From: Candidatus Omnitrophota bacterium
GTDB taxonomy: Bacteria > Omnitrophota > Gorgyraeia > Gygaellales > Profunditerraquicolaceae
Length of the DNA stretch: 60,685 nt
Assembly (NCBI GenBank): GCA_041653055.1
Contig: JBAZGD010000004.1
Location: 1 to 60,685 of the forward strand
Direction: 5' to 3'
Part shown: positions 1 to 60,685 of the stretch, one piece after another
How positions within the stretch are numbered: the first letter of the stretch is position 1
How the letters are laid out: every line of letters starts with the position of its first letter
Translations under genes and position numbers: made by a program
The notes under the pieces: generated by a model
Database searches by the model: none
Seen by the model: only the letters and a program-made list of their open reading frames with translations
What the model was told of the DNA's origin: nothing

Positions 1-696
1 GGAGTCGGAGCGCATGAGGTTATTATTGAAAGCCCTTATCACGCCAAGGATATCCCGGATTTACTTCCGCGTGAGATTGAGAATTATATCAAGATGTGCA
101 GAAACAGGGCGTATGACCTTGCCAAGGATAAACGTTTTAAGTATTTGATGTTTTTCAGGAATTTCGGTTCGGCCGCGGGCGCCTCTCTTGAGCACGCGCA
201 TACTCAGGTTGTAGCCCTTCCTATGGTCCCCAAGAATGTGGCTGAGGAGATTGCCGGCGCAAAGAATTATTTTGATTATAAAGAGCGTTGTATTTTCTGC
301 GATATGATAAGGCAGGAAACGCAGGAGAATGACCGTATTGTCCTGGAAAATAAATTCTTTTTATCCTTCTGCCCTTTTGTTTCGCGTTTTCCTTTTGAGA
401 TCTGGATTATGCCTAAAAAACATAACGCTTACCTGCGCTCGATCCTAGATGAAGAGGTGAGTTATCTAGCGGAGATTTTAAAAGAGACTATCGCAAAGGT
501 AAAAAGAGTTTTTCCTAACCTGGCTTATAATTACATTATTCACGTAGCGCCTATTAACGGCGATACGGACGTGGAGTATTATCATTGGCATATTGAATTT
601 ATGCCTAAATTAACACAGGTCGCGGGTTTTGAGTGGGGTACGGGTTTTTACATTGACCCGATTACCCCGGAACAATCCGCAAAATATCTCAAATAA
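1..696 (+). CDS. galT: Galactose-1-phosphate uridylyltransferase / GalT-like nucleotidyltransferase (5' end outside window)
   Basis: Frame is open from base 1 (GVGAHEVIIESP...). Carries the HxHxQ nucleophile motif (HAHTQ), CIFC zinc motif, and YHWHIEFMPKL...AGFEWGTG C-terminal signature. Confidence 0.88.
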   Translation, partial: GVGAHEVIIESPYHAKDIPDLLPREIENYIKMCRNRAYDLAKDKRFKYLMFFRNFGSAAGASLEHAHTQVVALPMVPKNVAEEIAGAKNYFDYKERCIFCDMIRQETQENDRIVLENKFFLSFCPFVSRFPFEIWIMPKKHNAYLRSILDEEVSYLAEILKETIAKVKRVFPNLAYNYIIHVAPINGDTDVEYYHWHIEFMPKLTQVAGFEWGTGFYIDPITPEQSAKYLK

Positions 697-759
697 ATCG
701 GGGACGCTCCCCAAAGGGACACTCCGCGAAGGTGGTATCTTAGGGAGCGATCCCGATTT
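696..759. repeat. GGGAC-core repeat family C: left arm plus degenerate right arm
   Basis: GGGGACGCTCCCCAAAGGGACACTC at 700-724. Partial inverted arm GGGAGCGATCCCGATTT at 743-759 pairs with AAATCGGGGACGCTCCC. Confidence 0.8.
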
Positions 760-777
760 TAAAAGGAGGGTAACAAG

Positions 778-1830
778 ATGGCGGTAAAAGTTGGTATCAA
801 TGGTTTTGGCAGGATTGGGCGTTTAGTGGCACGGGCTATATTAGAGAAGAATAGCAAAGATATTGAATTGGTGGCGGTCAATGACCTGACTGACGCAAAG
901 TCAAACGCTTACCTTTTTAAATATGACTCGGTGCACGGAAGGTTTAACGGAGAGGTAGAGGCTTCATCCGCAGATACGATATCAGTTAACGGCAAGGAGA
1001 TTAAGGTCCTAAGCAAAAGGGATCCCTCTGAGCTTCCCTGGAAAGATTTAGGGGTTGAGATAGTGGTTGAGTCAACCGGTTTGTTTACCGTTAAGAAAGA
1101 CGGTGTAAACAAAAAGGGCAAAGAGGTCAAAGGCGCCGAGAACCATATCACCAAGGGTGGCGCAAAGAAGGTAATTATTTCTGCTCCCGCGCAGGGCGAG
1201 GATATAACTATCGTTTTAGGGGTGAATGAAGATAAATATGACCCTAAAAATCATAATGTTTTATCCAATGCCTCATGTACGACTAACTGCCTGGCTCCGG
1301 TTGCTAAGGTTATGAATGATAATTGGGGGGTCGTAAAAGGGTTAATGACCACGATTCACTCCTATACCAATGACCAGAAGATCCATGATATGGCGCACTC
1401 GGATTTACGCCGTGCCCGCGCTGCCGCAGTTTCTATGATACCTACATCAACCGGTGCTGCCAAGGCAATCTCGCTGGTTATCCCTGAGTTGAAGGGAAAG
1501 CTGGATGGTTTTGCAATCCGCGTGCCAACGCCTAATGTTTCAGTGGTTGATTTAACGGTGGCGTTATCCAAGAAGGTAACCGCTGAAGAGCTGAATGCTG
1601 CGTTTAAGGCAGCTTCTGAAGGCGCGATGAAGGGTATTTTAGGCTATACCGAAGACCCTGTGGTTTCAATTGATTTTAACCACTGCCTGTTAAGTTCGAT
1701 AGTTGATGCCAAGAGTACTAAGGTTATCCAGGATGATTTTGTTAAGGTCCTCTCATGGTATGATAATGAGTGGGGTTATTCAAACCGCGTTGTCGACCTT
1801 TGCGAATACATCATCCAAAAAGGCCTTTAA
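778..1830 (+). CDS. gap: Type I glyceraldehyde-3-phosphate dehydrogenase
   Basis: [10 protein letters not shown] Rossmann motif, catalytic [16 protein letters not shown]; SD AGGAGG upstream. Confidence 0.98.
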
Positions 1831-1833
1831 TAC

Positions 1834-1950
1834 CTTGGGGACGCTCCCGAAAGGGACACTCCCCATAAGTTATTGAAAGAAAATTAGTAAAAAATAGAGA
1901 AAATAATCATTTTTTAGAGCTAGAGTGTCCCTTTCGGGAGCGTCCCCAAG
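1834..1950. repeat. Family C doublet: perfect 28-bp inverted repeat around a 61-bp AT-rich spacer
   Basis: CTTGGGGACGCTCCCGAAAGGGACACTC (1834-1861) is the exact reverse complement of 1923-1950. Confidence 0.93.
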
Positions 1951-1965
1951 AAGGAGAAGAGAAGG

Positions 1966-3147
1966 ATGGAGAAGCTGACAATTAAGGATATTGATTTTAA
2001 GGATAAGGTTGTTTTGATGAGGGCGGATTTTAATGTGCCGCAGGATGCAGGCTTAAATATTACAGATGATACGCGTATCCGCGCCACACTCCCGACGATA
2101 AAGTATATCCTGGAGCATGGAGTAAAGAGGCTTGTGCTGATGAGCCATTTAGGCAGGCCTGATGGCAAGGTTGTTGAAAAATACAGCTTAAGGCCCGTAT
2201 CAGCGCGCTTAAAAGAGCTCTTAGGCGAGGATGTTTTATTCCTGAATGATTGCGTGGGAGATAATATCAAGCAGTCAATCCAGTCTGCCAAGGAGAGGAT
2301 AGTTCTTTTGGAGAATTTACGTTTCCATGCGCAGGAAGAGGCAAATGACCCGGATTTCTCAAGGCAGCTTGCTTCTTTAGGGGAAATATTCGTAAATGAT
2401 GCTTTTGGCACTGCCCATCGCGCGCATGCCTCAACCGAAGGGGTAACGCATTTCTTAAAGTCAGCTGCCGGATTCCTTCTGGAGAAGGAGATTAAGTATC
2501 TAGGCGGGGCAGTAAGCAATCCTGCCAAGCCGTTTGTAGTAATTTTAGGCGGTGCAAAGGTCTCGGATAAGATAGGGATGATCGAGAATCTTCTGCCAAA
2601 GGCCGATGCGATTATAGTCGGAGGCGGGATGGCCTACACCTTTCTTAAGGCGCAGGGCAAGCCAATCGGCAACTCAAAGCTTGAAAAGGATAAATTGGAT
2701 TTAGCAAAATCAATCCTTCAGCAGGCCAGGGATCAGAAAAAAGATATTCTTCTGCCCGTAGACAATATTGTGGTCGAGGCAATTGATGCGAACGCAAAAG
2801 TTGAAACATCAGGCGAGGATATTCCCGACGGAAAGATCGCGGTTGATATCGGCCCAAAGACAGCCAGGCTTTTTATGGATAGGTTAAGCACTGCCAAGAC
2901 TATTGTCTGGAACGGCCCGCTGGGGATCTTTGAGATGGACGCATTCAGCAAGGGCACAAAGGATGTCGCTGGTTTTATCGCCCAATTAAACTGTACCTCA
3001 ATTATCGGAGGCGGCGATACGGCGGCAGCGATTGCGAAATTTAAATTGGAAGATAAAATGACGCACATTTCAACAGGAGGCGGGGCAAGCTTGGAATATC
3101 TGGAAGGTAAGGTTTTGCCGGGTGTAGCAGCTTTAACCGATAAATAA
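1966..3147 (+). CDS. pgk: Phosphoglycerate kinase
   Basis: RADFNVP, SHLGRP, LLENLRF, NDAFGTAHRAHAS, STGGGASLEYLEG motifs. Confidence 0.98.
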   Translation: MEKLTIKDIDFKDKVVLMRADFNVPQDAGLNITDDTRIRATLPTIKYILEHGVKRLVLMSHLGRPDGKVVEKYSLRPVSARLKELLGEDVLFLNDCVGDNIKQSIQSAKERIVLLENLRFHAQEEANDPDFSRQLASLGEIFVNDAFGTAHRAHASTEGVTHFLKSAAGFLLEKEIKYLGGAVSNPAKPFVVILGGAKVSDKIGMIENLLPKADAIIVGGGMAYTFLKAQGKPIGNSKLEKDKLDLAKSILQQARDQKKDILLPVDNIVVEAIDANAKVETSGEDIPDGKIAVDIGPKTARLFMDRLSTAKTIVWNGPLGIFEMDAFSKGTKDVAGFIAQLNCTSIIGGGDTAAAIAKFKLEDKMTHISTGGGASLEYLEGKVLPGVAALTDK

Positions 3148-3148
3148 A

Positions 3149-3922
3149 ATGCGAAAAACCATCATTGCCGGAAACTGGAAGATGCATAAGACTATCAAGG
3201 AGGCGATTGAATTAAGCAACGGCTTAAAGAGGGAGCTTTTTAAACTAGATACGCAGGCAGTGGATGTAATTTTATGCCCGCCCTTTACCGCGCTATCCGA
3301 GGTTGCCGAGGTAATCAGCGAAACAGGGATAAAATTGGGAGGACAAAATTTATACTGGGCTGACGAGGGGGCATTCACCGGAGAGGTTTCCGCAAAGATG
3401 TTAAAAGATGCGGGGTGTGATTTTACGATTATCGGGCACTCTGAACGCAGGCAATTTTTCGCAGAGACTAATGAGAATGTAAACAAAAAAATAAAGGCAG
3501 CTTTATCCGCCGGGCTCACCCCGATTGTCTGCATCGGAGAGAGGCTTGAGGAGAGGGAAACGGGCAAGACATTTGATATACTTAATGACCATCTTTCAGG
3601 GGCCTTAGCAGGTCTACTGGCGGAGGAGGTTTTGAAGATCGTGGTGGCTTATGAGCCGGTTTGGGCAATAGGCACAGGGAAGACTGCTACCCCGGCCCAG
3701 GCGCAGGAAGTGCATAAGTATATTCGCGATTTACTGCGCAAGCTTTATAACCAGGAAGTAGCTTCGGAGGTCAGGATACAATACGGCGGAAGCGTTAAGC
3801 CGGAGAATATAGCAGAGTTAATGAAACAGCCGGATCTTGACGGGGCGCTGGTGGGTGGCGCAAGCCTAAAGGTTGAGTCGTTCTCTGAAATCGTAAAACA
3901 AGCAGCTGAGGTGCTAAAATGA
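3149..3922 (+). CDS. tpiA: Triosephosphate isomerase
   Basis: AGNWKM, GHSERR, AYEPVWAIGTG, YGGSV, LVGGASL motifs. Confidence 0.98.
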   Translation: MRKTIIAGNWKMHKTIKEAIELSNGLKRELFKLDTQAVDVILCPPFTALSEVAEVISETGIKLGGQNLYWADEGAFTGEVSAKMLKDAGCDFTIIGHSERRQFFAETNENVNKKIKAALSAGLTPIVCIGERLEERETGKTFDILNDHLSGALAGLLAEEVLKIVVAYEPVWAIGTGKTATPAQAQEVHKYIRDLLRKLYNQEVASEVRIQYGGSVKPENIAELMKQPDLDGALVGGASLKVESFSEIVKQAAEVLK

Positions 3923-4260
3923 TGGGATTTATTATCGCAATCCATGTAATTGCCTGCGCATTGCTTATCGTCTTGGTTTTAATTCAGAGGGGCAGGGGCG
4001 GGGGGTTAGTTGAAAGTTTTTCCGGAGTTGAGTCGATGTTCGGGACAAAGACGAACGCCTTTTTAACGCGTATTACTACTATTTGCGCAACGGTATTTTT
4101 TCTTACGTGTTTAACCCTTGCGATTCTATCGATCAGGCAGAGCAAGTCATTGCTGGCCAATGTTAAGCCCGTATCTGCCCCGAAAGCTGTCCAGGAGGAT
4201 GCTGCAGCCGCTATCCCTGTAGCTAGTGAGCCAAAACCTGTCACAGGTGCCGCTAAATAA
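3919..4260 (+). CDS. secG: Preprotein translocase subunit SecG
   Basis: Two TM segments, VLIQRGRGGGL...FG pattern, conserved position directly after tpiA. Confidence 0.93.
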   Translation: MMGFIIAIHVIACALLIVLVLIQRGRGGGLVESFSGVESMFGTKTNAFLTRITTICATVFFLTCLTLAILSIRQSKSLLANVKPVSAPKAVQEDAAAAIPVASEPKPVTGAAK

Positions 4261-5404
4261 TAAAAAGTTATTCTGGATATTTGCCTTAAGCAGCTGCGTA
4301 TATTTTACTCAGGGTATAGAGGCGCTTCCTTCCCAGGGTTTATTCTACTACCTTAAAGAAATACTTCATTTTTCCCCGCAGAAGATAATGGTAATCTCCA
4401 GCATACCTGTTTTGGCATGGCTGATTAAGCCGTTGATCGGGTATGTAATTGATAATTTCTTTACCAAGAAAAAGTGGATCTTTATATCTTTAGGCTTGGA
4501 TATATTGCTGGTTTTAGCCTTAGGGTTGATAGAGATGCCGCTTATTCTGCTGATTATTATAATTGCGCTAAATTCTGCCGATTCTGCTTTCCGCGACGTA
4601 GCAGTGGATGGGGTGATGTGCGTTGAAGGGAAGAAATATAATATTACCGGAAAGATCCAGAGCGTACAGTGGATTGCTTTATCTCTGGCCGGGATTATAA
4701 CGGGAGTAGGCGGAGGCTACCTTGCCCAGATTTGGGGTTACCGGGGGGCCTTTCTCTGCCTGGTGCCTATATATATTATTGTAACATTACCGGCGTATTT
4801 TTACCGCGAGACTATCGTAAGAGGCGCTAAAGAAAGAGGGCATTTAGGCCAGGACCTGAAAGCGCTTTTTGGCGATAAATATCTTTTGCTGGTGGCGCTA
4901 TTTATATTCCTCTATAAATATTCGCCGTCTTTTGGCACCCCGCTATTTTTTATCCAGAGGGATATTTTCAACTGGGGCAAGGTCTGGATAGGGTTTTTAA
5001 GCACCTTGGGCACGGTCTGCGGGATCATCGGCTCAATTTTTTATTACCGGTACAGCCAGAAGATAGATATAAAAAAGTGGCTCTACGCCTCGGTTTTCCT
5101 GGGGGCAATCACTACCATGAGCTACCTTTATTATACTCCGGTTACTGCGGTGATTTATGATGTCGTTTACAGTTTTATCGGGATGTTTATATTTATTATG
5201 GTGATGGATTTTATGGCGCGTAGTTCTATCAAAGGGCTCGAGGCCACTTCTTTTGCCCTTTTATGCAGCGTCAGTAACCTGGCGCTTGTCTTAAGTAACC
5301 TTTCCGGCGCCTATCTTTTGCCTAAGATTGGCCTGAGCTGGCTTATTATTATTTCCAGCCTTACCAGCTTTCTCTGTTTGCCGTTGATTCGCAAGATAAA
5401 ATAG
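4226..5404 (+). CDS. MFS transporter, probably BT1 folate/biopterin-like (start uncertain: GTG 4226 or GTG 4247)
   Basis: About 12 hydrophobic segments; W-x-IKPL-x-G-x-x-x-D and DVAVDG motifs resemble the BT1 family. The subfamily call is inference. Confidence 0.7.
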   Translation: MSQNLSQVPLNNKKLFWIFALSSCVYFTQGIEALPSQGLFYYLKEILHFSPQKIMVISSIPVLAWLIKPLIGYVIDNFFTKKKWIFISLGLDILLVLALGLIEMPLILLIIIIALNSADSAFRDVAVDGVMCVEGKKYNITGKIQSVQWIALSLAGIITGVGGGYLAQIWGYRGAFLCLVPIYIIVTLPAYFYRETIVRGAKERGHLGQDLKALFGDKYLLLVALFIFLYKYSPSFGTPLFFIQRDIFNWGKVWIGFLSTLGTVCGIIGSIFYYRYSQKIDIKKWLYASVFLGAITTMSYLYYTPVTAVIYDVVYSFIGMFIFIMVMDFMARSSIKGLEATSFALLCSVSNLALVLSNLSGAYLLPKIGLSWLIIISSLTSFLCLPLIRKIK

Positions 5405-5440
5405 GGGACAGTCCCAAATAAAGGGGACGGTCCTATTTTT
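5404..5440. repeat. Family A left arm of the RAYT element, preceded by the palindrome GGGGACAGTCCC
   Basis: AAATAAAGGGGACGGTCCTATTTTT at 5416-5440 is identical to 7493-7517 and inverted relative to 6172-6192. Confidence 0.9.
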
Positions 5441-5492
5441 TTTGTTAGATTTCTTTTCTCCCTGCGTCTATTAAGGTAGAAGGGAGGGAATT

Positions 5493-6179
5493 ATGCCTAG
5501 GACAAGGAGAATAATACCTATTGAGGAAGCAGCTTTGCATATAGTTTGTAGAGGGAATAACCGGCAGAGGATTTTTTATGATGACGGAGATAAATTAAAG
5601 TATTACGCTTTATTATGTGAACTGAAACATGAAAACGGGGTAGATATATTAAATTACTGCATAATGGATAACCATGTCCATTCTATATCATACCTGAGAT
5701 CGGAAAATAATTTATCCAAATTCATGAAGCAAGTTAACTTGAGTTATTTTCACTACTATAAAAAGAAATACGGATATTGCGGGCACCTTTGGCAGAATAG
5801 ATTCCGAAGTAATATTATTGAATATGACCGGTATTTGCTGCAATGCGGAAAATATATTGAACTTAATCCTGTAAGGGCGGGCATGGTAAACTCTCCGGGC
5901 GAATATCTATTTTCTAGCTATAATTATTACTCAAACGGAAAGCCGGATAGCCTTGTGACAACTAGCCCGGTTTATCGGGGACTATCTGACTCTCCTAGCG
6001 CAAGGCAGAAGAATTATATTAATTTTGTTATCAATGGCAGTATAATAAACTCAACTGTGATTGCGAAAAATCTGTATATAGGCAGCCCAGAGTTTATTGC
6101 TATGTATCAGGAGCGCTTTAAGATTAAGAATCCACGCATAGTTAAGGGAAGGCCGCCAAAGGAGAGCCAGGAAAAATAG
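5493..6179 (+). CDS. REP-associated tyrosine transposase (RAYT; IS200/IS605-related Y1 HUH superfamily)
   Basis: HIVCRGNNRQRIF, HUH motif MDNHVH, LWQNRF, catalytic-Tyr region YIELNPVRAG. The stop codon TAG lies inside the right arm. Confidence 0.9.
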   Translation: MPRTRRIIPIEEAALHIVCRGNNRQRIFYDDGDKLKYYALLCELKHENGVDILNYCIMDNHVHSISYLRSENNLSKFMKQVNLSYFHYYKKKYGYCGHLWQNRFRSNIIEYDRYLLQCGKYIELNPVRAGMVNSPGEYLFSSYNYYSNGKPDSLVTTSPVYRGLSDSPSARQKNYINFVINGSIINSTVIAKNLYIGSPEFIAMYQERFKIKNPRIVKGRPPKESQEK

Positions 6180-6192
6180 GACCGTCCCCTTT
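6172..6192. repeat. Family A right arm of the RAYT element
   Basis: AAAAATAGGACCGTCCCCTTT is the reverse complement of 5420-5440. Confidence 0.92.
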
Positions 6193-6206
6193 GTTTTCAA
6201 TAATAC

Positions 6207-6235
6207 TTGAAGATCAGGGATTAAAGTAGTATAAT
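6207..6235 (+). promoter_or_regulatory. Sigma70-type promoter for glgC
   Basis: TTGAAG-N17-TATAAT, followed by SD GGAG before ATG 6260. Confidence 0.65.
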
Positions 6236-6259
6236 CCTTTTCAAAGGAGATTTGCTGGA

Positions 6260-7486
6260 ATGATGCAGAAGGTTTTAACATTTATCATGGCCGGAGGCAA
6301 AGGCGAGAGGCTGCTTCCCCTAACCAAGGATAGGGCTAAGCCGGCGGTTCCCTTTGGCGGTATTTACAGGATCGTAGATTTTACCCTGAGTAACTGCATT
6401 AATTCGGGTTTGCGCAGGATATATTTATTAACCCAGTATAAATCCGCTTCGCTGCATAGGCATATCCGTTTGGGGTGGAATATTCTTCCTTCAGAGCTAG
6501 CGCAATTCATAGAATTATTACCGGCTCAGCAGAGAGTTAGCGATTCATGGTATCTGGGTACCGCCGATGCCATATACCAGAATCTTTATACCCTGGATAT
6601 GGATAAGCCGGATGAAGTCCTGATTCTAGCCGGAGATCATATCTATAAGATGAATTATTACGATATGATTGATTTTCACCGTGCTAATGATGCCGATCTT
6701 ACTGTGGGCGTGGTGGAGATAGACAAGTCAAGCTCTCCGCATCTTGGCGTTGTGGAAGTGAATGATTCCAACAAGGTAAGCGGTTTTCAGGAGAAACCTA
6801 AGAATCCAAGGACAATTCCCGGAAATGATAATAAAATATACGCCTCTATGGGCATTTATGTTTTTAAGGGCAAGGTAATTGAGGAAGAGCTGCATGAGGA
6901 TGTCAAGCGAATCGGCTCCTCGCATGATTTCGGCAGGGATATAATCCCTTATATGCTTAAGAAAGGGAGAAAGATAGTAGCCTATAATTTTGTGGACCAG
7001 AATAAGCATGAGGCGCTTTACTGGAGGGATATCGGGACAATTGATGCTTATTTTGAGGCGAATATGGATTTGATCCAGGTCAATCCCACATTTAACCTTT
7101 ATGATAAGGAGTGGCCGATCAGGACTTATCAGGAACAGTTCCCTCCGGTAAAGACCGTGCATTCAGGTGATGAGATTGCCGGAAGGGTAGGGCTGGTCCT
7201 GGATTCAATAGTCTCCAGCGCCTGCGTTGTTTCCGGAGGCAAGGTGCAGCGTTCGGTCCTTTCTCCGAATGTAAGGGTAAACAGTTTTTCTGAGGTATAT
7301 GACTCCATACTTATGGAAGGGGTTAATGTAGGCAGGTATGCCAAGGTTAAACGCGCTATCATCGATAAGGATGTGAATATTCCCCAGGGAATGGTTATCG
7401 GCTATGACTTGGCCGAGGATAAGAAGAAGTTTTTTGTTACCGAATCCGGGATTGTGGTTGTAGCAAAAGGAACGGAGATAAAATAA
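6260..7486 (+). CDS. glgC: Glucose-1-phosphate adenylyltransferase (ADP-glucose pyrophosphorylase)
   Basis: MAGGKGERLLPLT...RAKPAVPFGG, GTADAIYQN, LAGDHIY, FQEKP, YWRDIGTIDAY, C-terminal beta-helix. Confidence 0.97.
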   Translation: MMQKVLTFIMAGGKGERLLPLTKDRAKPAVPFGGIYRIVDFTLSNCINSGLRRIYLLTQYKSASLHRHIRLGWNILPSELAQFIELLPAQQRVSDSWYLGTADAIYQNLYTLDMDKPDEVLILAGDHIYKMNYYDMIDFHRANDADLTVGVVEIDKSSSPHLGVVEVNDSNKVSGFQEKPKNPRTIPGNDNKIYASMGIYVFKGKVIEEELHEDVKRIGSSHDFGRDIIPYMLKKGRKIVAYNFVDQNKHEALYWRDIGTIDAYFEANMDLIQVNPTFNLYDKEWPIRTYQEQFPPVKTVHSGDEIAGRVGLVLDSIVSSACVVSGGKVQRSVLSPNVRVNSFSEVYDSILMEGVNVGRYAKVKRAIIDKDVNIPQGMVIGYDLAEDKKKFFVTESGIVVVAKGTEIK

Positions 7487-7492
7487 AGTGGG

Positions 7493-7563
7493 AAATAAAG
7501 GGGACGGTCCTATTTTTTCTTAAAGCGGAAATAGTTTTAAAAATAGGACCGTCCCCTTTATTT
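7493..7563. repeat. Family A doublet (REPIN/MITE-like): 25-bp perfect inverted repeat with 21-bp spacer
   Basis: 7493-7517 AAATAAAGGGGACGGTCCTATTTTT and 7539-7563 are reverse complements; same arms as the RAYT element. Confidence 0.93.
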
Positions 7564-7569
7564 TAGAGA

Positions 7570-8019
7570 ATGATTAGAAAAGCGAAGATAAAAGATGTGA
7601 AGCAGATGCAGGAGATGATTAATGCTTTTGCCAAGCAGGATATTATGCTTGCGCGCTCCCTAAATGAGCTCTACGAGAATATACGCGATTTTTGGGTTAA
7701 GGAAGAAAAGGGGAAAGTTACCGGCTGCGCTGCCTTGCATATCTCATGGGATGATTTGGCAGAGATTAAGTCGGTAGCAGTCTTAAGGAGGCGCCAGGGC
7801 AAAGGTGTAGGCAGGGAGTTAACCGAGGCATGCCTGGATGAAGCTGTCCGCTTAGGAATAAAAAAAGTTTTTATGCTTACTTATAAACCGGAGTATTTTA
7901 AAAAGTTTGGTTTCAAGAGGGTAAGCCACGCGAGCCTTCCGCATAAGATCTGGGCAGAGTGCATCAATTGCCCGAAATTCCCAAATTGCCAGGAAGTTGC
8001 CCTTCAAAAAATCTTGTAA
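7570..8019 (+). CDS. GNAT N-acetyltransferase, short ArgA-like (putative N-acetylglutamate synthase)
   Basis: RSLNELYENIRDF, AEIKSVAV, acetyl-CoA loop RRQGKGVG, C-terminal LPHKIWAECINCPKFPNCQE typical of the short ArgA-like family. Substrate is inferred. Confidence 0.75.
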   Translation: MIRKAKIKDVKQMQEMINAFAKQDIMLARSLNELYENIRDFWVKEEKGKVTGCAALHISWDDLAEIKSVAVLRRRQGKGVGRELTEACLDEAVRLGIKKVFMLTYKPEYFKKFGFKRVSHASLPHKIWAECINCPKFPNCQEVALQKIL

Positions 8020-8041
8020 AATAAATATTTTATGCTATAAT
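8014..8041 (+). promoter_or_regulatory. Sigma70-type promoter for the acyl-CoA dehydrogenase-etfBA operon
   Basis: TTGTAA-N16-TATAAT with extended -10 TG at 8033-8034. Confidence 0.65.
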
Positions 8042-8058
8042 TTTCAGCTATTCATGAG

Positions 8059-8082
8059 AAAAATGGGCGCTGTCCCTATTTA
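8059..8082. repeat. Family B solo arm in the predicted 5' UTR of the acyl-CoA dehydrogenase gene
   Basis: AAAAATGGGCGCTGTCCCTATTTA, identical to 11284-11307. Confidence 0.9.
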
Positions 8083-8093
8083 AAGGAGGAAGA

Positions 8094-9245
8094 ATGGATT
8101 ATCTGTTAACTGATGAACAAAAAATGATTAAGGATCTGGCCCATAAGATTGCCGAAGAGAAGATCCGCCCGGCAGCGGCTAAATATGATATCAGCGAGGA
8201 ATACCCCTGGGATGTATTAAAGGTTATGGCTGAGTCGGATATGTTCGGGCTTTTTATCCCTGAGGAGTACGGCGGGTTAGGGGCAAACGTGATGAATTTA
8301 TGCCTGGCAACTGAGGAGTTCTCCCGCGCCTGCGGAGGCATCGCGGTTTGCTACGCGGCCTCGGCATTGGGGACTTTTCCTATAGTGTTATTCGGCAATG
8401 ATGAGCAGAAGAAGGCGTACCTCCCGGATTTAGCCAAAGGGGCAAAGGTAGCCGCATTTGCAATTACCGAGCCTGAGGCAGGTTCGGACGCTTCCGGGAT
8501 CAAGACTACCGCTAAAAAAGAAGGGGATTATTATATCCTAAACGGCCTCAAGCATTTTATCACCAACGGCGGGGACGCTGAGACCTATGTTGTTATTGCT
8601 ATGACGGATAAGGCTAAGGGCGCGCGCGGCGCTTCAGCATTTATTGTTGAGAAAGGCACTCCTGGTTTTACCTTCGGCAAGAAAGAGGATAAATTCGGCA
8701 TACGCGCATCTTCAACCAGAGAGCTGATATTTACCGACTGCAAGATTCCCGCGAAAAATCTTTTAGCTAAAGAGGGTATGGGTTTTATCGTGACTATGAG
8801 GACCTTTGATATGTCCCGTCCCGGTGTTGCTGCCCAGGCATTAGGGATCGCGCAAGGCGCTTTGGAGTTGGCAGTTAAGTATGCCAAGGAGAGGGTGCAA
8901 TTTGGCAAGCCAATCTCCAGCTTTCAGGGTATCCAGTGGATGCTGGCGGATATGGCTACCGAGGTAGAGGCCGCAAGAGGCCTGGTTTATTCAACCGCGA
9001 GAATGGTGGATGCCGGAGTAAAGGATGTTTCAAAAGAATCGGCCATGGCCAAGATGTACGCCTCGGATGTAGCAATGAAGGTTGCCGTGGATGCGCTTCA
9101 GATATTCGGCGGTTACGGTTATATGAAGGATTACCCGATTGAAAAATACGTGCGCGATGCCAAGATTACCCAGATTTACGAAGGGACTAATCAGGTCCAG
9201 CGCGGGATTATAGCCTTGAAGATCATAAAAGAACTGGCAAAATAA
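8094..9245 (+). CDS. Acyl-CoA dehydrogenase (butyryl-CoA dehydrogenase-like)
   Basis: [35 protein letters not shown], catalytic IYEGT. Substrate not determinable. Confidence 0.95.
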
Positions 9246-9248
9246 AAT

Positions 9249-10031
9249 ATGAATATAATAGTTTGCATAAAACAGGTTCCCGAAACAACCGAGGTAAGGA
9301 TTAATCCGGAAACAAATACGCTTATGCGCGAAGGGGTAAAGTCTATCATTAATCCCTTTGATATGTATGCCATTGAAGAAGGGGTAAGGTTAAAGGAGCG
9401 TTTCGGCGGGAAGGTAAGTGTTGTCACCATGGGCCCTCCGCAGGCAGATGCTGCTTTGCGCGAGGCTATCTCCATGGGGGCTGATGAAGGGTTTTTGGTT
9501 TGTGACCGCGCCTTTGCCGGTTCAGATACATGGGCTACGAGTTATACCTTGGCCGGGGCAATCAAAAAGGTAGGAGCGTTCGATATTATTATCTGCGGCA
9601 AGCAGGCCTCTGACGGAGACACGGCACAGGTGGGCCCGGGGATCTCGACGCATTTGAATATACCCCAGGTAACTTATGTAAAGAAGGTTGAAGAGGCTAC
9701 TGATAAAATGATGCGGCTTGAGCGTATGCTTGAAGAAGGATATGAGGTCATTGAGACTTCCTTGCCGGTGCTCTTAACCGTGGTTAAAGAGATTAACGAG
9801 CCCAGGATCCCTTCTTTGAAGGGATTAATGCGGGCAAAATCTGCCAAGATTACAATACTCACCCAAAAGGAGCTCGATTTAGACCCGCAGCAGATTGGGC
9901 TATGCGGATCTCCGACGCAAGTGGTAAAGATTTTTACCCCTCCCCAGAGGCAGGGCGGGCAGGTGCTTAAAGGAGAGATCCCCGATATTGCCGCTGAGTT
10001 AGTGGGGCTATTACGAAGCGAGGTAAATTAA
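9249..10031 (+). CDS. etfB: Electron transfer flavoprotein beta subunit
   Basis: CIKQVP, NPFD, DRAFAGSDTWATS, GKQASDGDTAQVGP, EINEPR motifs. Confidence 0.96.
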   Translation: MNIIVCIKQVPETTEVRINPETNTLMREGVKSIINPFDMYAIEEGVRLKERFGGKVSVVTMGPPQADAALREAISMGADEGFLVCDRAFAGSDTWATSYTLAGAIKKVGAFDIIICGKQASDGDTAQVGPGISTHLNIPQVTYVKKVEEATDKMMRLERMLEEGYEVIETSLPVLLTVVKEINEPRIPSLKGLMRAKSAKITILTQKELDLDPQQIGLCGSPTQVVKIFTPPQRQGGQVLKGEIPDIAAELVGLLRSEVN

Positions 10032-10033
10032 TC

Positions 10034-11233
10034 ATGTCGATACAGATTATTATAGAAAAATGCACCGGTTGTGCGCTTTGCGTTAAGGCCTGCCCTTTTG
10101 ACGCTATCCGCATCATGGACAAAAAGGCGGTTATTGATTTACATAAATGTACTCTTTGCGGCGCCTGTAAAGACGCCTGTAAGTTCAAGGCGGTTTTGCT
10201 TGAGAAGTCCCCGGCTAAATGCGATTTGCCGGATATAAAAGATTATAAAGGCATCTGGGTTTTCTTGGAGCAGAAAAACGGTAAGGTGCAGTCTGTATCC
10301 TATGAGTTATTGGGGAAAGCCCGGGAACTGGCTAAGAAATTAAACTGCCAGGTAAGCGGCGTCTTGATAGGCAATAAGATGGAGGATCAGCTTGATGAGC
10401 TTATCTTCTGCGGAGCGGATAATATTTACCTGGTAGAGGCGCCAGAGCTGGCTAATTTTCAGGATGAGCCTTATACGAATGTTTTAGTGGAGCTGGTCAG
10501 GAAATATAAGCCGGAGATATTTTTATGCGGGGCTACTAATATAGGAAGGTCGCTTATATCCCGCGTGGCAATTAACATCAAGGCAGGTTTAACTGCCGAT
10601 TGCACGGGTTTAGATATCGATTGCGATAAAAAGATACTGCTTCAGACCAGGCCTGCCTTCGGCGGAAACATTATGGCTACGATTATATCGCCTAATTACC
10701 GTCCGCAAATGGCAACGGTGCGGCATAAGGTATTTGCCCCGATGGCCCCTGACAAGAAACGCAAGGGAAAGATTATAAGAGAAAGTTTTGAGAGCGCCTT
10801 GTATGTTTCGCGCACCAAGCTTCTGGATATAGTTGAAGAGATTGAATCTTTGGTAAATTTAGCTGAGGCGGATATAATTGTCTCCGGAGGCCGCGGTATG
10901 GGTGGGCCGGAGAATTTCAAGATGTTAGAGGAACTTGCCCATGTTTTAGGCGCGGCAGTGGGTTCTTCGCGCGCTGCGGTTGATGCAGGATGGATGCCTT
11001 ATTCCCATCAGGTAGGCCAGACCGGACGGACTGTTGCCCCGAAGATTTATTTTGCCTGCGGCATATCCGGGCAGATTCAGCATCTTGTGGGAATGCAGTC
11101 GTCAAAAATAATTGTCGCCATCAATAAAGACCCCGAGGCTCCTATATTTAAGGTAGCTACCTACGGAATAGTCGGGGATCTCTTTCAGATAGTTCCAGCC
11201 CTCACCGGTAAATTCAAAGAATCCCTCAAATAA
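10034..11233 (+). CDS. etfA: Electron transfer flavoprotein alpha subunit with N-terminal 2x[4Fe-4S] ferredoxin domain
   Basis: CTGCALCVKACP and CTLCGACKDAC; RPAFGGN, QVGQTG, ISGQIQH, INKD. Confidence 0.96.
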   Translation: MSIQIIIEKCTGCALCVKACPFDAIRIMDKKAVIDLHKCTLCGACKDACKFKAVLLEKSPAKCDLPDIKDYKGIWVFLEQKNGKVQSVSYELLGKARELAKKLNCQVSGVLIGNKMEDQLDELIFCGADNIYLVEAPELANFQDEPYTNVLVELVRKYKPEIFLCGATNIGRSLISRVAINIKAGLTADCTGLDIDCDKKILLQTRPAFGGNIMATIISPNYRPQMATVRHKVFAPMAPDKKRKGKIIRESFESALYVSRTKLLDIVEEIESLVNLAEADIIVSGGRGMGGPENFKMLEELAHVLGAAVGSSRAAVDAGWMPYSHQVGQTGRTVAPKIYFACGISGQIQHLVGMQSSKIIVAINKDPEAPIFKVATYGIVGDLFQIVPALTGKFKESLK

Positions 11234-11307
11234 TTAAATAGGGACAGCGCCCATAATTAAATAGGGACAGCGCCCATTTTTTCAAAAATGGGCGCTGTCC
11301 CTATTTA
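11231..11307. repeat. Family B: 23-bp tandem duplication followed by an inverted arm (doublet)
   Basis: TAATTAAATAGGGACAGCGCCCA at 11231-11253 and 11254-11276. 11258-11281 is the exact reverse complement of 11284-11307. Confidence 0.93.
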
Positions 11308-11383
11308 TCCAAGAAGGATTGCATCTTTTATCGCTAGAATAGGCTGTTTAGCATTAGAATGTCAAAGAATGTAAAGATTTTCC

Positions 11384-11412
11384 TTGACAAAATTCGGTTT
11401 ATATCTTATATT
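11384..11412 (+). promoter_or_regulatory. Sigma70-type promoter for the HTH-smc operon
   Basis: TTGACA-N17-TATATT. Confidence 0.72.
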
Positions 11413-11452
11413 ATTACCAGTTGATAGTTGTTTTTATTGAAAAGTGTTCGGA

Positions 11453-11477
11453 GAGTGTCCCTTTGGGGAGCGTCCCC
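11453..11477. repeat. Family C solo arm in the predicted 5' UTR of the HTH gene
   Basis: GAGTGTCCCTTTGGGGAGCGTCCCC is the exact reverse complement of 700-724. Confidence 0.9.
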
Positions 11478-11486
11478 CAGGAATTT

Positions 11487-11669
11487 ATGATGATGAATAG
11501 CGGGTTGATGACAATTGAGGATTTAGCGGATTATTTAAAGGTTACCCGCCGCACAATTTATGATTGGGTTAAGCGTAATAAAATCCCGGCGGTTAAGCTT
11601 GTGGGGCAATGGCGTTTTAAAAAAGATAAAATTGATGCCTGGTTAGAGGGGCAATCGCAACCTCATTAA
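11487..11669 (+). CDS. Small excisionase-like/BldC-like helix-turn-helix DNA-binding protein (HTH_17); start at one of ATG 11487/11490/11493
   Basis: MTIEDLADYLKVTRRTIYDWV...IPAVKLVGQWRFKKDKIDAWL. The longer ORF from 11421 would run through the promoter-proximal repeat. Confidence 0.88.
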   Translation: MMMNSGLMTIEDLADYLKVTRRTIYDWVKRNKIPAVKLVGQWRFKKDKIDAWLEGQSQPH

Positions 11670-11680
11670 GGGGGGAGAAT

Positions 11681-14600
11681 ATGTATTTTAAAAGATTAGA
11701 GCTGTCAGGATTTAAGTCGTTTTCCGAGAAGACCACGCTTCATTTTGAGCCCGGAATTACCGCTGTTGTAGGCCCTAACGGCTGCGGGAAATCAAATATA
11801 TTTGATAGTATCCGCTGGGTATTAGGCGAGCAGTCGGCAAAATCCCTGCGCGGGTCAGAGATGCTGGATGTTATTTTTAACGGAACGGACAAACACGACC
11901 CCTTAGGGATGGCTGAGGTTACCCTTGCCTTTGATAATAAGGCCCGTTTTTTTAACTTTGATAACGACGAAGTGGCTATTACGCGCAGGCTCTTCCGTTC
12001 GGGTGAAAGCGAGTATCTCCTGAACAAGAACCAGGTGAGGCTAAAGGATATACTCGACCTTTTGCTTGGCACCGGGATTGGCGCGGAGAGTTATTCTATA
12101 ATTGCCCAGGGCAAGATTGATTTAGTCTTAAGCTCCCGCCCTGAAGAAAGAAGAATGGTTTTTGACGAAGCCTCGGGGATTACAAAATATAAGGCCCAGA
12201 AAAGAGAGGCACTACGCAAACTTGAAGATACCGACCAGAATCTCCTGCGGGTCAATGATATCGTCACCGAGGTAAAGAGGCAAATCGGAAGCTTGGAGAG
12301 GCAGGCGAACAAGGCGCGCAGGTATAAGGAGGGTTTTGAAGAGCTTAAATCTAAAGAAGTATCCTATTGCGCCTTGGAGAAGAATACGCTGTTGGGAGAA
12401 AAAGAAGTTGTGATTAATAATTTAAAAGAACTGCAGGCAGCGCAAGAGGCCTTGCTTGTTACCATAAGTGAATTAGAGCTTAAGATAGCCTCGCGTAATT
12501 TCCAGCTGAAGCTCCTTGAAGAGAATATGCTTAATGCCAAAAATGAGCTGATGGGCCTTGAGAATGAAGTGGTGAGAAATAACGAGCGTATGAATTTTAA
12601 CCGCGAGAAGATCCAGGAGTTGAATGCCGCCAGGGAATACCTGAATGAGCAGGTAATCCATCTGGAGGCTAAGTTAAGGATCGAGGAGGATAAGCTTAAA
12701 AGCGTCAAAAGCGAGTATGACGGATTAAAGGGTTTAATTGAAGATAAGTCCAGGGATTTGGCTGAAAAGGATATCAAGATCTCAAGCCTTGCTTCAGGCA
12801 TTAAGCGTTCGCTTGAAAACATTTCAGGCTTCAAGAAAGAGATTGTGGACCTTGCCGGCAGGATAGCCCAGAGCAGGAATCAAATCTCGGAATTTAATTC
12901 CCAGGAGCAGGTTTTCCTGGCCCGTAAAAAGAGGCTTGAGATTGAGAAGGCAAAGATTTACGAGGAGAAGTCAATAACCGAGGAGAACCTTGCTAAGGTC
13001 ACCGGGGAGGTTAACGCGGCGCGCAATTCGGTCAATGAATGTATCCAGAGGATAGCCTCAGGCAAGTTAAGCCTTGAAGATGAGAACCGTTCCTTAAGCT
13101 CTATTAATACCGAGATTGAAGGATTGGAAAAACAGAAACTTGCCCTTGAGTCCCACAAGGCCTTTTTGGAAGAGCTTAAGGCAAAGTACCTGGATAAGGC
13201 CGAGACCGTAAATGCCCTGGTTTATCTGGATAAGCTTCCGGCGGATAAAACTAACGGGCTGGTCATACAGGTAAACAGCGCGGTTAATTTAGATGACGAA
13301 GATAAGGCTTATTTTGGGCCGGCAAATTTCAAGTTAACCGGAGAGGCAAAGCCCATAGAGCTGGATACCCATAATATTGAAGTGAAGATAGGGCGCATAG
13401 AGGAGGGTATGGGGACATTAAGAATCTCTAAGCAGGTTAAAGAGGCGCATATAGATGAAATAAACAAGGGGATTGTATCCTTGGGGGAGGAGTTGCGTTC
13501 TTTTGAGATTAACCTCGCTAATAAAGAGACCTCGCGCCAAACGGTATTGGAGCAGTTTAATAAGATCAGGGAGGAAGAGGATCTGATAGTTTTAGACCTA
13601 ACTGAGGTGCAGAAGGAATTGGGCGTGCTTGAGGGGAATATAAAAACTGCTCAGGCGCAGCTTGCGGATCTGAGCAATAGCCAGCGCATGAGCGAAGATT
13701 CCATATTGAGAGAGGAAGAGAATATTTCTTTAAATAGCAAGCTTAGGGAGGACCTTTTGGTGGTTATTACTCAGGTAAGGACCGAACTGGAGTCTTTGCA
13801 TAAACGTATAGTCTCTGATGAGGCTACCTTAAGGCTTTTAGAGGAGACTTTCTCGCATGACAAGGATAATTTTGATAATATCCAGAGGCAGATTCAGGAA
13901 TCCCTGAATAAAACAGGGTCAATGGAGTCAGAGATAAAGGAGTGCAAAGAAAGGCTGGCTGATTTTGAGAAGAGCATAGAAGAAAAGCGTGAGGCGCTAA
14001 AAGTAGCGGAGGCGCGTTATCAGGAGTTTTCTTCGGGGGCTGAGGATGTGGTTTTAAAGGTAGAAAAAGACAGGAAAGAGCTCGATAATTTGAAGAAGAG
14101 GCTGCATGAGCTTCAGATGCAGGATAAGGAGATAGAATATAAATACAATACCCTGAAAGAGAGGATGCTGCAGGCTTATAAAATTGACCTTGATGCGGTT
14201 GAGGTGCCTTCCGAAGAGATAGGCCGGCAGGCGCTTTTCGCAGAGATAGAGGCCTTAAAGGGCAAGCTGGATTCTTACGGGACGGTTAACCTGGTTGCGA
14301 TTGAGGAATATGACGAATTAAAGAAACGCTATGATTTCCTTATCCAGCAGCAGGCTGACCTTAGCCAGGCTAAGGACGCCTTGCACCAGGCGATATTAAA
14401 GATTAACCGCACCACAAAACAGATGTTTATGGAGACCTTTGAGAAGGTGCGGGTAGAGTTTCGTAATTACTTCCGCCTGCTTTTTAACGGAGGCGACGCG
14501 CAAGTTTATCTGGTGGATGAGAGCGATCCGCTAGAGTCGGGTATTGAAATTATCTGCCGTCCTCCGGGAAAGAAGCTGCAGAATGTGTTGCTTTTATCCG

Positions 14601-14911
14601 GCGGAGAGAAGTCCATGTCTGCGATTGCTTTGATCTTTGCCATTTTTAAGGTAAAGCCTTCGCCGTTCTGCATACTTGATGAGATTGACGCGGCCTTGGA
14701 TGAGGCTAATGTGGACAGGTTCGCCCGCGCGCTTACGGAGTTCTCGCAGAACTCCCAGTTTATAGTAATTACCCATAACAAGAAAACCATTATTAATGCC
14801 GATGTGATGTACGGGATTACTATGGAGCAATCGGGTATATCGAAGATAGTCTCGGTAAAATTCGCTAAGGAAAAGGATAAAGAACTGGAGGCGGTCTCCG
14901 GGGCTGTTTAG
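11681..14911 (+). CDS. smc: Chromosome segregation protein SMC with non-canonical short hinge
   Basis: Walker A GPNGCGKSN, signature LLSGGEKS, Walker B/D-loop CILDEIDAALD, ITH switch, long coiled coils. 1076 aa. Confidence 0.95.
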   Translation: MYFKRLELSGFKSFSEKTTLHFEPGITAVVGPNGCGKSNIFDSIRWVLGEQSAKSLRGSEMLDVIFNGTDKHDPLGMAEVTLAFDNKARFFNFDNDEVAITRRLFRSGESEYLLNKNQVRLKDILDLLLGTGIGAESYSIIAQGKIDLVLSSRPEERRMVFDEASGITKYKAQKREALRKLEDTDQNLLRVNDIVTEVKRQIGSLERQANKARRYKEGFEELKSKEVSYCALEKNTLLGEKEVVINNLKELQAAQEALLVTISELELKIASRNFQLKLLEENMLNAKNELMGLENEVVRNNERMNFNREKIQELNAAREYLNEQVIHLEAKLRIEEDKLKSVKSEYDGLKGLIEDKSRDLAEKDIKISSLASGIKRSLENISGFKKEIVDLAGRIAQSRNQISEFNSQEQVFLARKKRLEIEKAKIYEEKSITEENLAKVTGEVNAARNSVNECIQRIASGKLSLEDENRSLSSINTEIEGLEKQKLALESHKAFLEELKAKYLDKAETVNALVYLDKLPADKTNGLVIQVNSAVNLDDEDKAYFGPANFKLTGEAKPIELDTHNIEVKIGRIEEGMGTLRISKQVKEAHIDEINKGIVSLGEELRSFEINLANKETSRQTVLEQFNKIREEEDLIVLDLTEVQKELGVLEGNIKTAQAQLADLSNSQRMSEDSILREEENISLNSKLREDLLVVITQVRTELESLHKRIVSDEATLRLLEETFSHDKDNFDNIQRQIQESLNKTGSMESEIKECKERLADFEKSIEEKREALKVAEARYQEFSSGAEDVVLKVEKDRKELDNLKKRLHELQMQDKEIEYKYNTLKERMLQAYKIDLDAVEVPSEEIGRQALFAEIEALKGKLDSYGTVNLVAIEEYDELKKRYDFLIQQQADLSQAKDALHQAILKINRTTKQMFMETFEKVRVEFRNYFRLLFNGGDAQVYLVDESDPLESGIEIICRPPGKKLQNVLLLSGGEKSMSAIALIFAIFKVKPSPFCILDEIDAALDEANVDRFARALTEFSQNSQFIVITHNKKTIINADVMYGITMEQSGISKIVSVKFAKEKDKELEAVSGAV

Positions 14912-16080
14912 CAGCAGGTTTTATTGCGGCCTTTATTCTTGGCCTGATAAAGGAATTTGTCAGAGGCGGCAATGAGTTCTGCGGGGAGCAGGCCGTCTTC
15001 AGGGAAAGAGGCTATCCCCAAGCTTACGGTTAGTTTTTTATCGGGTAGAAGGTCTTCGTTGATAAAGGGGTATTTCTCGGTGTCCATTCTCAGGCGCTCA
15101 GCGATCATGAGCGCTTCTTTTTTGTCGGTTTGGGGGAGGATTATTGCGAATTCCTCTCCGCCATAACGGCAGACAAAGTCCATTTTACGGGACTGATTCT
15201 TAAGCAAGGTCGCCAGTTCTTTCAAAATTTTATCTCCGGCCTGATGCCCGGCAGCGTCGTTGTATACCTTGAAAGAATCTATATCAAGCATGATCAGGCT
15301 TAGCGGTTTTTGCCTTCCGCGTGATTTTTCAAGTTCAGTGTTGAGGAGAAACTGGAAATAGCCGTGGTTCCATAATTCCGTTAAGCTGTCCAGATGCGCG
15401 AGCATAACGGTTTTTTCGTAGAGCTGCGAGTTTTCAATTGCCAATCCTGCCTGGTTGGCGAGCATGGTGAGCATATGGATGTTATCTTTAGTAATCGGCT
15501 CGCGGTTGATAAAATTGTCAGCTACGATTATGCCGTTAATCTTATTCTTTGCCTTTAAGGGTATCAATACCAGCTCGTCACTCTTTAAAAGCTGGACTAT
15601 AGGGCTAGTTTTGTAATTTGGGATAGTCTCTTTGGTTAGATGCAGCGGCATTCCTTCCTGGGCTACCAGAGAGAGGAGGCTTTCGTTGGCATCGTGTGTT
15701 GAAAATCTTAAACGCTGTATCTGTTTGTTGAAGCCGGAATCGAAACCCTGTTCAGCCCGGTTTGTGTTTTTGTAGGCGTTTATCAGGTCGTCTAAATCCA
15801 TTTTCTCGCCTTCTATCAGCCCCCAGATGCGGTTTGCTTCCTCTCCCGTTTCAGGGCCTATGCCCATCTTGCCTTCAATTAATCCGTCTTTTTCGTTGAT
15901 CAAAAATAGAAGGGCGCGGTTAAACCCAAGGCCTATGTGCGCGGTTACTCCGGTAAGGATAATATATAGAATTTCATCCAGTTTTAAGGTGGTACGCATG
16001 GCATTGGAGATTTCATAGAGTATTTCCAGCTCCAATTTTGTGCGTTCGAGCTCGTTTTTAAGCTTAAGGAGTTCTTCCAT
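14908..16080 (-). CDS. GAF-domain diguanylate cyclase
   Basis: N-terminal coiled coil, GAF-like region (GLGFNRALLFL...GPETGEEANRIW), DIDSFKVYND, I-site RKMD and GGEEF. Confidence 0.93.
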   Translation of the reverse strand: MEELLKLKNELERTKLELEILYEISNAMRTTLKLDEILYIILTGVTAHIGLGFNRALLFLINEKDGLIEGKMGIGPETGEEANRIWGLIEGEKMDLDDLINAYKNTNRAEQGFDSGFNKQIQRLRFSTHDANESLLSLVAQEGMPLHLTKETIPNYKTSPIVQLLKSDELVLIPLKAKNKINGIIVADNFINREPITKDNIHMLTMLANQAGLAIENSQLYEKTVMLAHLDSLTELWNHGYFQFLLNTELEKSRGRQKPLSLIMLDIDSFKVYNDAAGHQAGDKILKELATLLKNQSRKMDFVCRYGGEEFAIILPQTDKKEALMIAERLRMDTEKYPFINEDLLPDKKLTVSLGIASFPEDGLLPAELIAASDKFLYQAKNKGRNKTCC

Positions 16081-16089
16081 AATGAGTTA

Positions 16090-16118
16090 AATCTACCATA
16101 CTTTTGAGGCCCTGTCAA
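16090..16118 (-). promoter_or_regulatory. Sigma70-type promoter for the GAF-GGDEF gene
   Basis: On the - strand: TTGACA (16118-16113), N17, TAGATT (16095-16090) with an extended TG; only 9 bp to the ATG. Confidence 0.62.
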
Positions 16119-16130
16119 GCAAGCGAGGTA

Positions 16131-16147
16131 TAAGGGGGACGGTTCTT
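16131..16147. repeat. Degenerate family A arm
   Basis: TAAGGGGGACGGTTCTT versus TAAAGGGGACGGTCCTA. Confidence 0.5.
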
Positions 16148-16267
16148 CGGGTTCTTACCCGCTTACCCGCAATATTTTATAAAAACCTCAAATTATCATT
16201 AAATTTAGGTTAGATTTAGGGCAGGGCTGCGTCTATTGTTTTAGAGGGGAAGGGGGTGAGTATTTAT

Positions 16268-16296
16268 TTGACACTCGTATTTAGGTAAGTTATAAT
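16268..16296 (+). promoter_or_regulatory. Consensus sigma70 promoter for recA
   Basis: TTGACA-N17-TATAAT; SD GGAGG before ATG 16330. Confidence 0.85.
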
Positions 16297-16329
16297 ATCT
16301 AATCTAAAACTAAAAAAGCGGAGGTTATA

Positions 16330-17355
16330 ATGGTTACCAGGGATAAAAAAGAAGAGTTGCAGCAGAATATTTCCGACCGGAGCAAGGCGCTGGAATTGGC
16401 CTTAGCCCAGATCGAAAAGCAGTTTGGAAAAGGTTCAATTATGAAGCTGGGTTCGCATGTTAAGGCTAACGTTGAGACTATACCTACGGGTGCCCTTACC
16501 CTGGATCTGGCTTTAGGGGTAGGCGGGCTTCCCCGCGGGAGAGTGGTGGAGATCTTCGGGCCTGAGGCAAGCGGAAAGACTACTTTAACCTTAACTGCCA
16601 TCAGGGAGATACAGAAAAAAGGCGGGGTTGCCGCTTTTATCGACGCAGAGCACGCCTTTGATTCTACCTATGCAAAGCTTATCGGAGTAAATTTAGACGA
16701 TCTTTTAATCTCCCAGCCTGATACTGGCGAACAGGCGCTTGAGATTGCCGAGACATTGGTGCGTTCCAATGCCGTGGACTTGGTGGTTGTGGACTCGGTG
16801 GCAGCCTTAACCCCCCGCGCGGAGATTGAAGGCGATATGGGAGATTCCCATATGGGCCTGCAGGCGCGCTTAATGAGCCAGGCTTTAAGAAAATTAACCG
16901 CCGCAATAAGCAAATCGCGCACCACATTAATTTTCATTAACCAGTTAAGAGAGAAGATCGGGGTTATGTTCGGCTCTCCCGAGACTACTCCCGGGGGACG
17001 GGCGCTTAAATTCTATTCCTCGGTAAGGCTGGATGTGCGCAGGATTGCTACCATAAAAGAAGCAGACAGGGTAATGGGCGGCCATGTTAGGGTAAGGGTG
17101 GTTAAGAATAAGGTTGCTCCGCCTTTTCGCGAGGCAGAATTTGATATCCTGCATAATGAAGGCATCAATAAGGTGGGTACAATTTTGGATGCCGGGGTTA
17201 CCCTTGAGGTAATCGCTAAATCCGGGACGTGGCTTTCCTTTAACGGCGAGAAGATCGGCCAGGGCAGGGATACCGCAATGAAGGCGCTTAAGGAAAACCA
17301 GAAGCTTTCAGATACAATTGAGAAAGAAATAAGGAAGAAGATCAGCGTTGCCTAA
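16330..17355 (+). CDS. recA: Recombinase RecA
   Basis: [42 protein letters not shown]. Confidence 0.99.
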
Positions 17356-17812
17356 CGAAAGAGTAAAAGAATACGCTTTCCTGCTGCTTAAGTACAGGTT
17401 ACGCAGCGAAGCTGAGCTCTACCGGCGCCTTAAGCAAAAGAAATTTCTGGATGAAGAGATTAAAGAGGCGCTCCTTTTTCTTAAGGAGAAGAAATTTATA
17501 GATGATAAGGTATTTGTGAAGGCCTGGATAAGTTCCCGTCTTGGCCGTTCTTTCGGCTTAAAGAGGATTAGCCGGGAGTTAAAGATAAAAGGTGTCCCCA
17601 GGGATGTTTTGGAAGAGGGGATTGAGCAGGCAAAAAAGGGTTATTGCGAAAGCAGGATAATAGAGGAGTTGGCAAGGGATAGGCTGGCCAGGATTAAGGA
17701 TGTTGGATTGCCCAAAGCAAGAAACCGCACTTATGCCTACCTGCTTCGCCGCGGATTCTCACCTGAAGTGGTTATGGATACCTTGAATAAAATATGCAAG
17801 CAGATGTTTTAA
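17348..17812 (+). CDS. recX: Regulatory protein RecX
   Basis: Overlaps the recA stop. LL-x-YR-x-RSEAEL, FIDD-x-x-F, G-x-x-RI-x-x-EL-x-x-KG, YLLRRGF motifs. TTG start. Confidence 0.9.
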
Positions 17813-20403
17813 GAGAGAAATTCCTGGAATTTTTTAAATCCAAGGGCCATAAGATAGTTGAAAGCGATTCGCTTGTGCCTAAAGATGACCCTACTGTTTT
17901 ATTTACCCCGGCGGGTATGAACCAGTTCAAAAGGGAATTCTTGGGTTTTGATGCTGGTTTTAAGCGCGCCGCTACATCGCAGCGTTGTCTGCGTACCGAT
18001 GACCTGGATAAGGTCGGCAAGACCAGCAGCCACCATACATTCTTTGAGATGCTGGGAAATTTCTCTTTTGGGGATTATTTTAAGCAGGAGGCAATCTCCT
18101 GGGCATGGGAATTTTTGACCGGGGAGTTAAAGATAAAAGAAGAAAAGCTCTGGGTTTCGGTTTACAAAGATGATGATGAGGCATATAAAATCTGGAAAGA
18201 TTCCATAGGCCTTCCTGAAGGGAGGATCGTTAAGCTTGGAGATAAAGATAACTTTTGGCCTGCGGAGGCAAAGACGAAAGGCCCTAACGGCCCGTGCGGG
18301 CCATGTTCAGAGATCTTTTATGATTTTGGCCAGGGGCTGGGCTGCGCTAAAGAGGTATGCAACCCTTCATGCGGCTGCGGAAGGTTTGTAGAGATCTGGA
18401 ACCTGGTTTTTACCCAGTTTAACCGCAAGGAAGGCGGGGCGCTTGAGCCCTTGCCGAATAAGAATATTGATACCGGGATGGGCCTGGAGAGGTTATCTGC
18501 GGTTATGGAGGGCAAGCAGAATAATTTTGAAACGGATTTATTCCGGCCGATTATAAATGAGATAATGCGGCAAGAAAGGGAGCCTTCCCCGAAAGGGGCT
18601 GCCTTTGAATTAAGTTGCTGCTGCGCTATAGCCGACCATATAAGGGCGGTAACATTTTCTATTTATGACGGGATTATGCCTTCCAATGAGGGCAGGGGCT
18701 ATGTGGTAAGAAAAATTATCCGCAAGAGCATCCTGCATTTAAGGGCCCTTGGAATAAATAAGCCTTTTTTAAATAAGCTAACTTTTGTAGTGGCGGAGGT
18801 TATGCAAAAGCCTTATCCGGATTTAAAGGATAAGCAGGAGGCGGTAGCTTTGGTGGTTTTAAATGAGGAGAACAATTTTATCAATACCCTGAGTTCAACC
18901 GCGTTACTTTTTAAGGAAAAATTTTCCGGGCTGATAAAAAATGAGGATAAGGTTAAGGCAGGGAGGATTGCCTTTGAGCTTTATGATACCTACGGTATAC
19001 CTCTTGATCTGACCCGGGAGTGGCTTTTGGCAGAGGGGATCAGTTTCAGCGAAGAGGCCTTTAATGAAGAGCTTAACCTTCAGAAAGAAAGGTCGCGGGC
19101 GAAAAGCGCAATGAAGGGCGATGTTTTTGACGCTAAAGGCCTGGGGTTAAAATTGAAAGAGACTAAATTCCTCGGCTATAAAGAATACTGCGCTGAGGCA
19201 AGGATAGAGGCAGTGCTGAATAAGGGCAAAGAGGTTGAGGAGGGGTTTGCCGGAGAAAAGCTGGAAATCATACTTGATCAAAGCTGTTTTTACCCTGAGT
19301 CCGCAGGCCAGGTGGGCGATACCGGTGAATTGGTAAGCGGAGAGAGCATATTTGAAGTTATGGATACCCAAAAAATTGATAACCTTATTTTGCATATCGG
19401 CAGGGTAAAATCCGGAAGTTTTAAAAAAGGCGCAACCTTAACCGCTAAAATTAACGCCAAGCGCAGGCTTGGTATTTCCCGTAATCATACCGCGACCCAT
19501 ATATTGCAGGCTGCCTTAAGAAAGGTTTTGGGGCCGCACGTCCAGCAGCAGGGTTCTTTAGTCTGCGAGGAGAAGTTCCGTTTTGATTTTACGCATTTTA
19601 AGGGTTTAAGCAGGGAAGAGCTGAAGATGGTTGAAGATATCGCGAATGAATATGCCTGCGGCAGGCACCGCGTAGAGGTAAAGGAGATGTGCCTGAAGGA
19701 TGCCAGGAAGACTAAGGCCTTAGCTTTCTTCGGAGAAAAATACGGGGAGAATGTGCGGGTAGTTTCCGTAGGCGATATCTCAATGGAGTTTTGCGGCGGC
19801 GCTCACCTTGAGAATACGGAAGAGATCGGATTAATAAAGATCACCCAGGAAGGTTCTGTTGCCAGCGGAATAAGAAGGATTGAGGGGGTAACCGCTGGCT
19901 ATGCCGAAAGATTTATGGAAGAAGAAAGGCTTAGGGTTGAGCAGGAGGATAAAAAGAAGAAGGAACTGGCCTTGCTTAAGGAAAAGGAAAAAGAAGAAGG
20001 GGCTAAGATTAATAAAACCCTGCAGGAATTAGCCCCTAAAATTGCGAATAAGCTTAATAGGATCAATGATATTGATTTGATCGCCTGGCAAGGAGAGGGC
20101 CTAGATATGAGTTCCCTGCGCAGGCTTATGGATTTGGTCAAGGAGAAGGCAGGGCTATCCGTGATTGTCTTGGGCTCTAAGGCAAAGGAGAAGGCCTTTT
20201 TGGTGATCGGGGTTACCGGGGATTTGATTTCCCGGGGGATTGATGCCTTATCCTTGATAAAGCAGGTTGCCCCTATTATAGGCGGAAGCGGCGGAGGCAG
20301 AAAAGATTTTGCCCAGGCAGGAGGAGGCAAGCCGGAAAATTTTACATTGGCTTTTGAGGAATTAAAAGGTATAATTAAAGATCTAAGGCGAGAGGATAAA
20401 TGA
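17794..20403 (+). CDS. alaS: Alanine--tRNA ligase
   Basis: LFTPAGMNQFK, HHTFFEMLGNFSFGDYFK, DTGMGLER, editing motifs HTATH and CGGAH, C-Ala GGGR-x-x-FAQAGG. Confidence 0.98.
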   Translation: MQADVLREKFLEFFKSKGHKIVESDSLVPKDDPTVLFTPAGMNQFKREFLGFDAGFKRAATSQRCLRTDDLDKVGKTSSHHTFFEMLGNFSFGDYFKQEAISWAWEFLTGELKIKEEKLWVSVYKDDDEAYKIWKDSIGLPEGRIVKLGDKDNFWPAEAKTKGPNGPCGPCSEIFYDFGQGLGCAKEVCNPSCGCGRFVEIWNLVFTQFNRKEGGALEPLPNKNIDTGMGLERLSAVMEGKQNNFETDLFRPIINEIMRQEREPSPKGAAFELSCCCAIADHIRAVTFSIYDGIMPSNEGRGYVVRKIIRKSILHLRALGINKPFLNKLTFVVAEVMQKPYPDLKDKQEAVALVVLNEENNFINTLSSTALLFKEKFSGLIKNEDKVKAGRIAFELYDTYGIPLDLTREWLLAEGISFSEEAFNEELNLQKERSRAKSAMKGDVFDAKGLGLKLKETKFLGYKEYCAEARIEAVLNKGKEVEEGFAGEKLEIILDQSCFYPESAGQVGDTGELVSGESIFEVMDTQKIDNLILHIGRVKSGSFKKGATLTAKINAKRRLGISRNHTATHILQAALRKVLGPHVQQQGSLVCEEKFRFDFTHFKGLSREELKMVEDIANEYACGRHRVEVKEMCLKDARKTKALAFFGEKYGENVRVVSVGDISMEFCGGAHLENTEEIGLIKITQEGSVASGIRRIEGVTAGYAERFMEEERLRVEQEDKKKKELALLKEKEKEEGAKINKTLQELAPKIANKLNRINDIDLIAWQGEGLDMSSLRRLMDLVKEKAGLSVIVLGSKAKEKAFLVIGVTGDLISRGIDALSLIKQVAPIIGGSGGGRKDFAQAGGGKPENFTLAFEELKGIIKDLRREDK

Positions 20404-21621
20404 AGATTATAAGGGCAACCAGCAAACAATTAGATAAAATCTGTAACCGTTCAAACCTCAGGAAGGGGCGCGTTGAGGAGAAGGTTAGAAGGATTATTGA
20501 TGATGTCAGGCTTATGGGGGATGAGGCCTTATTGAAGTATACCCGTAAATTTGACAGGGTTAAGCTATTGCCTCGCCAGTTAAAGGTTTCGGCTATCGAG
20601 ATAAGCGGGGCATACCAGAACATATCGCCGAATTTTGTCTCCAGCCTTAAAGTGGTGATAGAGAATGTAAATCGTTTCTACCGCAAGGCATTAAAGAAAT
20701 CCTGGAGGATTAAAGATTCTGACGGGGCAGTGGTAGGAGAGAATTATACCCCGCTTGAGAGGGTGGGGATATATATCTGCCGGGACAGCGCCTTTGGTCT
20801 CTACCGTATATATGACTGTTTTACCGGCAAAGATTGCCGGGGTTAAGAATATAGCGCTTATTTCTCCGCCGGATAAGAATGGTTTTATAAATCCGCATAT
20901 ATTGGTGATGGCAAATTTATTAAAAGTTGACGAGATCTACAGGGTTGGAGGCGCCCAGGGGATTGCCGCCCTGGCCTATGGCACCAAAACTATTTTGGCA
21001 GTTGATAAAATTGTGGGGCCGGGAAATATTTATGTCAGCGAGGCTAAAAGGCAGGTCTTCGGCCAGGTGGATATCGATATGATCGCAGGCCCCACTGAGC
21101 TGGTTATTATTGCCAATCGTTTGAGCAACCCTAAATTTATTGTCGCGGATTTAGCTGCCCAGGCAGAGCACGCCAAGGGTTTGGCCGTGCTTATCACTAA
21201 TTCCAAGGGCCTGGCTAAAGAGGTAAAATCCAGGCTTGAGGGAGCGGACGGTTTTATCATATTGGTTAAGAATTTGGATGAGGCTGTTGAGATCAGCAAT
21301 AAGATTGCCCCTGAGCATTTGGAGATTCTGGTAAACAACCCTAACCGTATTTTAAAAGGGATAAAGAATGCCGGCGCGGTATTCTTGGGGCCTTTCAGCC
21401 CCACTGCCGTAGGCGACTATGTCGCCGGGCCAAGCCATGTCCTGCCTACGGGCGGATCGGCGAGGTTTTTCTCCGGTTTATCGGTATCGGACTTTTTAAA
21501 GAGCAGCCACATTATAAGTTATTCCAGGAAGGCGCTTGAGAAGATGAAGGACCCGCTGGAGAAAATTGCTTCAATAGAGGGCCTGGCCAGGCATTTGGAT
21601 TCGGTTAAGGTAAGATTCTAA
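20400..21621 (+). pseudogene. hisD: Histidinol dehydrogenase split by a frameshift near 20777 (true pseudogene or sequence error)
   Basis: N-part in the 20400 frame (GDEALLKYTRKFD...ERVGIYI) continues in the 20755 frame (AGTAPLVST...DMIAGPTE...QAEH...APEHL...GDYVAGPSHVLPTGG). Restoring 2 nt gives about 407 aa. Confidence 0.9.
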
Positions 21622-21633
21622 GAGAGGATTAAG

Positions 21634-22239
21634 ATGAAAAACAGAGTTGCCGATATAAAAAGAAAAACCAGGGAAACGGATATTTCAATAAAGTTAAATA
21701 TTGACGGTTCGGGTAAGTCTAAGATTAAAACCGGCATCGGGATCTTGGATCATATGCTGGAATTATTCGCTTTTCACGGCCTTATGGATTTAGAGATAAA
21801 TGCCAAAGGCGATTTAAGGGTAGATATTCATCATACTAATGAGGATATAGGGATTGTTTTAGGGCAGGCTATTAAGAAGGCGCTGGGAGATAAGAAAGGG
21901 ATTAAGAGGTTTGGCTCTTCTTCTGTCCCGATGGAAGAGGTGGTTGCCAGCGTGGTGATTGATATAAGCGGAAGGCCTACATATACCTTTGTCTGCGATA
22001 GGCCGGATTCAGTGATAAAGGCCTCTGATGGTTACGCCTTAAAAGATGCCGGGCATTTTTTTGAGGGACTGGCAAAACAACTGGGGATGAATATTAATGT
22101 AAAGGTAAGCCCGGTAAGCAGCGATTTGCATACTACCCTTGAGCCTGTCTTTAAGGCCTTAGGCATAGCCCTGGATCAGGCTACCCAGGTTGACCCCAGA
22201 AGAAAGGGCGTGCCTTCCACAAAAGGGATAATTGATTAA
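21634..22239 (+). CDS. hisB: Imidazoleglycerol-phosphate dehydratase (second metal motif degenerate)
   Basis: RKTRETDI, DHML, HHTNED, SGRP, PSTKG. The second HHxxE motif reads HTTLE. Confidence 0.92.
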   Translation: MKNRVADIKRKTRETDISIKLNIDGSGKSKIKTGIGILDHMLELFAFHGLMDLEINAKGDLRVDIHHTNEDIGIVLGQAIKKALGDKKGIKRFGSSSVPMEEVVASVVIDISGRPTYTFVCDRPDSVIKASDGYALKDAGHFFEGLAKQLGMNINVKVSPVSSDLHTTLEPVFKALGIALDQATQVDPRRKGVPSTKGIID

Positions 22240-22242
22240 CCT

Positions 22243-22854
22243 ATGATTGCCCTTATAGATTACGGTATGGGTAATATTCATAGCGTTAAAAAGGCGCTTG
22301 AGGTTTGCGGCGCTAAGGTATCGGTTACCAATAACCCTAAAGATATCTCCGCATCCGAAAAGGTAGTCCTGCCCGGGGTGGGCGCGTTTGATGAGGCTAT
22401 GTGCCAACTGCGGGAGCAGGGGCTGGTTTCGGTTATTAAGGACGGGATAAAGAATAAAAAACCCTTTTTGGGCATTTGCCTCGGGATGCAGCTTTTATTT
22501 GAAGAAAGCGAAGAGGCAAAAAATAAAAAAGGTTTAGGCGTATTAAGGGGAAAGGTGAGAAGGTTTCCTTCCGGAGATCTTAAGGTTCCGCATATGGGAT
22601 GGAACCAGATAAAAAGCAGCGGCGGGGATAGGTCTGTTTTGCTGGAGGGAGTTGAAGAAGGGCCTTATTTGTATTTTTGCCATTCTTATTACCCGCAGCC
22701 TAAAGATAAGGCTATTATTGCCGCGACTACTGAATACGGCTTGAATTTTGCCAGTTTTGTCCAATGGGATAATGTGTTCGGGGTGCAGTTTCATCCTGAG
22801 AAGAGCCAGGAGGCCGGCTTAAAGATTATAGGAAATTTTGCAAGGTTATGCTGA
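22243..22854 (+). CDS. hisH: Imidazole glycerol phosphate synthase glutaminase subunit
   Basis: DYGMGN, LPGVG, GICLGMQ, PHMGWN, QFHPEKS. Confidence 0.97.
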   Translation: MIALIDYGMGNIHSVKKALEVCGAKVSVTNNPKDISASEKVVLPGVGAFDEAMCQLREQGLVSVIKDGIKNKKPFLGICLGMQLLFEESEEAKNKKGLGVLRGKVRRFPSGDLKVPHMGWNQIKSSGGDRSVLLEGVEEGPYLYFCHSYYPQPKDKAIIAATTEYGLNFASFVQWDNVFGVQFHPEKSQEAGLKIIGNFARLC

Positions 22855-23567
22855 TAATCCCTGCTATAGATTTGAAAGACGGGGCTGTGGTCAGGCTGGT
22901 CCAGGGCAAGTTTAACAAAAAAGTCTACTCCAGGGATCCGGTTAAGGTCGCCCGGCATTGGGTAAGGCAGGGGGCGAAATTTCTGCACCTTGTTGATTTA
23001 GACGGCGCATTCAGCGGCAGGCCTAAAAATCTTAATTTGGTTAAGGATATCGTAAAAGCCATTTCAGTGCCTGTGGAATTCGGCGGGGGGATAAGGAGCC
23101 TGTCAGCAATTAAGAGCGTGCTTGGTTCAGGGGTAGCCAGGGTCGTCCTCGGGACTAAGGCGGTGGAAGATGAAGTTTTTCTGAGGAAGGCGCTGTCAAC
23201 TTTTAAGGAAAAGATTATTGTGGCGGTGGATGTCAAAGAAGGCAAGGTTATGGTTAAGGGCTGGAAGGCAGGTTATAAAAATAGGGATGCGCTTAAATTC
23301 TGCTTGTCTTTAAAAAAGTTAGGGTTTAAGGAACTGATTTATACCGATACCTTAAAAGACGGGACCTTGAGCGGCCCCAATATAAAAGAGATGAAGAGGG
23401 TGTTGAAGGCTACCGGGATCAAGGTGGTTGCTTCAGGGGGGATATCCAGATTGGGGGATTTGGATAAATTAAAAAGTTTGGAGAGAGAAGGCCTAAGCGC
23501 TGTGATTATCGGCAAGGCTTTATATGAGGGGAAGTTTACCCTGCCGCAGGCTTTGAAGTTCTCTTAA
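22848..23567 (+). CDS. hisA: ProFAR isomerase
   Basis: IPAIDLKDG-x-VVRL-x-QG, HLVDLDGA, GGGIRS, ASGG. Confidence 0.97.
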   Translation: MLIIPAIDLKDGAVVRLVQGKFNKKVYSRDPVKVARHWVRQGAKFLHLVDLDGAFSGRPKNLNLVKDIVKAISVPVEFGGGIRSLSAIKSVLGSGVARVVLGTKAVEDEVFLRKALSTFKEKIIVAVDVKEGKVMVKGWKAGYKNRDALKFCLSLKKLGFKELIYTDTLKDGTLSGPNIKEMKRVLKATGIKVVASGGISRLGDLDKLKSLEREGLSAVIIGKALYEGKFTLPQALKFS

Positions 23568-23588
23568 GAAAAAGAAGGAGGGGGTGAG

Positions 23589-24029
23589 ATGCTGCAAAAA
23601 ATGTTCTTGGGTATAATCGCGGTTGTAATTTTAATTTCCACAAGCGGATGCGCTACTTTGGGTAAAAAGAAAGACCTGGAGATTCAGGGTTTAAAGGGGC
23701 AGATCTCAGCTTTAGAGGGTAGCCTGGAGAGCAAGGATCAGGAGATAGCTAATCTTAGGGATGATTTGGACAGGGCGATGCAGGAGAGGATAACTCCCGT
23801 AAAGGAGGCTGTCAGCATAGAGTCAAAGTCTCGTCCGAGCGTAAAACAGATTCAGGCCGCCTTAAGGAATGCCGGTTATAATCCCGGAAAGATAGACGGC
23901 CGCATGGGAGGCCAGACGCGTGAGGCAATTAAGTCTTTCCAGAGAGCCAATAATATCAGTGTTGACGGCAAGGTCGGCAAGAAAACCTGGGAACTCTTAA
24001 GGGTATACCTGGATAAAAAGGTAAAATAA
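23589..24029 (+). CDS. Lipoprotein with coiled coil and C-terminal peptidoglycan-binding (PG_binding_1) domain
   Basis: Signal peptide with lipobox TSGC; IQAALRNAGYNPGKIDG-x-x-G-x-x-T-x-x-AI-x-x-FQ...VDG-x-VG-x-x-TW. Confidence 0.88.
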   Translation: MLQKMFLGIIAVVILISTSGCATLGKKKDLEIQGLKGQISALEGSLESKDQEIANLRDDLDRAMQERITPVKEAVSIESKSRPSVKQIQAALRNAGYNPGKIDGRMGGQTREAIKSFQRANNISVDGKVGKKTWELLRVYLDKKVK

Positions 24030-24788
24030 ATGCTTGCCAAACGTATCATCCCCTGCCTTGATATAAAAGAGGGCAGGGTGGTAAAGGGCGTAAAATTTCT
24101 AGGCCTTAAGGATGCCGGCGATCCTGTTGAGGTGGCCAGGATTTACGATAAGCAACAGGCGGATGAACTGGTTTTTCTTGATATTACGGCCAGCTTTGAG
24201 AAGCGCAAGACCCTTGTTGGTTTAGTGGAGCGAATTGCCGGCAATATTTTTACGCCTTTTACTGTCGGCGGCGGGATAGGTGATCTGGAAGATATACGCA
24301 GCCTTCTGAATGCCGGAGCGGAAAAAGTATCCCTAAATACGCAGGCGGTCAAGTTTCCGGAGCTAATCCTGGATGCCTCCAGGAAATTCGGCAGCCAGTG
24401 CGTCGTGCTGGCTATTGACGCCAAGAAGGCTTCATCCGGGAACTGGGAAGTTTATATAAACGGAGGCCGCACCCCTACCGGAGAGGACGCGCTGGAATGG
24501 GCAAAAAGAGGGGCAGGCCTGGGCGCCGGAGAGATACTTTTAACCAGTATGGATTATGACGGTACAAAGGATGGTTATGATCTGGAGCTTACCGATGCAA
24601 TCTCCAAAGCGGTGAATGTCCCGGTTATTGCCTCGGGCGGAGCGGGTAAGCTTGAGGATTTTTTCAATTGTTTTTCCAAGACCGGGGCTGATGCCGCCTT
24701 GGCGGCTTCTATTTTTCATTATGGCGAATATTCCGTAGCTGAAGTTAAAAGTTATTTAAAGGAGAAAGGTATAGCGGTAAGATTATGA
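24030..24788 (+). CDS. hisF: Imidazole glycerol phosphate synthase cyclase subunit
   Basis: [46 protein letters not shown]. Confidence 0.97.
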
Positions 24789-25120
24789 AAGAAAAGTGCA
24801 AATTCAGGATAGGATCGTTGAAGTTTGACAAGAAGGGTTTAATCCCGGCTATAATACAGGATTATAAAAGTAAAGAAGTGCTTATGGTGGCATATATGAA
24901 TAAGGAGTCTTTGCGCCGGACCCTTAAGCTGGGGAAGACCTGCTTCTGGTCGCGTTCGCGTAAAGAGTACTGGGTCAAGGGGATGACCTCGGGGCATTTC
25001 CAGTTTGTTAAGTCTTTATTTTATGATTGCGATATGGACGCGCTTTTAATCCAGGTAAGGCAGGTGGGGGTTGCCTGCCACACCGGTATGCGCACATGTT
25101 TTTACAGGAGAATTAAATAA
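24785..25120 (+). CDS. hisI: Phosphoribosyl-AMP cyclohydrolase (no HisE fusion)
   Basis: [15 protein letters not shown]-x-TSG, DCD-x-D, ACHTG-x-x-TCF. Confidence 0.96.
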
Positions 25121-25127
25121 ACATAAA

Positions 25128-26612
25128 ATGTATAGCCTGGATTTAAAGGAATTCCTGAAATTAAGCAAAAAGAGCAATGTTATCCCGATTTATAAGGAGA
25201 TAAATGCCGACCTGGATACTCCGGTCTCTGCCTTCCTTAAGATAAAAATGAGCGATTATGCGTTCTTGCTTGAATCGGTAGAGGGCCAGGAAAAGCTTGC
25301 CCGGTATTCTTTTATGGGGGTATCCCCGAGTTTAATATTTAAGTCTAAGGGCGGGGAGATTGAGATAGACTATGTGCAGGAGAAGAGGCGTCAAAGGTTT
25401 ACAACGGCGCTTTCCCCGTTAGATGAGGTTAAGAAAATTATGCGCCAGTTTAAGTGCGCGCGTATCAAGGGGCTTGCGCGTTTCTGCGGAGGGATGGTGG
25501 GGTTTATCGGATATGATATGGTCAGGTTTTTTGAGGATATACCGGACAGGAATGAGGATGAGCTTGGGCTTGAGGATACTATCCTTATGCTTATGGACAC
25601 GATTTTGGTTTTTGACCATGTAAAACATACCATCAAGATTGTAAGCAATGCTATTATTCCGGGAGAAGGCCTTCTTTCGTTGCCGGCGAAAGAAAAGATA
25701 TACCGGGATTGCTTAAGAAAGATTGAGCGAATTTTTGCGCGTTTATCACTATCTTATAAAGAAAAGAAAGCCTCTCGGTCCCCAGCGGCCAGTAAGCCTT
25801 CTTCAAACTTCACAAAAGGCGAGTTTAAGAAGATCGTCAGCTGCGCCAGGGAGTATGTCAAGAACGGGGATATTATACAGGTGGTTTTGTCGCAGCGGTT
25901 TAAGATCAGGACCTCCAGGGACCCCTTTGCTATTTATCGTACCTTGCGCAGCCTTAATCCGTCCCCGTATATGTATTTCTTAAAATTTAAAGATTTAACT
26001 ATCGTAGGCGCTTCTCCGGAAATGCTAATCCGTTGTGAGGATGGTTTAATCCAGACCAGGCCTATTGCCGGTACGCGCCCAAGAGGCAGGGACAAGGCTG
26101 AAGATGCCCGCCTGGCTAATGAGTTGATTAAGGACAAGAAAGAGCGCGCTGAGCACCTTATGCTTGTAGATTTGGGGAGGAATGATTTGGGGAGGGTCTG
26201 TAAAATTGGCACGGTGTCTTTAAGTGAGTTTATGAATATCGAAAAATACTCGCATGTCATGCACCTTGTAAGCGAGGTGAAGGGAATACTTGACAATCGG
26301 CGTTATGATATTTATGATGTTTTAAAAGCAGCTTTCCCCGCGGGCACGGTTTCCGGCAGCCCCAAGGTGGCGGCGATGAAGATAATCGATGAATTGGAGA
26401 ATACCAGGCGCGGGCCTTATGCCGGATGCGTCGGTTATTTTAGTTTCTTGCACAATTTGGATACCTGTATTACTATAAGGACCATAGTGATTAAGGGGGA
26501 TAAGGCCTATGTGCAGGCCGGGGCAGGAATCGTAGCGGATTCTATTCCCGATAGGGAGTATATTGAAACAGTGAATAAGGCCAGGGCTTTAATAGAGGCA
26601 ATTACCAACTAA
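25128..26612 (+). CDS. trpE: Anthranilate synthase component I
   Basis: FLLES, ARYSF, NPSPYM, PIAGT, KERAEHLMLVDLGRND, AGAGIVADS. Start moved to ATG 25128, just after hisI. Confidence 0.9.
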   Translation: MYSLDLKEFLKLSKKSNVIPIYKEINADLDTPVSAFLKIKMSDYAFLLESVEGQEKLARYSFMGVSPSLIFKSKGGEIEIDYVQEKRRQRFTTALSPLDEVKKIMRQFKCARIKGLARFCGGMVGFIGYDMVRFFEDIPDRNEDELGLEDTILMLMDTILVFDHVKHTIKIVSNAIIPGEGLLSLPAKEKIYRDCLRKIERIFARLSLSYKEKKASRSPAASKPSSNFTKGEFKKIVSCAREYVKNGDIIQVVLSQRFKIRTSRDPFAIYRTLRSLNPSPYMYFLKFKDLTIVGASPEMLIRCEDGLIQTRPIAGTRPRGRDKAEDARLANELIKDKKERAEHLMLVDLGRNDLGRVCKIGTVSLSEFMNIEKYSHVMHLVSEVKGILDNRRYDIYDVLKAAFPAGTVSGSPKVAAMKIIDELENTRRGPYAGCVGYFSFLHNLDTCITIRTIVIKGDKAYVQAGAGIVADSIPDREYIETVNKARALIEAITN

Positions 26613-26626
26613 TAAGGAGGCAATCA

Positions 26627-26875
26627 ATGGCAGTCCGCATAAGGTTAAGAAGAATAGGCAAGAATCCTAAGGGTAAGCCGTATTTCAGGGTTTCGGTTAT
26701 GGATGAGAGAAAGGGCAGGGACGCCCGGGCATTAGAGGAGGTGGGATTTTATAACCCTTTAACCGGAGAATCAAAGCTAAAGAAGGACAAGATAGACGCG
26801 TGGATTAAGAAAGGCGCTCAGCCTTCGGTTACGGTTAAGAGCCTCATCAAAAAGATTTCTAAAAAAGGAGAATAA
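26627..26875 (+). CDS. rpsP: 30S ribosomal protein S16
   Basis: MAVRIRLRRIG...RDARALEEVGFYNP...W-x-x-KGAQPS-x-TV. Confidence 0.96.
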   Translation: MAVRIRLRRIGKNPKGKPYFRVSVMDERKGRDARALEEVGFYNPLTGESKLKKDKIDAWIKKGAQPSVTVKSLIKKISKKGE

Positions 26876-26877
26876 AA

Positions 26878-27150
26878 ATGCAGCCACAAGCACCTAATCC
26901 GATATTAAACTTGCTGCCCTTAGCGCTCATTTTTGTGATTTTTTACTTTATGCTGATAAGGCCGCAGAAACAGAAAGAGAAAGAACACCAGAAGATGCTA
27001 AGCAATATGGCCAAGAATGATGAGGTAGTAACGGCCAGCGGAATCCACGGCACAATTATCAATGTTAAGGATAAGACGGTTATCTTAAGGATAGATGAGA
27101 ACGTAAAAATCGAGCTTGAGAAAAACTGCATAGCGTTCATCAAGAAATAG
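26878..27150 (+). CDS. yajC: Preprotein translocase subunit YajC
   Basis: FYFMLIRPQKQK...DEVVTASGIHG; directly upstream of secDF. Confidence 0.96.
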   Translation: MQPQAPNPILNLLPLALIFVIFYFMLIRPQKQKEKEHQKMLSNMAKNDEVVTASGIHGTIINVKDKTVILRIDENVKIELEKNCIAFIKK

Positions 27151-27182
27151 GTTTATCGCAACCCCTTTAGGAGGCATTTTTA

Positions 27183-29390
27183 ATGGAGAAGAGAGTATTA
27201 TATAAGTCTATATTTATTGTCTGCATTATCGGTTTGTGCGCATATTTTGCTTTTCCTTTTGAGAAGAGGATAAATTTAGGCTTGGATCTGCAGGGCGGTA
27301 TGCAGCTTTTACTTAAGGTGGATACCGGTAATTTGCCCGAGGATGCCCGTGAAGGGGTTACGGATTTAGCTATTGAGAAACTGAGAAACAGGATTGATGA
27401 CCTTGGGGTAAGCGAGCCTTCCATACAGAGGCACGGGATTGATGAAATACTTGTGCAGTTACCCGGAGTTACCGACAGGGAGCGGGCGTTAAGTAAACTG
27501 GGGCAGACCGGGTTATTAGAATTTAAACTGGTGTCTGTTGATACGGAGAAATTCAGGGCGGCTTTAAGCGGTGATGTCCCCCAGGGATACGAGATCAGAT
27601 ACACCAAAGATGATTCTGAGCCCCTGCTTCTTGAGAGTGAGGCGGTTTTGACCGGAGACGCCTTAAGCGATGCTATGGTCAGTTTCAGCCAGGCTGATTT
27701 CGGCGGACAGGTTGTTTCCCTGCGTTTTAATAGCGAGGGGGCAAAAAAGTTTGCGCAGGTTACCGCGGCTAATATAGGCAGGAGGCTGGCGATTGTCCTT
27801 GACGGAAAGGTGCAGTCTGCCCCGAATATAAAAGAGGCGATTCCCTCGGGAGAGGCGGTTATCAGCGGGCGCTTTACAGTTGACCAGGCGCAGGATTTAG
27901 CAAAGATACTTAAGCACGGTAAATTACCCGCAGCGATTATAGTAGAAGAGGAGCGTACTATTGGCCCTCTGCTGGGGAAAGACTCGATTGCCAAGGGTAT
28001 CAATGCTACGCTTGTAGGTATTACCCTGGTATTGGTGTTTATGGCAATTTACTATCTGCTCGCCGGGGTTATTGCCAATATAGCATTAGTCTTAAACTTG
28101 CTGATGATCTTGGGTTGTTTAGGGATGCTGCCGTATTTATTCGGGGCCTCAGTAGCTACCCTGACCTTGCCCGGTATCGCAGGCGTAATTCTATCCCTGG
28201 GTATGGCTGTTGATGCGAATGTCCTGATTAATGAGCGGATCCGCGAGGAGCTTTCTTTGGGAAAGACTTTGCGCAGCGCCATAGCTAACGGTTATTCCAG
28301 GGCATTTACCGCAATTATTGATTCTAATATCACCACTCTCTTTGCCGCGGTTATACTTATCTCTATCGGCACGGGGGCAATTAAGGGTTTCGGGGTTACT
28401 TTAACCATAGGTATCATAGCAAGCATGTTTACGGCGATAGTGGTGACTCGCACCATCCTTGAGCTACTTCTTCATTTCGGGTTAATCAGGAATTCTCTTC
28501 CCATGTTAAAGCTTATCGGAGAGACAAAATTTGATTTTATAAAGAGGCGCAGGATATTTTATTTTATTTCTTTAGCGGTAATTATTACGGGTTTGTTCTT
28601 TTATTTTAAGAAGGGCAAGGATATTTACGGTATTGATTTTGCCGGCGGACAAATGCAGGAGTATAGTTTTAAAGAGGCGCCTGATGTTGAGCAGGTGCGC
28701 ACGGTGCTTAATGAGGTGGGGTTGGGTGGCGCGATTATCCAGCAGTTTAAGGACAATCCTAAGGTAGTTTTGATTAGGACATCCGAGGATAAGTCTGATG
28801 AGCTGCTTTTAAAGCTTAAGGAGGCCTTTGCAGGGAATGAAATTGACGTCTTAAGGATTGAGCGCGTCGGGCCTGTTGCCGGTAAGCATTTAAAGGATAA
28901 GGCGCTCTGGGCATTGACCTGGGCGTTGATTATCATATTAATTTATGTGGCTTTCAGGTTCAAGCATTTCAATTTTGCCTTTGCCGGTGTGGTAGCCCTG
29001 ATACACGATGTCTTGGTGGCCTTCATATTCTTGATTATAACCGGCAGGCCGATTGACCTTTTGAGTATTACCGCCTTTCTTACCATAGCCGGTTATTCTA
29101 TCAATGATACAATCGTAATTTATGACCGGGTAAGGGAGAATATGCGTGTTAACCGTAAGCTGAGCCTCTATGAGCTTATAAATTTAAGCGTTAATCAAAC
29201 CCTGGCCAGGACTATCCTGACTACCGGCCTTACCTTGCTGGTAGTGATTTCGATATTTATCTACGGGGGGGAAGTCTTGAACAACTTTGCTTTTACCTTG
29301 CTGGTAGGTTTTATATCCGGGATATACTCTACGGTTTATATCGCCTCGCCTTTAGTGCTTGCCTTTGGCCGCCATAAGGCAAAGGCCTGA
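27183..29390 (+). CDS. secDF: Fused protein translocase subunit SecDF
   Basis: LGLDLQGG, RNRID-x-LGV-x-EP, GMAVDANVLINERIREE, GIDFAGG, GYSINDTIVIYDRVRE. Confidence 0.97.
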   Translation: MEKRVLYKSIFIVCIIGLCAYFAFPFEKRINLGLDLQGGMQLLLKVDTGNLPEDAREGVTDLAIEKLRNRIDDLGVSEPSIQRHGIDEILVQLPGVTDRERALSKLGQTGLLEFKLVSVDTEKFRAALSGDVPQGYEIRYTKDDSEPLLLESEAVLTGDALSDAMVSFSQADFGGQVVSLRFNSEGAKKFAQVTAANIGRRLAIVLDGKVQSAPNIKEAIPSGEAVISGRFTVDQAQDLAKILKHGKLPAAIIVEEERTIGPLLGKDSIAKGINATLVGITLVLVFMAIYYLLAGVIANIALVLNLLMILGCLGMLPYLFGASVATLTLPGIAGVILSLGMAVDANVLINERIREELSLGKTLRSAIANGYSRAFTAIIDSNITTLFAAVILISIGTGAIKGFGVTLTIGIIASMFTAIVVTRTILELLLHFGLIRNSLPMLKLIGETKFDFIKRRRIFYFISLAVIITGLFFYFKKGKDIYGIDFAGGQMQEYSFKEAPDVEQVRTVLNEVGLGGAIIQQFKDNPKVVLIRTSEDKSDELLLKLKEAFAGNEIDVLRIERVGPVAGKHLKDKALWALTWALIIILIYVAFRFKHFNFAFAGVVALIHDVLVAFIFLIITGRPIDLLSITAFLTIAGYSINDTIVIYDRVRENMRVNRKLSLYELINLSVNQTLARTILTTGLTLLVVISIFIYGGEVLNNFAFTLLVGFISGIYSTVYIASPLVLAFGRHKAKA

Positions 29391-29396
29391 TAGGCT

Positions 29397-31304
29397 ATGT
29401 TTAAATCCCTGAAAATATACTCAGGGTTGAATATTGATTCGGACCGGCTTCTCTCTGGCCTGGTAGATTTCGGGTATAAGAGGCAGGAGAGCGTATCAGA
29501 GGAAGGTGATTTCTCGCGCCGCGGGGGCGTGATTGACATATTCCCCAATTCTTTTGAGCTTCCCGTCCGCATTGAGCTGGAAAATGACTCCATAGTTTCA
29601 ATAAAAAGTTTTAACCCTAAGACTGCTCAGCTTCTCTGGGAACACCGTATTGTTATTATCCTCAGAAATAATAAGCATTCCTCTTTTAAAACCAATCCGA
29701 TTACCGAAGAATTTCCTTTATCAAGCTTTATAGACATAAAGCTGGGCGACTATGTTGTCCATAATCAGCATGGGGTGGGAAGGTTTTTGGGGTTAAACAG
29801 GATTAAGGTCAAGGATAAGTTCCGGGATCATCTGGTTATTGAATATGACCGTCAGGAAAAGCTCTATGTTCCGGTTGACTCGATGCATCTGGTGCAGAAA
29901 TACCTTAGTTTCCATATCCGCAGGCCTAAATTGCACCGTCTGGGGAATAAAGAATGGCAGAGGGTTAAGGCGAGGGCGCGCAAGGGAATACAGAAATTAG
30001 CCTGGGATTTATTATCCCTGCAGGCTATGCGCTCTAGCGCAAGGGGTTTTCTTTACCCGAAAGACTCAGATTGGCAGAATGCGTTTGAAGAGAGTTTTCC
30101 CTTTGAGGAGACCCCGGACCAATTAAAGGCAACCCTGGAGGTAAAAAAGGATATGGAATCAGGCAAGCTTATGGATAGGCTATTGTGCGGAGATGTGGGG
30201 TATGGCAAGACTGAGATAGCTATGCGCGCGGCATTCAAGACAGTTATGGGAGGAAGGCAGGTGGCCTACCTTGTCCCCACGACAATACTGGCACAGCAGC
30301 ACTATCAGAATTTTTCATCCCGTTTACAAGGCTACCCTTTTAATATCAGGCTTCTCTGCCGTTTCCGCAGCGCCTCAGCGCAGAAGGAGACAATTGAAGA
30401 GTTAAGAAACGGGAACGCGGATATTGTTATAGGAACCCATAGGCTTCTTTCTGATGATGTGGCATTTAAGGACCTGGGCCTGGTAATAATAGACGAGGAG
30501 CAGCGTTTCGGGGTTAAGGCAAAGGAGAGGCTGAAGAGTATAAAAACTAATACCAATGTGATCACGCTGACTGCTACTCCTATCCCGCGCACGCTTTATA
30601 TGAGCCTTATGGCAGCGCGGGAGCTTTCGGTGATTAACACCCCTCCGCAAAATAGGTTGCCTATAGAAACCGTTGTGGTAGAATATGACGAAGACCTCAT
30701 CCGGCAGGCAATATTAAAAGAGGTTAACCGGGGCGGACAGGTCTTTTTTTTGCATAATCGCATTGAAGACATTGAAGAGGTAGAGGCAAGGCTTAAAAGG
30801 ATTTTGCCTGGCAATGTCAGGATGGGGATAGGCCATGGGCAGATGCATCCGCATGAGCTGGAGAGCGTGATGCGGGCTTTCCTGAAAGGCGAAATAGATT
30901 GTTTTATTTCCACTATGATTATAGAGTCAGGCATTGATATCCCTAATGCCAATACTATAATCATAGACCAGGCGCAGATGTTCGGGTTATCGGATATGCA
31001 TCAGTTACGCGGCAGGGTAGGCAGGTTTAACCGTAAGGCCTATGCCTATTTTCTGATCCCTAACAATTTTCTTCTGGATAAAGACTCGCGCAGAAGGCTG
31101 GAGGCAATCTCAGAGTATACCCAATTAGGGTCCGGTTTTAATATCGCGATGGAGGATTTAGAGATTCGCGGCGCAGGTAATCTATTGGGGGTAGAACAGC
31201 ACGGGTTTATCGCTGCGGTGGGTTTTGATCTTTACTGCAGGTTATTAAGGGAGGCAATATTGGGCTTTAAAAAAGCGGGAGTCTTTAATGAAAATAACAA
31301 TTGA
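29397..31304 (+). CDS. mfd: Transcription-repair coupling factor, minimal 635-aa form
   Basis: D2-like RGGVIDIFP, RID GDYVVH-x-x-HGVG, GDVGYGKTE, DEEQRFG, TATPIPRTL, QLRGRVGR, TRG motif RGAGNLLG-x-EQHG. No C-terminal D7. Confidence 0.93.
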   Translation: MFKSLKIYSGLNIDSDRLLSGLVDFGYKRQESVSEEGDFSRRGGVIDIFPNSFELPVRIELENDSIVSIKSFNPKTAQLLWEHRIVIILRNNKHSSFKTNPITEEFPLSSFIDIKLGDYVVHNQHGVGRFLGLNRIKVKDKFRDHLVIEYDRQEKLYVPVDSMHLVQKYLSFHIRRPKLHRLGNKEWQRVKARARKGIQKLAWDLLSLQAMRSSARGFLYPKDSDWQNAFEESFPFEETPDQLKATLEVKKDMESGKLMDRLLCGDVGYGKTEIAMRAAFKTVMGGRQVAYLVPTTILAQQHYQNFSSRLQGYPFNIRLLCRFRSASAQKETIEELRNGNADIVIGTHRLLSDDVAFKDLGLVIIDEEQRFGVKAKERLKSIKTNTNVITLTATPIPRTLYMSLMAARELSVINTPPQNRLPIETVVVEYDEDLIRQAILKEVNRGGQVFFLHNRIEDIEEVEARLKRILPGNVRMGIGHGQMHPHELESVMRAFLKGEIDCFISTMIIESGIDIPNANTIIIDQAQMFGLSDMHQLRGRVGRFNRKAYAYFLIPNNFLLDKDSRRRLEAISEYTQLGSGFNIAMEDLEIRGAGNLLGVEQHGFIAAVGFDLYCRLLREAILGFKKAGVFNENNN

Positions 31305-32220
31305 TGCAAAAATCCTGGTCCTGTTATCTATTTTAAACTTGATTGTTTTATCCGGCGGCGCTACTTTCTCTTACGCCCAGGATAAGATTATTGCCGTAGT
31401 TAACGAGGATGTGGTCACCCGGAAAGACCTTAATGATTTTTTAAGTTTTATGCGTTTGCAGCTATCTCAGGAGTATAAGGGCAAGGCGCTTGAGGAGAAG
31501 ATGCAATCAATGAAGCCTACTGCTTTAGCCAGGCTTATTGAAGACCGGCTTATCCTGCAGGAGGCTAAAAGAAGCGATATCAAGGTAGATGATGCGAGGG
31601 TAAGGTCGAGGATTAATGAAATAAAAAAAGAATACTCTTCCCAGGCGCAGTTTCACGCAGACCTTATGAAGCAGGGTTTAACGCAGGGTGACATTGAGAA
31701 GAAGATCAGGGAGCAGTTTATGATGTTCGCGGTTGTTGATTCTAAGGTGCGAAGCAAGATTACGATAAAGCCCGATGAGGTAACCGAATTTTATAAAGAG
31801 CATAAAAGAGAGCTCAATACCGGTGAGAGCCGCGATATCGAGGCCATATCCCTGGAGACTTATGATCTGGCTAATACTATATCCTATGAGCTTAAGTCAG
31901 GAAAGAATCTTGAAGATTTGGCTTCACGCTACCCGTTGATTATAAACAGGCTTACCCTAAAGGCCAAAGATGGCATAAGAAAAGAGATCGCCGAGGCAAT
32001 ATCCAATCTGGGTGTAAATGAGGCCTCTGATCCCGTGAAGATCGAGAATAAGTTTTATGTTTTCAGGGTTACCGGTATAAACCCTCCGGAGCAATTAATG
32101 CTAATACAGGCGCAGGGGATGATTCAGGGGATACTTTTTGAGAAAAGAATACAGGAAGGGCTTGCCGGGTGGCTGGATGAGATCAGGAAAAATTCCTATA
32201 TCAAGATTATGCAGGATTAG
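31288..32220 (+). CDS. SurA/PrsA-like periplasmic chaperone with degenerate parvulin domain
   Basis: Signal peptide, KIIAVVNEDVVT, LIEDRLILQEA, GV-x-x-x-SDPV, YIKI C-terminus; sits in the mfd-surA-pdxA-rsmA order. Confidence 0.85.
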   Translation: MKITIDAKILVLLSILNLIVLSGGATFSYAQDKIIAVVNEDVVTRKDLNDFLSFMRLQLSQEYKGKALEEKMQSMKPTALARLIEDRLILQEAKRSDIKVDDARVRSRINEIKKEYSSQAQFHADLMKQGLTQGDIEKKIREQFMMFAVVDSKVRSKITIKPDEVTEFYKEHKRELNTGESRDIEAISLETYDLANTISYELKSGKNLEDLASRYPLIINRLTLKAKDGIRKEIAEAISNLGVNEASDPVKIENKFYVFRVTGINPPEQLMLIQAQGMIQGILFEKRIQEGLAGWLDEIRKNSYIKIMQD

Positions 32221-33163
32221 GGCCGCGATTACTATGGGCGATCCTTCGGGGATAGGCCCGGCTATAACGGTTAAGGCGTTAAACAGATTAACCGGCATAG
32301 CTGATTTTTCTATTATAGGAGATGGCGCGGTATTAAATAAGATCCCCGGTTTCGGCAAGCTTTTAAGCAACGGGGTTAAGGTTATTGACTTAAAGAATGT
32401 GGATATTAAACGCTTTAAATTCGCAAGGATAAGCGGGGAATACGGGAGGGCTTCTATTGAGTATCTGGATAGGGCCCTTCAGTTGCTTAAAGAGAAAGAA
32501 ACTGACTGCCTGATTACTTGCCCTATTTCAAAAGAATCCATTAACCTGGGCGGTTTTAATTACAGCGGGCATACGGAATATTTTATCAAGAAAACAAAGC
32601 CGGGCCCCGTGGTAATGATGCTGCTTAATAAATATTTAAGATTCAGCCTGGTGACCCGGCATTTAAGCCTTAGGGAGGTACCCAATGCCCTAACCTTAAG
32701 GGGAATTTGTAAGACTGTCTTTATTACTTATAAGTGGCTTAATGATGTGCTGGGGATTAAAAACCCTCGGATTGTCCTCTGCGGTTTAAATCCCCATGCC
32801 TCGGATAACGGGTTGATCGGAAGCGAAGAGGTTAAGGTGATAAGGCCCGCGGCTAAAAGACTGCAAGGCAGAATCAAGGGCCTGTACGGGCCGTTGCCGG
32901 CGGATATCGCTATTCATAAGGCGCTTATGGGAGAGTATGATGCTGTCATTGCAATGTACCATGACCAGGCCTTAATCCCGCTTAAGATTACAGGAATGGA
33001 TAGCGGGGTAAACATTACCCTGGGGCTTGGATTTATAAGGACGTCGCCTTTGCACGGGACTGCCTTTGACCTTGCGGCAAACCCAAGTTGCGCCGACCCC
33101 GGTTCTCTTGTTTCCGCGATAAAACTGGCTTTAAAATGCGTATCAATCCAAAAAAAAGCCTAG
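32177..33163 (+). CDS. pdxA: 4-hydroxythreonine-4-phosphate dehydrogenase (start uncertain)
   Basis: ITMGDPSGIGP, GHTE, GLNPHA, MYHDQ-x-LIP, RTSP-x-HGTAFD. Confidence 0.95.
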   Translation: MRSGKIPISRLCRIRAAITMGDPSGIGPAITVKALNRLTGIADFSIIGDGAVLNKIPGFGKLLSNGVKVIDLKNVDIKRFKFARISGEYGRASIEYLDRALQLLKEKETDCLITCPISKESINLGGFNYSGHTEYFIKKTKPGPVVMMLLNKYLRFSLVTRHLSLREVPNALTLRGICKTVFITYKWLNDVLGIKNPRIVLCGLNPHASDNGLIGSEEVKVIRPAAKRLQGRIKGLYGPLPADIAIHKALMGEYDAVIAMYHDQALIPLKITGMDSGVNITLGLGFIRTSPLHGTAFDLAANPSCADPGSLVSAIKLALKCVSIQKKA

Positions 33164-33903
33164 GGCAGAATTTCCTAGCCGATAAGAATATTGTTAAGAA
33201 GATCATTGAGGCCTTAAGCCTTAGCCCCTCTGATACCGTTCTGGAGATAGGTTCCGGGAAAGGGGAGATTACCTCTTTGATTGCCTCCAGGGTATATAAA
33301 GTTTATGCCTTAGAATTGGATGCAAGGCTTAAGGATATCCTGGAAGAGCGGCTCAAAGGCTATGATAATGCCCGGGTAATTATTCAGGATATTTTAAAGC
33401 TTGATCTGGCCAAGCTCCTGGCGCCTAAAGAAAAAATCAAGGTATTCGGCAATATCCCTTATTATATCTCCAGCCCTATTATTGAATATCTTATCAGGCA
33501 TAGAGGGCGTATTGAGCGTGCCTTTATTACGGTTCAGAAAGAGTTTGCTAAAAGGGTAGTAGCTTCCCCGGGATCTAAGGATTATGGTTCGTTGAGTTTT
33601 TTTGTCCAGTATTATTGCCTTCCTGAAATTATATTCCATATAAATAGAGGTTGTTTTTATCCGGTGCCTAAGGTTGATTCCAGCCTGTTATCTTTGGCCT
33701 TCCGCGCGCAACCTGCGGTTTACGTAAAAGATGAAGAACTCTTGTTCAGGCTGATCCGCTCTGCCTTCAATCAGAGAAGGAAGACCTTAAGGAACAGCCT
33801 TAAGGGAATAGCTGAAACAGGGGAGATAGGGGCTTTTCTTAATCAAAGGCCGGAAGACCTTTCTCTTGAGGATTTCGCCAACCTTGCCAATAGAATTTCC
33901 TAA
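33136..33903 (+). CDS. rsmA: 16S rRNA m6,2A dimethyltransferase
   Basis: KKSLGQNFL, LEIGSGKG, NIPYYIS, F-x-P-x-PKVDS, QRRKTLRNSL. Start set at ATG 33136. Confidence 0.96.
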   Translation: MRINPKKSLGQNFLADKNIVKKIIEALSLSPSDTVLEIGSGKGEITSLIASRVYKVYALELDARLKDILEERLKGYDNARVIIQDILKLDLAKLLAPKEKIKVFGNIPYYISSPIIEYLIRHRGRIERAFITVQKEFAKRVVASPGSKDYGSLSFFVQYYCLPEIIFHINRGCFYPVPKVDSSLLSLAFRAQPAVYVKDEELLFRLIRSAFNQRRKTLRNSLKGIAETGEIGAFLNQRPEDLSLEDFANLANRIS

Positions 33904-33920
33904 AAAAGAAAGCCCTTTCC

Positions 33921-33950
33921 TTGACAATAAGCTTAAAATTATGTTATACT
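33921..33950 (+). promoter_or_regulatory. Sigma70-type promoter for the cvpA-nif3-dnaG-rpoD unit
   Basis: TTGACA-N18-TATACT with extended -10 TG. Confidence 0.7.
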
Positions 33951-33992
33951 CTTACTGAATTTAATCCCATCTTATGAAGAAAGGCTAACCCT

Positions 33993-34577
33993 ATGATATT
34001 TAACATGTTAAAGAGTTTCAACTGGCTGGATATTATTATTCTGATTATAATTTCCAGGGTTTTCTATATTTCCATAATGGGTGGCTTTACTACGGAGTTT
34101 TTTAAGTTCTTTGGGGTCCTCGCTGCGATATATTTATCCATGCATTATAATACCGGGCTTTCGGATTTTATAAGCTCCAAGCTGAATATTCAAGATAAGA
34201 TGCCTCTTGAGTTTTTGGATTTTATGGTATTTGTAATCTTGGCGGTTGCGGGTTATTTTATTTTTGTTTTAGTGCGCAATGCCGTTAACAATTTGATTAA
34301 GGTAGAGGCGGTATCAGTTTTAAATAAATGGGGAGGATTGATCCTGGGTGCCTTAAGATCGGTATTGTTAGTGGGCCTGGTATCTTTTGCCCTGGTAATT
34401 TCAAGTGTCCCGTATCTTAAGAATAGCGTTATGAATTCCTATTTAGGCCCCCGGGTACTTGTGGTGGCAGTTAATACCTATACTACTATTTGGAATAATC
34501 TCTTTTCCAAATTTGCCGCGGGAGAAAAGTATAATGCTGTTGTTTCTAAGGTATCAGATGAGGCCCGCTCTAAATGA
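33993..34577 (+). CDS. CvpA-family (colicin V production) membrane protein
   Basis: NWLDIIIL...GFTTEFF, LNKWGG-x-x-LG-x-LR, four TM segments, C-terminal S-x-L pattern. Confidence 0.82.
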   Translation: MIFNMLKSFNWLDIIILIIISRVFYISIMGGFTTEFFKFFGVLAAIYLSMHYNTGLSDFISSKLNIQDKMPLEFLDFMVFVILAVAGYFIFVLVRNAVNNLIKVEAVSVLNKWGGLILGALRSVLLVGLVSFALVISSVPYLKNSVMNSYLGPRVLVVAVNTYTTIWNNLFSKFAAGEKYNAVVSKVSDEARSK

Positions 34578-35449
34578 AACTTAAGCGTTTTTATGAACTA
34601 GTCGTTAAATTTGGCTCCGAGTATGACCCCCGGAAAGAGAAGAAGTCTATAAAGTCATATGCTGACAGCGCTGTGCTCTATGGTGATTTAGAGACAGAGA
34701 TTAAGAAGGTCCTGGTCGGCATTGATATGGAAGTGGGGGAGATACTTTTAGCCGATAAGATCCGCTGCGCAAGCGGATTAGACCTGGCTATATCTCATCA
34801 TCCCGAAGGCAGGGCTTATGCCTTGCTTCCTGAAGTAATGAGGCTTCAGGTTGATATGCTTAAGGAAGCCGGGATCTCTTCGGGCGTTGCGCTTAAACTT
34901 GTTGAGGAAAGAATGCGGGAGGTCTCAAGGAGGCTGCTTCCGCAAAATCTTACCCGCGCGGTAGATGCCGCCAGGCTTGTTGATATTCCGTTTATGTGTA
35001 TGCATACTCCGGCGGATAACCATGTTTCCGCTTTCTTGAATAAACTTATGAAAGTGAGGAGGCCCAGTAAGGTCAAAGATATAGTTAGCATGCTTTTAGA
35101 TATCCCCGAGTATAAAAATGCAGCCAGTGATACCTTTACCGGGCCGAGAATAGTTTCGGGTTCTCCTAATAGAGGCGCGGGGAAGATTATTGTTGAGATG
35201 ACCGGAGGCACTGAAGGCCCCAGGGGGGCATTAGATAAGCTTTATAAGGCGGGAGTGAGGACTGTGGTATCAATGCATATTAGCGAAGACCACCTGAAGA
35301 AGGCAAGGGAGGTTGGTTTGAATATAGTTATCGCGGGGCATATTTCAAGCGATTCTTTGGGGCTTAATCTTCTTTTGGACAGGATTGAGAAAGAGGAAGA
35401 GCTGGAGGTGCTTGGTTGCGCGGGTTTTAAGAGGATAAAAAGGATATAA
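34574..35449 (+). CDS. Nif3-like dinuclear metal-centre protein
   Basis: VGID, SHHP, HTPADN, MH, AGH-x-x-SD motifs. Confidence 0.85.
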   Translation: MKLKRFYELVVKFGSEYDPRKEKKSIKSYADSAVLYGDLETEIKKVLVGIDMEVGEILLADKIRCASGLDLAISHHPEGRAYALLPEVMRLQVDMLKEAGISSGVALKLVEERMREVSRRLLPQNLTRAVDAARLVDIPFMCMHTPADNHVSAFLNKLMKVRRPSKVKDIVSMLLDIPEYKNAASDTFTGPRIVSGSPNRGAGKIIVEMTGGTEGPRGALDKLYKAGVRTVVSMHISEDHLKKAREVGLNIVIAGHISSDSLGLNLLLDRIEKEEELEVLGCAGFKRIKRI

Positions 35450-37206
35450 TGCCAAGATTGATTCCGGATAATATATTAGATGATATACTTTCAAGGATAG
35501 ATATAGTAGAGCTTATATCAGGCTATATACCATTGAAGCGTACCGGCCGTAATTTTAAGGCCTGTTGCCCTTTTCACCATGAGAAGACTCCTTCGTTTGT
35601 AGTCTCCCCTGACCGTCAGATTTATAATTGTTTTGGCTGCGGAGAATCAGGTAATGCTTTTAAGTTCCTCATGCGTTATGAGCAGATGGATTTTCCGGAG
35701 GCAGTTGAGGTTTTGGCGCGTAAGGCCGGGGTAGTTCTGCCTTTAAATAATAGCGCCGATAATAAGGCCCAGGGGCTAATTACCCGGCTTTTTAAGATAA
35801 ACGAGATGGCGGCTCAATTCTACAGCGATAACCTGCAGTCAAGGGATGCGGCAGGGGCCAAAGATTATTTGCTTAGCCGCGGGGTTTCTGGGGATACAAT
35901 CAAGGAGCTAAAGATCGGATTTGCTTTTGATAAATGGGACGGCCTGATTAATTTTCTGCGCCCTAAAGGGGTTGACCTTAACCTGATGGATAAGGCCGGG
36001 CTGATAGTTGCTAAGGATGGCGGCGGCTACTATGACCGATTCAGGAACAGGATAGTTTTTCCTATATTGGATGTCAAGGGGAGGGTATTAGGGTTTGGCT
36101 GCCGCGTACTCGACAATAGCTTGCCCAAGTATATCAATTCTCCCGAAACCTTGGTTTACACCAAGGGCAAGAACCTCTACGGGCTTAACCTGGCCCGGGA
36201 GGCGATACGGGAAAACGATTTTGTGAGCGTGGTAGAAGGTTATATGGATTTTATCCTTCCCTTCCAGTCAGGGTTTAAGAATATTGTCGCCTCGCAAGGC
36301 ACGGCATTGACCGCGGAGCAGGCGAGGCTGTTAAAAAGATATACCAATAATGTAATTATGATTTATGATTCCGACAGCGCAGGCGAGCTGGCGACCTTAA
36401 GAAGCCTGGATATATTTATTGAAGAAGAGGTAAATGCCAGGGTTGTCTCTTTGCCGAAAGGATTTGATCCTGACCTTTTTGTCCGCAAGGCAGGGGTTGA
36501 GGGCTTACGCAAGGAGGCCGAGTCTGCCTGCGACCTTTTTGATTATAAGCTTAAGGTTTTAAGTTCGCGTTATGATATAAGGGATGCCAATAATAAAGTT
36601 AAGGTCTGCGCTTTGATGCTGGAAACCGTCAACAAGGTAAAGAACGCTATCCTGAGAGCCGAATACCTTAAGAAATTAAGCCTTAAATTGGATGTTAAGG
36701 AAGAGGCCTTGCTGGAAGAGTCAAGGAGGAAGAAGGTTCCCGGGCTTATTCCTCCAGCGCAGGCTGCGCCTAAGAAAAAACCCTTGAATATAAGCCCGAC
36801 TGAGAAGCTGCTTATGTCGCTTATGCTCGAAGAAAACAGCCTTATTTCCCGCATGAGGGATAATTTAAGCCCGAACGATTTTAAGGATGAGCGTATCTGC
36901 CGCATTGTCTCGGTAATGTTCAACCTTATGGAGCAGGGAAGGGAAGTAAAACCACAGATTTTAATGAATCATCTTGAGGATGATATATCCTCCTTGATCT
37001 GCGAGCAGGAATTTATTCCGCAGGGCCTCTCTATAGAACATAAGGAGAGGATGGCGGATGATTGCCTTAAGAGAATCAAGGATGAACGTTTAAAGGTAAT
37101 CCGGCAGCGTCTTCACGAAGAGATAAAGGTTGCCCAGAGCGCAGGCGATGAGGCGAGGCTTAACAGCCTTATTGAGGAATTCCATTCTTTAATTAAAAAG
37201 AGGTGA
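35449..37206 (+). CDS. dnaG: DNA primase
   Basis: Zinc finger [11 protein letters not shown]...CFGC, FRNRI-x-[26 protein letters not shown]. Confidence 0.98.
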
Positions 37207-38741
37207 ATAAAACTATGAAGAAAAAAACGCAGGGCTTTAAGGATTTAGAAAAGATAGTTGCCTTAGGAAGGCAGAAGGGCTTTCTTACTTATGATGAGGT
37301 GAATAATCTTTTGCCTGAGGATATTTCTTCCTCCGATGACCTGGACCGGCTCTTTGAGCTTTTGGGGAATGAGGATATACAGGTAGTAGAGCGCCAGGAG
37401 GAGAGGCTAAACGAAAAGAATGTTTTGATAAAGGAAGGCCTTCTGGCGGAGCAGCTGAAGAGCGAGGAGCGCTTTATCCCTTTAGATGATCCGGTTAAAA
37501 TGTATTTAAAGCAGATGGGCTCGATCTCTCTTTTGTCCCGCGAGCGCGAGATTGAGTTAGCTAAAAAAATAGAAGAGGCAGAGGAGAAATTCAAGCGCTC
37601 AGCTTTAAGCACCCGGCTGGTACGCAATCAAACGGTGTCAGTTGCTAACGATATCGTTGAGGGCAAGACAAATCCGGAAGAAGTGGTCAAGGAAGATGTA
37701 AGGATTAAGAAAAGCGGGGTTTTGGGCAAGATTAAAAGGACCTTAAAAAAACTTAAGCGCGCGAGGAGCGAGGCCCTTGCTATTGGCCTGCTCCTGGATT
37801 TTAATTTTGTAACTTCCGTAGTAGAGGTATCGGTGCGCAAGCTTATTAAGCTGGTCCGGGAATTGGACCAGTTATCCCGGCAGGGCAGGCGCAGTTTTTC
37901 AAGAAGGCAGGAAATATTAAAAGAGCTGGGGTCCCCTTATAAAAAGATAAAAGAGCAGATAAAATTAATTAAATCCGCGCACATTAAGTTTAACCGCGCC
38001 AAGAAGAAACTGGTAGAGGCTAATCTCAGGCTGGTAGTGAGTATAGCAAAGAAATATACCAACAGGGGGCTTTCCTTTTTAGATTTAATACAGGAGGGCA
38101 ATATCGGGTTGATGCGGGCGGTTGAAAAGTTTGAATACCGCAGGGGTTATAAGTTTTCCACTTATGCAACCTGGTGGATAAGGCAGGCGATAACCCGCTC
38201 TATCGCTGATCAGGCGCGCACTATCCGTATCCCTGTCCATATGACTGAAACGATAAATAAGATTATACGGTATTCGCGTATTTTTGTTCAGGAAAACGGC
38301 AGGGAGCCTACTCCCGAGGAGATATCTTATAAAATGCGCCTGCCGCAGGAAAAGGTAAAATCAATATTAAAGATTGCCCAGGAGCCCATATCATTGCAGA
38401 TGCCCATAGGGGATGAGGGGGATACCCATTTTGGTGATTTTATACAGGATAAAAAGGCGGTATCACCCGCCAATGCCACTGTCCGCTCTATGCTTAAGGA
38501 TGAGATGAACTCGGCGCTGGATACATTAACTGACCGCGAGAGGAAGATTCTGGTTTTGCGGTTTGGCATCTCAGACGGAGCTGCCCGGACATTAGAGGAA
38601 GTAGGAAATGTTTTTAAGGTTACCAGGGAAAGGGTGCGCCAGATTGAGGCAAAGGCGCTGAAGAAACTGCGCCATCCCACGCGTTCGCGGAGATTACGCA
38701 CTTTTTTGGATATGACCTTGGCGCATCAGAGGGAATATTAA
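37203..38741 (+). CDS. rpoD: Primary RNA polymerase sigma factor (sigma70)
   Basis: Region 1.1, [44 protein letters not shown][14 protein letters not shown]. GTG 37203 or ATG 37215. Confidence 0.98.
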
Positions 38742-38750
38742 ATTTTCTTT

Positions 38751-41489
38751 ATGGATGAAAAGGGTAATTTACGGCATAACTCTGATGAGCGTTTAAGCGA
38801 TGAGTTAAAATTCCTCCAAATCCGCATTACTGAACTGGAGAAGGCAGAGTCACACCATAGGCTTTCCGACCAGCTTCTGCGTAAAACCGAACTCCAGCAA
38901 AAAGCCATATTAAATAGCGTACCGGATATTGCCTGGTTAAAAGACAAAGACGGCAGGTTTATAGTTGTTAATGAGGCCTTTGGAAGGTCTTGCGGACTCA
39001 GGGCTGAGGATGTCATTGGCAAAACAGATTTGGATATATGGCCGGTTGAATTAGCGCAGGGTTACCGGGAAGATGACCAGGAGGTTATCAGGACAGGCAA
39101 ACGCAAGCGCATTGAAGAGCCCTTATCGGATAAAGAGGGCAGGATTAAGTGGATAGAGACTATTAAAACTCCTATATGCGCAGATAAGGGGGATATTATA
39201 GGTACTGTTGGCATAGCCCGCGATATTACTGAGCGCAAGAAATATGAAGACAGGCTGCGAGAGACAAAGGCAGAGCTTGAGATCAGGGTAAAGGTAAGGA
39301 CTGCGGAGCTGACCAGGGTTAACGAAGACTTAAGGAAAGAGATTGAGTCTCATAAGCGCGATGAGGTAAGTTTAAATTTTATTAAGACCGCTATGGACCG
39401 CGCTGCTGAGGCGCTCTTTCTTATTGACTCTACGGGGAAGTTTCTTTATGTTAATAAAATGGCTTGTGATTTATTAGGCTATTCTAGGGATGAGCTTATT
39501 GGCAATAAGGAACTTAAGGATATTGATCCGAATTACGGGCCTGAGAATTGGGGAAAACACTGGGATGAGTTAATTACTAAATCCAAATTAGTTTTTGAGT
39601 CGCAACATAAAACCAGGGAAGGCGGGATTATCCGGGTAAGAATTATCGCCAATGCCTTTGCCTTCGAAGGCCAAACAGTGAATTTTGCCTTTGTTACCAA
39701 TATAGAGGACGAAATAAGGATGAAGGAGGATATTGCCCGCTATCAGGCGCATCTTGAGGAGTTGGTGAAAGAACGCACGCAAGCCCTTGAAAAAGAGCTG
39801 AGCCTGCGTAAAGAACTTGAAGCAGAAGGGTCGCGCCTTAAAAGGCAGATAGAGTTTGTGCTTGGAGCGACAAAGACAGGTTTAGATATAATTGATTCGG
39901 AGTTTAATCTTTTGTTTGTGGATCATGAGTGGTCAAAGATTTATGGCGATTACCGTGGCAGGAAGTGCTATGAGTATTTTATGGGGGCTAAGTCAGAGTG
40001 TAGAGATTGCGGGGTAAGGAAGGCCTTAAGAACGAAGAAAATCACCGTTTCAGAAAAGGTGCTTCCCGCTGAAAATAACAGGTTAGTGCAGGTTATAAGC
40101 CTGCCTTATAAGTCAGACGACGGTAAATGGCTGGTAGCTGAGGTTAATGTAGATATAACTGAACGCAAGAAGACTGAAGAAGAGTTAACTAAGTACAGGG
40201 ATCACCTCGAAGATATAGTTAGAGAGAGGACCGTAGAGCTTTTGAAAGAAATATCCGAGCATAAAGATGCCAGGCGTAGAATAGCGGTTTTAGCCGATGA
40301 TTTGACCGATTCTAATAAAAAACTAAAGCAGCTATCGCTCACTGATTCACATACCGGTTTATACAATCACCGTTATCTGGGAGAGGTTATCGAGGCGGAA
40401 TTCCATCGCTCCAGAAGATTTGCCCACCATTTGGCGATTATTATGCTGGATATAGATTTCTTTAAATCTATAAACGATGTCTACGGCCATCAATTCGGAG
40501 ACCTTGTCTTAAAGCAGTTTGCCGGCGAATTAAAGAAGATAGTAAGAAGGTATGATATTGTCATAAGGTTTGGAGGAGAGGAGTTTTTGGTGATTTCTCC
40601 GGGCATAGACAGGCAGCAGGTATTTGCGCTTTCCCAGAGGATCCTTGAAGATTTCAACCGCCATAATTTCGGCAATAAAAAGCACGCTATTAAGCTTAAA
40701 ATAAGCATTGGCGCTGTTTCTTATCCCGAGGATAATGCCGGCAGAGGTATGGATTTGGTGAATTTGGCGGATCAAATTCTTAATAAGGTTAAGGAATCAG
40801 GCGGGAACAGGGTTTATCTATTATCCGATTTAAAGAAGGAAGATAAAGCCTCCAGGAGGAAAAGAGATAGCAGCCCGGGCATTAATGTCCTTAAAAGTAA
40901 AATCGAGAAACTTAACAAAAGGGCCAATCAAAGCTTAACCGAAGCAATCCTTGCCTTTGCTAAAACAATAGAGCTAAAAGACCATTATACCGGCGAGCAT
41001 GTGGAGCTTACCGGGCATTTCGCCACTTTGATTGCTAATAAGCTTGGCTTAGATCGTGATGAAGTGGAGCTGATCCGCCAAGCATCGATTCTGCACGATT
41101 TAGGCAAAATTGGCATTAGCGAGAAGATTTTGCTTAAAAAGTCCAAGCTCACAGAGAAAGAGTTCGAAGAGATAAAGAAACACCCCCAGATCGGGGCGGA
41201 TATATTAAGGCCGATACATTTTCTGCAAGGATTAATACCGATTATTTTTTATCACCACGCAAGGTGGGATGGCAAAGGTTACCCCAGGGGCATAAGGGGA
41301 GAAGATATCCCTATCGGAGCCAGGATTATAGCGCTTGCGGATGTTTATCAAGCCTTAACCAGTGATAGGCCTTATCGAAAGGCGTATTCTAGGCTTAAGG
41401 CTGCGAAGATTATTAGGTCTGGCTCCGGCACGCAATTTGACCCTAAAATTACCGAGATCTTCCTTGGTATCCTCCAGGAAGAAGAATAA
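38751..41489 (+). CDS. Multi-PAS diguanylate cyclase / HD-GYP phosphodiesterase hybrid
   Basis: Three PAS/PAC units separated by ERT-type signalling helices; RRYD I-site with GGEEF; HD (LHDLGK), HHARWDGKGYP, ADV-x-x-ALTSDRPYR. Confidence 0.93.
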   Translation: MDEKGNLRHNSDERLSDELKFLQIRITELEKAESHHRLSDQLLRKTELQQKAILNSVPDIAWLKDKDGRFIVVNEAFGRSCGLRAEDVIGKTDLDIWPVELAQGYREDDQEVIRTGKRKRIEEPLSDKEGRIKWIETIKTPICADKGDIIGTVGIARDITERKKYEDRLRETKAELEIRVKVRTAELTRVNEDLRKEIESHKRDEVSLNFIKTAMDRAAEALFLIDSTGKFLYVNKMACDLLGYSRDELIGNKELKDIDPNYGPENWGKHWDELITKSKLVFESQHKTREGGIIRVRIIANAFAFEGQTVNFAFVTNIEDEIRMKEDIARYQAHLEELVKERTQALEKELSLRKELEAEGSRLKRQIEFVLGATKTGLDIIDSEFNLLFVDHEWSKIYGDYRGRKCYEYFMGAKSECRDCGVRKALRTKKITVSEKVLPAENNRLVQVISLPYKSDDGKWLVAEVNVDITERKKTEEELTKYRDHLEDIVRERTVELLKEISEHKDARRRIAVLADDLTDSNKKLKQLSLTDSHTGLYNHRYLGEVIEAEFHRSRRFAHHLAIIMLDIDFFKSINDVYGHQFGDLVLKQFAGELKKIVRRYDIVIRFGGEEFLVISPGIDRQQVFALSQRILEDFNRHNFGNKKHAIKLKISIGAVSYPEDNAGRGMDLVNLADQILNKVKESGGNRVYLLSDLKKEDKASRRKRDSSPGINVLKSKIEKLNKRANQSLTEAILAFAKTIELKDHYTGEHVELTGHFATLIANKLGLDRDEVELIRQASILHDLGKIGISEKILLKKSKLTEKEFEEIKKHPQIGADILRPIHFLQGLIPIIFYHHARWDGKGYPRGIRGEDIPIGARIIALADVYQALTSDRPYRKAYSRLKAAKIIRSGSGTQFDPKITEIFLGILQEEE

Positions 41490-41520
41490 TCCTCCTCCTT
41501 TAAATTACCTAACTTTTATC

Positions 41521-41549
41521 TTGCTAAAAGCATTAAAAAATAGTAAAAT
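41521..41549 (+). promoter_or_regulatory. Sigma70-type promoter for the tRNA pair
   Basis: TTGCTA-N17-TAAAAT, 15 bp upstream of the first tRNA. Confidence 0.6.
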
Positions 41550-41564
41550 AATTTTCTAACTTTT

Positions 41565-41636
41565 GGGCCCATAGCTCAGTGGTAGAGCAGGTGACTCATA
41601 ATCACTTGGTCGGAGGTCCGAATCCTTCTGGGCCCA
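41565..41636 (+). tRNA. tRNA-Ile2 (anticodon CAT, lysidine type; elongator Met not excluded); CCA not encoded
   Basis: Acceptor GGGCCCA/TGGGCCC, D-arm AGCTCAGTGGTAGAGC, anticodon arm GGTGA-CTCATAA-TCACT closely resembling ileX-type tRNAs. T-loop TCCGAAT. Confidence 0.9.
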
Positions 41637-41644
41637 ATAAATCA

Positions 41645-41718
41645 GGGCATTTAGCTCAGTTGGTTAGAGCGCTACATTCACATTGTAGAGGCCAGAGGTC
41701 CGAGTCCTCTAATGCCCA
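41645..41718 (+). tRNA. tRNA-Val (anticodon CAC); CCA not encoded
   Basis: Acceptor GGGCATT/AATGCCC, anticodon arm CTACA-TTCACAT-TGTAG, T-arm AGAGG-TCCGAGT-CCTCT. Confidence 0.92.
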
Positions 41719-41731
41719 TTAAAAAAAGGAG

Positions 41732-42463
41732 ATGATTTTGCCCGGGACTAAGCTTAAAGCGCAGCTAGGAAGTTTAATCAAGCTTCAGGAATTAGATACT
41801 CAGATATATAAATTACGGCTGGAGAAGTCTTTAAAGCCGCAGGAGATAAAGATCCTTGAGGATTCCTTTGAGGCTAAGAAAGCGCATTTGGCGCAACTGG
41901 AGAAAAGCCTGCTTGATCTTGCCAAGCAAAAGAAAGACAGGGAGCTGGAGCTGGGCTCTAAAGAGGAGGCAACCGTTAAACTGCAGGGACAGTTGTATTC
42001 TCTAAAGACAAATAAAGAATACCAGACGATGCTCCAGCAGATACAAGACTCTAAAGCTGACGTCTCTGTTATAGAAGATAAAATATTGGCGTTGTTGGTA
42101 GAGACGGATAAGGTTAAGGCGCAGGTGGAAGAGGAGAAGTCTAGGGTTAAAGAAGAAGAAAAGGTGTTTTTATCAGAGAAGGCAGTGGTAGAATTAAGGG
42201 TCAAGGAGATAGAGGAGCGCTTGAGCCAGTTAGATGCGCAAAGAAAACAGGCGCTGGTGGATATCGAACCCAAAATTCTGTCTCAATACGAGAGGATACT
42301 TGCAAGCCGCGACGGGCTGGCTATAGTCACGGTGAAGGGAAGTTCCTGCGGTGGGTGCAATATGTTTGTGCCTCCCCAGGTAATCAATTTAATTAAGATG
42401 TATGAACGCATCATTACCTGCGAAACCTGCAACCGGATGCTTTACATAAATGAGGCTGATTAA
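41732..42463 (+). CDS. Coiled-coil protein with C-terminal C4 zinc ribbon (zf-RING_7; CT398/HP0958-like)
   Basis: LQELDTQI, long coiled coil with KTNKEY, CGGC...CETCNRMLY. Confidence 0.92.
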   Translation: MILPGTKLKAQLGSLIKLQELDTQIYKLRLEKSLKPQEIKILEDSFEAKKAHLAQLEKSLLDLAKQKKDRELELGSKEEATVKLQGQLYSLKTNKEYQTMLQQIQDSKADVSVIEDKILALLVETDKVKAQVEEEKSRVKEEEKVFLSEKAVVELRVKEIEERLSQLDAQRKQALVDIEPKILSQYERILASRDGLAIVTVKGSSCGGCNMFVPPQVINLIKMYERIITCETCNRMLYINEAD

Positions 42464-42478
42464 GCTCAAGCATTCTTA

Positions 42479-42958
42479 ATGAAGGAATTAGAGATATATA
42501 TTGACGGGGCCTCTAAGGGAAATCCCGGGCCAAGCGGGATAGGGGTGGTAATCTGCCATTGCGGATGCGTTATAAAGAATGTATCCGCTTATATTGGTAA
42601 TGCTACGAATAATGTCGCCGAGTACACGGCGCTGATTTACGCTTTAAAAGAGGCCATGGGCTTGAAAGCGGATTATTTAATTGTAAAGACGGACAGCCAG
42701 CTTCTTGCCCGCCAGTTAAATAAGGTATATAAGGTCAGGAATGCAAATATATCGGGGCTTTATAACCAGTCTCTGGGGCTTTTGGGTTTATTCAAGAAGT
42801 TTTCAATTCACAGTATCCCGCGCGAGGAAAATAAGGGTGCCGATAAATTAGCAACCCTGGCGGTAAATAGGTTCTTTCGTAAAAATGAGCAGGCGGAATG
42901 TGGCTGCTCGCCGGGTAAACCGGCGGGAGGAAAGTCCGGGCTCCAAAGGAAGGCGTAA
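42479..42958 (+). CDS. rnhA: Ribonuclease HI (3' end overlaps rnpB)
   Basis: IYIDGASKGNPG, TNNVAEY, TDSQL, REENK-x-AD-x-LA. Confidence 0.93.
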   Translation: MKELEIYIDGASKGNPGPSGIGVVICHCGCVIKNVSAYIGNATNNVAEYTALIYALKEAMGLKADYLIVKTDSQLLARQLNKVYKVRNANISGLYNQSLGLLGLFKKFSIHSIPREENKGADKLATLAVNRFFRKNEQAECGCSPGKPAGGKSGLQRKA

Positions 42959-43232
42959 CAGGCTAATACCTGTCCCCGTTGGTATTTAACGGGAGGATAA
43001 GAGCCACAGAGACGATTAAAGGTGAAACGAGGCAATCTCTGCGCGGAGCAAGGCGAATAGGAGATGAGTCTGCCGCAAGGCAGCCAGGTGCTTTTCCGGC
43101 GCCTTATCAATCTCGGGTGTTAAGCTGCTAGAATCCCGGGGCCTTTAAGGCCCCGGGATCTCAGAGGAATAGCCACTTTAGATGCGTTTATACTCGCAAT
43201 CGAGACAGAACCCGGCTTATTTTGCCTGCTCA
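42886..43232 (+). ncRNA. rnpB: RNase P RNA
   Basis: P1 TGAGCAGGC/GCCTGCTCA; P4 halves GAGGAAAGTCC (42927-42937) and ACAGAACCCGGCTTAT (43205-43220); GGAGCAAG, CGGG...GCTGCT. Confidence 0.97.
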
Positions 43233-43274
43233 CTTAAATGATAATACAACGATACAAAAAAAGGGAGGATCAAG

Positions 43275-44030
43275 ATGTCAGGTCATTCTAAATGGAAGAC
43301 AAATAAGGGAAAGAAAAGTATAGCCGACGCTAAGAAAGGCGCTGCTTATACAAAGATAATTAAGGAGATTACCGTTATCGCCCGTGAGGGGGGCGGTAAT
43401 CCTGATACAAACCCCAGGCTTCGCGCGGTGATGCAGAAGGCAAAAGAAGCCAATATGCCTTCCGATAACGTAAAGATGGCTATTAAACGCGGCACGGGGG
43501 AGTTGCCAGGCGTGGTTTATGAGACAGCTGTATATGAGGCGTATGGCCCCGGCGGCGTGGCGATGATGATAGAGGTTTTAACTGATAATAAAAACCGTAC
43601 CAGTGCTGAGATCCGTAATATTATGTCAAAGAAAAACGGTAATTTTGCCGGAGCGGGCGCGGTAAGCTGGATGTTCACCATGAAAGGTTACTTTCTTATT
43701 GAAAAGTCCCAGGCAAAGGAAGACGAACTGATGAATCTTGTTTTAGATGCCGGGGCAGAGGATATGAAGGCGGATGATAAGAATTACGAAATTTTTTGTG
43801 CTCCGCAGAATTTCGAAAAAGTAAAGCAGGCTATTGAAGAAAAAGGAATTAAGCCTCAGGATGCGGAGGTAACCATGATTCCTTCCTCTACCATAAAATT
43901 AACCGGCAGCGATGCCAAGCAGCTCTTAAGCCTTATCGATTCCCTGGAGGACCATGATGACGTGCAGCAGGTTTACGCGAACTTCGATATTCCGGATGAG
44001 ATAATGGAAAAAATAGCCGCGGAAAGCTAA
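43275..44030 (+). CDS. yebC: YebC/PmpR-family protein
   Basis: MSGHSKW, NPRLR, YEAYGPGG, TDNKNRT, DDVQQVYAN. Confidence 0.97.
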   Translation: MSGHSKWKTNKGKKSIADAKKGAAYTKIIKEITVIAREGGGNPDTNPRLRAVMQKAKEANMPSDNVKMAIKRGTGELPGVVYETAVYEAYGPGGVAMMIEVLTDNKNRTSAEIRNIMSKKNGNFAGAGAVSWMFTMKGYFLIEKSQAKEDELMNLVLDAGAEDMKADDKNYEIFCAPQNFEKVKQAIEEKGIKPQDAEVTMIPSSTIKLTGSDAKQLLSLIDSLEDHDDVQQVYANFDIPDEIMEKIAAES

Positions 44031-44513
44031 ATGAAAATACTGGGAATCGACCCGGCGTTAACTTTAACGGGTTACGGGGTAATCATTTCCCAAAACAATA
44101 ATTTTTCCCTGGTTGAGGCAGGTATAATCGCCACAAAGCCAAAAGATAACATAGCTATACGGCTTAAGAAAATATTTAATTCGGTAGTTAAGCTTATAGG
44201 CGATACTAAACCGGACTGCCTGGTTTTGGAAAAAATATATTCGCATTACCGTCATCCGGCTACTTCATATATATTGGGTCAGGCGCGCGGGGTAATTTGT
44301 CTGGCTTGTGCGGTTAGCGATGTCCCGCTGGTTGAATATGCGGCAACAAGAGTCAAGAAGGCAATAGTCGGGAAGGGCCTGGCTTCCAAGCTTCAGGTGC
44401 AGAGGATGGTTGCGTCAGTTTTGGGGTTAGATAAACTTCCCAGGTATATGGATGTAACTGACGCCCTGGCTTTAGCTATAGCCCATAGTTATATAGCAAG
44501 GAAGGCAAGATGA
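44031..44513 (+). CDS. ruvC: Holliday junction resolvase RuvC
   Basis: ILGIDP, G-x-ARGV, VKKAIVG-x-G-x-A-x-K-x-QV, DVTDALALA. Confidence 0.97.
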   Translation: MKILGIDPALTLTGYGVIISQNNNFSLVEAGIIATKPKDNIAIRLKKIFNSVVKLIGDTKPDCLVLEKIYSHYRHPATSYILGQARGVICLACAVSDVPLVEYAATRVKKAIVGKGLASKLQVQRMVASVLGLDKLPRYMDVTDALALAIAHSYIARKAR

Positions 44514-45139
44514 TTTCAGGTATTTCAGGAAGGGTGGTTGAGAAGGGGGATAATTATTTAATACTGGAGGTAGGCGGTATATCCTATCAGGTATTCATAC
44601 CTACGGCGGTTATGGAGCGCATAGGCGAATCGGTGGATGCAGACGGAAAGATCAGCCTGAAGATTTTTCACTACCTGCAGTCTGAGCCGAATAAAAGTAT
44701 TCCGGTTTTAGTAGGATTCTTAAATGATATTGAGAGGGATTTCTTTGAGGTTTTTATTACCGTCTCAGGCATAGGCCCGCGCGCTGCCTTGAGGGCTTTA
44801 AATAAGCCGATATCTGAGATTGCCCGGGCAATAGACGAGGCGGATTTGGCCTATTTAAAATCGCTTCCGGGTATAGGCCAGCAAAGGGCCCGTGAAATTA
44901 TTGCTAAGCTTCAGAATAAGATCGGGAAGTTCGGATTGATTCAGGATTGCCGCCGGCAAAAAGAAGATTTTACCAAATCCAGGGGTATATCGGATGAGGC
45001 CTTAGCCGTCCTGGCGCAGTTAGAATATAAAAAACATGAGGCATTGAATATGATTAGAAGGGCGATAGAGTCATCCCCCAAGGTTTCGACAACCGAAGAA
45101 TTATTAAACCTGGTATATAAACAGAAGAAGGCAAAATAA
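44510..45139 (+). CDS. ruvA: Holliday junction DNA-binding protein RuvA
   Basis: LEVGGISY, HhH motifs VSGIGPRAAL and LPGIGQQRA-x-x-II, C-terminal domain III. Confidence 0.95.
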   Translation: MISGISGRVVEKGDNYLILEVGGISYQVFIPTAVMERIGESVDADGKISLKIFHYLQSEPNKSIPVLVGFLNDIERDFFEVFITVSGIGPRAALRALNKPISEIARAIDEADLAYLKSLPGIGQQRAREIIAKLQNKIGKFGLIQDCRRQKEDFTKSRGISDEALAVLAQLEYKKHEALNMIRRAIESSPKVSTTEELLNLVYKQKKAK

Positions 45140-45744
45140 TGGGAGATAACCGTAAATCTGTAATTGAGGCTCTGCTTCTCGCAAGCGAAAGACCCCTGGG
45201 CCTGGAAAAGATAAGGGATGTGCTGGATAATTTGCCGGCTAAAGATACTTTAGGGTTGATTGAAGAACTGAAGAAAGAATATGATGATGGCAGCCGCGGC
45301 ATAAGGGTTGTAGAGATTGCGGGAGGCTTTCAGATGATAACGGCTCCGGAGTTTGCGCCTTTCCTAAAGAAACTCTTTAAGGGCCGTAATACCGAGAGAT
45401 TATCCAAGCCTGCCCTTGAAACCTTAGCCATTATTGCCTACAAACAACCTTTAACCAGGGGTGAGATAGAGTTATTGAGAAATGTTAATGTAGACGGGGT
45501 AATGAAGAGTTTATTGGATAAAAGCCTGATTCGTATTACCGGCAGGAAGAAGGCTGCGGGTAATCCCTATGTTTACGGCACGACCCGGCAGTTTTTAGAG
45601 CATTTTGGGCTGAAGTCGCTTCAGGACCTGCCTAAAATCGAGGATTTTTCATCTTTAGCAGAGAAGACAGAGCTGATTGAAGAATTCCCGGAAGTAGAAA
45701 AACAAGCGGAGGGGGAGAATGGACCTGAAAACATTACGCAATAA
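45139..45744 (+). CDS. scpB: SMC-Scp complex subunit ScpB
   Basis: IEALLLAS, IAGGFQ, LS-x-PALETLAIIAYKQP-x-TRGEIE-x-x-R-x-V, YGTT-x-x-FLEHFGL-x-SL-x-DLP. Confidence 0.96.
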   Translation: MGDNRKSVIEALLLASERPLGLEKIRDVLDNLPAKDTLGLIEELKKEYDDGSRGIRVVEIAGGFQMITAPEFAPFLKKLFKGRNTERLSKPALETLAIIAYKQPLTRGEIELLRNVNVDGVMKSLLDKSLIRITGRKKAAGNPYVYGTTRQFLEHFGLKSLQDLPKIEDFSSLAEKTELIEEFPEVEKQAEGENGPENITQ

Positions 45745-46780
45745 AATCGATAAAATAGATAAGGGGATTGTGCGGTTATTAAACGGCCGGACTAAAATTA
45801 TACTGGATATTGCAAAGATAAAAAACAAGGGGAGTAAGGATATTTATGTCCCTGAACGCGAGAGCGAGATATTAAGAAAGGTTTCCGGATTTTCCCGCGG
45901 CCCTATGGATAATGGGGCGCTTAAGGCGATATACCGGGAGATAATGTCCAGCAGCCTGCAGATGGAAAAGCCTTTAAGGATTGCCTATATGGGTCCGGAA
46001 GCCTCTTTCAGCAACTTAGCGGCAATAAAGAAATTCGGCTCACAGGTCGGATATGTCGCCTGCGCAAGTATTGCCGATGTATTCCTGGAAGTAGAAAGAG
46101 GCAAGGCGGATTATGGGGTTGTGCCGATAGAGAATTCCATTGAGGGCGCGGTTACCCACACCCTGGATATCCTGGTGGATTCGGATTTAAAGATATGTTC
46201 GCAGGTAATTCTGGATGTGGCGCACAACCTCTTAAGCAATTTTGTCCAGCCTAAAATTAAACGGGTTTATTCCAATCCTCAGGTATTTGGCCAGTGCCGC
46301 AGCTGGCTCTTGGAGAACCTGCCGCAGGCAGACCAGATTGAGGTTTCCAGTACGACACGGGCAGCGCAGATAGCCTCAAGGGAGAAGAATAGCGCTTGTA
46401 TAGCTTCTTTATTGGCAGCCCGGGTTTATAAGTTGAAAGTCCTTGCCAGCGATATTGAAGACTCGCCGCATAATATCACGCGTTTCTTTGTTATCGGCAA
46501 GAATGATGCCAGGGCGACCGGAAGCGATAAGACCTCGATACTTTTTTCTATAAAGGACAGGATAGGCGCTTTACATGAAATGCTTATACCGTTCAAGAAG
46601 AATAAGATTAACCTGACCAAGATTGAATCCCGGCCTTCAAAGAAAAAGGCGTGGGATTATTATTTCTTTGTGGATTTAAAAGGCCACAAGGATGAACCCG
46701 GGATACGCAAGGCCCTTGCAGAGCTTGATAATAAATGCAAGTTCTTAAAAGTCCTGGGTTCTTACCCTGTAGGAGAATAA
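45719..46780 (+). CDS. pheA: Chorismate mutase/prephenate dehydratase (P-protein)
   Basis: LRNKIDKID, PERE, GVVPIENSIEG, NITRF, LTKIESRP. Confidence 0.96.
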   Translation: MDLKTLRNKIDKIDKGIVRLLNGRTKIILDIAKIKNKGSKDIYVPERESEILRKVSGFSRGPMDNGALKAIYREIMSSSLQMEKPLRIAYMGPEASFSNLAAIKKFGSQVGYVACASIADVFLEVERGKADYGVVPIENSIEGAVTHTLDILVDSDLKICSQVILDVAHNLLSNFVQPKIKRVYSNPQVFGQCRSWLLENLPQADQIEVSSTTRAAQIASREKNSACIASLLAARVYKLKVLASDIEDSPHNITRFFVIGKNDARATGSDKTSILFSIKDRIGALHEMLIPFKKNKINLTKIESRPSKKKAWDYYFFVDLKGHKDEPGIRKALAELDNKCKFLKVLGSYPVGE

Positions 46781-46784
46781 GCAA

Positions 46785-47873
46785 ATGGTTTTACCGAGAA
46801 GACACCTGTTAAAAGTCGATCCCTATCAGGCCGGAAAGCCGATAGAAGAAATTAAGCGCCAGCTGAGGCTTAAAGAGGTTATTAAGCTTGCCTCTAATGA
46901 AAATCCTTTAGGCCCAAGCCCCAGGGCGCTTGAGGCAGTACGTAAGGCGCTTTCTTCTGTAAATCGTTACCCTGATTCAAATGCCTATTTTTTAAAAAGA
47001 AAACTGGCCAGGTTTTACGGACTGGAGCCTTCAAATATCGCCGTGGGCAACGGCTCTGATGAGTTGATTGATATAATTATCAGAGTATTTGTGGATGAGG
47101 GGGAGTGTATTATAACTTCTGAGGCTACTTTTCTTGAATATAAGATTATGTCTTCCGTAAACTGCCGGACGGCGATTGCCGTGCCCCTGAAGTATTTTAA
47201 ATTTGACCTGGATGCGATTAAAAAGCGGATTACCCAGAAAACAAAGGTTGTGTTTATCGCTAACCCCAATAATCCCACGGGCACCTATGTTACTAAATAT
47301 GAGCTGGAGGAATTCTTAAAGGGTATTCCCGAAGGGGTGCTTGTGGTGCTGGATGAGGCGTATGATGCTTTTATCGATGTCGATGATTTTCCTAAAAGTT
47401 CAAATTATATTAAAAAGAATAATTTTTTAGTCCTTAAAACCTGCTCCAAGTCTTACGGTTTAGCCGGCTTAAGGCTTGGGTATTGTTTGGGAAGCCCTGA
47501 GCTTATAGGCTATCTTGAGAGGGCAAGGCAGCCTTTTAATGTTAATTCCCTGGCGCAGGTAGCCGCTATAGCGGCCCTTGATGACAAAAAGTTCCTAGCC
47601 AGGACTAAGGCTTTAATAGCCGAAGGGAAAAGCTTCCTTTATAAGAATTTTGCGCAGATGGGGATTCCCTATGTTGCCTCAGTAGCTAATTTTATACTTA
47701 TTGATACGGGTAGGGATGGTTTTGCTTTATTTAAAGAAATGCTGAAATTCGGCGTGATCGTAAGGGATATGCGCCAATACGGGTTAAAGAATTTTATACG
47801 CGTTACCATCGGAACGAAAAAAGAAAATATCAGGTTTATCAAGGTTTTGAAGAAAGTAATCCGCTCACGTTAA
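46785..47873 (+). CDS. hisC: Histidinol-phosphate / aromatic aminotransferase
   Basis: KLASNENP, GNGSDE, NPNNPTG, DEAY, SKSYGLAGLRLG. Confidence 0.95.
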   Translation: MVLPRRHLLKVDPYQAGKPIEEIKRQLRLKEVIKLASNENPLGPSPRALEAVRKALSSVNRYPDSNAYFLKRKLARFYGLEPSNIAVGNGSDELIDIIIRVFVDEGECIITSEATFLEYKIMSSVNCRTAIAVPLKYFKFDLDAIKKRITQKTKVVFIANPNNPTGTYVTKYELEEFLKGIPEGVLVVLDEAYDAFIDVDDFPKSSNYIKKNNFLVLKTCSKSYGLAGLRLGYCLGSPELIGYLERARQPFNVNSLAQVAAIAALDDKKFLARTKALIAEGKSFLYKNFAQMGIPYVASVANFILIDTGRDGFALFKEMLKFGVIVRDMRQYGLKNFIRVTIGTKKENIRFIKVLKKVIRSR

Positions 47874-47903
47874 GTTTCATTTTAGTAATTAAGGAGGCTT
47901 AAG

Positions 47904-48920
47904 ATGATTATAGTATTAAGGCCTGAGGCGAGCCTGGAACAGGTAAATCATATTGTGGAAAAGGTGAAGAAGCTCGGGCTTGTCCCGCATGTATCAAAGG
48001 GTGCGGAGCGGACTATTATCGGCGTTATCGGCCCGGAAGATGTCTTAAGGGTTACTCCTCTGGAGGTTTTTCCCGGGGTAGAAAAGGTTATTCCTGTCCT
48101 TGCTCCGTATAAGCTTGTTTCCCGTGAGTTTAAGTCAGAGAGTTCAATCCTTGATTTGGGAAAAGGGGTTAAAATCGGCGGTAAAAAAATACCGATAATG
48201 GCAGGGCCTTGTGCGATTGAAAATGAAGCCGTGCTTCGCAATATTGCTGTTGAGGTAAAGAAGGCAGGAGCGACTATTCTGCGCGGAGGCGCATTCAAGC
48301 CCCGCACCTCTCCGTATAGTTTTCAGGGTTTAGGTGAGGCGGGTTTAAGGATCTTAAAAAGCGTTGGAGATGACCTTGGGTTAGTCACGGTAAGCGAGGT
48401 TATGGATACAAGAGACGTTGAGCTGGTGTCTAAATACGTGGATGTCATGCAAATCGGTGCGCGCAATATGCAGAATTTTAACCTTTTAAAAGAAGTCGGA
48501 ATGGCCAAGAAGCCGGTAGTTTTAAAGCGGGGGCTTTCCTCTACCGTTAAGGAAATGCTGATGTCCGCGGAATATATACTTTCGGGAGGGAATTTTAATG
48601 TTATTCTCTGCGAGCGCGGGATCAGGACATTTGAGGATTCTACGCGCAATACCCTGGATATCAGCGCTGTCCCGGTTACAAAACAGCTTTCGCATCTGCC
48701 GGTTATTGTGGACCCTTCGCACGCTGCCGGTAAATGGGGCCTGGTTGCCCCGCTGGCCAGGGCAGGGATCGCCGTGGGCTGCGACGGTTTAATTATTGAG
48801 GTGCATACCTCTCCGGAGGATGCGCTTTCTGACGGCGGACAATCGCTGTTGCCGTCTACTTTTTCCGAGCTTATGCAGGAGCTAAGGGCTATGGCTCGTG
48901 CAGTCGGGAGGGAGATTTAA
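47904..48920 (+). CDS. aroF: DAHP synthase, type I-beta with N-terminal regulatory domain
   Basis: AGPC, RGGAFKPRTSPYSFQG, CERGIR, DPSH, EVH. Confidence 0.95.
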   Translation: MIIVLRPEASLEQVNHIVEKVKKLGLVPHVSKGAERTIIGVIGPEDVLRVTPLEVFPGVEKVIPVLAPYKLVSREFKSESSILDLGKGVKIGGKKIPIMAGPCAIENEAVLRNIAVEVKKAGATILRGGAFKPRTSPYSFQGLGEAGLRILKSVGDDLGLVTVSEVMDTRDVELVSKYVDVMQIGARNMQNFNLLKEVGMAKKPVVLKRGLSSTVKEMLMSAEYILSGGNFNVILCERGIRTFEDSTRNTLDISAVPVTKQLSHLPVIVDPSHAAGKWGLVAPLARAGIAVGCDGLIIEVHTSPEDALSDGGQSLLPSTFSELMQELRAMARAVGREI

Positions 48921-49753
48921 TGCCTCTATTTAATAAGGTTGCTATTATCGGAGTAGGCTTAATCGGCGGATCGCTGGGGCTGGATATTAAGAAGAGAGGC
49001 CTTGCCCGTGAGGTTGTAGGGATTAGCCGGCACAAGAAAAGCATCCTTCTGGCCCTTAAAAAAAAGGCTATAGACAGGGGGTCGCTTTCCCTGAGCATTA
49101 TTAAAGGAGCTGACCTGGTTATACTTGCCACACCCGTGAAGGCCATTATAAACCTGCGGGAGTCAATTATTAAATATATAAGCAAGGGTTGTATTATAAC
49201 CGACGTAGGGAGTACTAAGGGTGCTATCGGTAATTCTTTAGAGGGGATATTTCCAAACTATGTAGGCTCGCATCCTCTGGCAGGATCAGAGAAACGGGGG
49301 ATTGCTAACGCCTCTTTGGGTATATTCGATGGTTCTTTGTGCGTGCTTACCTTAGGCAGGAATAAGGTTTCTTCTGCCTCTCTCAAGAAGATCAAGGCGA
49401 TGTGGAATAAATTAGGGGCTAAGACAATTATGTTGACCTCCAGGGAACATGATAAATATTTGGCCTTTTCAAGCCACCTTCCGCATATTAGCGCCTATTC
49501 GCTTATTGATAGTATCCCCCGAAAGGCTTTAAGGTTTAGCGCCGGAGGGTTAAAAGATACTACCCGTATCGCTGCTTCAGACCCTTTGCTGTGGAGTGAT
49601 ATTTTGCTAACTAACAGGGATAATTTATTGAAAGCGATAAATTCTTTTGAGCACAGTTTAAAGAAGATAAAGTCTGCGGTAAAAGCCAATGATGCAAGGT
49701 CATTAAGGAAGATCCTTTCGCAATCCAAAATAAAAAGAGACTCAATGGAATGA
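48920..49753 (+). CDS. tyrA: Prephenate/arogenate dehydrogenase
   Basis: GVGLIGGS, DVGSTK, HPLAGSE, HD...SHLPH, DTTRIA. Confidence 0.94.
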   Translation: MPLFNKVAIIGVGLIGGSLGLDIKKRGLAREVVGISRHKKSILLALKKKAIDRGSLSLSIIKGADLVILATPVKAIINLRESIIKYISKGCIITDVGSTKGAIGNSLEGIFPNYVGSHPLAGSEKRGIANASLGIFDGSLCVLTLGRNKVSSASLKKIKAMWNKLGAKTIMLTSREHDKYLAFSSHLPHISAYSLIDSIPRKALRFSAGGLKDTTRIAASDPLLWSDILLTNRDNLLKAINSFEHSLKKIKSAVKANDARSLRKILSQSKIKRDSME

Positions 49754-50406
49754 TTATCGCAATCGACGGGCCGGCAGGCGCAGGCAAAAGCACCGTTGCT
49801 AAATTAATCGCCAGGAGATTAGGCTATCTTTATATTGATACCGGCGCAATGTACAGGGCATTGACCCTTAAGGTGCTGGAGAAGGGTGTTGATATAAACG
49901 ATTCCCGGGCGATTGCCGCCCTTGCCTTAGAGAGTTCAATCGACCTTATAAATAAACCTGACGGGACCTTAACGGTTACTCTTGATGGAGTTGATGTGAG
50001 TTTAGCTATCCGTAAGCCGGATATAACAAAATCAGTTTCGGATGTGGCTAAGATTAAGGATGTCCGCGAGATTATGCTTAAGCTGCAGAGAAATCTTGGG
50101 TGCAGGGGGAATGTAGTCTTGGACGGGCGGGATATCGCTACGGTAGTGTTCCCGGGGGCAGAAAAGAAGTTTTATCTTGATGCCGATTTAAGTGAGCGGG
50201 CTAACCGGCGCCATAAAGAGTTGAACGGATTAGGCCAGGAGATAACTTTAAATGCGGTTGAGCTTGATTTATCTAACCGCGATAAGATCGACACCAGCCG
50301 TGAATTTGCCCCTTTGAAAAAAGCCGAGGACGCTATTTATATAGATACAACATTCCTCAGCATTAAGGAGGTAGTTGATAAGCTACTTGCATTTATAGAT
50401 GGATAA
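49750..50406 (+). CDS. cmk: Cytidylate kinase
   Basis: IDGPAGAGKST, DTGAMYR, DGRDI, RD-x-x-D-x-x-R-x-x-APL. Confidence 0.97.
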   Translation: MIIAIDGPAGAGKSTVAKLIARRLGYLYIDTGAMYRALTLKVLEKGVDINDSRAIAALALESSIDLINKPDGTLTVTLDGVDVSLAIRKPDITKSVSDVAKIKDVREIMLKLQRNLGCRGNVVLDGRDIATVVFPGAEKKFYLDADLSERANRRHKELNGLGQEITLNAVELDLSNRDKIDTSREFAPLKKAEDAIYIDTTFLSIKEVVDKLLAFIDG

Positions 50407-52195
50407 ATCCCTGATACGTAATTTTTCAATAATTGCCCATATAGACCACGGTAAATCTACCCTGGCTGATCGCATATTGGAGGTTACCAAAGCGGTAGAT
50501 AAGAGGCATAAAGGAAGCCAGCTTCTTGATGATATGGATTTAGAGCAGGAGCGCGGCATTACCATTAAGGCTTCCATGGTCAGGCTTTCTTATAAGAGCC
50601 GCGACGGAAGAGATTATATATTTAACCTGATTGATACGCCGGGGCATGTTGATTTTACTTATGAGGTCTCCAAATCCCTCGCTGCCTGTGAAGGCGCGGT
50701 TTTGGTAATTGATGCCGGACAGGGGATAGAGGCCCAGACTGTAGCCAATTATTACCTGGCGATGGAGAATAATTTAGAGATTATACCGGTGATCAACAAA
50801 ATTGATTTAACCTCCATAGACCTGCCTGGGGTAAAGAACCAGATTGTTAATATACTTGGTTTCAAAGAAGAAGAGATAATCCTGGCTTCGGCAAAAGAAG
50901 GCACGGGGGTAGAAGATATTTTAGAGCGGATAATACAGGTTATTCCGGCGCCAAGCGGAGAGATCGATAGCCCCTTAAAGGCGCTTGTTTTTGATTGCCG
51001 TTTTGATGCCTATAAAGGGGTAGTTGTCTTCGTAAGGGTAGTAGAGGGGGCCATATCTTCCAGTACCCAGCTTAAGATGATGCATTCGCAGGCGTTGTAT
51101 AAAATTGAAGAGCTGGGAATATTTAAGAATTTAAAATATACCAAGGTTGACTCTTTGTCCTGCGGTGAGGTTGGCTATTTTACGGCTAATATAAGGGAGC
51201 CCAGAGAGATAATTATCGGGGATACGATTACTGACCCCAAAAATCCTTGCACCGAAGTCTTTCCGGGTTACCGCCAGCCAAAACCGCTTGTCTTCTGCGG
51301 GATATACCCGGTTAATCCCGGAGATTTTACTGATCTGCGCGACGCCATGGATAAGCTAAGGCTTTCTGATGCTTCTTTTGTTTTCGAGCCCGAGAATTCT
51401 CAATCATTTGGCTCGGGATTCCGCTGCGGATTCCTGGGTTTATTGCATATGGAGATTGTTCAGGAGCGCTTGGAGAGGGAGTATGGATTAAACCTCATAC
51501 TTACTGTCCCAAATGTTGTCTACCGGGTCATAAAGAAAAATGGTGATGTCCTTGAGGTGGATGCCCCGGCTGAGCTTCCGCAGCCTTCAGATATTGAATG
51601 TTCTTATGAGCCTTTTGTAAGCCTTTTAATGATTATACCCGTAGAGACAATTGAACTGGTCTGCGATTTTACAAAATCAAGAAGAGGGGTATTCGGGTCT
51701 AATGAGTATTTGACTGAGGATAGGGTAAAGCTTACCTTTAACATCCCCTTATCCGAGATAATAGTGGATTTCTACGACCGTATTAAGTCGCTTACCCGCG
51801 GATACGGTTCTTTGGATTACGAGTTCAAGGATTACTTGCCTGCTAATCTGGTAAAATTGGATATTCTGATAAACGGGCAGCCTTGCGACGCTTTTTCTTC
51901 TTTGATGTGTAAAGAGAGGGCGTATTCCAGGGCGCATGCCTTAGTTAATAAACTGAAGGAGTTGATTCCCCGTCAGTTATTTGAGGTAGCGATACAGGCG
52001 GCAGTAGGAGGGCAGATTTTGGCATCCAGCAAGGTCCGCTCCGTAGGCAAGCATGTTACGGCCAAATGCTATGGAGGGGACATAACCCGTAAGCGTAAAC
52101 TCTGGGAAGAGCAGAAAAAAGGGAAAAAGAGGCTGAAACGGTTTGGCAAGGTGGAAATTCCACAGGAGGCATTCTTGGAGGTATTAAAAATATGA
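50399..52195 (+). CDS. lepA: Elongation factor 4 (LepA)
   Basis: IRNFSIIAHIDHGKST, ERGITIK, DTPGH, NKID, KCYGGD-x-TRK-x-KL. Confidence 0.99.
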   Translation: MDKSLIRNFSIIAHIDHGKSTLADRILEVTKAVDKRHKGSQLLDDMDLEQERGITIKASMVRLSYKSRDGRDYIFNLIDTPGHVDFTYEVSKSLAACEGAVLVIDAGQGIEAQTVANYYLAMENNLEIIPVINKIDLTSIDLPGVKNQIVNILGFKEEEIILASAKEGTGVEDILERIIQVIPAPSGEIDSPLKALVFDCRFDAYKGVVVFVRVVEGAISSSTQLKMMHSQALYKIEELGIFKNLKYTKVDSLSCGEVGYFTANIREPREIIIGDTITDPKNPCTEVFPGYRQPKPLVFCGIYPVNPGDFTDLRDAMDKLRLSDASFVFEPENSQSFGSGFRCGFLGLLHMEIVQERLEREYGLNLILTVPNVVYRVIKKNGDVLEVDAPAELPQPSDIECSYEPFVSLLMIIPVETIELVCDFTKSRRGVFGSNEYLTEDRVKLTFNIPLSEIIVDFYDRIKSLTRGYGSLDYEFKDYLPANLVKLDILINGQPCDAFSSLMCKERAYSRAHALVNKLKELIPRQLFEVAIQAAVGGQILASSKVRSVGKHVTAKCYGGDITRKRKLWEEQKKGKKRLKRFGKVEIPQEAFLEVLKI

Positions 52196-52773
52196 GTTCC
52201 AATAAAAAGAAATCGGTTTTCAGGGAGTGGCTTGAAGCAGCTTTAGTGGCGGCATTCTTCGCATTTTGTATCATCCGGCCCTTTGTGATACAGGCCTTTA
52301 AGATTCCCACGGGTTCTATGAGGCCCACTTTGTTGGAGGGTGATTTAATCCTGGTCAATAAATTCATTTACGGGGCCAAGGTACCTTTCACTAAGATGAG
52401 GCTTACGGGGTTTCGGGCTCCGGCCAGGGGGGATGTAATTGTTTTTATTTACCCCGAAGATACAAAGAAGGATTTTATAAAAAGGCTTGTGGGCCTCCCC
52501 AATGAAACAGTCGAAATCAAAAGCGGGACTATCTATATAAATGATAAGCCCCTTTTGGATCCCGCCTTTAATAAGCGCTATTATTATAACCGCGGCGTTT
52601 TTATGAGTGAGGGAGAGAAGATTACTGTCCCTGAGGATTCTTATTTTGTATTGGGGGATAATTCCGGTTCGTCTAAGGATAGCCGTTATTGGGGGTTTGT
52701 GCCCAAGGATAATGTTTTAGGGGTAGCAGTGGCTATTTATTGGCCGCCGCTTCGTATCCGGGCAATAAAATAA
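52192..52773 (+). CDS. lepB: Signal peptidase I
   Basis: IPTGSM-x-PTL, DFIKR, GDN-x-x-x-S-x-DSRYWG. Confidence 0.96.
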   Translation: MSSNKKKSVFREWLEAALVAAFFAFCIIRPFVIQAFKIPTGSMRPTLLEGDLILVNKFIYGAKVPFTKMRLTGFRAPARGDVIVFIYPEDTKKDFIKRLVGLPNETVEIKSGTIYINDKPLLDPAFNKRYYYNRGVFMSEGEKITVPEDSYFVLGDNSGSSKDSRYWGFVPKDNVLGVAVAIYWPPLRIRAIK

Positions 52774-52775
52774 TT

Positions 52776-53339
52776 ATGAATATCGCCAATAAGATTTCAA
52801 CTTTCAGGATATTGAGCGTCCCTTTTTTTATAGCCAGTATCGCTTATTATTCGCCGCAAAGAAATTTCCTGAGGTTTATAGCGCTGGCAATTTTTATATT
52901 AGCGGCTATTTCTGATGCCGCTGATGGATATTTTGCCAGGAAATCCAAACAGCAGTCTAAGGCCGGGCTGGTATTAGACCCGATGGGGGATAAGCTGCTT
53001 CTCATGAGCGCCTTTATCTGTTTAACTTTTAATCCGGCAGTTGCGATAAGGTTCCCTCTTTGGGTCACTTTGATTGTTATCAGCCGCGATGCGATTATAA
53101 TACTGGGTTCTATCGTAATATATATAGTAAGGCAGAATATAACGATGATCCCTGTTAAGACGGGTAAGTTTTCTACTATTTTTCAGATGTTAGCGGTTAT
53201 CGCTGTCCTTTTGCAGCTTGAGGTTTCTTTTATGTTCTGGTGGGCGGCAGTTATATTTACTGTTGCCTCAGGGGTAATTTATATCAACCGGGGGTTTAAG
53301 GTATTATATGCCGGCGATAATTCTCGCAGCAATTCTTAG
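52776..53339 (+). CDS. pgsA: CDP-alcohol phosphatidyltransferase (PgsA-like)
   Basis: AN-x-IS-x-x-R, D-x-x-DG-x-x-AR...G-x-x-LDP-x-x-DK. Start set at ATG 52776. Confidence 0.85.
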   Translation: MNIANKISTFRILSVPFFIASIAYYSPQRNFLRFIALAIFILAAISDAADGYFARKSKQQSKAGLVLDPMGDKLLLMSAFICLTFNPAVAIRFPLWVTLIVISRDAIIILGSIVIYIVRQNITMIPVKTGKFSTIFQMLAVIAVLLQLEVSFMFWWAAVIFTVASGVIYINRGFKVLYAGDNSRSNS

Positions 53340-53940
53340 TTACCTGATAGGCTCGATACCTACTGCTTATATCTTTGTCCGCTTGATAAAAAAAGCTGAT
53401 ATACGCAAGGTAGGCTCCGGTAATGTGGGTGCTACCAATGCCCTCAGGGTCCTGGGTAAGGGCTGGGGGATTACCGTTTTGATCTTGGATATATTAAAAG
53501 GGTTCTTGCCGGTAATCATCTTGGGTAGCCTGTTTGCTCCAGGTTTATCTTTAGCGCAGGAACGTAACTTATTTATTGCCATAGGATTAAGTGCCATCTG
53601 TGGGCATAACTGGACAATCTTCTTAAGCTTCAGGGGAGGCAAGGGTGTGGCTACTACCCTGGGTGTCCTTATCGGACTGGCCTTTAAAATTCCGGGGTTG
53701 AATATGGTTTTAGGTCTTACTGTGTTAGTCTGGGTTGTCAGTTTTGTTTTAATAAGGATAATCTCCGTCTCATCTATACTGGCCGCAGCAAGTTTTCCGG
53801 TTTTTACTCTCATTTATAGGCAGCCCAGGCTGGTGATTTTGGTTGGCATGCTGCTCTCCTTATTTGTTATTCTCCGTCACAAATCCAATATCAAGAGGCT
53901 CCTTAACGGCAAGGAGCACCGCCTGCACTTAAAGAAATGA
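53308..53940 (+). CDS. plsY: Glycerol-3-phosphate acyltransferase
   Basis: YLIGSIP, GSGNVGATN, D-x-LKG, GH-x-W, GGKGVAT, RH-x-x-NI-x-RL. Confidence 0.96.
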   Translation: MPAIILAAILSYLIGSIPTAYIFVRLIKKADIRKVGSGNVGATNALRVLGKGWGITVLILDILKGFLPVIILGSLFAPGLSLAQERNLFIAIGLSAICGHNWTIFLSFRGGKGVATTLGVLIGLAFKIPGLNMVLGLTVLVWVVSFVLIRIISVSSILAAASFPVFTLIYRQPRLVILVGMLLSLFVILRHKSNIKRLLNGKEHRLHLKK

Positions 53941-53990
53941 ACCTCGTTAGAAGCCTTAAGCAACCGCTTTCTTTTTAGGGCATTATCGCC

Positions 53991-54019
53991 TTGAATTGCC
54001 TTACCGCGCACTCTATACT
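53991..54019 (+). promoter_or_regulatory. Sigma70-type promoter for the small orphan gene
   Basis: TTGAAT-N17-TATACT. Argues against the ORF track's TTG start at 53991. Confidence 0.6.
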
Positions 54020-54074
54020 CTGTAATGAGAGGGAAATAAATATTTTTTGCCTTCTTTTTAACAGGAGACGAGCT

Positions 54075-54410
54075 ATGCGCGATTTATTATTTAAGAATTT
54101 AACCTCCAGCGACCATAAAAAGAGGATAATCTGCAGTTCAGAGGTTTCTGAAAAGCAGGGTGTCCACAGTGTTATCCGGCGTCATTTTATCTGTATGGTT
54201 AAGGAAATCAATAATCAGGATATGGGGATGGATAAGCCCCAGTCTTGCCTCTATGTGCTTAAGGAGAGGGATTCAAAAGAGCAAAAACAAAAATTCTTCT
54301 GCAAGGTGAAAGGGAGTATCTACGCCGTAAACGGGGATAAGCTCTTTTTAATTGTTTTTATGCATTCCTTAAGAATAGACCTGGTTTCAGCGCCTCAGAG
54401 TGTGAGCTAA
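54075..54410 (+). CDS. Hypothetical protein, 111 aa
   Basis: ATG preceded by SD AGGAG, own promoter, fills the gap between plsY and the next gene. No family recognised. Confidence 0.7.
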   Translation: MRDLLFKNLTSSDHKKRIICSSEVSEKQGVHSVIRRHFICMVKEINNQDMGMDKPQSCLYVLKERDSKEQKQKFFCKVKGSIYAVNGDKLFLIVFMHSLRIDLVSAPQSVS

Positions 54411-54436
54411 TTTTGGATAATTTCGCATTATTTTTA

Positions 54437-54464
54437 TTGACATAATTAGAGATTTAAGTATAAT
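54437..54464 (+). promoter_or_regulatory. Consensus sigma70 promoter, near-leaderless
   Basis: TTGACA-N16-TATAAT ending 10 bp before ATG 54475; no SD. Confidence 0.75.
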
Positions 54465-54474
54465 ATTTCTAATT

Positions 54475-57231
54475 ATGAAAAATAAGTTTTTTAGATCTAA
54501 CGCCGTAGCGCTAGCCTGTTTAGCGCTATTATTTTTATCTCCAAGCTTGGTCTTCAGCCAAAGCCATGCTGCAGATTATCTTTGCCAGAGGGGTGAGGCT
54601 TATTACGATCAGGGTAAAATGGAAGAGGCGCTTTCTGAGTTTAATAAAGCGCTTTTAGTCGATCCCGACAATAAGGCTGCAAAAAAATACATTAACCTGA
54701 TTTTTAACAAGAACAGCCAACCGGTTATCCCCCTGGTTAATCCTGTTTCTACGGCTAAGCCAACGCTATCTAAGGATGAGGCCATGGCTGTGGCTATTAT
54801 GGAACTTGAGCAGCCAAAACCCCATAAGGCCGATGGCTTTGCTGACGCAGCAAAGAAAGATCTGGAAGATGAAGAAAGGAGAGGGTTTTTATTAGGGGGC
54901 CTGCGGGTTACGGGAGAAATGCTCGTATCCTTCGGAGTATCCTCTCCCAATGATTTTATCTGGAAGCGCGCTAACTTTGATATGAATGAAAGAAACTGGC
55001 GGGTTCTCTCAGATGCTGCCTACAACAACAGATTCAATACCTTTGATACCAGGGTTTATGACAGCCTTTCGGTAAACCTTGACACGGAGAATGAAACCGG
55101 ATTTAACCTCCATGCTAATATTACGGTAGATCCCTGGAGCTTTACGGGTAAGAGCAGTAAATTTACGGTTACCGGAGGCGCATGGGGGGATACTGCTGAT
55201 GTTGAATTAAGGTACTGGTCGAACACAGGCTATACCCTTAATGACAGGGTTTTTACTTCAATCAGCGGAGATGTGTTTAACCTCCCTGAAATTAAGGTAG
55301 TTAACGGAAGGGTCCTTCCTACTGTTGCGACCTCTGCCTTTCTCAACACTTTTACTATTCCCGAAACTAAAATTCACCGCAGGTTCCAGCCGGTCAGGGA
55401 ATTTTGGCTTGATTATATGAATGAGGACGCCGGCGTGAAATTCAGGGTCTTTCCGATTGCCTATCAGGATCAGGCCTTTACCTCAGATGACCCTCTGCGT
55501 ATAACTAATCATCATAAGTGGTGGGCAGCCAGCCCTTGGCTTAAAAGATATTCTCCGGGGCGTTACAACTCAGACCCGGGCGCATTGGATTACACTAAGG
55601 GTATCTGGGATGATACCTATTCTACGATACGGGACAGTACCGGAAAATACCTTACCGCCTTAAGGGGTTTTTCTTTTGAGCTTGGTTCAGCCGAAAAAAC
55701 GTTATTTACCACTACCGTAGCCACGCCTAAAGACCTTTGGCAGGATTACGAAGAGGTGGATAATTATATTACCGCAAGCAGGTTAAAACATTATGCCGCG
55801 GATAACCTTGCGTTAGGGGCTACATTTACTTCCCGCACAGGATTAAATGTGGATGATAAGAACAAGACCGATAGCAGGAACTATGTAGGAGGCGCGGATT
55901 TAACTTATGAAATCCTGGAAGGCATGAAGATGCAGGCTGAAGTTTTAACTTCACAGTCTTATTACGATGAGATTAATTCGCAGTATAAGACTAAGGCCCG
56001 CGGAAACGCCTATTATTTTACCCTGGTCAACCGTTACCCGCAGAAGGAGCTTATTTCTCTTGCGGATGCTTACAATGAAAGTAAGAAGGGCAAGGATGAG
56101 CCGGTTATGGTTAAAAGCAAGTTTTTTATTGCCCGAATGGATGAGGGTTTTGATTCCGCGCTATCTAATTACAGGGATACCCGCGATGATGATTTCTGGT
56201 CAAGGCATATATCTTTTCGCAGGCAATTCGGTTATTTCAGCCCAGGCCTAAGTTCCGCCTATATCAACCAGGATGAGCTTGATACAACCCGCATAGGAGA
56301 CGGTATTGACAAGGGCAGGAGTACTATCGGTTTCAGGATCGAGACTTTTTACGAGGATAATTTCTCCAATCTCTTTGACGTGCGCAATGTGCATAAGAAT
56401 AACGGAAAGTATGTTGAGACGGTTGTGCGCGATGAGGTAATGTTCAGGCCGCTTGAGAAATTAACCCTTAAGGGTTTACTGCTTTATCAGGACCTGCCAA
56501 AGACTAAAGGCGGGATAGACCCCTTTAATATGGATATTGATACCGATATAGGTTTAGTTAATACCGCGGTCCCCGATGGCGCCGATCCCAGCATTAAAAC
56601 AGGTTCTATCGGTTTAGAGTATGCCTTTGAAGAGTGGCTCAAGGCAAATTTGGTTTGGGAGAGGACCAATGATTATTATCTTGCCTACGGTAATTTCCCC
56701 AATGGCGTCTTTAACGATGGGGAATTAAGCAGGATATATTCTGAGTACGGCAGCAACTACCGCGGTTGGAACAGGTGGCTTTACGACCAGGGTAACTTTC
56801 CTCAGGCACCGTATCCATTTTACAATATTTATAAGGCAGGGATTGATTTTTCTCCCACGGATAAATTAAACTTTTATCTGGATTATACCTATAATGAATT
56901 TAAAATGGCAGGCCAGAACTCCGATAATATGAACCATTTCGGTTTACAGATGGTTTATGAGCCCACTGAGAAGATCGGGCTATGTTTTAAATATACCTAT
57001 TCGTTATGGAAGAATCCTGTTTTAGTTAATCAGGGCAATACCAAGACAACGGGGCACCATAATTTCTTCAGCGAGTTTAGGTTCTTTCCTACCAAGGATG
57101 ATGAATTAACCCTGCAGTATGGAGAGGGCAACTCCAGTTCTATCGGCAGGCTCTATGATCCTACGGGCGGCTCGCTCCTGACGATAGATACCGCGCATAT
57201 CTTCCGTGTTTACTACCGCCGTAAATTCTAA
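54475..57231 (+). CDS. Exported protein with N-terminal TPR and probable outer-membrane beta-barrel
   Basis: Signal peptide; TPR (GEAYYDQGKMEEALSEFNKAL-x-x-DP-x-N); many amphipathic Tyr/Phe-rich strands; C-terminal Phe. The barrel call is inference. Confidence 0.7.
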   Translation: MKNKFFRSNAVALACLALLFLSPSLVFSQSHAADYLCQRGEAYYDQGKMEEALSEFNKALLVDPDNKAAKKYINLIFNKNSQPVIPLVNPVSTAKPTLSKDEAMAVAIMELEQPKPHKADGFADAAKKDLEDEERRGFLLGGLRVTGEMLVSFGVSSPNDFIWKRANFDMNERNWRVLSDAAYNNRFNTFDTRVYDSLSVNLDTENETGFNLHANITVDPWSFTGKSSKFTVTGGAWGDTADVELRYWSNTGYTLNDRVFTSISGDVFNLPEIKVVNGRVLPTVATSAFLNTFTIPETKIHRRFQPVREFWLDYMNEDAGVKFRVFPIAYQDQAFTSDDPLRITNHHKWWAASPWLKRYSPGRYNSDPGALDYTKGIWDDTYSTIRDSTGKYLTALRGFSFELGSAEKTLFTTTVATPKDLWQDYEEVDNYITASRLKHYAADNLALGATFTSRTGLNVDDKNKTDSRNYVGGADLTYEILEGMKMQAEVLTSQSYYDEINSQYKTKARGNAYYFTLVNRYPQKELISLADAYNESKKGKDEPVMVKSKFFIARMDEGFDSALSNYRDTRDDDFWSRHISFRRQFGYFSPGLSSAYINQDELDTTRIGDGIDKGRSTIGFRIETFYEDNFSNLFDVRNVHKNNGKYVETVVRDEVMFRPLEKLTLKGLLLYQDLPKTKGGIDPFNMDIDTDIGLVNTAVPDGADPSIKTGSIGLEYAFEEWLKANLVWERTNDYYLAYGNFPNGVFNDGELSRIYSEYGSNYRGWNRWLYDQGNFPQAPYPFYNIYKAGIDFSPTDKLNFYLDYTYNEFKMAGQNSDNMNHFGLQMVYEPTEKIGLCFKYTYSLWKNPVLVNQGNTKTTGHHNFFSEFRFFPTKDDELTLQYGEGNSSSIGRLYDPTGGSLLTIDTAHIFRVYYRRKF

Positions 57232-57237
57232 TTAAGG

Positions 57238-60200
57238 TTATTCCAGGTAAATATCGATATTTTTGATCTGGCGCAGGCGTATTTTCTCTGCGTAAGGTGA
57301 TTTTAGGGTGTCGGAATTAATTTCTACCGGTAGGCCGCCAGTATCCATAAATGCTATTTTGCATATCCTTGCTGCATTTTTTCCGAACGTATTCTTCCTT
57401 TTAGGGTTATGGTAGGTAATCTTAGCCTTGCTCAGGAAGTTGAAAGAATATTCCCCTTTTTTATCAAATAACCAGCCGCTTAATATAGGGGTAAAACATA
57501 AGTTTAAATCCCCTTTATCGTTTAAAAAGAAAGGTTTTATTCCGGTATTGATTTTTAACCATATCTCAAGAAATTCGGCAGTGGAGCCGGAGAGCCTGGC
57601 TACGAAACCGTTACCGTGCAGCCTTTTATCAGGAAAGGCGCTGCTTACCAAAAAAGAGGAGTTCTCCAGTATGCTGCGTCCGTATTGCCAAGGGTCCTGA
57701 AATGGAATAAGCACCTCTTTAAAGTTTGCGTAAAATTCATCGTATAACCCGGCCCTTAAAAGCTCAAGCATATATTTGTATTCCATATGCAGCCAGACAG
57801 ATTCATTCTCAAGCCATCCTGGAGTGAATATCCTGCACCTGCCTATTTCCTCGGGCATTGATTTTAAGGGCGAGGTTACTTTATACATTTTCAGTTTTTT
57901 GTCAAAAAGGCTGCTATTTCTTACTCCCCGGTAAAGTTCCCTCGCTTTTTGTTTATCGTTAGTAAGCCTCATGGCGTGCATCTGCGGTTCCAGGAATAAG
58001 GGGAGGGGTATCTGTTTAAAAGAGAGGGGCTTTATAAAATTATCGCGCAGTTTCCGGTATTCCTTTACTTCATGCATAAAATAACCGCGGTATACGCGGG
58101 CCTTTTCGTCATAGGCCTTTATAAGCCCAAGCTCAACTTTTTTTAATACTAAATCAATAGTCCCCGTTAATTGAGAGGAGGTTATCTCTTGCTCGGCCCC
58201 TTTTACGCCCAGCTTGGTCTTTTGGCGGTAGCTTTCTTTCAATGAATGGGTCTTATCCCACCAGTTATGGTCATCTAAAGACTGGTTAAGGTATTCTTCG
58301 GTTAAACGCGCAAGGCCCTCCAGAAAATCATAAATCTCTTCGGTAAGGCATATTTTCTCAATTCCTGCTGACAGGAGAGCGTTCTTTATAAAAATAGCCA
58401 GGCGTTTTAGTTCAAATGTTTCGCATGCCGATGAGCCAAAAAGTGCCGGAAGGCCGTTTAGCGAGTCAAACCAGTTAGGTTTGTCTGATTCCATCTCTAT
58501 GCCTATGCCAAAGGGGTCAAGCGATGCGTATTTATTAGCCAAAAGGCAGAGGAGTTTATTAATCAGGGTTGTGCGGTAAATATCCCCGTGGCCGTATTCG
58601 CTGCGCATTATATGGGGATATTCTTTTCTCCCGTGAATTAATTCTTTCTTTGCGGCATCCGGGGAGACTGCATTTAACTGCCTGGGGATGTTGTTGTGGA
58701 GCAGGTATTTCTCGCTGCGCGGTTTAACTGTTTCAGTGTTATCAAAAAAAGTAAAGTTTTTATTCCCGAAGATAATTTCCTTTATTTTTTCCGGGTATAG
58801 GCAGAGGTAACTATCAATTATATCAAGATTATAGTGCCAGTGGTCGCTCCAGTACCCCTCTGAATGTTCTGCCTCGCTGGATTTCTCCGAAGCAGAAAAT
58901 ACCATATCCAGCAGTTCATCGTAAGAAATATTCAGCTTTATGCGGTTATCTTCGATAAAAAGTATAAGTTCGCCGGGCGAGAATCTTTTTTGCGAGAATA
59001 AAGAGGTTATTTTCTCTATTGCTTCCTCATGGCAGAGGTTACGCAGAAGGGTTTTAACTTTTTGCGTGTCCTTAATGATGAAGCTGGCGCCCTTTACCAC
59101 TAGCGGGTTAAAACCGTCCAGCTGTATGAGGTTAAGCAGGGAGATAATATTTTCCTCTTTTATCATCGGGTTGAACCAAATATCGTTTCTGCGGTTTTGG
59201 TTCAGGTCGCGGTAATTACCGTTTCCCTGAGAAAGGTAGGTAGGGGAAATCTGAAATTTGTTATAATCACGTTCCGGATCGCCGTGTTTGCGGGAATAGG
59301 CATAAAAGGTTTCTTTGGAATTAAAGATTAAGGGATAGCCTCCCCTTAATATATTATCGAGATAAGTTTGCCTGGCGTATAAGTTGAATTCCTGAGAGCT
59401 GGAATTGGTATTTATATCTTGGGTAAGTTCGTTTATGATTTTAAGACTTTCGTTTCGTTTAGCTTCAAGGTATCCGGCAGTAGAGATCCTTTTAATCGAT
59501 GCGTTAAGGGCCTTAAGGCTGCGCATATATCCGCTTACAGAATAGAAGGTTTTTTCTTCATTTTTTTTGAGGGTGAAATCGGAATAAAGGAAGGCGCAGG
59601 GCGTTTTGCTGTTAATAGCCTCATTCCTGGGGGGAGCGAATTTTCTGCCCAAAAATGGGCGCGGGCAGGAGAAATCAGTAACCGGCCCGAATATATTTTC
59701 CGGGTCGATTATAGGCTTAAGGGATTTAAGCTCCCCCTTTTCGTATGAAAAGCCCGTATAGAAATTACCTTCTTTCATATGAATTACTTCAGGCCGGTCT
59801 GTGGGGTCGACATTTAGCCTGTAGAAGGGGGCGTTATTATCCAGGTTTTCCACCTTAATCCAGGCCTCAATAGTGCGGGACATTTCCTTAAGGAAGAAAT
59901 TATTGATTCCAAAAGGGACAATCTGCGCGAGCCCATCCAGTAATTGTATTTTTCTATCGACGGATTTAAGGTTTTTTAGCGTTACTATCCTTACCAGTCC
60001 GGAGTAGTTATCATTTGGGATATTAAAATATTTAACCGTGGTTTTGATCCCCAGGGATTTATTTTCCTCTTCAATATTTAATTCGCAGGGGTATATGGAC
60101 ATGCGATTGTTTATTTCATACCCTAAGTTGGTAAAACCGTTATGAAATGGCTCATAAAAAAGGTTCTTATCCCCCTGTTCTATTTTAATGAATGTCCTGA

Positions 60201-60492
60201 AGCCGTGGGTTGAAACAAGCTGCCAGGCCCTATTTGCCGGCAGAAACTCCAGTATGGCATGATCCTTGTCTTTTGTCCCAAAGCTGGATATGCATTGGCC
60301 GCGGTTTACATAAAAAGTCCACATCGGGATGCCGTATTTTCCGGCTATGCCGGGAAAGAAGTTAGAGAAAGGCTTAGAAAAGTTATAGTTTTCTATAACA
60401 AATCCGCCTTCTTTATTCAGGTAATATTTAGGTTCTTTAGGGGTAATTTTAGACATTGTAAACATTTTACCTAATTTATTGTTTTTGTCCAT
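57238..60492 (-). CDS. Glycoside phosphorylase, GH161-like (beta-1,3-glucan phosphorylase family, GH94-related)
   Basis: PGIAG-x-x-GIPMWTFYVNRGQ, RKHGD-x-ERDYN, QGNGNYRD-x-NQNRR, GYWSDHW, KPNW-x-D-x-LNGLP, ENESVWLHMEYKY, RLSGSTAEF; no signal peptide. Family recalled from memory, not searched. Confidence 0.78.
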   Translation of the reverse strand: MDKNNKLGKMFTMSKITPKEPKYYLNKEGGFVIENYNFSKPFSNFFPGIAGKYGIPMWTFYVNRGQCISSFGTKDKDHAILEFLPANRAWQLVSTHGFRTFIKIEQGDKNLFYEPFHNGFTNLGYEINNRMSIYPCELNIEEENKSLGIKTTVKYFNIPNDNYSGLVRIVTLKNLKSVDRKIQLLDGLAQIVPFGINNFFLKEMSRTIEAWIKVENLDNNAPFYRLNVDPTDRPEVIHMKEGNFYTGFSYEKGELKSLKPIIDPENIFGPVTDFSCPRPFLGRKFAPPRNEAINSKTPCAFLYSDFTLKKNEEKTFYSVSGYMRSLKALNASIKRISTAGYLEAKRNESLKIINELTQDINTNSSSQEFNLYARQTYLDNILRGGYPLIFNSKETFYAYSRKHGDPERDYNKFQISPTYLSQGNGNYRDLNQNRRNDIWFNPMIKEENIISLLNLIQLDGFNPLVVKGASFIIKDTQKVKTLLRNLCHEEAIEKITSLFSQKRFSPGELILFIEDNRIKLNISYDELLDMVFSASEKSSEAEHSEGYWSDHWHYNLDIIDSYLCLYPEKIKEIIFGNKNFTFFDNTETVKPRSEKYLLHNNIPRQLNAVSPDAAKKELIHGRKEYPHIMRSEYGHGDIYRTTLINKLLCLLANKYASLDPFGIGIEMESDKPNWFDSLNGLPALFGSSACETFELKRLAIFIKNALLSAGIEKICLTEEIYDFLEGLARLTEEYLNQSLDDHNWWDKTHSLKESYRQKTKLGVKGAEQEITSSQLTGTIDLVLKKVELGLIKAYDEKARVYRGYFMHEVKEYRKLRDNFIKPLSFKQIPLPLFLEPQMHAMRLTNDKQKARELYRGVRNSSLFDKKLKMYKVTSPLKSMPEEIGRCRIFTPGWLENESVWLHMEYKYMLELLRAGLYDEFYANFKEVLIPFQDPWQYGRSILENSSFLVSSAFPDKRLHGNGFVARLSGSTAEFLEIWLKINTGIKPFFLNDKGDLNLCFTPILSGWLFDKKGEYSFNFLSKAKITYHNPKRKNTFGKNAARICKIAFMDTGGLPVEINSDTLKSPYAEKIRLRQIKNIDIYLE

Positions 60493-60505
60493 AGAATTAT
60501 TTTCT

Positions 60506-60570
60506 TAAATAGGGACAGCGACTATTTTTATTAGTATTTAGTTTAGCCAAAAATGGCCGCTCTCCCTATT
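60506..60570. repeat. Degenerate family B doublet just upstream of the GH161-like gene
   Basis: 60506-60529 and 60549-60570 each differ by 2 nt from the arms at 11258-11281 and 11284-11305. Confidence 0.8.
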
Positions 60571-60602
60571 CATAATGTAAAATATCTTTCGCACTTTTGA
60601 TA

Positions 60603-60631
60603 TTGCCTTAAGCATAAAAAAGGCATATCCT
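60603..60631 (+). promoter_or_regulatory. Possible + strand promoter for a gene beyond the window
   Basis: TTGCCT-N17-TATCCT; the downstream gene is not visible. Confidence 0.35.
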
Positions 60632-60685
60632 CTTAGGTTGATAACGCAAATTATTAACCTAACCGGCCCTTACGGGCCAGCAAAA

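Follow-up and report, generated by a model that had tools for sequence, protein, structure and literature searches.

A probable REPtron/TIRtron-type locus in Omnitrophota: a resident Group 1 RAYT gene and its putative cognate repeat

A Y1 transposase gene framed by inverted arms, with the same arms standing without a gene a short distance away, raises the question of whether the gene and its arms form a mobile unit with non-autonomous derivatives or a resident gene with repeats that it may mobilise. Within the window (the whole 60,685-nt stretch of DNA analysed), AAAGGGGACGGTCCTATTTTT occurs exactly four times, at 5420-5440(+), 6172-6192(-), 7497-7517(+) and 7539-7559(-); 0 of 100 shuffled sequences contained any match. 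The first pair makes perfect 21-bp inverted arms around a RAYT ORF on the forward strand (5493-6179, 228 aa), whose TAG stop codon (6177-6179) lies inside the right arm, and the second pair encloses only 21 bp (7518-7538), giving an inverted doublet of this repeat, family A, in the glgC/GNAT spacer (7493-7563). Both arrangements had been described from the letters of the DNA alone (hereafter the sequence-only reading) and were found exactly. The two left arms are identical over 26 bp (5416-5441, forward strand, and 7493-7518). Directly 3' of the MFS stop codon (TAG, 5402-5404) is a degenerate inverted arm with a GGGGACAGTCCC palindrome (5399-5416), which forms a tail-to-tail doublet with the left arm; for these 47 nt the folding energy is -9.8 kcal/mol (z -4.0). 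Between the left arm and the gene lies a conserved leader (5444-5492, forward strand) containing GTTAGATTT (5444-5452), CGTCTATT (5465-5472), a pyrimidine tract and a Shine-Dalgarno sequence, GGGAGGG (5480-5486).

The sequence-only reading took the enzyme for an HUH/Y1 RAYT, and Pfam, invariant motifs and predicted fold agree. The protein matches Y1_Tnp (PF01797, E 7e-16) and has its catalytic residues at H61-V-H63 (NHVH at 60-63), W100-Q101 and Y121 in YIELNP; H61, H63, W100, Q101 and Y121-x-E-L-N-P show no variation among 29 homologues aligned. Its NF047646 score of 67.6 bits is under the 80-bit cutoff of a model built mainly from proteobacterial RAYTs. The AlphaFold model (pLDDT 77) found TnpA-REP as its best Foldseek match (PDB 4ER8_A; E 1.6e-7, TM 0.70 normalised to target length), with the IS608, ISDra2 and IS200 transposases next closest. 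The C-terminal extension of about 85 aa, helical and modelled at low confidence, has no Pfam HTH match at E <= 0.01, and the C-terminus carries RGRPPK, an AT-hook-like RGRP tail. NHVH, WQ and YIELNP together with the length of 228 aa agree with the subclass 2.1 row in Table 1 of PMC6006769, which lists NHVH (or NH[YF]H), W[EQ], YIELNP and a median length of 238 aa; in that subclass the C-terminal extension resembles an HTH domain (Bac_DnaA_C, HTH_23 or HTH_28) (PMC6006769). Judged by these features, the protein is of the type called RAYT Group 1 (PMC5581495), TnpA-Y1 subclass 2.1 (PMC6006769) or TIRtron/TIRYT (PMC3733652), names treated here as equivalent. By tblastn the assembly contains one intact RAYT gene and one pseudogene only, the latter a decayed copy (C5).

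Genome-wide there are 17 arm copies of family A, 23 of family B and 17 of family C. The family A arms, about 26 bp with core GGGGACGGTCCTATTTT, are nearly identical (11 of 17 perfect over 21 nt, 16 over a 17-nt core) and stand singly or as head-to-head doublets (five as doublets). For 14 of the 17 a stop codon is no more than 30 nt away, and the copies almost always occupy short spacers, in a genome with a coding share of about 94% by a rough ORF count. A single arm folded as DNA reaches only -1.2 kcal/mol (z -0.1), that is, no hairpin of its own, and has no GTAG. Two doublets fold at -26.8 and -27.1 kcal/mol (z -9.5 and -12.9) into hairpins followed by a T-rich tail, which a consensus terminator scanner did not call, their stems and loops being over its limits. 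The spacers of family A doublets are unlike in length and sequence, so the doublet is not a conserved replicating unit; they are also unrelated to the inner ends of the gene unit, and descent of these doublets from that unit by deletion was rejected.

The further doublets to which the sequence-only reading ascribed the same geometry do exist, with GGGAC outermost, but they belong to other repeat families. Family B (GGGGACGCTCCCCAAAGGGACACTCC) occurs at 1837-1862 and 1922-1947 as a 111-bp doublet (1837-1947) with a conserved 59-bp spacer, and singly at 700-725 (+), within an insertion of about 60 bp, and 11452-11477 (-). Family C (AAATAGGGACAGCGCCCATTTT) forms an inverted doublet (11259-11280 and 11285-11306) with one extra direct copy (11236-11257), a single copy at 8060-8081 (-) and a degenerate doublet (60507-60571; arms 60507-60528 and 60550-60571). 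Three or four GGGAC-core families are present together in one genome. No cognate RAYT for families B and C was found by tblastn in this assembly, which is 87% complete; family B arms surround a 196-aa RAYT in two relatives (G010 and G001), and the tRNA-adjacent slot which that B-type RAYT occupies there is missing from this assembly. Units of the GGGAC type, chiefly those of family B and of a GGGACAGTCCC type, also lie in frame within protein-coding genes, for example rfbB.

Comparison of this genome (G000) with its relatives, among them G004 at about 92% DNA identity, showed that the positions of these repeats differ. The glgC/GNAT spacer, where the sequence-only reading had proposed to look for empty sites, is empty in four relatives (G010, G007, G002 and L069) and holds other repeat types in three (G004, G005 and G001). 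The insertion at 694-761, which includes the family B copy at 700-725, is absent from the orthologous site of G004; the site at 1837-1947 holds the family B doublet in this genome and a single family A arm in G004; G004 has the family C copy at 8060 too, but G010 and G005 cleanly lack it; further sites are empty or otherwise filled in the closest relative. For the arm on C9 the orthologous G004 site is masked by a run of N, and for sites C13:4778 and C35:2811 no counterpart was found in G004. Arm A numbers 17 copies here and three in G004, which has no detectable RAYT; G006, only 57% complete, has 18 copies and no RAYT match. Because relatives have empty or differently filled sites, the short arm copies are mobile, as read from the genome comparisons. 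Many sites hold different families in different species, so some of the turnover could reflect conversion or replacement at older sites in place of new insertion. Target-site duplications, which the sequence-only reading had proposed to look for, did not appear in four comparisons of filled with empty sites; the empty sites resemble only the A/T-rich outer end of the arm (AAATAAA or TATTTA). The proposal in that reading of a TIR/MITE-style family survives in part: dispersed, mobile, non-autonomous copies of the gene-framing arm are present, but the family A doublets are not deletion derivatives.

The architecture of the locus recurs in seven further Omnitrophota cassettes, with the stop codon within the right arm in six and 2 nt before the arm in the seventh (L078), and other Omnitrophota genomes carry homologues of about 60-65% identity that are bounded in the same way and stand in unrelated contexts. 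Some genomes have 9-13 RAYT paralogues. Paralogues each have their own matching GGGAC-type arms on both sides, and one contig (L079) holds two of them with two different arm types. The exact 17-20-nt arm AAAGGGGACGGTYCTATTTT is found in Omnitrophota, Aminicenantes/Acidobacteriota, a Desulfaltia MAG and MAGs labelled 'uncultured Eubacteriales', with one occurrence in a Planctomycetia MAG; cassette architecture beside an identical arm is also seen in other phyla. In a complete Aminicenantes genome of 4.35 Mb the 17-nt core occurs 106 times, beside RAYTs only 45-55% identical. It is plausible, though somewhat less likely than not, that the arm-leader-RAYT-arm cassette is one ancient, cross-phylum partnership.

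We favour, at a probability of roughly 0.78, a REPtron/TIRtron-type locus: a resident Group 1 RAYT (TnpA-Y1 subclass 2.1, 'TIRYT') together with its cognate repeat. It is improbable that gene and arms together make up an active autonomous transposon, with the short doublets as MITE-like deletion derivatives mobilised whole in trans. The cassette does always come with both arms, and homologues keep its boundaries in unrelated contexts; homology between this genome and G004 breaks exactly at the arm and resumes exactly at the outer part of the right arm; G010 has an arm-bounded relic of about 135 bp that is a true internal-deletion derivative; this genome carries the decayed copy on C5 and a solo left end (16128-16262); and the paralogue numbers and the conserved spacer of the family B doublet fit as well. 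However, a related species whose flanking proteins are 81-89% identical has a 66%-identical RAYT in this MFS-RAYT-(MarC)-glgC-GNAT context, and the MFS-glgC slot holds arm-plus-leader relics in G010, G001, G007 and G004. Two near-identical gene units were seen in no genome examined; all-against-all blastn of G030 and G023 (9-13 RAYT hits) gave no near-identical units and paralogues of at most 71% DNA identity, and IS-like behaviour in these two genomes was rejected. Target-site duplication is not visible, and REPtrons have been found not to transpose as units (PMC6006769). With the same slot in related species, relics elsewhere and only divergent paralogues, nothing indicates that the gene unit has recently transposed autonomously; by these comparisons the cassette (arm, leader, gene, and a right arm containing or abutting the stop) looks sedentary, mostly vertical and rarely relocated.

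Less probable still, and indeed very unlikely, is that the arms and doublets are mainly host regulatory features (bidirectional terminators or protein-binding sites) spread or homogenised by recombination or gene conversion, with the RAYT a domesticated nuclease in another job. The closeness of copies to stop codons, the strong hairpins with T-rich tails, the extreme conservation of the arm between phyla and the presence of different families at the same sites in different species are all compatible with this, as is an orthologous doublet in this genome (C25) and G004 (C11) whose arms are identical while the spacer has diverged. Yet every RAYT paralogue has its own matching arms, with two types on the L079 contig, the signature of enzyme-substrate pairing; arm copy number peaks where a matching intact RAYT is present; and conversion alone would hardly leave sites that differ cleanly by the presence or absence of about 25-75 bp.

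If the locus is a resident RAYT with its cognate repeat, the enzyme would recognise the arm on single-stranded DNA and cut and rejoin it by the HUH/tyrosine mechanism, as E. coli TnpA-REP and IS608 TnpA do. The likely substrate would be the long hairpin formed during replication by a doublet or by the two gene-flanking arms, and short arm-bearing segments would thereby be copied to new A/T-rich sites with no target duplication. The E. coli recognition model does not transfer directly, because single arms form no hairpins and there is no GTAG guide. To judge by their shape, doublets with T-runs probably survive as bidirectional terminators too.

Expression of the gene may be held in check by its leader. 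Nearly every RAYT paralogue in the order has the leader motif upstream, and the motif occurs 10 times in this genome. The pyrimidine tract pairs with the Shine-Dalgarno sequence, and against spacer shuffles the hairpin reaches z -3 to -5 in most members of the ~225-aa clade; the window's own leader showed no excess stability in this comparison (z -0.3). By analogy with IS200 and IS10, a leader hairpin hiding the ribosome-binding site in read-through transcripts probably keeps RAYT expression low, and the conserved, promoter-like GTTAGATTT-N12-CGTCTATT may give the element its own transcription start. The motif is also present upstream of recA, where the stretch at 16128-16262 (+) is a relic, the solo left end of a related RAYT unit, with arm GGGGGACGGTTCTTC followed after about 60 nt by the leader motif, and a regulator site shared by RAYT and recA was therefore rejected. 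recA has a consensus promoter of its own.

The locus is a new member of the REPtron/TIRtron class in a new phylum and not a new kind, because RAYT genes bounded by inverted repeats have already been described: REPtrons in 2012 (PMC3333891), and TIRtrons/TIRYTs, with GGGGWSAS inverted repeats, some of which overlap the gene at its 3' end (Di Nocera et al. 2013; PMC3733652). The statement of the sequence-only reading that RAYTs are usually described as domesticated and not as units with inverted ends was thus not borne out, and its other statement, that it knew of no description in this lineage, is in line with a literature search that found no paper linking RAYTs or REPINs to Omnitrophota. With TIRtrons/TIRYTs the locus shares a Y1/HUH gene about 230 aa long that has NHVH, WQ and YIELNP, low gene copy number, terminal inverted repeats, some over the 3' end of the gene, and repeats in moderate number (17 arm copies here) that stand singly, as dimers or in groups. 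The core of the repeats here resembles GGGG[AT][CG]A[CG]: arm A, which reads GGGGACGG, agrees with GGGGWSAS at 7 of 8 positions; the GGGGACAG palindrome at 5404-5411 fits fully, and the family B and C cores, GGGACAC and GGGACAG, fit its last seven positions. It differs in its host phylum, Omnitrophota, and the genome size of only about 1.1 Mb, in an RGRP AT-hook-like tail in place of a detectable HTH in the C-terminal extension, in the coexistence of three or four GGGAC-core families, and in a 17-20-nt arm conserved across phyla. Bertels et al. (2017; PMC5581495) reported that flanking 16-mers of RAYT Group 1 occur about 12 times. Quentin et al. (2018; PMC6006769) reported no repeats beside subclass 2.1 genes, whereas here the association of RAYT and repeat is plain.

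Like the REPtrons and REPIN-RAYT systems known from Enterobacteria and Pseudomonas (Nunvar 2010; Bertels and Rainey 2011, PMC3116915; Ton-Hoang 2012, PMC3333891; structure 4ER8), this one has a single-copy RAYT flanked by the repeats it presumably mobilises, inverted doublets that form long hairpins, intergenic and stop-proximal copies, and a largely vertical gene with turnover of repeat positions. Unlike them, it has arms that are not palindromic alone and lack a GTAG guide, unrelated family A doublet spacers, a RAYT of another group, below the NF047646 cutoff, and copies in tens and not hundreds; replication of the whole doublet, spacer included, as in REPINs, is matched here only by the 111-bp family B doublet. 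CGTC is present in the arms, where it does not tag the end of a palindrome, and the repeats were not assigned to the CGTC-tagged REP superfamily. IS200/IS605 elements (IS608, ISDra2, IS200) share the HUH/Y1 fold, the lack of target duplication and, in IS200, a leader hairpin hiding the ribosome-binding site. They have Y-x3-Q where Y-x3-NP is found here, and two differently shaped subterminal hairpins on one strand where the ends here are inverted repeats; here there is no tnpB, nor identical multiple copies, only one intact gene and one pseudogene. Rickettsia palindromic elements likewise add short surface peptides as in-frame units in coding genes, as GGGAC types do here, but the likeness is to the sister families and not to arm A, and a candidate transposase is known in the present case. 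Of a MITE derived from an autonomous TIR transposon, neither target duplication nor, in the family A doublets, parent-derived inner sequence was found, apart from the one deletion relic in G010.

Among RAYT groups, Group 1 (subclass 2.1) is the most widespread, and the literature search found for it no enzymology, no demonstrated DNA target and no assigned cognate repeat. The locus and its relatives offer a clean, short and highly conserved candidate substrate for this group, along with natural controls in the form of paralogues with their own arm types, genomes with and without the enzyme, and empty and filled sites. If the cross-phylum partnership is real, the whole arm, beyond a short tag, would be read sequence-specifically, perhaps with the A/T tail read by the invariant RGRP AT-hook of the C-terminus, and the arm would be the first defined DNA substrate for the largest RAYT group. 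The locus also shows that at least three families of mobile repeats, including in-frame units in housekeeping proteins, are tolerated in a streamlined genome of about 1.1 Mb.

The RAYT gene (5493-6179 on the forward strand, 228 aa) lies in a neighbourhood of genes for an MFS/BT1 transporter, glgC and a GNAT acetyltransferase, and is enclosed by an inverted pair of a 21-nt arm, AAAGGGGACGGTCCTATTTTT. This 21-mer occurs exactly four times in the window, at 5420-5440(+), 6172-6192(-), 7497-7517(+) and 7539-7559(-), and had no match in 100 shuffles used as a control for the window search. The right arm of the first pair holds the RAYT stop codon (TAG, 6177-6179), and the second pair, in the glgC/GNAT spacer, encloses 21 bp; what the sequence-only reading had observed here was thus confirmed, while its interpretation is partly supported. 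The further doublets it had listed as sharing this geometry are real and do share it, but belong to two other families, B (GGGGACGCTCCCCAAAGGGACACTCC) and C (AAATAGGGACAGCGCCCATTTT), each of which has only the GGGAC core in common with the arms of the RAYT gene (family A).

The host assembly, G000 (956 kb, 41 contigs, 87% complete), in which the window is contig C4, is affiliated with Candidatus Omnitrophota according to the source names of its closest proteins. Its top over-represented 14-mers all come from the three families, which number 17 (A), 23 (B) and 17 (C) copies genome-wide. Eleven of the 17 family A copies are perfect over 21 nt, and 16 over a 17-nt core. Ten of them are paired head to head in five doublets, whose spacers (2, 4, 19, 21 and 22 bp) showed no similarity when compared with each other. 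A stop codon lies within 30 nt of 14 of the 17 copies, in a genome that is ~94% coding by a rough ORF count. A single family A arm does not fold (dG -1.2 kcal/mol, z -0.1), whereas doublets give hairpins of about -27 kcal/mol (z -9.5 and -12.9), so the arms resemble terminal inverted repeats rather than palindromic REPs. The most MITE-like element of the genome belongs to family B: a 111-bp doublet with a conserved 59-bp spacer, found at 1837-1947 of the window and on contig C13 (2991-3101 and 5088-5198), with matches in the relative G010. Both C13 copies contain a mini-ORF, MRKIGNFQSRVSP(G/R)GASPR, fused to the start of rfbB in one and overlapping the start codon of the next gene in the other. 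Another repeated element breaks the assembly, as the final ~65 bases of the window (60620-60685) are found again where contigs C3 and C31 end.

The protein matches the Pfam Y1_Tnp family (E 7e-16) and scores 67.6 bits against the NCBIfam model for REP-associated tyrosine transposases, under the curated cutoff of 80. Across 29 aligned homologues, H61 and H63 (NHVH), W100-Q101 and Y121 (in YIELNP) are invariant, and the C-terminus carries a near-invariant, AT-hook-like RGRP(P/K)K. In the window this tail (residues 218-228, 6145-6176) is encoded by DNA abutting the right arm, and it could be a contact for the arm's A/T run. Motifs and length agree with subclass 2.1 (NHVH, W[EQ] and YIELNP; median 238 aa), which equals RAYT Group 1 of Bertels and the TIRYTs of Di Nocera (Quentin et al., PMC6006769). 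The best structural match of an AlphaFold model (pLDDT 77, with the core above 85) is E. coli TnpA-REP with bound REP hairpin (4ER8, E 1.6e-7), followed by the transposases of IS608, ISDra2 and IS200.

Seven further Omnitrophota cassettes have an order identical to that in the window: a left arm, GGGGACGGTTCTATTT or a variant; a leader, GTTAGATTT-N12-xCGTCTATTA, followed by AGGAGG and ATG; a gene of ~225 aa ending in RGRPxK; and a right arm that includes the stop codon in six cases and, in the seventh (L078), starts 2 nt past it. Distant RAYT paralogues of the order (~160 and 196 aa) each have GGGAC-type arms of their own on both sides, those of the 196-aa RAYT in the relatives G010 and G001 being of family B, and a single contig holds two paralogues whose arm types differ. 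Among the comparative evidence, this match between types of enzyme and types of arm argues most strongly that the enzymes act on the arms. On contig C13 (1-2000, locus L056), three tandem units each combine a family A arm and a RAYT-type leader with a non-transposase gene (ORF6N, Bro-N-like and truncated ORF6N), which indicates reuse of the cassette's left-end module before phage-type antirepressor-like genes.

Outside Omnitrophota, the exact arm is a dispersed repeat in Aminicenantes/Acidobacteriota and other phyla (loci L105-L146 and L151). When one genome per prokaryotic species (596 Gb) was scanned for the 20-mer AAAGGGGACGGTCCTATTTT without mismatch, 42 stretches were found against about one expected by chance, most of them in Candidatus Aminicenantes/Acidobacteriota and 'uncultured Eubacteriales' MAGs, with others in a Desulfaltia MAG and a Planctomycetia MAG. 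Many of these are inverted doublets. Two of the loci hold a RAYT 45-51% identical to that of the window, with the stop codon in an identical right arm in both; L141, the only one with its upstream region on the contig, carries the left arm as well, together with a related leader. In the complete Aminicenantes chromosome CP070750.1 (4.35 Mb), AGGGGACGGTYCTATTT occurs 106 times, 53 forward and 53 reverse and mostly as doublets; the two members of one pair, ~780 bp apart, flank a RAYT with 55% identity to that of the window. Identical arms beside enzymes of 45-55% identity show the arm to be far more conserved than the enzyme.

The two boxes of the leader, GTTAGATTT-N12-xCGTCTATT, occur with fixed spacing ten times in the genome: at 5444-5472 and 16210-16237 of the window and at C1:72597, C3:12996, C3:16599, C13:468, C13:1359, C13:1939, C17:18946 and C5:51525. 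The genes downstream encode the RAYT, SpoVG, a ComEA-like protein, ORF6N, Bro-N, a zf-HC2 anti-sigma-like protein and a 535-aa secreted protein, and the motif also precedes RAYT paralogues throughout the order as well as those in Aminicenantes-type MAGs. Fixed spacing before such varied genes suggests a promoter type of the lineage, probably that of an alternative sigma factor; the second box, CGTCTATT, is presumably reminiscent of ECF-type -10 elements. RAYTs of the ~225-aa clade have, between the two boxes, a segment complementary to the Shine-Dalgarno sequence, with compensating changes such as UUUCUCCUU/AAGGAGAAA and ACCAC/GUGGU. The native leader folds better than spacer shuffles in most members (z -3 to -5); that of the window does not (z -0.3), since its spacer consists entirely of pyrimidines and can pair in nearly every order. 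The ribosome site would be hidden in transcripts that arrive from the upstream gene and left exposed in those initiated at the element's own motif. The predicted arrangement resembles IS10 and IS200, in which the ribosome site is hidden in read-in transcripts. The IS200 precedent is cited in Di Nocera 2013 (PMC3733652).

Comparison of orthologous sites indicates that the short arm copies are mobile. Empty sites, proposed as a check of mobility, were found at glgC/GNAT in G010, G007, G002 and the metagenomic relative L069, where the two genes overlap or are 5-9 nt apart. Filled versions of this spacer differ between genomes: G000 has the family A doublet, its closest relative G004 (~92% DNA identity) a GGGACTGTCCC palindrome, G005 a different pair, of GGGACACCC type, and G001 B-like units in tandem. 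Elsewhere in the window, a ~60-bp insertion holding the family B copy at 700-725 is missing from G004, in which a single A arm also occupies the site that corresponds to the B doublet (1837-1947). G000 and G004 have the C copy at 8060-8081 in common, and it is cleanly missing from G010 and G005, a nested pattern expected from one insertion in the common ancestor of G000 and G004. The family A doublet of contig C25 has an ortholog in G004 whose arms are identical and whose spacer has diverged; at the other compared A sites G004 has only a variant single arm (C3) or is empty (C30). Arm copies number 17 in G000 versus three in G004, in which no RAYT was detectable. Target duplications had also been proposed as a sign of movement, and none is visible at any compared filled/empty or differently filled site.

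The gene unit itself shows no sign of recent movement. A metagenomic contig carries a 66%-identical RAYT in the same PGK-TIM-MFS-RAYT-(MarC)-glgC-GNAT-ACAD context as the window, flanked by proteins 81-89% identical. Remnants mark the slot in other relatives: an arm-bounded relic of ~135 bp directly after the MFS gene, lacking the RAYT gene, in G010; an arm and ~60 nt of left-end sequence upstream of glgC in G001 and G007; and an arm exactly at the position of the right arm in G004. Contigs break at the MFS/glgC junction in three relatives. A MarC-family gene, missing from G000 (6193-6259 compared), separates the slot from glgC in L069 (3736-4335) and the MFS gene from glgC in G002 (L055), and in G001 glgC lies 160 kb from the MFS gene; the slot thus coincides with a rearrangement-prone junction. 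The second RAYT of G000, at the end of contig C5 (51455-51780, locus L057), is decayed, with stop codons and loss of the HUH-bearing N-terminal part; a variant arm (GAGACGGTTCTTC), a sigma-70-like promoter and the leader lie in front of it. Upstream of recA, 16128-16262 of the window holds the left end, and nothing more, of a related RAYT unit (arm, ~60 nt and leader). It aligns throughout with the left ends of two pseudogenes, the C5 copy and a RAYT pseudogene in G010; recA is provided with a separate TTGACA-N17-TATAAT promoter downstream of this left end. In genomes with 9-13 RAYT hits, all paralogues are divergent (DNA identity at most 71%). Over long times the location of the cassette varies from genome to genome, with both arms present in every case, which makes rare relocation or transfer of the whole cassette likely.

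The proposal of a TIR/MITE-style family driven by an HUH enzyme therefore holds for the mobile short arms and the likely rare relocation of the cassette, but not for a recently moving gene unit or a strict MITE. From family membership, arm-enzyme type pairing and arm turnover, we infer that the HUH/Tyr enzyme would cut and rejoin the arm on single-stranded DNA. A classical REP is ruled out, as the arms have no palindrome and no GTAG, and assignment as an IS200/IS605 element or strict-sense MITE was rejected. Mobile doublets of REPs are known as REPINs (Bertels and Rainey 2011, PMC3116915). The view that RAYTs are not described as units with inverted ends does not stand: REPtrons are RAYT genes flanked by their repeats (Ton-Hoang 2012, PMC3333891), and TIRtrons/TIRYTs are RAYT-like genes with long terminal inverted repeats and a GGGGWSAS motif, some repeats overlapping the 3' end of the gene and being moderately abundant as singles, dimers and groups (Di Nocera 2013, PMC3733652). 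The locus fits this description and that of the 16-mers flanking Group 1 RAYTs, with ~12 occurrences per replicon (Bertels 2017, PMC5581495). It differs from described TIRtrons/TIRYTs in its Omnitrophota host with a very small genome, in the presence of several GGGAC families together, and in an arm conserved across phyla; its arm association is clean, whereas none was found for subclass 2.1 (PMC6006769).

GGGAC-type units also lie in frame within coding genes of G000 (C13:2021-3043 in L056, C13:3062-3910, C13:5159-6376 and C7:22082-29325), a likeness to Rickettsia palindromic elements. RfbB has two 9-aa inserts, GLSPKGTVP and GLSPKGSVP, at loops with other or no inserts in relatives; rfbD and tyrS take their final residues and stop codon from family B units; and one giant ORF contains three B units.

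No paper in the searched library joins RAYT-type terms with Omnitrophota, in line with the suggestion that none described such a unit in this lineage. The kind of locus is already known, and Omnitrophota is a new host phylum for it.

Follow-up and report, generated by a model that had tools for sequence, protein, structure and literature searches.

Can the housekeeping Smc of a bacterium do without its hinge and, if so, what stands at the apex in its place? This question is raised by the smc gene found in the window, i.e. the whole stretch of 60,685 nucleotides of an Omnitrophota genome analysed here. The hinge is among the defining features of SMC proteins, and it is credited with their constitutive dimerisation, with DNA binding and with the formation of a DNA entry gate; in the canonical Smc of the Smc-ScpAB complex, of the B. 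subtilis and T. maritima type, it corresponds to PF06470 and to the structure deposited as PDB 1GXL. Selective bypass of obstacles has also been ascribed to it in a recent report (PMC12647877). In the gene considered here, a preliminary description made from the letters of the DNA had seen the canonical hinge swapped for a mini-domain of about 60 residues.

Absence of the Canonical Hinge from the Smc Protein

The smc gene is a single uninterrupted open reading frame of 1076 aa at positions 11681–14911 (+). The whole protein scored 858.9 bits against TIGR02168 (SMC_prok_B), exceeding the curated cut-off of 567.35 bits, and Pfam recognised the head, split in two, as SMC_N (E = 8.4e-73), together with further P-loop families, including AAA_23 and AAA_21. 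Walker A, signature and Walker B could all be read in the sequence, and the head motifs are intact, as first reported. Membership of the neighbouring families failed, the Rad50/SbcC models giving 42–65 bits against cut-offs of 700–1087 and the RecN model TIGR00634 giving 48.6 bits against 407.85; moreover, a head or hinge of the MukB/MksB type was found neither among the Pfam matches at E ≤ 10 nor among the best 25 of the 42 NCBIfam matches at E ≤ 1.

The match to TIGR02168 consisted of two co-linear stretches, residues 2–517 aligning with profile positions 1–517, and window positions 13370–14860 with profile positions 689–1180. The intervening profile positions 517–689, which are the hinge (~170 positions), were skipped, and about 45–60 residues stand there instead. 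Since the profile splits into 1–517 and 689–1180, both of which are covered, the hinge is replaced between arms of canonical length, in agreement with the normal length attributed to them before. The search for SMC_hinge (PF06470) that had been proposed as a check gave no match even at E ≤ 10, as predicted, either in the whole protein or in the isolated apex; the family was found nowhere in the assembly, and the isolated apex matched no Pfam family at all. The translation of positions 13187–13366 is exactly the 60-mer of the preliminary description, residues 503–562. On reading its sequence, we found no Cys, which excludes a CxxC hook and thus a zinc hook of the Rad50 type, and no glycine-rich hinge motif, both absences having been noticed earlier. 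The canonical hinge is truly absent from this protein, and the junctions are clean.

The features of the gene, and the partner gene found in the same window, are the following:

11771–11794, + strand: Walker A (P-loop) GPNGCGKS, residues 31–38 (sequence reading; SMC_N and AAA_23 matches)
13076–13192, + strand: end of the N-arm, residues 466–504, with the nearly invariant Y503 (AlphaFold2 helix, pLDDT 84–98)
13193–13366, + strand: mini-domain at the hinge site, residues 505–562 (no Pfam family, profile gap 517–689, conserved in one clade, specific to SMC apices)
13211–13231, + strand: NALVYLD, residues 511–517, hydrophobic and extended, a candidate for strand 1 that may pair in trans (alignment, AlphaFold2)
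13256–13288, + strand: predicted hairpin strand GLVIQVNSAVN, residues 526–536 (AlphaFold2 strand E62–72)
13289–13327, + strand: variable insert with the predicted short helix DEDKAYF, residues 539–545 (alignments; AlphaFold2 helix H75–81)
13328–13357, + strand: predicted hairpin strand FKLTGEAKPI, residues 550–559, bearing E555 and K557, the polar residues of highest conservation (AlphaFold2 strand E86–95)
13367–13507, + strand: start of the C-arm, residues 563–609 (AlphaFold2 helix, pLDDT 96–99; TIGR02168 resumes at profile position 689)
14594–14701, + strand: C-terminal head with the signature LSGGEKS, residues 972–978, and Walker B FCILDEIDAALD, residues 996–1007 (sequence reading; AAA_21 and SMC_N matches)
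45139–45744, + strand: scpB, partner subunit of Smc-ScpAB (PF04079, E = 1.2e-53)

Distribution and Descent of the Short Apex

Searches with the apex region retrieved about 88 independent proteins, all from Omnitrophota/Omnitrophica metagenome-assembled genomes, of 1071–1125 aa or, when carrying an intein, of ~1630 aa; none of them matched PF06470. Among 41 related genomes, drawn from the same genus, family and order, 40 gave a match, and in all of these the SMC aligned end to end with that of the window at 43–96% identity, in open frames of 1068–1110 aa. The short apex is present in close relatives, which might all have carried a full hinge, and its recurrence in independently assembled homologues excludes an assembly gap, against which the clean in-frame junctions had been cited before. 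An apex profile of 82 positions, built from 24 diverse sequences and searched at E ≤ 1e-3 against 1.84 billion representative proteins, matched 58 clusters. With the exception of two giant proteins, the module was located near residue 500 of SMC-length proteins, of fragments or of intein-bearing forms. The two exceptions, P0089 and P0108, are very large, Lys-rich and repetitive; their scores add up from 16–24 weak repeat matches, and after inspection of P0108 both were discarded as spurious. The taxonomic range of the 60-mer, which it had been suggested to map, is confined to Omnitrophota in these searches, and the module is specific to the SMC apices of this lineage.

In a sample of the phylum, 109 of 151 genomes encoded a canonical hinge, in SMCs of ~1200 aa. 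The hinge-negative genomes listed all belong to the class of the window, 22 further negatives lying beyond those listed. When 111 genomes of this class were scanned, about a third displayed the two-stretch pattern of a hinge-less SMC, distributed over many families (f1, f21, f22, f25, f27, f29, f30, f31, f32, f34, f56, f60, f62, f66, f69 and f71). Family f19 of this class departs from both forms: in two of its genera, the SMC lacks the hinge as well as the mini-domain, and only a short loop stands at the tip of its shortened arms.

For the comparison of genes, 19 hinge-less and 20 canonical ones were taken from the class, and a maximum-likelihood tree was computed from the columns of head and arms after removal of the apex. 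The 22 mini-domain SMCs formed one clade (SH-aLRT 99), nested among the canonical-hinge SMCs of the class, which shows that the change occurred once. The genomic context was equally shared: the order etfB-etfA-smc-GGDEF/GAF, with the last gene convergent, was found at 14 of 17 hinge-less loci, and also around many smc genes of this class that encode a canonical hinge. Tree and synteny alike make the gene an orthologue of the canonical bacterial smc, in descent as in genomic position. The simplest history is a single replacement of the hinge, in situ, in the orthologous housekeeping gene, which was then passed on vertically for a long time.

These data bear on two rival explanations. The genome is a fragmented metagenome assembly (0.96 Mb in 41 contigs, 86.6% complete), and an assembly or gene-calling artefact, or a gene decaying in a reduced genome, could be suspected; however, the frame is unbroken, the same architecture recurs in those 88 proteins and 40 genomes, the residues of the apex are strongly conserved across the clade and the head motifs are preserved, so we rejected artefact and pseudogene alike, with a negligible residual probability. 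It could also be imagined that the canonical Smc was displaced by an SMC-like protein serving some other purpose, for instance defence, which arose as a paralogue or came in by horizontal transfer. NCBI names the relatives only as ATPases of the AAA family, and one genome (G118) carries both a hinge-less SMC and a hinge-bearing fragment, which suggested paralogy. The contig of this fragment, however, measures only 2.8 kb, and the N-terminus encoded there is divergent (LNGYKTFA vs. GFKSF); we therefore read the fragment as probable contamination and rejected paralogy on this basis. Moreover, the mini-domain clade is nested within the Smc tree of the class itself, the locus is that of canonical smc, the gene is single copy and ScpB, with ScpA in the relatives, has been kept, and displacement by a foreign or duplicated protein seems very improbable.

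Partners of Smc in the Genome

Neither a second SMC nor a MukB-like protein was found in the 86.6%-complete assembly, where a second canonical smc had been named as something to look for; other weak matches to TIGR02168 in the assembly turned out to be unrelated coiled coils. This sole smc is the housekeeping Smc of this bacterium. The scpB gene indicated at 45139 was confirmed by PF04079, and ParB is also encoded in the genome. As for the other partners that were to be checked, parB was present, whereas a search for scpA was negative in this assembly, at its stated completeness, and positive in 29 of 31 relatives, including 10 of 10 of the same genus. An Smc-ScpAB complex, proposed before from scpB, remains plausible in view of the ScpB present here and of the ScpA of the relatives.

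Conservation and Predicted Structure of the Mini-Domain

Conservation was counted on 67 apex sequences filtered to less than ~60% identity. The apices of the 19 hinge-less genes taken from the class follow a common plan despite an identity of only 13–25% to the protein of the window in this region. On the N side, KYxD(I/M)P closes the N-arm and is followed by a hydrophobic stretch of 5–6 residues and by a loop; on the C side, G-h-h-x-K-h is followed by a variable insert of 0–30 residues and by h-x-h-x-(C/G)-E-x-K-x-I-x-L-D, which leads into the C-arm. The best conserved residues (n = 67) were Y503 (66), K557 (65), E555 (59) and G526 (55), followed by I559 and L561 (54 each), K530 and D562 (52 each) and P520 (51). 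Positions 512–516 were hydrophobic in 64–100% of the sequences, and hydrophobic and charged residues alternated along both hairpin strands. Judging from this alignment, the mini-domain is strongly constrained by selection. The variable insert at 13289–13327 is missing in some relatives.

With a shallow alignment of close relatives, AlphaFold2 folded the apex poorly (pLDDT 54–61), and with the diverse alignment of 67 sequences it reached a mean pLDDT of 89.7 and a pTM of 0.71, with values of 69–86 in the apex; the arm ends are modelled as helices with pLDDT 93–99. The monomer model comprises a helix at 466–504, a strand at 526–536, a short helix at 539–545, a strand at 550–559 and a helix at 563–609, so that a long β-hairpin and a short helix crown the coiled coil. 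Residues 505–525 are extended and devoid of regular secondary structure even in this better model; within them, NALVYLD (511–517) has a pLDDT of about 69–80. Three short runs had been taken as strand-like: GLVIQV and FKLTGEA are indeed predicted as the two strands of one hairpin, whereas NALVYL is modelled as extended and irregular. The alternation of residues along the strands leaves a hydrophobic face which would be in need of a partner.

Prefoldin oligomerises through β-hairpins at the tips of its coiled coils. A Foldseek search of the apex model against the PDB gave nothing significant, and the top matches were prefoldin subunits (PDB 2ZDI, 1FXK and 6NR8), with non-significant E values of 0.16–1.4 and TM of about 0.3, the best having E = 0.16 and TM = 0.33. 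The apex sequence retrieved only coiled-coil noise from the PDB. The resemblance to prefoldin is therefore one of topology only, in that two long antiparallel helices are joined at the tip by one or more β-hairpins; there is no significant fold match and no sequence similarity, and function and oligomeric state are different.

Possible Function and Origin of the Module

The reading that we favour, at a probability of about 0.65, is that the module serves as a lineage-specific replacement dimerisation device at the apex of Smc. According to this proposal, which draws on the predicted model, the ancestor of many families within one Omnitrophota class would have exchanged its ~170-residue hinge, in situ, for a module of ~45–60 residues, and the Smc so modified would still operate alongside ScpA, ScpB and ParB. 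The extended hydrophobic segment and the two-stranded hairpin, with its variable helical insert, would cap an unchanged antiparallel coiled coil. A hairpin with one fully hydrophobic face and an unpaired hydrophobic segment would be unstable alone, and would therefore be suited to pairing with its twin: two hairpins and their extended segments could join by the hydrophobic faces into a small common β-sheet or barrel, much as prefoldin subunits join via the hairpins at their coiled-coil tips, and it is this pairing that would close the ring of Smc-ScpAB. On the opposite side, the face with the conserved K530, K532, K551, E555 and K557 may retain contact with DNA; most relatives have K at position 530, where this genus has Q, and the proposed basic face is for this reason weaker here. 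The more specific proposal of an undescribed SMC dimerisation fold, a prefoldin-style β-hairpin 'clasp' that closes the ring without a central channel or a two-lobed gate, is tentative, and we place it slightly below even odds. Since hairpins can form barrels of more than two chains, higher-order SMC assemblies are conceivable, which the module might permit.

Alternatively, the apex might not dimerise at all, the SMCs being held together solely by their heads, by means of ScpA and of ATP engagement, or else by rod-like contacts between the arms, while the tip would bind DNA or a partner. Such a tip would fit the polar face of the monomer model, rich in conserved Lys and Glu, and the SMCs of family f19 suggest that the phylum may manage without a dimeriser at the apex. 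On the other hand, the hydrophobic alternation, which is strictly conserved along the two strands and in the segment 512–516, resembles a buried interface, no universal partner gene adjoins smc in the loci examined and, to our knowledge, all well-studied SMC-family proteins (SMC, MukB, Rad50) are joined at the apex; a non-dimerising tip is, in our opinion, distinctly improbable. A different question is where a dimerising module came from. It could be a shrunken remnant of the hinge, left by an internal deletion that kept the first ~45 residues, and as such it may still dimerise. The change occurred in situ, within the same gene, and when the apex together with the arm end was compared by hhalign with the canonical hinge region of the class, the probability was 94.6% (E = 7e-8), with a posterior confidence still moderate over GLVIQV. 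This high score, however, is due to the homologous arm end included in the comparison: the apex alone reached a probability of 1.8% (E = 0.027) against the hinge of the class, and of 0.3% with a smaller set, and on these values we did not accept that apex and canonical hinge are homologous. The top-scoring hhalign alignment places the apex in co-linear order on the first ~47 residues of the canonical hinge of the class (GVKAIL...GIxGvLAxLIxV...YExAvEaaLG), but the C-terminal strand of the module is predicted as β where the aligned part of the hinge (YExAIEaALG) is helical, and other weak alignments, to the C-terminal end of the hinge and to GRATFLPL, score about equally. A relic origin from the hinge is thus possible, without statistical support, and we regard the remnant as rather unlikely in comparison with a replacement device.

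Comparison with Known Systems

Like canonical Smc, the protein described here has arms of ~340 residues and a head of the ABC type in which every motif is present; it is encoded by a single housekeeping copy, beside the partners ScpB and ParB and, in the relatives, ScpA. Unlike it, it lacks the two-lobed hinge of ~170 residues with its glycine motif, and carries a hairpin module of 45–60 residues without detectable similarity to it. MukB, in the MukBEF complex of E. coli, also has an apex dimeriser smaller than the canonical hinge, and the mini-domain is comparable to the MukB hinge in this respect; by contrast with MukB, the Omnitrophota protein is a true Smc orthologue, whose partners would be ScpAB rather than MukEF, and no match to MukB or to its hinge was among those listed.

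That Smc tolerates an exchange of its hinge follows from work published in 2017, in which the B. subtilis chimera Smc(Zh), with the hinge swapped for the zinc hook of P. furiosus Rad50, was functional (PMC5344682). The title of a further paper describes the Rad50 hook as interchangeable with the SMC hinge (PMC6969161). In Smc(Zh), as in the Omnitrophota proteins, a much smaller apex module takes the place of the hinge and heads and arms are kept; that exchange was engineered, whereas the one in Omnitrophota is natural, clade-wide and ancient, and its module has no CxxC. In 2025, a natural cluster of 'hinge-less' SMCs from ocean metagenomes was reported in Environ Microbiome and placed near Actinomycetes (PMC12153180). 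Its members are likewise environmental bacterial SMC homologues with heads and arms of the SMC type, no hinge and no CxxC; by its description, the cluster is set apart by its position near Actinomycetes, as opposed to Omnitrophota with a conserved β-hairpin mini-domain. In the library searched, no paper was found to link Omnitrophota to the SMC hinge. The preliminary description had spoken of a possibly undescribed architecture: this holds for the conserved lineage-specific module, found nowhere else, but not for the lack of a hinge as such, because hinge-less SMCs and the hook chimera were already in print. Natural hinge loss as a concept is already published, and the Omnitrophota hairpin module is a new form of it.

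A large natural lineage has kept its housekeeping Smc, with normal heads, arms of normal length and ScpAB/ParB, while the hinge has given way to a module one third its size. This provides a natural, compact and evolution-tested construct for asking which functions of the hinge are essential. If the clasp is real, a whole free-living or host-associated lineage would run its condensin without canonical hinge functions, such as the gate for DNA or ssDNA and obstacle bypass. For protein engineering, the module is a new candidate dimeriser of small size. A practical use lies in genome annotation, where pipelines now return no more specific name for these proteins: the relatives of the Smc in the window are annotated at NCBI as 'AAA family ATPase' only.

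Hinge loss and a possible hinge insertion in other families

Loss of the SMC hinge occurred a second time within the Omnitrophota class of the window, in family f19, independently of the lineage that carries the beta-hairpin mini-domain. Two f19 SMCs have neither hinge nor mini-domain:

G075:C10:34978-37860, locus L049, 981 aa
G103:C13:11009-13477, locus L050, 849-aa frame

In both, the apex is reduced to a short loop (GMSSDPHHAG and SSSPLH, respectively), and the arms are shortened symmetrically on the two sides. In the tree built on head and arm columns, these proteins group among the canonical-hinge SMCs of f19, and their genes occupy the same locus as those of the latter.

In family f58, the match of two SMCs (1299-aa frames; G198:C26:11676-15506 and G217:C160:570-4400) to the bacterial Smc profile TIGR02168 is interrupted at profile positions 632-644, suggesting that some 100 aa are inserted within the hinge.

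The genome G118 holds a hinge-less SMC and also a hinge-bearing fragment on a 2.8-kb contig (G118:C23:1-2804, L051). The N-terminus of the fragment, LNGYKTFA, is unlike those of Omnitrophota, and the rest of the assembled genome is clean; this contig is probably a binning contamination.

Inteins in hinge-less smc genes

An intein splits the hinge-less smc directly after the P-loop (GPNGCGK/C...HN/SN) in other species of the window's genus as well as in further families, as in G010:C107:5475-10379 (L009) and G002:C171:1457-6358 (L012). The intein-bearing proteins are P0003, P0007, P0014, P0067, P0094, P0134 and P0144; in most, the intein is about 550 aa long with a LAGLIDADG-type endonuclease (PF14528 and PF14890), and that of P0134 is shorter (about 250 aa). 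The smc of the window has no intein.

Gene neighbourhood

Many families of the class keep one gene order, (c1)-etfB-etfA(ferredoxin-fused)-smc-GGDEF/GAF(convergent)-recA (window 9249-17355; loci L075-L104), independently of hinge presence; smc is linked in it to etfAB and a diguanylate cyclase. In the window, the 448-bp etfA-smc spacer (11234-11680) contains no ORF of at least 100 aa. Some hinge-less genomes have small ORFs there, of three unrelated clusters, none universal:

85-89 aa, L076, L083 and L087
97-103 aa, L078 and L079
117-121 aa, L080 and L084

As a separate observation, at G000:C5:11392-12003 (L004) a 1010-aa open frame has an EF-G-like translational GTPase fused to an N-terminal hydrophobic segment and about 300 aa of coiled coil; such an N-terminal extension is unusual.

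Follow-up and report, generated by a model that had tools for sequence, protein, structure and literature searches.

A half-length Mfd that lacks the D2-D7 clamp is the normal form of the transcription-repair coupling factor in sampled Omnitrophota genomes

A 635-aa protein encoded by a Candidatus Omnitrophota bacterium is probably the organism's only Mfd and a working transcription-repair coupling factor that has been cut down to its functional core. In bacteria, the motor protein Mfd removes stalled RNA polymerase and summons DNA repair. It serves as a model for the coupling of transcription to repair and has been proposed as an 'anti-evolution' drug target, and much of the recent structural work on it has dealt with the opening of its autoinhibitory clamp. 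The gene is contained in assembly GCA_041653055.1, a fragmented MAG of 41 contigs that is 86.6 % complete; the window, that is, the whole stretch of DNA analysed, comprises positions 1-60,685 of contig JBAZGD010000004.1 (60,685 nucleotides). In databases, the protein is labelled simply as a transcription-repair coupling factor, and a survey of the literature on Mfd in Omnitrophota, on Mfd domain architecture and on homologues without individual domains returned no paper describing the short form.

The mfd gene, identified by its ORF, the TIGR00580 model and Foldseek, occupies positions 29397..31304 of the forward strand, on which all features given below also lie. It starts with ATG and ends with a TGA stop codon at 31302-31304. 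An in-frame TAG is found two codons 5' of the ATG, and the stop codon of the upstream neighbour, a fused secDF (27183..29390; Pfam SecD_SecF_C, SecDF_P1_head), is located 6 nt before the mfd start, so close that an upstream extension of the ORF is impossible. Downstream, a surA-like chaperone/PPIase gene (31288..32220; Pfam SurA_N, Rotamase_2) shares 17 nt with the 3' end of mfd. These neighbours are conserved, with secDF 5' of mfd in 64 of 70 related loci and the surA-like gene 3' of it in 76 of 77. No Ns or gaps were found in the mfd ORF region, and neither a frameshift nor a gap was detected at either end. Read-through of the TGA, with an HMM alignment extending 17 codons beyond the stop, was rejected because the conserved surA-like gene already covers the extension and the orthologues end within a narrow range: all 83 finish 3-14 residues beyond the column of residue 625, the last residue aligned to E. 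coli Mfd, and the protein itself stops 10 residues past it.

Pfam recognises four domains in the 635-aa protein, namely UvrB_inter (5-87), CarD_TRCF_RID (115-170), DEAD (241-400) and Helicase_C (437-545), and gives no match to TRCF/D7 (PF03461) even at E<=1. The protein scores 875.9 bits against TIGR00580, the mfd equivalog, above the cut-off of 800, and its best Foldseek matches are the Mfd structures 6AC8, 2EYQ and 6X26. With NF007966, the model of the E. coli-type full-length protein, it reaches 629 against a cut-off of 1329, in line with its half length. When the protein is aligned to E. coli Mfd, residues 8-89 fall on 131-212 (D2) and residues 105-625 on 468-987 (RID to the end of D6). 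D1a, D1b, D3 and D7 are thus absent, and the flanks offer no space for their remnants. Instead of the complete D1a-D2-D1b UvrB-homology module (BHM), only D2 is present, with 3 residues before it and about 20 residues between it and the RID.

The domains can be followed along the gene, with residue conservation counted over 83 short-form orthologues. D2, the UvrB-homology UvrA-binding domain (aa 4-90; 29406..29666), is matched by UvrB_inter at E 7.7e-18. It is followed by a tether (aa 91-114; 29667..29738) that stands in place of about 258 residues of E. coli D1b and D3; some 20 residues of it are predicted to be disordered (AF2 pLDDT <50 over 93-112), and in a comparison of regions, lower conservation is shown only by the 10-residue C-terminal tail (0.63). 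The RNA-polymerase-interacting domain, or RID (aa 115-170; 29739..29906), matches CarD_TRCF_RID (PF02559) at E 8e-19 (67.9 bits; cut-off 23). Within it, the position of I136, the counterpart of E. coli L499, is hydrophobic (I, V, L or M) in 80 of the 83 orthologues, the other 3 having Ala; the beta1 segment of RpoB, which reads IKE in E. coli, is TKE here and was counted in favour of the main explanation. The relay helix (aa 185-214; 29949..30038), helical in the AF2 model and containing W187, leads into the SF2 translocase D5 and D6 (aa 215-560; 30039..31076), which comprises the DEAD and Helicase_C matches, has an invariant Walker A GYGKT and DEEQ motif and is modelled with a pLDDT mostly >80. 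The TRG motif and hook helices (aa 561-626; 31077..31274), delimited by alignment to E. coli Mfd, retain R567, R591 and Q601 (E. coli R929, R953 and Q963) in 82-83 of 83 orthologues. A short C-terminal tail and the stop codon (31275..31304) occupy the site at which E. coli Mfd carries a linker and D7 (about 160 aa). The AF2 model of the whole protein has a pTM of 0.62, leaving the inter-domain arrangement uncertain, so that D2 may dock at a new site within the same molecule.

The initial annotation had proposed this order of modules, from D2 through RID and translocase to TRG without D1a, D1b, D3 or D7, and had seen no remnants in the flanks; the first point is borne out by Pfam, with exactly the four domains expected and no TRCF C-terminal domain, and by the E. 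coli Mfd alignment, and the second by the TAG, the secDF stop and the surA-like overlap, which leave no room. It had regarded the protein as an isolated example, whereas the survey of lengths that it called for identifies the short protein as the normal form across the phylum: a 630-660 aa Mfd is encoded in 289 of 301 sampled Omnitrophota genomes, and the gene is wholly lost in the remaining 12. Of the findings that it named as contrary to its reading, none appeared: no D7 hit within the protein, no gap or frameshift at either end and no full-length mfd in relatives. A separately encoded D7, which it had suggested looking for, was likewise absent from the source genome at E<=1 and over the cut-off in none of the 301 genomes (PF03461), and no relative examined carries a full-length mfd.

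The short forms are monophyletic (support 0.94), and none of the short Mfd proteins encountered in the phylum has lost D2. Judging by their phylogeny, D1a, D1b, D3 and D7 were lost once, in an ancestor of the sampled Omnitrophota. In a wider search of a 1.84-billion-protein library, only 2 of the 150 best representatives at 50 % identity were short forms, and both, one of them from GCA_053991395.1, group with the Omnitrophota forms. A stand-alone D7 as a feature of the phylum was rejected: the lone match among relatives (G002:C69), a 185-aa ORF consisting of a TRCF domain, is probably foreign or chimeric, as it shows a sharp GC break (about 32 % vs 46-51 %) and adjoins second, divergent copies of gmk and dprA.

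On the evidence of its sequence, D2 looks functional. R42, the counterpart of E. coli R165, is kept in 82 of 83 orthologues, and R58, the counterpart of R181, in all 83; G43 is conserved, and position 60 holds an acidic residue in most sequences. The domain is modelled with a pLDDT of 73-90, has a mean column conservation of 0.70, and is under strong purifying selection, with a dN/dS of 0.03 compared with 0.075 for the motor. In addition, D2 groups with the D2 of other Mfd proteins, and domain 2 of UvrB splits off with a support of 100/100, so that re-acquisition from UvrB was rejected and D2 is best described as a vertically retained Mfd D2 and no UvrB copy. Other positions have changed. At the third E. 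coli UvrA-contact position, F185, the Omnitrophota clade has Asp, Glu or Asn, which was counted against the main explanation; this position is Phe in only 91 of 148 full-length representatives. Q200, near-invariant in full-length Mfd (146/148), is Gly here and was likewise counted against it. Conversely, F53, W81 and H83 are clade-specific and invariant, as is a motif S-F-E-L-P ahead of R58 at positions that vary in full-length Mfd and UvrB. The replacement of F185 together with the invariant F53, W81 and H83 implies that the exposed surface of D2 is not simply that of E. coli. The lineage's own UvrB has lost the second Phe too, the Bacillus sequence VRVEFFGDE becoming VRISFSQEE. As for the partners, UvrB was found in the source genome and most sampled relatives, and UvrA in 16 of 16 near-complete relatives; uvrA was not found in the 86.6 % complete source assembly, but a same-genus relative with a 96 % identical Mfd carries it. 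In the E. coli ΔBHM construct, all three domains of the UvrB-homology module were reportedly taken out together, and this was counted against the main explanation, in which D2 would have to work without the D1a/D1b scaffold.

Since D7 is missing, neither a D2-D7 clamp nor a D7 mask over the UvrA-binding face is possible. Removal of D7 derepresses the motor of E. coli Mfd (PMC1874598), and the resulting MfdΔD7 retains transcription-coupled repair in vitro and in vivo, for which the D2 surface is essential (PMC3025350), and the Mfd of Thermus thermophilus is derepressed by nature (PMC13453472). A second autoinhibitory node has been described in E. coli Mfd, the hook-relay contact W550-I970, of which W550 is regulatory, and a permanently active Mfd in a cell was thought unlikely in the discussion of the same work (PMC3488230). 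In the short form, W187 (E. coli W550) is invariant in 83 of 83 sequences, and position 608 (E. coli I970) is occupied by V (74 sequences), I (8) or M (1). The motor may therefore still be gated, as the W187-V608 pair is conserved. The suggestion in the initial annotation of a pre-activated Mfd with a permanently exposed UvrA site thus stands as far as the absent clamp and D7 mask are concerned, and is weakened by the conserved hook-relay node, the replaced F185 and the altered D2 surface; the 'pre-activated' state itself is extrapolated from the biochemistry of E. coli MfdΔD7 (PMC1874598, PMC3025350).

The proposed mechanism would proceed as follows. The RID would attach to a stalled RNA polymerase at its beta subunit, and the D5/D6 motor with the TRG motif would translocate on the upstream DNA and push the polymerase off. 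The N-terminal D2, on its flexible tether of about 20 residues, would then bring UvrA, with UvrB, to the vacated site. No N-terminal clamp would restrain the motor, and the UvrA-binding face of D2 would never be masked by D7; the control that remains would most likely consist of the conserved hook-relay helix contact and the requirement for RNA polymerase binding. The analysis shows the domain content of the short Mfd, the conservation of its catalytic and contact residues, its distribution across the phylum and single origin, purifying selection on D2, and the presence of UvrA and UvrB in the lineage; from these we infer that it displaces RNA polymerase and binds UvrA, and to what degree it is derepressed. 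A broader reading, put forward tentatively, is that a Mfd of only four modules (a leashed bare D2, the RID, the motor, and the TRG motif plus hook helices) serves transcription-coupled excision repair throughout the phylum. The D1a/D1b scaffold, D3, the D2-D7 clamp and its multi-step ATP-driven unmasking would be dispensable, control would have moved to the hook-relay switch, and the UvrA interface would have been remodelled jointly in Mfd D2 and UvrB, both without the second Phe of R-x-E-F-F. Were this true, the scaffold, D3 and the clamp would be shown to be dispensable in nature.

Three other explanations were weighed. That the ORF is an artefact or a pseudogene, truncated through misassembly, a frameshift or a split gene, could be suspected from its length, about half the canonical one, and from its origin in a 41-contig, 86.6 % complete MAG. 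This explanation is effectively refuted by identical boundaries in hundreds of independent assemblies, by the stop codons that tightly flank the ORF between conserved neighbours, by the lack of a D7 in the source genome and of any over the cut-off in the phylum, and by strongly purifying selection. It is also improbable that the protein is merely a translocase that clears RNA polymerase or counters backtracking, in transcription-replication conflicts or in regions that are hard to transcribe, with a vestigial D2. Natural Mfd variants without the repair-recruiting module are known (PMC3488230, PMC13453472), such as those of Buchnera and Wigglesworthia, which lack the UvrB-homology module; the present genome is also reduced, and mfd has disappeared from 12 of 301 Omnitrophota genomes. 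However, D2 is constrained like the motor, as its dN/dS and column conservation indicate, and persists in every short Mfd across the phylum, and the endosymbiont cases occur without UvrABC, whereas Omnitrophota retain UvrA and UvrB.

A somewhat stronger competitor, though still unlikely, is that D2 was repurposed after the loss of D7, D1 and D3. Through a new conserved surface, it would now mainly either brake the enzyme in a different manner, by binding to the motor or RID of the same protein, or receive some partner that is not UvrA, with coupling to repair weak or absent. The residues that are invariant in the clade and variable in full-length Mfd and UvrB (F53, W81, H83 and S-F-E-L-P) would fit such a change, as would the disappearance of F185 and the Mfd-specific Q200 and the doubts about a permanently active Mfd in a cell (PMC3488230). 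Set against it, the two arginines common to the UvrA-binding D2 domains of Mfd and UvrB vary in at most one sequence, G43 is conserved as well and position 60 is acidic in most sequences, UvrA is kept in the lineage, and the lineage's UvrB also lacks the second Phe. The parallel loss in UvrB suggests that the two partners co-evolved with a single UvrA surface and that UvrA was not abandoned.

Comparison with known systems places the short Mfd more precisely. With canonical Mfd/TRCF (E. coli, 1148 aa; PDB 2EYQ and the 6X26 series; TIGR00580), it has in common D2, the RID, the relay helix, D5/D6, the TRG motif and the hook helices, at an identity to full-length representatives of about 48-57 % over the D2 and RID-motor stretches. 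R165, R181, W550, R929, R953 and Q963 are kept, but F185 and Q200 are not; D1a, D1b, D3 and D7, about 513 residues altogether, are missing, and D2, an insertion within D1 in the canonical protein, here forms the N-terminus and hangs on a short tether. Like the engineered E. coli variants MfdΔD7 and Mfd D7-AAA, the short form has no D7 mask over D2; these variants show higher ATPase, RNAP-independent translocation and constitutive UvrA binding, and keep transcription-coupled repair (PMC1874598, PMC3025350). The laboratory constructs retain D1a, D1b and D3, which the Omnitrophota form lacks too, and the clade-specific D2 residues of the natural protein show long adaptation.

The surprise is limited, since E. 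coli can already carry out transcription-coupled repair with the engineered MfdΔD7. Nevertheless, the universality of the Mfd clamp is an open question (PMC13453472), and a phylum-wide Mfd without D1, D3 and D7 represents an evolutionary deletion experiment that defines the minimal modules kept by selection. Its composition suggests that the recruitment of repair may fall to D2 alone. Furthermore, the 635-aa protein is small and probably more tractable for studying translocation, RNA polymerase displacement and the hand-off to UvrA.

Among natural variants, the BHM-less Mfd of Buchnera, Wigglesworthia and the Arabidopsis chloroplast is also shortened, occurs in reduced genomes and keeps the hook-relay interface (PMC3488230, PMC13453472). 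It is the converse of the present case, having lost D1 and D2 and kept D7 in the absence of UvrABC, whereas Omnitrophota kept D2, UvrA and UvrB and lost D7. The Mfd of T. thermophilus (978 aa; PDB 6M6A, 13JQ) is reported to be unclamped and to translocate without RNA polymerase (PMC13453472), but it has all domains including D7 and its clamp is only dynamic, whereas in Omnitrophota the clamp is deleted. Finally, RecG has a homologous SF2 motor with a TRG motif and a comparable total length, and the RecG of this order shares 35-41 % motor identity with the short Mfd. It carries an N-terminal wedge domain and neither RID nor D2, both of which are present here; RecG models reach <=400 bits on the 635-aa protein with cut-offs of >=555, and the source genome has a separate recG, split over the ends of two contigs (C9 and C37).

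By its sequence boundaries, the short Mfd ORF (transcription-repair coupling factor, TRCF; 29397-31304, + strand, 635 aa, ATG start) is real and complete. An in-frame TAG lies two codons 5' of the ATG, the stop of a fused secDF gene falls 6 nt before it, and the TGA stop occupies 31302-31304, within a region free of Ns; a surA-like gene starts at 31288, inside the mfd 3' end. Pfam assigned UvrB_inter (residues 5-87), CarD_TRCF_RID (115-170), DEAD (241-400) and Helicase_C (437-545), and no match to the TRCF domain (D7, PF03461) was obtained in the protein even at E<=1. The NCBIfam mfd equivalog TIGR00580 scored 875.9 bits (cut-off 800); an identity as RecG was rejected, with RecG models scoring far under their own cut-offs.

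Using phmmer against PDB sequences, query residues 8-89 were found to match E. coli Mfd 131-212 (D2), and residues 105-625 to match 468-987, from the start of the RNAP-interacting domain (RID) to the end of D6, with no large gaps. Together with the Pfam results, this alignment bears out the domain architecture proposed in the initial annotation. The 513-residue length gap to the E. coli protein arises because D1a (E. coli 1-126, 126 residues) is reduced to 3 residues, D1b and D3 (214-471, 258 residues) to ~18, and the linker and D7 (988-1148, 161 residues) to 10. Walker A (GYGKT) and motif II (DEEQ; DEEH in E. coli) are invariant, and the TRG residues R567, R591 and Q601 (E. coli R929, R953 and Q963) are conserved in 82-83 of 83 sequences. 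In the RID, E. coli L499 corresponds to I136 (hydrophobic in 80/83, Ala in 3/83); W550 of the relay helix corresponds to W187 (83/83), and its hook partner I970 to V608 (V, I or M). In addition, an AlphaFold2 model built with 35 orthologues (mean pLDDT 76) folded D2 (pLDDT 73-90) and the motor with confidence, with pLDDT <50 for residues 93-112 between D2 and RID. Its top Foldseek matches were the Mfd structures 6AC8, 2EYQ and 6X26.

The short Mfd is a genuine, conserved variant of a familiar protein, spread over nearly the whole phylum Omnitrophota. What had been described as a single case is present in 289/301 genomes in the phylum survey, corresponding to 284/296 high-quality genomes and 207/218 genera, and PF03461 exceeded its cut-off in none of the 301. 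Within the same order (30 genera, 10 families), the short form (630-700 aa, spanning query residue 1 to ~627) occurred wherever the gene was neither cut by a contig end nor missing from the bin, as it was in 3/40 relatives. Across 83 distinct orthologues, the C-terminus lies 3-14 residues past the column of residue 625. An artefact is almost certainly not the explanation, since the ORF is bounded by stops, lacks Ns and recurs in this form throughout the survey. A library of 1.84 billion proteins was also searched; of its best 150 representatives at 50 % identity, just two were short (640 and 642 aa) and the remaining 148 had lengths of 987-1257 aa. The nearest full-length relative by score came from candidate division NPL-UPA2. 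In a RID-plus-motor tree, the short forms made up one clade (support 0.94) with no full-length proteins inside, a grouping that fits a single ancestral deletion. The 12/301 genomes without mfd, most of ~1-1.5 Mb, are spread over nine families (three in family f26, two in f54), so several independent complete losses may have occurred.

The window's own genome (0.96 Mb, 41 contigs, 86.6 % complete) carries a single mfd and a uvrB, and D7 was not found anywhere in it; its recG is divided over two contig ends (C9:5-1030 and C37:19-354). The sole D7 match over cut-off in the ~340 Omnitrophota genomes searched was a stand-alone 185-aa ORF (PF03461, 46 bits) on contig C69 of the same-genus genome G002 (locus L028:1252-1812), adjoining a rarA 83 % identical to that of the window's genome. 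This ORF is probably a foreign insertion or part of a chimeric contig, because GC falls to ~32 % on its side and gmk and dprA there are divergent.

The D2 surface is essential for transcription-coupled repair in E. coli (PMC3025350), and R165, R181 and F185 are important for UvrA binding (PMC3025350, PMC13453472). R165 is matched by R42 in 82/83 sequences and R181 by R58 in all 83; position 62, the counterpart of F185, is Asp, Glu or Asn in the Omnitrophota clade. The missing Phe does not appear to be strong evidence against UvrA binding, because this position is Phe in just 91/148 full-length representatives and Omnitrophota UvrB also lacks it (Bacillus VRVEFFGDE vs VRISFSQEE in the window's genome). 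The uvrB of the window's genome (G000:C11:5140-5670, L130) and 18 more Omnitrophota uvrB loci (L113-L132) were compared; the second Phe of the UvrA-contact motif R-V-E-F-F-G-D-E is gone from domain 2 and, in many cases, so is the Glu. Parallel loss in Mfd D2 and UvrB would be expected if both co-evolved with a single UvrA surface. UvrA was found in 16/16 near-complete relatives, including the same-genus one with a 96 % identical Mfd; no uvrA was found in the window's incomplete assembly, most likely an assembly gap rather than gene loss.

Re-acquisition of D2 from UvrB was ruled out by the D2 tree, in which the Omnitrophota D2 sits with Mfd D2, separated from the lineage's own UvrB domain 2 at 100/100 support; D2 has therefore been retained vertically. 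RNAP clearance alone, with D2 as a vestige, is improbable: D2 has a dN/dS of 0.03 against the relative with the 96 % identical Mfd (dS ~0.38), compared with 0.075 for the motor, and is constrained as strongly as the motor. Repurposing of D2 is a minor possibility. The domain has clade-specific invariant residues (F53, W81, H83 and an S-F-E-L-P motif before R58) and has lost the Gln of E. coli Q200, near-invariant in full-length Mfd (146/148); these features may stem from a loosening of constraint where D2 once touched D7 and D1, combined with a new surface. The reading considered likely is that of a TRCF that works without the clamp and is probably still controlled by RNAP binding and by the hook-relay contact. 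The hook-relay interface is fully conserved (W187, V608), and a permanently active Mfd was argued to be unlikely in cells (PMC3488230).

In this TRCF, the RID would bind RNA polymerase, the motor and TRG motif would drive it off DNA, and the tethered D2 would bring in UvrA. The protein is thus predicted to be equipped for polymerase removal as well as repair recruitment, the two halves of Mfd action. The RpoB beta1 segment that binds the RID (rpoB on contig C9, ORF from ~18888, + strand) reads TKE for E. coli IKE, keeping Lys and Glu with Ile replaced by Thr. A D2-D7 clamp cannot exist here. E. coli Mfd without D7 shows higher ATPase and RNAP-independent translocation (PMC1874598), and D7 deletion exposes the UvrA-binding site, with transcription-coupled repair persisting in vitro and in vivo (PMC3025350); T. 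thermophilus Mfd is reportedly derepressed by nature (PMC13453472). By analogy with these proteins, D2 would be free of any D7 mask. The mechanistic reading of the initial annotation is plausible. Its term "pre-activated" nevertheless overstates the case, because the hook-relay interface, a second autoinhibitory node derepressed by W550A in E. coli (PMC3488230), is conserved.

Buchnera, Wigglesworthia and chloroplasts also have naturally atypical Mfds, but these represent the converse, having lost the UvrB-homology module and kept D7 where UvrABC is absent (PMC3488230, PMC13453472). A literature search found no paper on the Omnitrophota form, and databases label the proteins just "transcription-repair coupling factor". 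The chief point it makes, namely that coupling can do without D7, had already been demonstrated by engineering the E. coli protein; the Omnitrophota form offers a clean natural minimal TRCF worthy of biochemical study.

The gene order secDF-mfd-surA is retained on the secDF side in 64/70 loci and on the surA side in 76/77. Furthermore, five genes (secDF-mfd-surA-like-pdxA-ksgA) are tightly packed at 27183-33903, with gaps of at most 6 nt and overlaps of up to 76 nt. For pdxA (32138) and ksgA (33088), the TTG starts as listed overlap the preceding genes by ~80 nt and are probably too far upstream; the Pfam match of pdxA starts only at residue 78.

Follow-up and report, generated by a model that had tools for sequence, protein, structure and literature searches.

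Genome-encoded C55 in tRNA genes of an Omnitrophota clade without TruB

Two neighboring tRNA genes with C55 in the T-loop

The window analyzed here is a stretch of 60,685 nucleotides (contig JBAZGD010000004.1, positions 1 to 60,685) from the MAG of a Candidatus Omnitrophota bacterium, designated G000 (956 kb in 41 contigs, 44% G+C, 87% complete). It contains a pair of tRNA genes in which the T-loop position normally occupied by U55 is encoded as C, close to the gene for RNase P RNA. The features relevant to this report are as follows.

41565 to 41636 (discriminator base 41637), plus strand: tRNA with anticodon CAT, most likely tRNA-Ile2 of the lysidine type (ARAGORN; 71.4 bits with RF00005)
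41617 to 41623, plus strand: T-loop TCCGAAT of the CAT tRNA, with C55 at 41618 and G57 at 41620 (sequence; covariance-model alignment)
41645 to 41718, plus strand: tRNA-Val(CAC) (ARAGORN; 70.0 bits with RF00005)
41699 to 41705, plus strand: T-loop TCCGAGT of tRNA-Val(CAC), with C55 at 41700 and G57 at 41702 (sequence; covariance-model alignment; 55-57 coupling)
42886 to 43236, plus strand: class A RNase P RNA (151 bits), beside the two tRNA genes

Both cloverleafs exceed the gathering score of the Rfam tRNA model RF00005, which is 29, and both have anticodon loops of 7 nt according to RF00005 and ARAGORN. The raw sequence, ARAGORN, and the Rfam model agree on the register of the two tRNAs, with T-arms of GGAGG-TCCGAAT-CCTTC for the CAT tRNA and AGAGG-TCCGAGT-CCTCT for tRNA-Val(CAC). 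When these T-arms (GGUCCGAAUCC and GGUCCGAGUCC) are aligned to the model consensus GGUUCgAaUCC, a C sits opposite U55 in each, so that position 55, normally U, corresponds to the C at 41618 in the first gene and the C at 41700 in the second. The rest of the elbow is canonical in both genes (T54, C56, A58, and the G53-C61 pair), and the D-loops, AGTGGTA in the CAT tRNA and AGTTGGTTA in tRNA-Val(CAC), keep G18-G19. The T-loop sequences, coordinates, and C55 assignments of the initial annotation were therefore exact, and its description of a cloverleaf that is otherwise normal, G18-G19 included, agrees with the model scores and the canonical elbow bases.

The CAT gene is most likely tRNA-Ile2 of the lysidine type rather than tRNA-Met, because its best full-length matches in Escherichia coli are annotated as tRNA-Ile, it lacks initiator features, and a congener encodes initiator tRNA-Met and elongator tRNA-Met as genes of their own. 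An initiator identity was ruled out by the G1-C72 pair and by an anticodon stem without a run of three consecutive G-C pairs.

ARAGORN identified 41 tRNA genes in G000, 1 of which reads TTT, 4 TCC, and the remainder TTC. The four TCC calls represent three genes, since tRNA-Cys had been counted twice: the last 127 nt of contig C20 are the first 127 nt of contig C5, so that these contig ends are adjacent and both tRNA-Cys calls come from one locus. Tabulating position 55 across the genome, as the initial annotation had proposed, thus gave C55 in 3 of 40 distinct tRNA genes: the Ile2-type CAU gene, Val-CAC, and the sole tRNA-Cys. A lineage-wide change striking all tRNAs, one of the explanations originally offered, does not fit a genome in which 36 of 41 gene calls keep TTC, or a congener (G001) without any C55. 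What the lineage shares is that it tolerates C55; U55 has not been replaced throughout. The T-loop of the tmRNA of G000 keeps TTC.

Loss of truB and position 55 across the order

U55, or its modified form Psi55, is described as conserved across every domain of life, with TruB as the synthase in bacteria (PMC7912444). Substrates of TruB carry the T-arm 53-GUUYRANYC-61 (PMC7912444), and the T-arms of the two focal genes, GUCCGAAUC and GUCCGAGUC, lack the U55 that this motif demands.

Six-frame searches with PF01509 (TruB_N domain), which scored in 14 of 14 control genomes, produced no TruB match in G000, in its 10 congeners, or in most of their family, f1, whereas six sister families within the order gave intact TruB. 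A tblastn search of G000 with TruB proteins from the same order likewise had no match, and PF01509 matched none of 50 further Omnitrophota genomes, close relatives reached via their yebC loci. Across the phylum, truB was present in 252 of 301 sampled Omnitrophota genomes; of the 49 without it, 20 were listed, all of them belonging to f1, and 29 were not. Three more families of the same order (f2, f3, and f9) also lack truB.

Gene order records the event. The sister families share the arrangement rbfA-nrnA(DHH)-truB-ribF-mraZ, and the corresponding locus on contig C10 of G000 has no truB:

27421 to 27083: rbfA
27063 to 26107: nrnA
26107 to 25202: ribF, abutting nrnA
25044 to 24670: mraZ

Because nrnA and ribF abut at the point where sister families have truB, the gene was cleanly lost from this locus (C10:24670-27421). 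Those members of f1 that do contain truB have it at another locus, adjoining an epimerase gene, and the gene had therefore moved before it was lost. Contamination was considered as the source of the truB fragment in one such genome, G019; the fragment is probably authentic, since the epimerase gene beside it is the one that also adjoins truB in another truB-containing f1 member. The suggestion in the initial annotation that truB might be missing along with a rewired elbow is thus borne out by domain search, tblastn, and synteny, for G000 and for a large surrounding clade in which the 18/55 and 19/56 contacts vary.

Other enzymes that could modify the T-loop were sought in the same genomes. A crude motif screen and family searches of the 87% complete G000 for a non-orthologous Psi55 synthase found, as other pseudouridine synthases, only TruA and one RluA-family enzyme, and the motif screen of this genome gave no TruD or Pus10 motif. 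Family searches of 41 genomes of the order found TrmFO in none, the only matches being partial ones from MnmG, and found the TrmA/RlmD family to be essentially absent. The m5U54 modification is thus probably absent from the whole order, truB-containing members included. Because truB has been lost in an order without TrmA and TrmFO, the T-loop in the truB-less clade is predicted to be unmodified, probably UUC rather than T-Psi-C.

Two further elbow changes were seen in these genomes. The elongator tRNA-Met(CAT) of G000 (contig C16:12825-12899) has the T-loop TTTAAAT and the D-loop AGCCTGATA (AGCCCGATA in G020), and an A19-U56 pair replaces the near-invariant G19-C56; the same replacement occurs at L120, L145, L196, L217, L237, and L278. 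This form of tRNA-Met is conserved in f1, in truB-containing and truB-less members alike, and in f2, and is absent from G031 and G026. In the truB-less genome G034, of family f2, the sole tRNA-Phe (L279:10988-11063) has the T-loop TGCAAGT, with G55, and the D-loop AGGTAGTA, with A18 for G18, a matched replacement of the G18-U55 contact.

The specificity domain of RNase P reads the tRNA elbow, and in the RNase P RNA of the window an 81-nt block of the model, which we take to be P12-P14 of that domain, is reduced to 15 nt. A link between truB and the shortened RNA was rejected, as relatives differ widely in RNase P score and length whether or not they have truB, with no clean association.

The relationship between truB and position 55 was assessed with tRNA censuses of six truB-less genomes and of 3 complete and 9 partial truB-containing genomes, using RF00005 for the coordinates. 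The number of tRNAs with a base other than U55 in each was as follows.

G000, truB-less: 3 of 40
G001, truB-less congener: 0 of 42
G020, truB-less: 2 of 42 (Arg-TCT, Phe)
G213, truB-less: 5 of 46 (Arg-TCT, Asp, Gly-CCC, Leu-TAA, Phe)
G026, family f3, truB-less: 1 of 41 (Asp, C55)
G034, family f2, truB-less: 1 of 47 (Phe, G55 with A18)
G031, truB-containing: 0 of 46
G295, truB-containing: 0 of 44
G298, family f1, truB-containing: 1 of 32 (Phe)
Nine other truB-containing genomes: 0 of 52 tRNAs sampled

Within the order, non-U55 tRNAs total 12 of 258 in truB-less genomes versus 1 of 174 in truB-containing genomes, an enrichment of about 8-fold (Fisher p=0.019, a value that ignores phylogeny). At the focal pair, C55 occurs in one or both tRNAs in 12 of 20 truB-less genomes, compared to 1 of 10 truB-containing genomes (p=0.017, again ignoring phylogeny). 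There are exceptions in both directions: two truB-containing members of f1 have one C55 tRNA each (CAT in G019, Phe in G298), and the truB-less G001 has none. Nearly all C55 cases lie within f1, and the link between non-U55 and the loss of truB, a correlation that clusters on the phylogeny, is no more than suggestive. A census extended to the whole phylum with the DNA pattern GGTCCGANYCC was abandoned, as its background in GC-richer genomes equaled that of the reversed-pattern control and 20 sampled matches from family f20 were not tRNAs.

The strongest competing explanation is that C55 is sporadically tolerated for reasons unrelated to truB, by phylogenetic coincidence or because weak selection in cells with small genomes, which may depend on a host, produced each of the two independently. 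The C55 tRNAs of the truB-containing G019 and G298 favor it, and so does the C55 T-arm of tRNA-Phe, which is identical in G298 and in the truB-less G020 and G213, indicating that this C55 predates truB loss or is independent of it. The A19-U56 tRNA-Met, found on both sides of the truB divide in f1, points the same way. Lactiplantibacillus plantarum presumably has truB, so C55 can occur in a truB-containing organism; its tRNA-Gly is a natural case of C55 (PMC10464925). Against coincidence stand the enrichment given above, the occurrence of position-55 deviants in the separate truB-less families f2 and f3, and a count of 0 of 142 non-U55 tRNAs from truB-containing genomes in other families of the order. 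On balance, we regard an unrelated origin as unlikely.

Preferred here, with a probability of roughly 0.7, is the reading that the C55 tRNA genes are genuine and functional and that the mature tRNAs most likely keep C55, in a truB-less lineage with a relaxed T-loop. Under this reading, we infer a causal link between truB loss and C55 tolerance, acting in either direction or via shared relaxed selection on elbow stability; the two may be joint outcomes of one such relaxation.

Exchange at position 55 and its coupling with G57

The CAT/Val-CAC pair is syntenic with a zinc-ribbon gene, rnhA, RNase P RNA, and yebC. A genome search recovered the pair from 30 relatives, yebC loci gave it from 63 Omnitrophota MAGs, and its synteny is conserved in more than 60 genomes. 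Using a tree of five flanking proteins to count changes, position 55 changed state at least 10 times in the CAT tRNA (C in 14 of 52 genomes) and at least 14 times in Val-CAC (C in 20 of 63 genomes), a rate equal to that of the fastest stem and loop positions in these tRNAs. On the same tree, T54, C56, A58, G53, and C61 did not change at all. Every change at position 55 was between U and C, and zero transversions in at least 24 events has a probability of about 2e-4 if the position is fully unconstrained and transversions make up a 30% share. Position 55 thus acts like an exchangeable pyrimidine.

Exchange at this position is coupled to position 57. In Val-CAC, C55 occurs with G57 in 20 of 20 cases, and U55 occurs with 19 G57 and 24 A57 (Fisher p=1e-5). 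Among phylogenetically independent Val-CAC pairs that differ at position 55, position 57 changes with it in the same direction in 6 to 7 and in the opposite direction in 0 (median sign-test p=0.03). Across f1, G57 accompanies all C55 tRNAs seen. The rule is not absolute, with a single C55/A57 exception anywhere, the tRNA-Asp of G026 in family f3, which reads TCCAAAT. As read from the sequences, the acceptance of C55 in Val-CAC only with G57 points to a compensated G18/C55/G57 elbow, not decay. Sole isoacceptor genes also encode C55 (Cys in G000, Phe and Asp in relatives), and this, together with the epistasis between 55 and 57, argues that C55 tRNAs are used and under selection.

Combining these observations, the events in this clade may be outlined as follows. 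A clade of Omnitrophota has lost TruB, the pseudouridine-55 synthase, in an order without TrmA or TrmFO, leaving T-loops that are probably unmodified UUC instead of T-Psi-C. Within this clade position 55 is no longer an invariant U; either pyrimidine is found there, with repeated exchanges of U and C across tRNAs and genomes, while the rest of the T-loop (T54, C56, A58, and G53-C61) and G18-G19 remain fixed. C55 is still constrained, being tolerated in Val-CAC only beside G57. We infer in addition that C55 persists in the RNA and that the altered elbow works.

A second alternative holds that gene-encoded C55 is deaminated to U55 after transcription, by an unrecognized enzyme or by TadA acting on a second substrate, making C and T interchangeable in the gene. 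Editing of this kind has precedents: CDAT8 carries out C-to-U editing of tRNA C8 in Methanopyrus kandleri, and TrcP performs C-to-Psi32 tRNA editing in Vibrio cholerae. Interchangeable alleles would be expected to produce the near-neutral flicker between U and C seen here, and the G57 beside C55 could serve as an enzyme recognition element. The initial annotation had put forward such an editing system and proposed a search for truB and for orphan cytidine deaminases; that search, besides finding truB absent, showed only TadA (153 aa) and RibD, each an equivalog-level match, as CDA-fold proteins of G000. Neither is fused to a THUMP or PUA domain, motif and family searches of G000 revealed no deaminase with such a fusion, and no dedicated or clade-specific CDA-fold deaminase of the CDAT8/TrcP type was found in G000 by family searches or in the relatives compared. 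Relatives with and without truB or C55 have the same deaminase set plus a dCMP-deaminase-like protein.

Several further observations weigh against editing. The G55/A18 tRNA-Phe of a truB-less relative could not be repaired by deamination, and neither it nor the C55/A57 tRNA-Asp is explained by an editing enzyme. Without TruB there is no obvious reason for U55 to be restored, and most tRNAs simply encode U55. Editing therefore goes unsupported, and we consider it improbable.

Within that alternative, TadA would be the economical candidate, editing C55 as a second site. The T-arm (G53-U54-C55-C56-G57-A58-A59) resembles the anticodon loop of tRNA-Arg(ACG) (C-U-A-C-G-G-A), the two having U-x-C-G-R-A in common around the target. 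Wild-type TadA is specific for adenosine, which counts against this role, and we rate it as very improbable. On this reading, the G57 observed beside C55 would correspond to the G36 that TadA needs. Were it true, C55 editing by a TadA-type enzyme would be the first T-loop editing system and would explain the free alternation of C and T in the genes.

Two observations concern deaminase genes themselves. On contig C32 of G000 (5036-5577), tadA extends up to or into the gene of its substrate, tRNA-Arg(ACG), which lies at 5502-5577 on the same strand. In the congener G006 (C8:85178-85483), a CDA-type deaminase domain lies in an open frame of 3720 aa that may be a polymorphic toxin.

The remaining explanation, that the genes are products of sequencing or assembly error or are tRNA pseudogenes, has a negligible probability: G000 is a fragmented MAG (41 contigs, 87% complete), but identical C55 bases occur in independent assemblies from different projects, and the genes have intact cloverleafs, high covariance-model scores, conserved synteny, a sole tRNA-Cys among them, and coupled 55-57 changes indicating ongoing selection. 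TCC was found in near-identical and more distant MAGs, including two whose YebC is 98-99% identical and in which both tRNAs read TCC, and the same TCC in the syntenic pair of independent MAGs excludes sequencing error. This upholds the view in the initial annotation that independent errors were unlikely, and multi-assembly recurrence refutes an artifact for practical purposes. Pseudogenes would be recognizable by degraded structure and an intact redundant isodecoder; the structures are intact, and C55 is in the only Cys gene.

With C55 tRNAs read as genuine genes whose products keep C55, the clade has consequences beyond its own biology. A natural group of more than 60 sampled genomes lives without TruB and m5U54 enzymes, against the textbook near-universality of U55/Psi55 and TruB. 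The clade serves as a mutational scan of the elbow carried out by nature, in which a pyrimidine at 55 coupled to G57 and the matched changes A18/G55 and A19/U56 could separate indispensable contacts from those kept mainly for the modification machinery or its chaperone function. These tRNAs are concrete variants for studies of folding, aminoacylation, RNase P processing, and ribosome binding. They also bear on the needs of a minimal translation apparatus and on tRNA gene finders and covariance models, which penalize C55 tRNAs.

Comparison with known tRNA elbows

Recurrent, G57-coupled C55 in many tRNA species, spread over a large clade that lacks both TruB and the m5U54 enzymes, is new to our knowledge, and we know of no earlier description. 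The literature searched held nothing on tRNA modification in Omnitrophota. It contained other instances of U55C only as an engineered negative control, leaving the tRNA-Gly of L. plantarum as the one natural precedent found.

Among tRNA editing systems, CDAT8 and TrcP offer a parallel, in that C is likewise encoded at a site at which U is structurally expected. Those systems use a dedicated CDA-domain enzyme fused to a THUMP or Pus domain, and G000 was found to have none.

Compared to the canonical bacterial elbow, T54-Psi55-C56 as made by TrmA or TrmFO together with TruB (PMC7912444), the tRNAs of G000 are alike in cloverleaf, G18-G19, T54, C56, R57, A58, and G53-C61. They differ in that three tRNA species of G000 have C55, the genome lacks truB, the order lacks trmFO and trmA, and the loop is probably an unmodified U-U/C-C.

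Loss of truB is documented in hemoplasmas, Mycoplasma genitalium, and Mycoplasma pneumoniae (PMC4014445). These reduced Mollicutes resemble the Omnitrophota clade as small-genome bacteria that have lost a near-universal Psi55 synthase. In contrast to them, the Omnitrophota belong to another phylum of uncultured environmental organisms, and no connection between truB loss and position-55 variation was reported for the Mollicutes (PMC4014445).

Eroded elbows are known from animal mitochondrial tRNAs (PMC7912444, PMC9427863), which share with the Omnitrophota tRNAs a relaxation of D-loop/T-loop contacts consistent with weak selection. Unlike the mitochondrial case, erosion in the Omnitrophota is minimal and compensated: no arm is lost, and the changes affect single positions and are coupled between 55 and 57, 18 and 55, and 19 and 56.

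The natural precedent is L. plantarum, whose tRNA-Gly isoacceptors (UCC and CCC) are aminoacylated normally and have a natural C55 that was termed unique by the authors of the study (PMC10464925). As in G000, a genome-encoded C55 is accompanied by G57 in an otherwise normal bacterial tRNA, and in L. plantarum C55U and G57A mutants were charged like the wild type (PMC10464925). That example involves a single amino-acid family of a single organism, whereas in the Omnitrophota C55 extends to Ile2, Val, Cys, Phe, Asp, Arg, Gly, and Leu tRNAs in many genomes and goes together with the loss of truB.

Follow-up and report, generated by a model that had tools for sequence, protein, structure and literature searches.

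The rnpB locus

We scanned the window, i.e. the whole 60,685-nt stretch JBAZGD010000004.1 of a Candidatus Omnitrophota MAG (GCA_041653055.1), with the Rfam covariance models, and RF00010 (RNaseP_bact_a) matched with 151.4 bits (gathering score 100, E 8e-47). The match is rnpB, the gene of RNase P RNA, which lies behind two tRNA genes and two protein-coding genes:

41564-41718, plus strand: tRNA-Met(CAU) and tRNA-Val(CAC), both with C at position 55 (T-loops UCCGAAU and UCCGAGU)
41732-42463: Zn-ribbon/CT398-like coiled-coil gene, upstream of the RNase HI-like ORF
42479-42958, plus strand: RNase HI-like ORF (PF13456, 5e-22; PF00075, 3e-13)
42886-43236, plus strand: rnpB, RNase P RNA, 351 nt (RF00010, model positions 1-367)

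The flanks of rnpB are syntenic, with the tRNA-Met, tRNA-Val, Zn-ribbon and RNase HI genes upstream and yebC and ruvC downstream, and the gene is present in a single copy in its own genome (G000; 0.96 Mb in 41 contigs, 86.6% complete). RF00010 was retained over RF00011 after clan competition, whether the whole RNA or only the specificity domain (S-domain) was scanned. The score of the S-domain scan is dominated by P7-P9 and leaves the type-B likeness of the J11/12-J12/13 module untouched, and for this reason we also scanned for that module across phyla and typed the matches with Rfam (see below). Throughout, family and genus labels (f1, f2 and so on) are anonymised GTDB ranks.

The last ~24 codons of the RNase HI-like ORF run through P1-P7 in the 5' part of rnpB. 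An RNase HI-like C-terminus is located directly upstream of rnpB in G412 and G169 as well, and so the rnpB RNA may be released by cleavage from the 3' end of the RNase HI mRNA. A scan for promoters and terminators gave counts not above those of shuffled sequence.

An A-type catalytic domain

A preliminary description of this DNA had called the catalytic domain (C-domain) A-type-like, with a long P18 closed by a TTTAA loop, an extra GCAA-capped hairpin in the P16/17 region, and a P19. All of these elements were recovered at the following positions, where the sub-clade means the P12-less relatives within the window's genus that are described below:

42932-42940, plus strand: P4 5' strand AAGUCCGGG, catalytic core; partner at 43211-43218; invariant in 6 of 6 sub-clade RNAs
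42948-42951, plus strand: P6 5' strand GGAA in J5/7, pairing with UUCC in the P17 loop (43094-43097)
43061-43065 and 43110-43114, plus strand: P16, paired
43070-43083, plus strand: P16.1, extra CUGCC-GCAA-GGCAG hairpin between P16 and P17
43087-43103, plus strand: P17, with covariation
43115-43118, plus strand: GGGU after P16, containing the GGU motif (43116-43118), a putative binder of the tRNA CCA
43133-43143 and 43149-43159, plus strand: P18, 11 bp, loop UUUAA
43181-43201, plus strand: P19 hairpin (GAUGCG / CGC-A-AUC), 6 of 6 pairs canonical

All assigned helices are canonical in the window RNA, and the P4 landmark GGAAAGUCC is present in the Rfam alignment. With the P4 core, P6, P16 and P17 in place, the C-domain is that of type A, of which the latter three helices are the hallmarks (PMC7191817). 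The assignment is strengthened by P6 itself (63-66/209-212 in RNA numbering), where positions 65-210 and 66-209 alternate among GC, AT and TA pairs in 32 relatives. P5.1 is absent, since the 8 nt between P5 and P7 leave no room for it.

Of the peripheral elements, P16.1 is kept throughout the sub-clade with a loop that is not conserved, P18 differs wholly in sequence between sub-clade members with its pairing maintained, and the P19 pairs are invariant within the sub-clade and variable in the 32-sequence alignment. In type A RNAs, the GNRA tetraloop of P18 docks in P8. L18 of the window RNA, UUUAA, is not a GNRA loop; GUAA, GAAA or GCAA stands at this place in relatives that do not belong to the sub-clade.

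A specificity domain without P12, P13 and P14

In the alignment to RF00010, the 81 consensus positions from J11/12 to the P11 3' strand, which hold P12, P13 and P14, correspond to only 15 nt in the window RNA, and neither a P12 nor a P13/P14 was placed among them. The reduced S-domain consists of the following parts:

42953-42995, plus strand: P7 5' strand, P8 hairpin (42958-42973) and P9 hairpin (42974-42995), from the Rfam alignment and P7/P8/P9 covariation
42996-43005, plus strand: P10/P11 5' strand, GA-UAA-GAGCC (P11 5' GAGCC at 43001-43005), without P10.1 insertion
43006-43015, plus strand: J11/12 (CR-II), ACAGAGACGA; invariant in the sub-clade and identical in type-B Mollicutes
43016-43020, plus strand: 5-nt linker UUAAA (TTAAA in DNA) in the place of P12, where relatives have hairpins of 16-83 nt
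43021-43030, plus strand: J12/13 (CR-III), RNA GGUGAAACGA, DNA GGTGAAACGA, leading directly to the P11 3' strand
43031-43048, plus strand: 3' strands of P11 (GGC-AA-UC), P10 (UC), P7 (UGCGC) and P5 (GGAG), from the Rfam alignment and pair counts

It had been proposed from the sequence that the two conserved segments are joined by TTAAA alone, which makes a P12 stem impossible, and that no room is left for P13/P14. Both points hold: the linker is 5 nt long, and P13/P14 are absent because J12/13 runs directly into the P11 3' strand, where GGC-AA-TCTC (43031-43039) closes P11 and P10. A vestigial P12 of 2-3 bp in GA-UUAAA-GG was considered and rejected, as no stable pairing is possible there and RNAfold forms none. 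P10.1 was also looked for in the window RNA, and only UAA lies between P10 and P11. The P9 loop is UUGGUAUUUAA, which is not GNRA. The window RNA therefore lacks all three of the helices P12, P13 and P14 that mark a type A S-domain, and it is of the P12-less kind, in which CR-II and CR-III are kept and a join of a few nucleotides replaces P12.

Distribution of the reduced forms in Omnitrophota

The order of the window's genome has two S-domain forms. The full A-type form, ACAGAAAAUA - P12 - GGUGAAAAGGU - P13 - P14 - GGUAAACCCC, was found in G040, G027, G028, G036, G012, G018 and G039, and the reduced form reads ACAGAGACGA(GU) - P12 - (G)GUGAAACG(N)GGYAAUCUCU, with no P13/P14. We searched the phylum for the P13/P14-less signature TGAAACG(N)GGYAATCTC, and it turned out that 229 of 401 Omnitrophota genomes (152 of 281 genera, other classes included) contain it, which is a lower bound since the pattern is exact; the reversed pattern, used as control, matched one genome. 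The P13/P14-less junction is thus the majority form in Omnitrophota and not special to the window genome.

Both S-domain types occur under one family label, namely in f1 (G012 and G018 against the rest) and in f2 (G039 against G025 and G034), and the full A-type (L002-L008) and type-B-like (L009-L030) rnpB genes occupy one and the same syntenic site, behind the tRNA-Met/Val pair. This mixture within families implies either repeated conversion with convergent CR-II/CR-III or an exchange of rnpB alleles.

The pattern ACAGAGACGA-N{0,13}-TGAAACG detected P12-less RNAs in seven MAGs of the window's genus (G000, G001, G003, G004, G005, G007 and G010), in all of which the linker is TTAAA or TAAAA and the junction has the form ACAGAGACGA-T(T/A)AAA-GGTGAAACG. 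Outside this genus but within its class, three further genera have P12-less RNAs (G311 of f33, G169 of f21 and G412 of f38), with linkers of GAAA/GAGA plus U/A. The matches of ACAGAGACGAN{0,13}TGAAACG in G402, G403 and G074 were dismissed as chance, for their flanks read as coding DNA. Like the signature search, all of these pattern searches for loss of P12, P13 or P14 give lower bounds. Besides, three public records (CAZIUK010000001.1, CAZPGX010000026.1 and CAYXYY010000054.1), which correspond to G001, G311 and G169 and share their rnpB junctions, bear the submitter label "uncultured Planctomycetales/Planctomycetia".

Where P12 is present, its length varies widely: 22 nt in G009, 79 nt in G002 and 78 nt in G008 within the window's genus, and 16-83 nt in the rest of the order, the shortest being that of G013 (16 nt). 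The P12 of G008 (L074) holds a tandem duplication, in which a ~23-nt unit, AGCUUUUAAAGGCUAAACGAAAU, stands twice. The P12-less genomes are the closest relatives of the window, because their tRNA-Met/Val pair is 91-99% identical to that of the window, compared with at most 86% in the P12-bearing members of the genus, and this pattern fits what would be a single P12 loss in the sub-clade. Across the phylum, P12 loss appears to be rare and recurrent, with at least four occurrences, always on the type-B CR-II/CR-III module.

P12 is not the only element that differs between the sub-clade and its neighbours. At the position of P10.1, between P10 and P11, G009, G002, G008 and G011 keep one or two additional hairpins that are missing from the sub-clade, and the same four genomes keep a GNRA L18, which the sub-clade lacks. 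Hairpins at the P10.1 position were seen in L073 (G002), L074 (G008), L013 (G011), L023 (G022), L024 (G038), L018 (G019) and L014 (G025), for instance as UCCGCCAC-AAGGC-GUGGCGGA followed by CCCGCCAA-GUAUUU-UUGGCGGG, and they give those A-type RNAs a type-C-like look.

As the window comes from a MAG in 41 contigs with 86.6% completeness, and some relatives (G008) have repeats inside P12, the missing helices might be suspected to result from assembly or binning, through a collapsed repeat or a chimeric contig. The P12-less junction, however, recurs identically in seven MAGs, several of which come from separate GenBank submissions, the flanks of rnpB are syntenic on both sides, and the contigs are long (60.7 kb for the window, 646 kb for the G001 copy). 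An artefact is therefore extremely improbable.

Comparison with known classes of RNase P RNA

To place the module among bacteria, we scanned one genome each from 185,579 species for CACAGNGACGA-N{0,10}-GTGRAACG-N{0,2}-GG and obtained 108 matches, 52 of which have the P4 motif upstream. The other 56 were set aside as chance; among them is the G007 copy, which is cut by a contig end. About 40 of the 52 P4-bearing matches have Mollicutes-type labels or RNAs (Mycoplasmopsis agalactiae, M. bovis, M. felis, M. iners, M. gallinarum and others, as well as Acholeplasmatales and Spiroplasma MAGs), and the eight Mollicutes-type RNAs that we typed score as RF00011 (class B) with 168-246 bits and lengths of 277-303 nt. 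One Mollicutes-type match is labelled Muribaculaceae and yet scores as RF00011. The scan also contains 4 P12-less records that are CPR or CPR-like, including L156 (Curtissbacteria) and L181 (Patescibacteria). Two MAGs labelled Gammaproteobacteria, L147 and L153, carry CPR-like RNase P RNAs.

The S-core of the window RNA, CACAGAGACGA-linker-GUGAAACG(N)GG, agrees in every letter with the P12-less type-B module of mycoplasmas. For example, gugcCACAGAGACGA-GAAUA-GUGAAACGGGuaaac from Mollicutes and gagcCACAGAGACGA-UUAAAG-GUGAAACGAGGcaauc from the window have identical module letters. With this exact match to RNAs that score as RF00011, the view of the window RNA as a hybrid of an A-type C-domain and a type-B-like S-core is supported. 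The preliminary description had spoken of an unusual hybrid architecture: the hybrid stands, and "unusual" does not hold for the phylum, given the P13/P14-less junction in 229 of 401 Omnitrophota.

Type B RNAs have P5.1, P10.1 and P15.1 and lack P6, P16 and P17 (PMC7191817), and the window RNA does not have this helix set; what it shares with type B is the lack of P13/P14 and CR-II/CR-III of the form ACAGNGACGA ... GUGRAACG. Type C combines P6, P16 and P17 with P10.1 and P15.2, and the window RNA has no P10.1.

Bacterial RNase P RNAs without P12 have been described in Mycoplasma fermentans and in CPR bacteria (PMC8172020). In the M. fermentans group (Mycoplasmopsis and relatives) we find the same arrangement as in the window, with CACAGAGACGA, a linker of 4-6 nt and GUGAAACG(N)GG that continues without a break into the P11 3' strand, no P12, P13 or P14, and small genomes. 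The difference is in the rest of the molecule: those RNAs score as RF00011 and have the type-B helix set by family definition (PMC7191817), whereas the window RNA scores as RF00010, has P6, P16, P17 and P18, and is without P10.1. The RNAs of the CPR group Microgenomatia lack P12, P13, P14 and P18 (Lui et al. 2021, PMC8172020). These are likewise A-like bacterial RNAs of ultra-small uncultured bacteria in which the whole P12-P14 block is gone, and the CR-II/CR-III sequences of the CPR matches L156 and L181 equal those of the window. They belong to another phylum, however, and many CPR RNAs fall below the Rfam cut-off, whereas the window RNA is well above it and retains a long P18; besides, its loss of P12 can be traced to a single sub-clade within a genus that also has P12-bearing sister lineages.

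Type C RNAs (Thermomicrobium roseum and Sphaerobacter; PMC7191817) also join an A-type C-domain (P6, P16, P17) to type-B features of the S-domain, and show that type-B traits have also arisen in bacteria other than Firmicutes. Unlike the window RNA, which has neither P10.1 nor P12, they have P10.1 and P15.2 and keep P12 (PMC7191817), so the relatives with P10.1-like hairpins (G002, G008, G011, G022 and G038) are nearer to type C than the window RNA is. Type T of Thermoproteaceae (PMC7191817) is similar in its drastically reduced specificity domain, but it is without P11, J11/12, J12/13 and CR-II/CR-III (PMC7191817), the very strands that are the best-conserved part of the window RNA.

Complete P12 loss is hence of a kind already known from mycoplasmas and CPR, and Omnitrophota is the third bacterial lineage in which it occurs. 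In the literature that could be searched, no paper joins Omnitrophota with RNase P.

RnpA and HARP in the order

RnpA is, to our knowledge, the supposedly universal protein subunit of bacterial RNase P, and the canonical holoenzyme's rnpA usually stands in the order rpmH-rnpA-yidD. Searching for RnpA (PF00825) at E <= 0.01, we found none in the window genome and none in the 41 genomes of the order, with 10 of 10 bacterial positive controls detected. Phylum-wide, 100 of 121 sampled genomes have RnpA (E 1e-27 to 3.5e-7), and the ten f1 genomes of that sample, the window's included, have none. A profile built from nine Omnitrophota RnpA sequences, divergent 90-94-aa forms included, gave no credible match in the order either.

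The gene order agrees with these results. In RnpA-positive Omnitrophota, rnpA immediately precedes yidD, and rpmH, in the loci from which it could be recovered, lies further upstream; in the order, all five loci that we read (L084 of G001, L080 of G010, L082 of G015, L079 of G031 and L083 of G028) have rpmH followed directly by yidD, overlapping or abutting. In the window's own MAG the rpmH locus is unassembled, and tblastn with approximate E. coli and B. subtilis queries found neither RnpA nor L34 there, so that for this genome the absence of RnpA is deduced from close relatives, among them G001 and G010. The arrangement rpmH-yidD-yidC has otherwise been described in Aquifex, which lost both rnpA and rnpB (PMC10941002), whereas rnpB is retained in the window's order, where 36 of 41 genomes have it over the Rfam cut-off.

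HARP (PF08745, PIN_5) was over the cut-off in none of the 41 genomes of the order, and weak partial matches (E ~0.005) in ORFs of 284-350 aa were rejected as HARP. The two kinds of loss do not go together: P12-less RNAs occur with RnpA in G311 and G169 and without it in G412 and the window's sub-clade, and since G311 and G169 are P12-less and yet RnpA-bearing, P12 loss is not tied to RnpA loss. We give even chances to the reading that the whole order and some neighbouring families have an RNA-based RNase P without an RnpA homologue or HARP, in which the RNA works alone or with an unrelated protein.

Selection on the window RNA

We aligned RNAs with MAFFT and counted pairs in Python. Identity among the six complete P12-less sub-clade RNAs is only 69-96%; 95.2% of their pair cells (518 of 544) are canonical, and both sides have changed in a compensatory way in 32 of 92 pairs. 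P18, P9, P3 and P16.1 have been rebuilt with different sequences among the six, and the 50-nt stretch of P10, CR-II, linker, CR-III and P11 shows at most 2 differences. In the wider alignment of 32 reduced-type RNAs (29 from the order and 3 from other P12-less lineages), covariation was found in P1, P2, P3, P6, P7, P8, P9 and P17. The window rnpB is under purifying selection.

These data bear on another explanation, in which rnpB is a decaying relic under relaxed selection, the processing of tRNA 5' ends having passed to HARP or another nuclease. Consistent with it are the missing RnpA in 41 of 41 genomes of the order with its closed rpmH-yidD slot, and the joint disappearance of several tertiary-contact elements (P12, the P10.1-like hairpins and the GNRA L18). 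A relic, however, does not agree with compensatory changes in 32 of 92 pairs or with invariant catalytic and S cores at 69-96% identity, nor with an rnpB above the Rfam cut-off in 36 of 41 genomes; HARP itself is over the cut-off in none of the 41, and the P12-less G311 and G169 possess RnpA. We consider decay improbable. Because of the 95.2% canonical pairs, the compensatory changes and the near-invariant core, the RNA is a selected one and not a relic, and the window rnpB very probably encodes the functional catalytic RNA of RNase P, with an A-type C-domain, a reduced S-domain and trimmed peripheral struts.

The C55 tRNAs

U55 in the T-loop of tRNA is near-universal, and the tRNA-Met and tRNA-Val genes about 1.2 kb upstream of rnpB both have C55. 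The preliminary description had suggested that the minimal S-domain co-evolved with such tRNAs, i.e. that P12 loss adapts the elbow site to C55 T-loops, and the proximity of the two genes as well as the restriction of C55 to f1, the family that holds the P12-less sub-clade, are in line with the idea. In the own genome, however, ARAGORN found U55 in 37 of 42 tRNA genes and C55 in only 4, namely Met-CAU, Val-CAC and two copies of Cys-GCA (G000 C5:46-117 and C20:19019-19090). A second tRNA-Met(CAU) gene (G000 C16:12825-12899), with the T-loop UUUAAAU, has U56 where C56 is expected and falls outside the U55/C55 pattern.

The states of position 55 in the orthologous pair (Met/Val) are as follows:

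P12-less G000, G004 and G003: C/C
P12-less G005 and G010: U/C
P12-less G001 and G007: U/U
P12-bearing G002 and G011: C/C
P12-bearing G009, G013, G021, G022 and G019: C/U
G018, with a full A-type S-domain: U/C
families f2-f10 (P13/P14 absent from many), wherever both genes were recovered: U/U throughout

C55 in this sample is confined to f1, and the position flips between U and C in the orthologues of close relatives. P12 loss and C55 are uncoupled in both directions: the P12-less G001 and G007 have U55 in both tRNAs, the P12-bearing G002 and G011 have C55 in both, G013, G021, G022, G019 and G009 have C55 in tRNA-Met, and even G018 with its full A-type S-domain has C55 in tRNA-Val. As orthologue states mix in this way, C55 is a sporadic polymorphism of a few tRNAs in f1, decoupled from the RNA. 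The proximity to rnpB is conserved synteny, because the pair is located upstream of rnpB in most of the order, whatever the base at position 55. Judged from the genes compared, the tRNA-Met/Val pair is not functionally tied to P12 loss, and co-evolution with C55 is as good as refuted.

Proposed working and history of the RNA

In the solved structures of bacterial RNase P, CR-II and CR-III form interleaved T-loop motifs on which the tRNA elbow, the stacked D-loop and T-loop, sits. By analogy with these structures from other bacteria, the window RNA would work with a catalytic half made of P1-P5, the P6 pseudoknot, P15-P18, P19 and the putative CCA-binding GGU, and with an S-domain reduced to P7-P11 plus J11/12 (CR-II) and J12/13 (CR-III), whose CR-II/CR-III would dock the tRNA elbow. 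Since the elbow-binding strands are retained, pre-tRNA would be measured as normal. P12 would then be a peripheral helix that sprouts between CR-II and CR-III, and P13/P14, or P10.1 in type B, would merely buttress the CR-II/CR-III module.

The background of the phylum is that most members already lack P13/P14 and have the type-B CR-II/CR-III module. To judge from its variability, P12 would have no obligatory docking partner in that background; its length ranges from 16 to 83 nt, it tolerates repeat insertions, and at least four deletions of it have occurred in the phylum, from which we infer that it may be dispensable. The sub-clade lost P12 along with the P10.1-like hairpins and the GNRA tetraloop that caps P18. 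Its genomes are 0.9-1.3 Mb in size, and those of most of the family 1.5-1.9 Mb. All this looks like a step-wise reductive trimming of tertiary struts in a small-genome lineage and not like an adaptation to particular substrates.

In conclusion, the close relatives of the window form a natural deletion series, from the full A-type S-domain through P13/P14-less forms with a long P12 and with a short P12 to no P12 at all, which allows a biochemical comparison of what these helices contribute. The combination of an A-type C-domain and a B-type S-core throughout the phylum suggests that the classes A, B and C are points on a continuum, and that the hybrid class may be common. Besides, with rnpA apparently absent, this clade is suited to asking whether a bacterial RNase P RNA works in cells without the canonical protein; if the RNase P of this order does dispense with both RnpA and HARP, that of the sub-clade would be the most reduced RNA-based one known from bacteria, and the first to lack RnpA.
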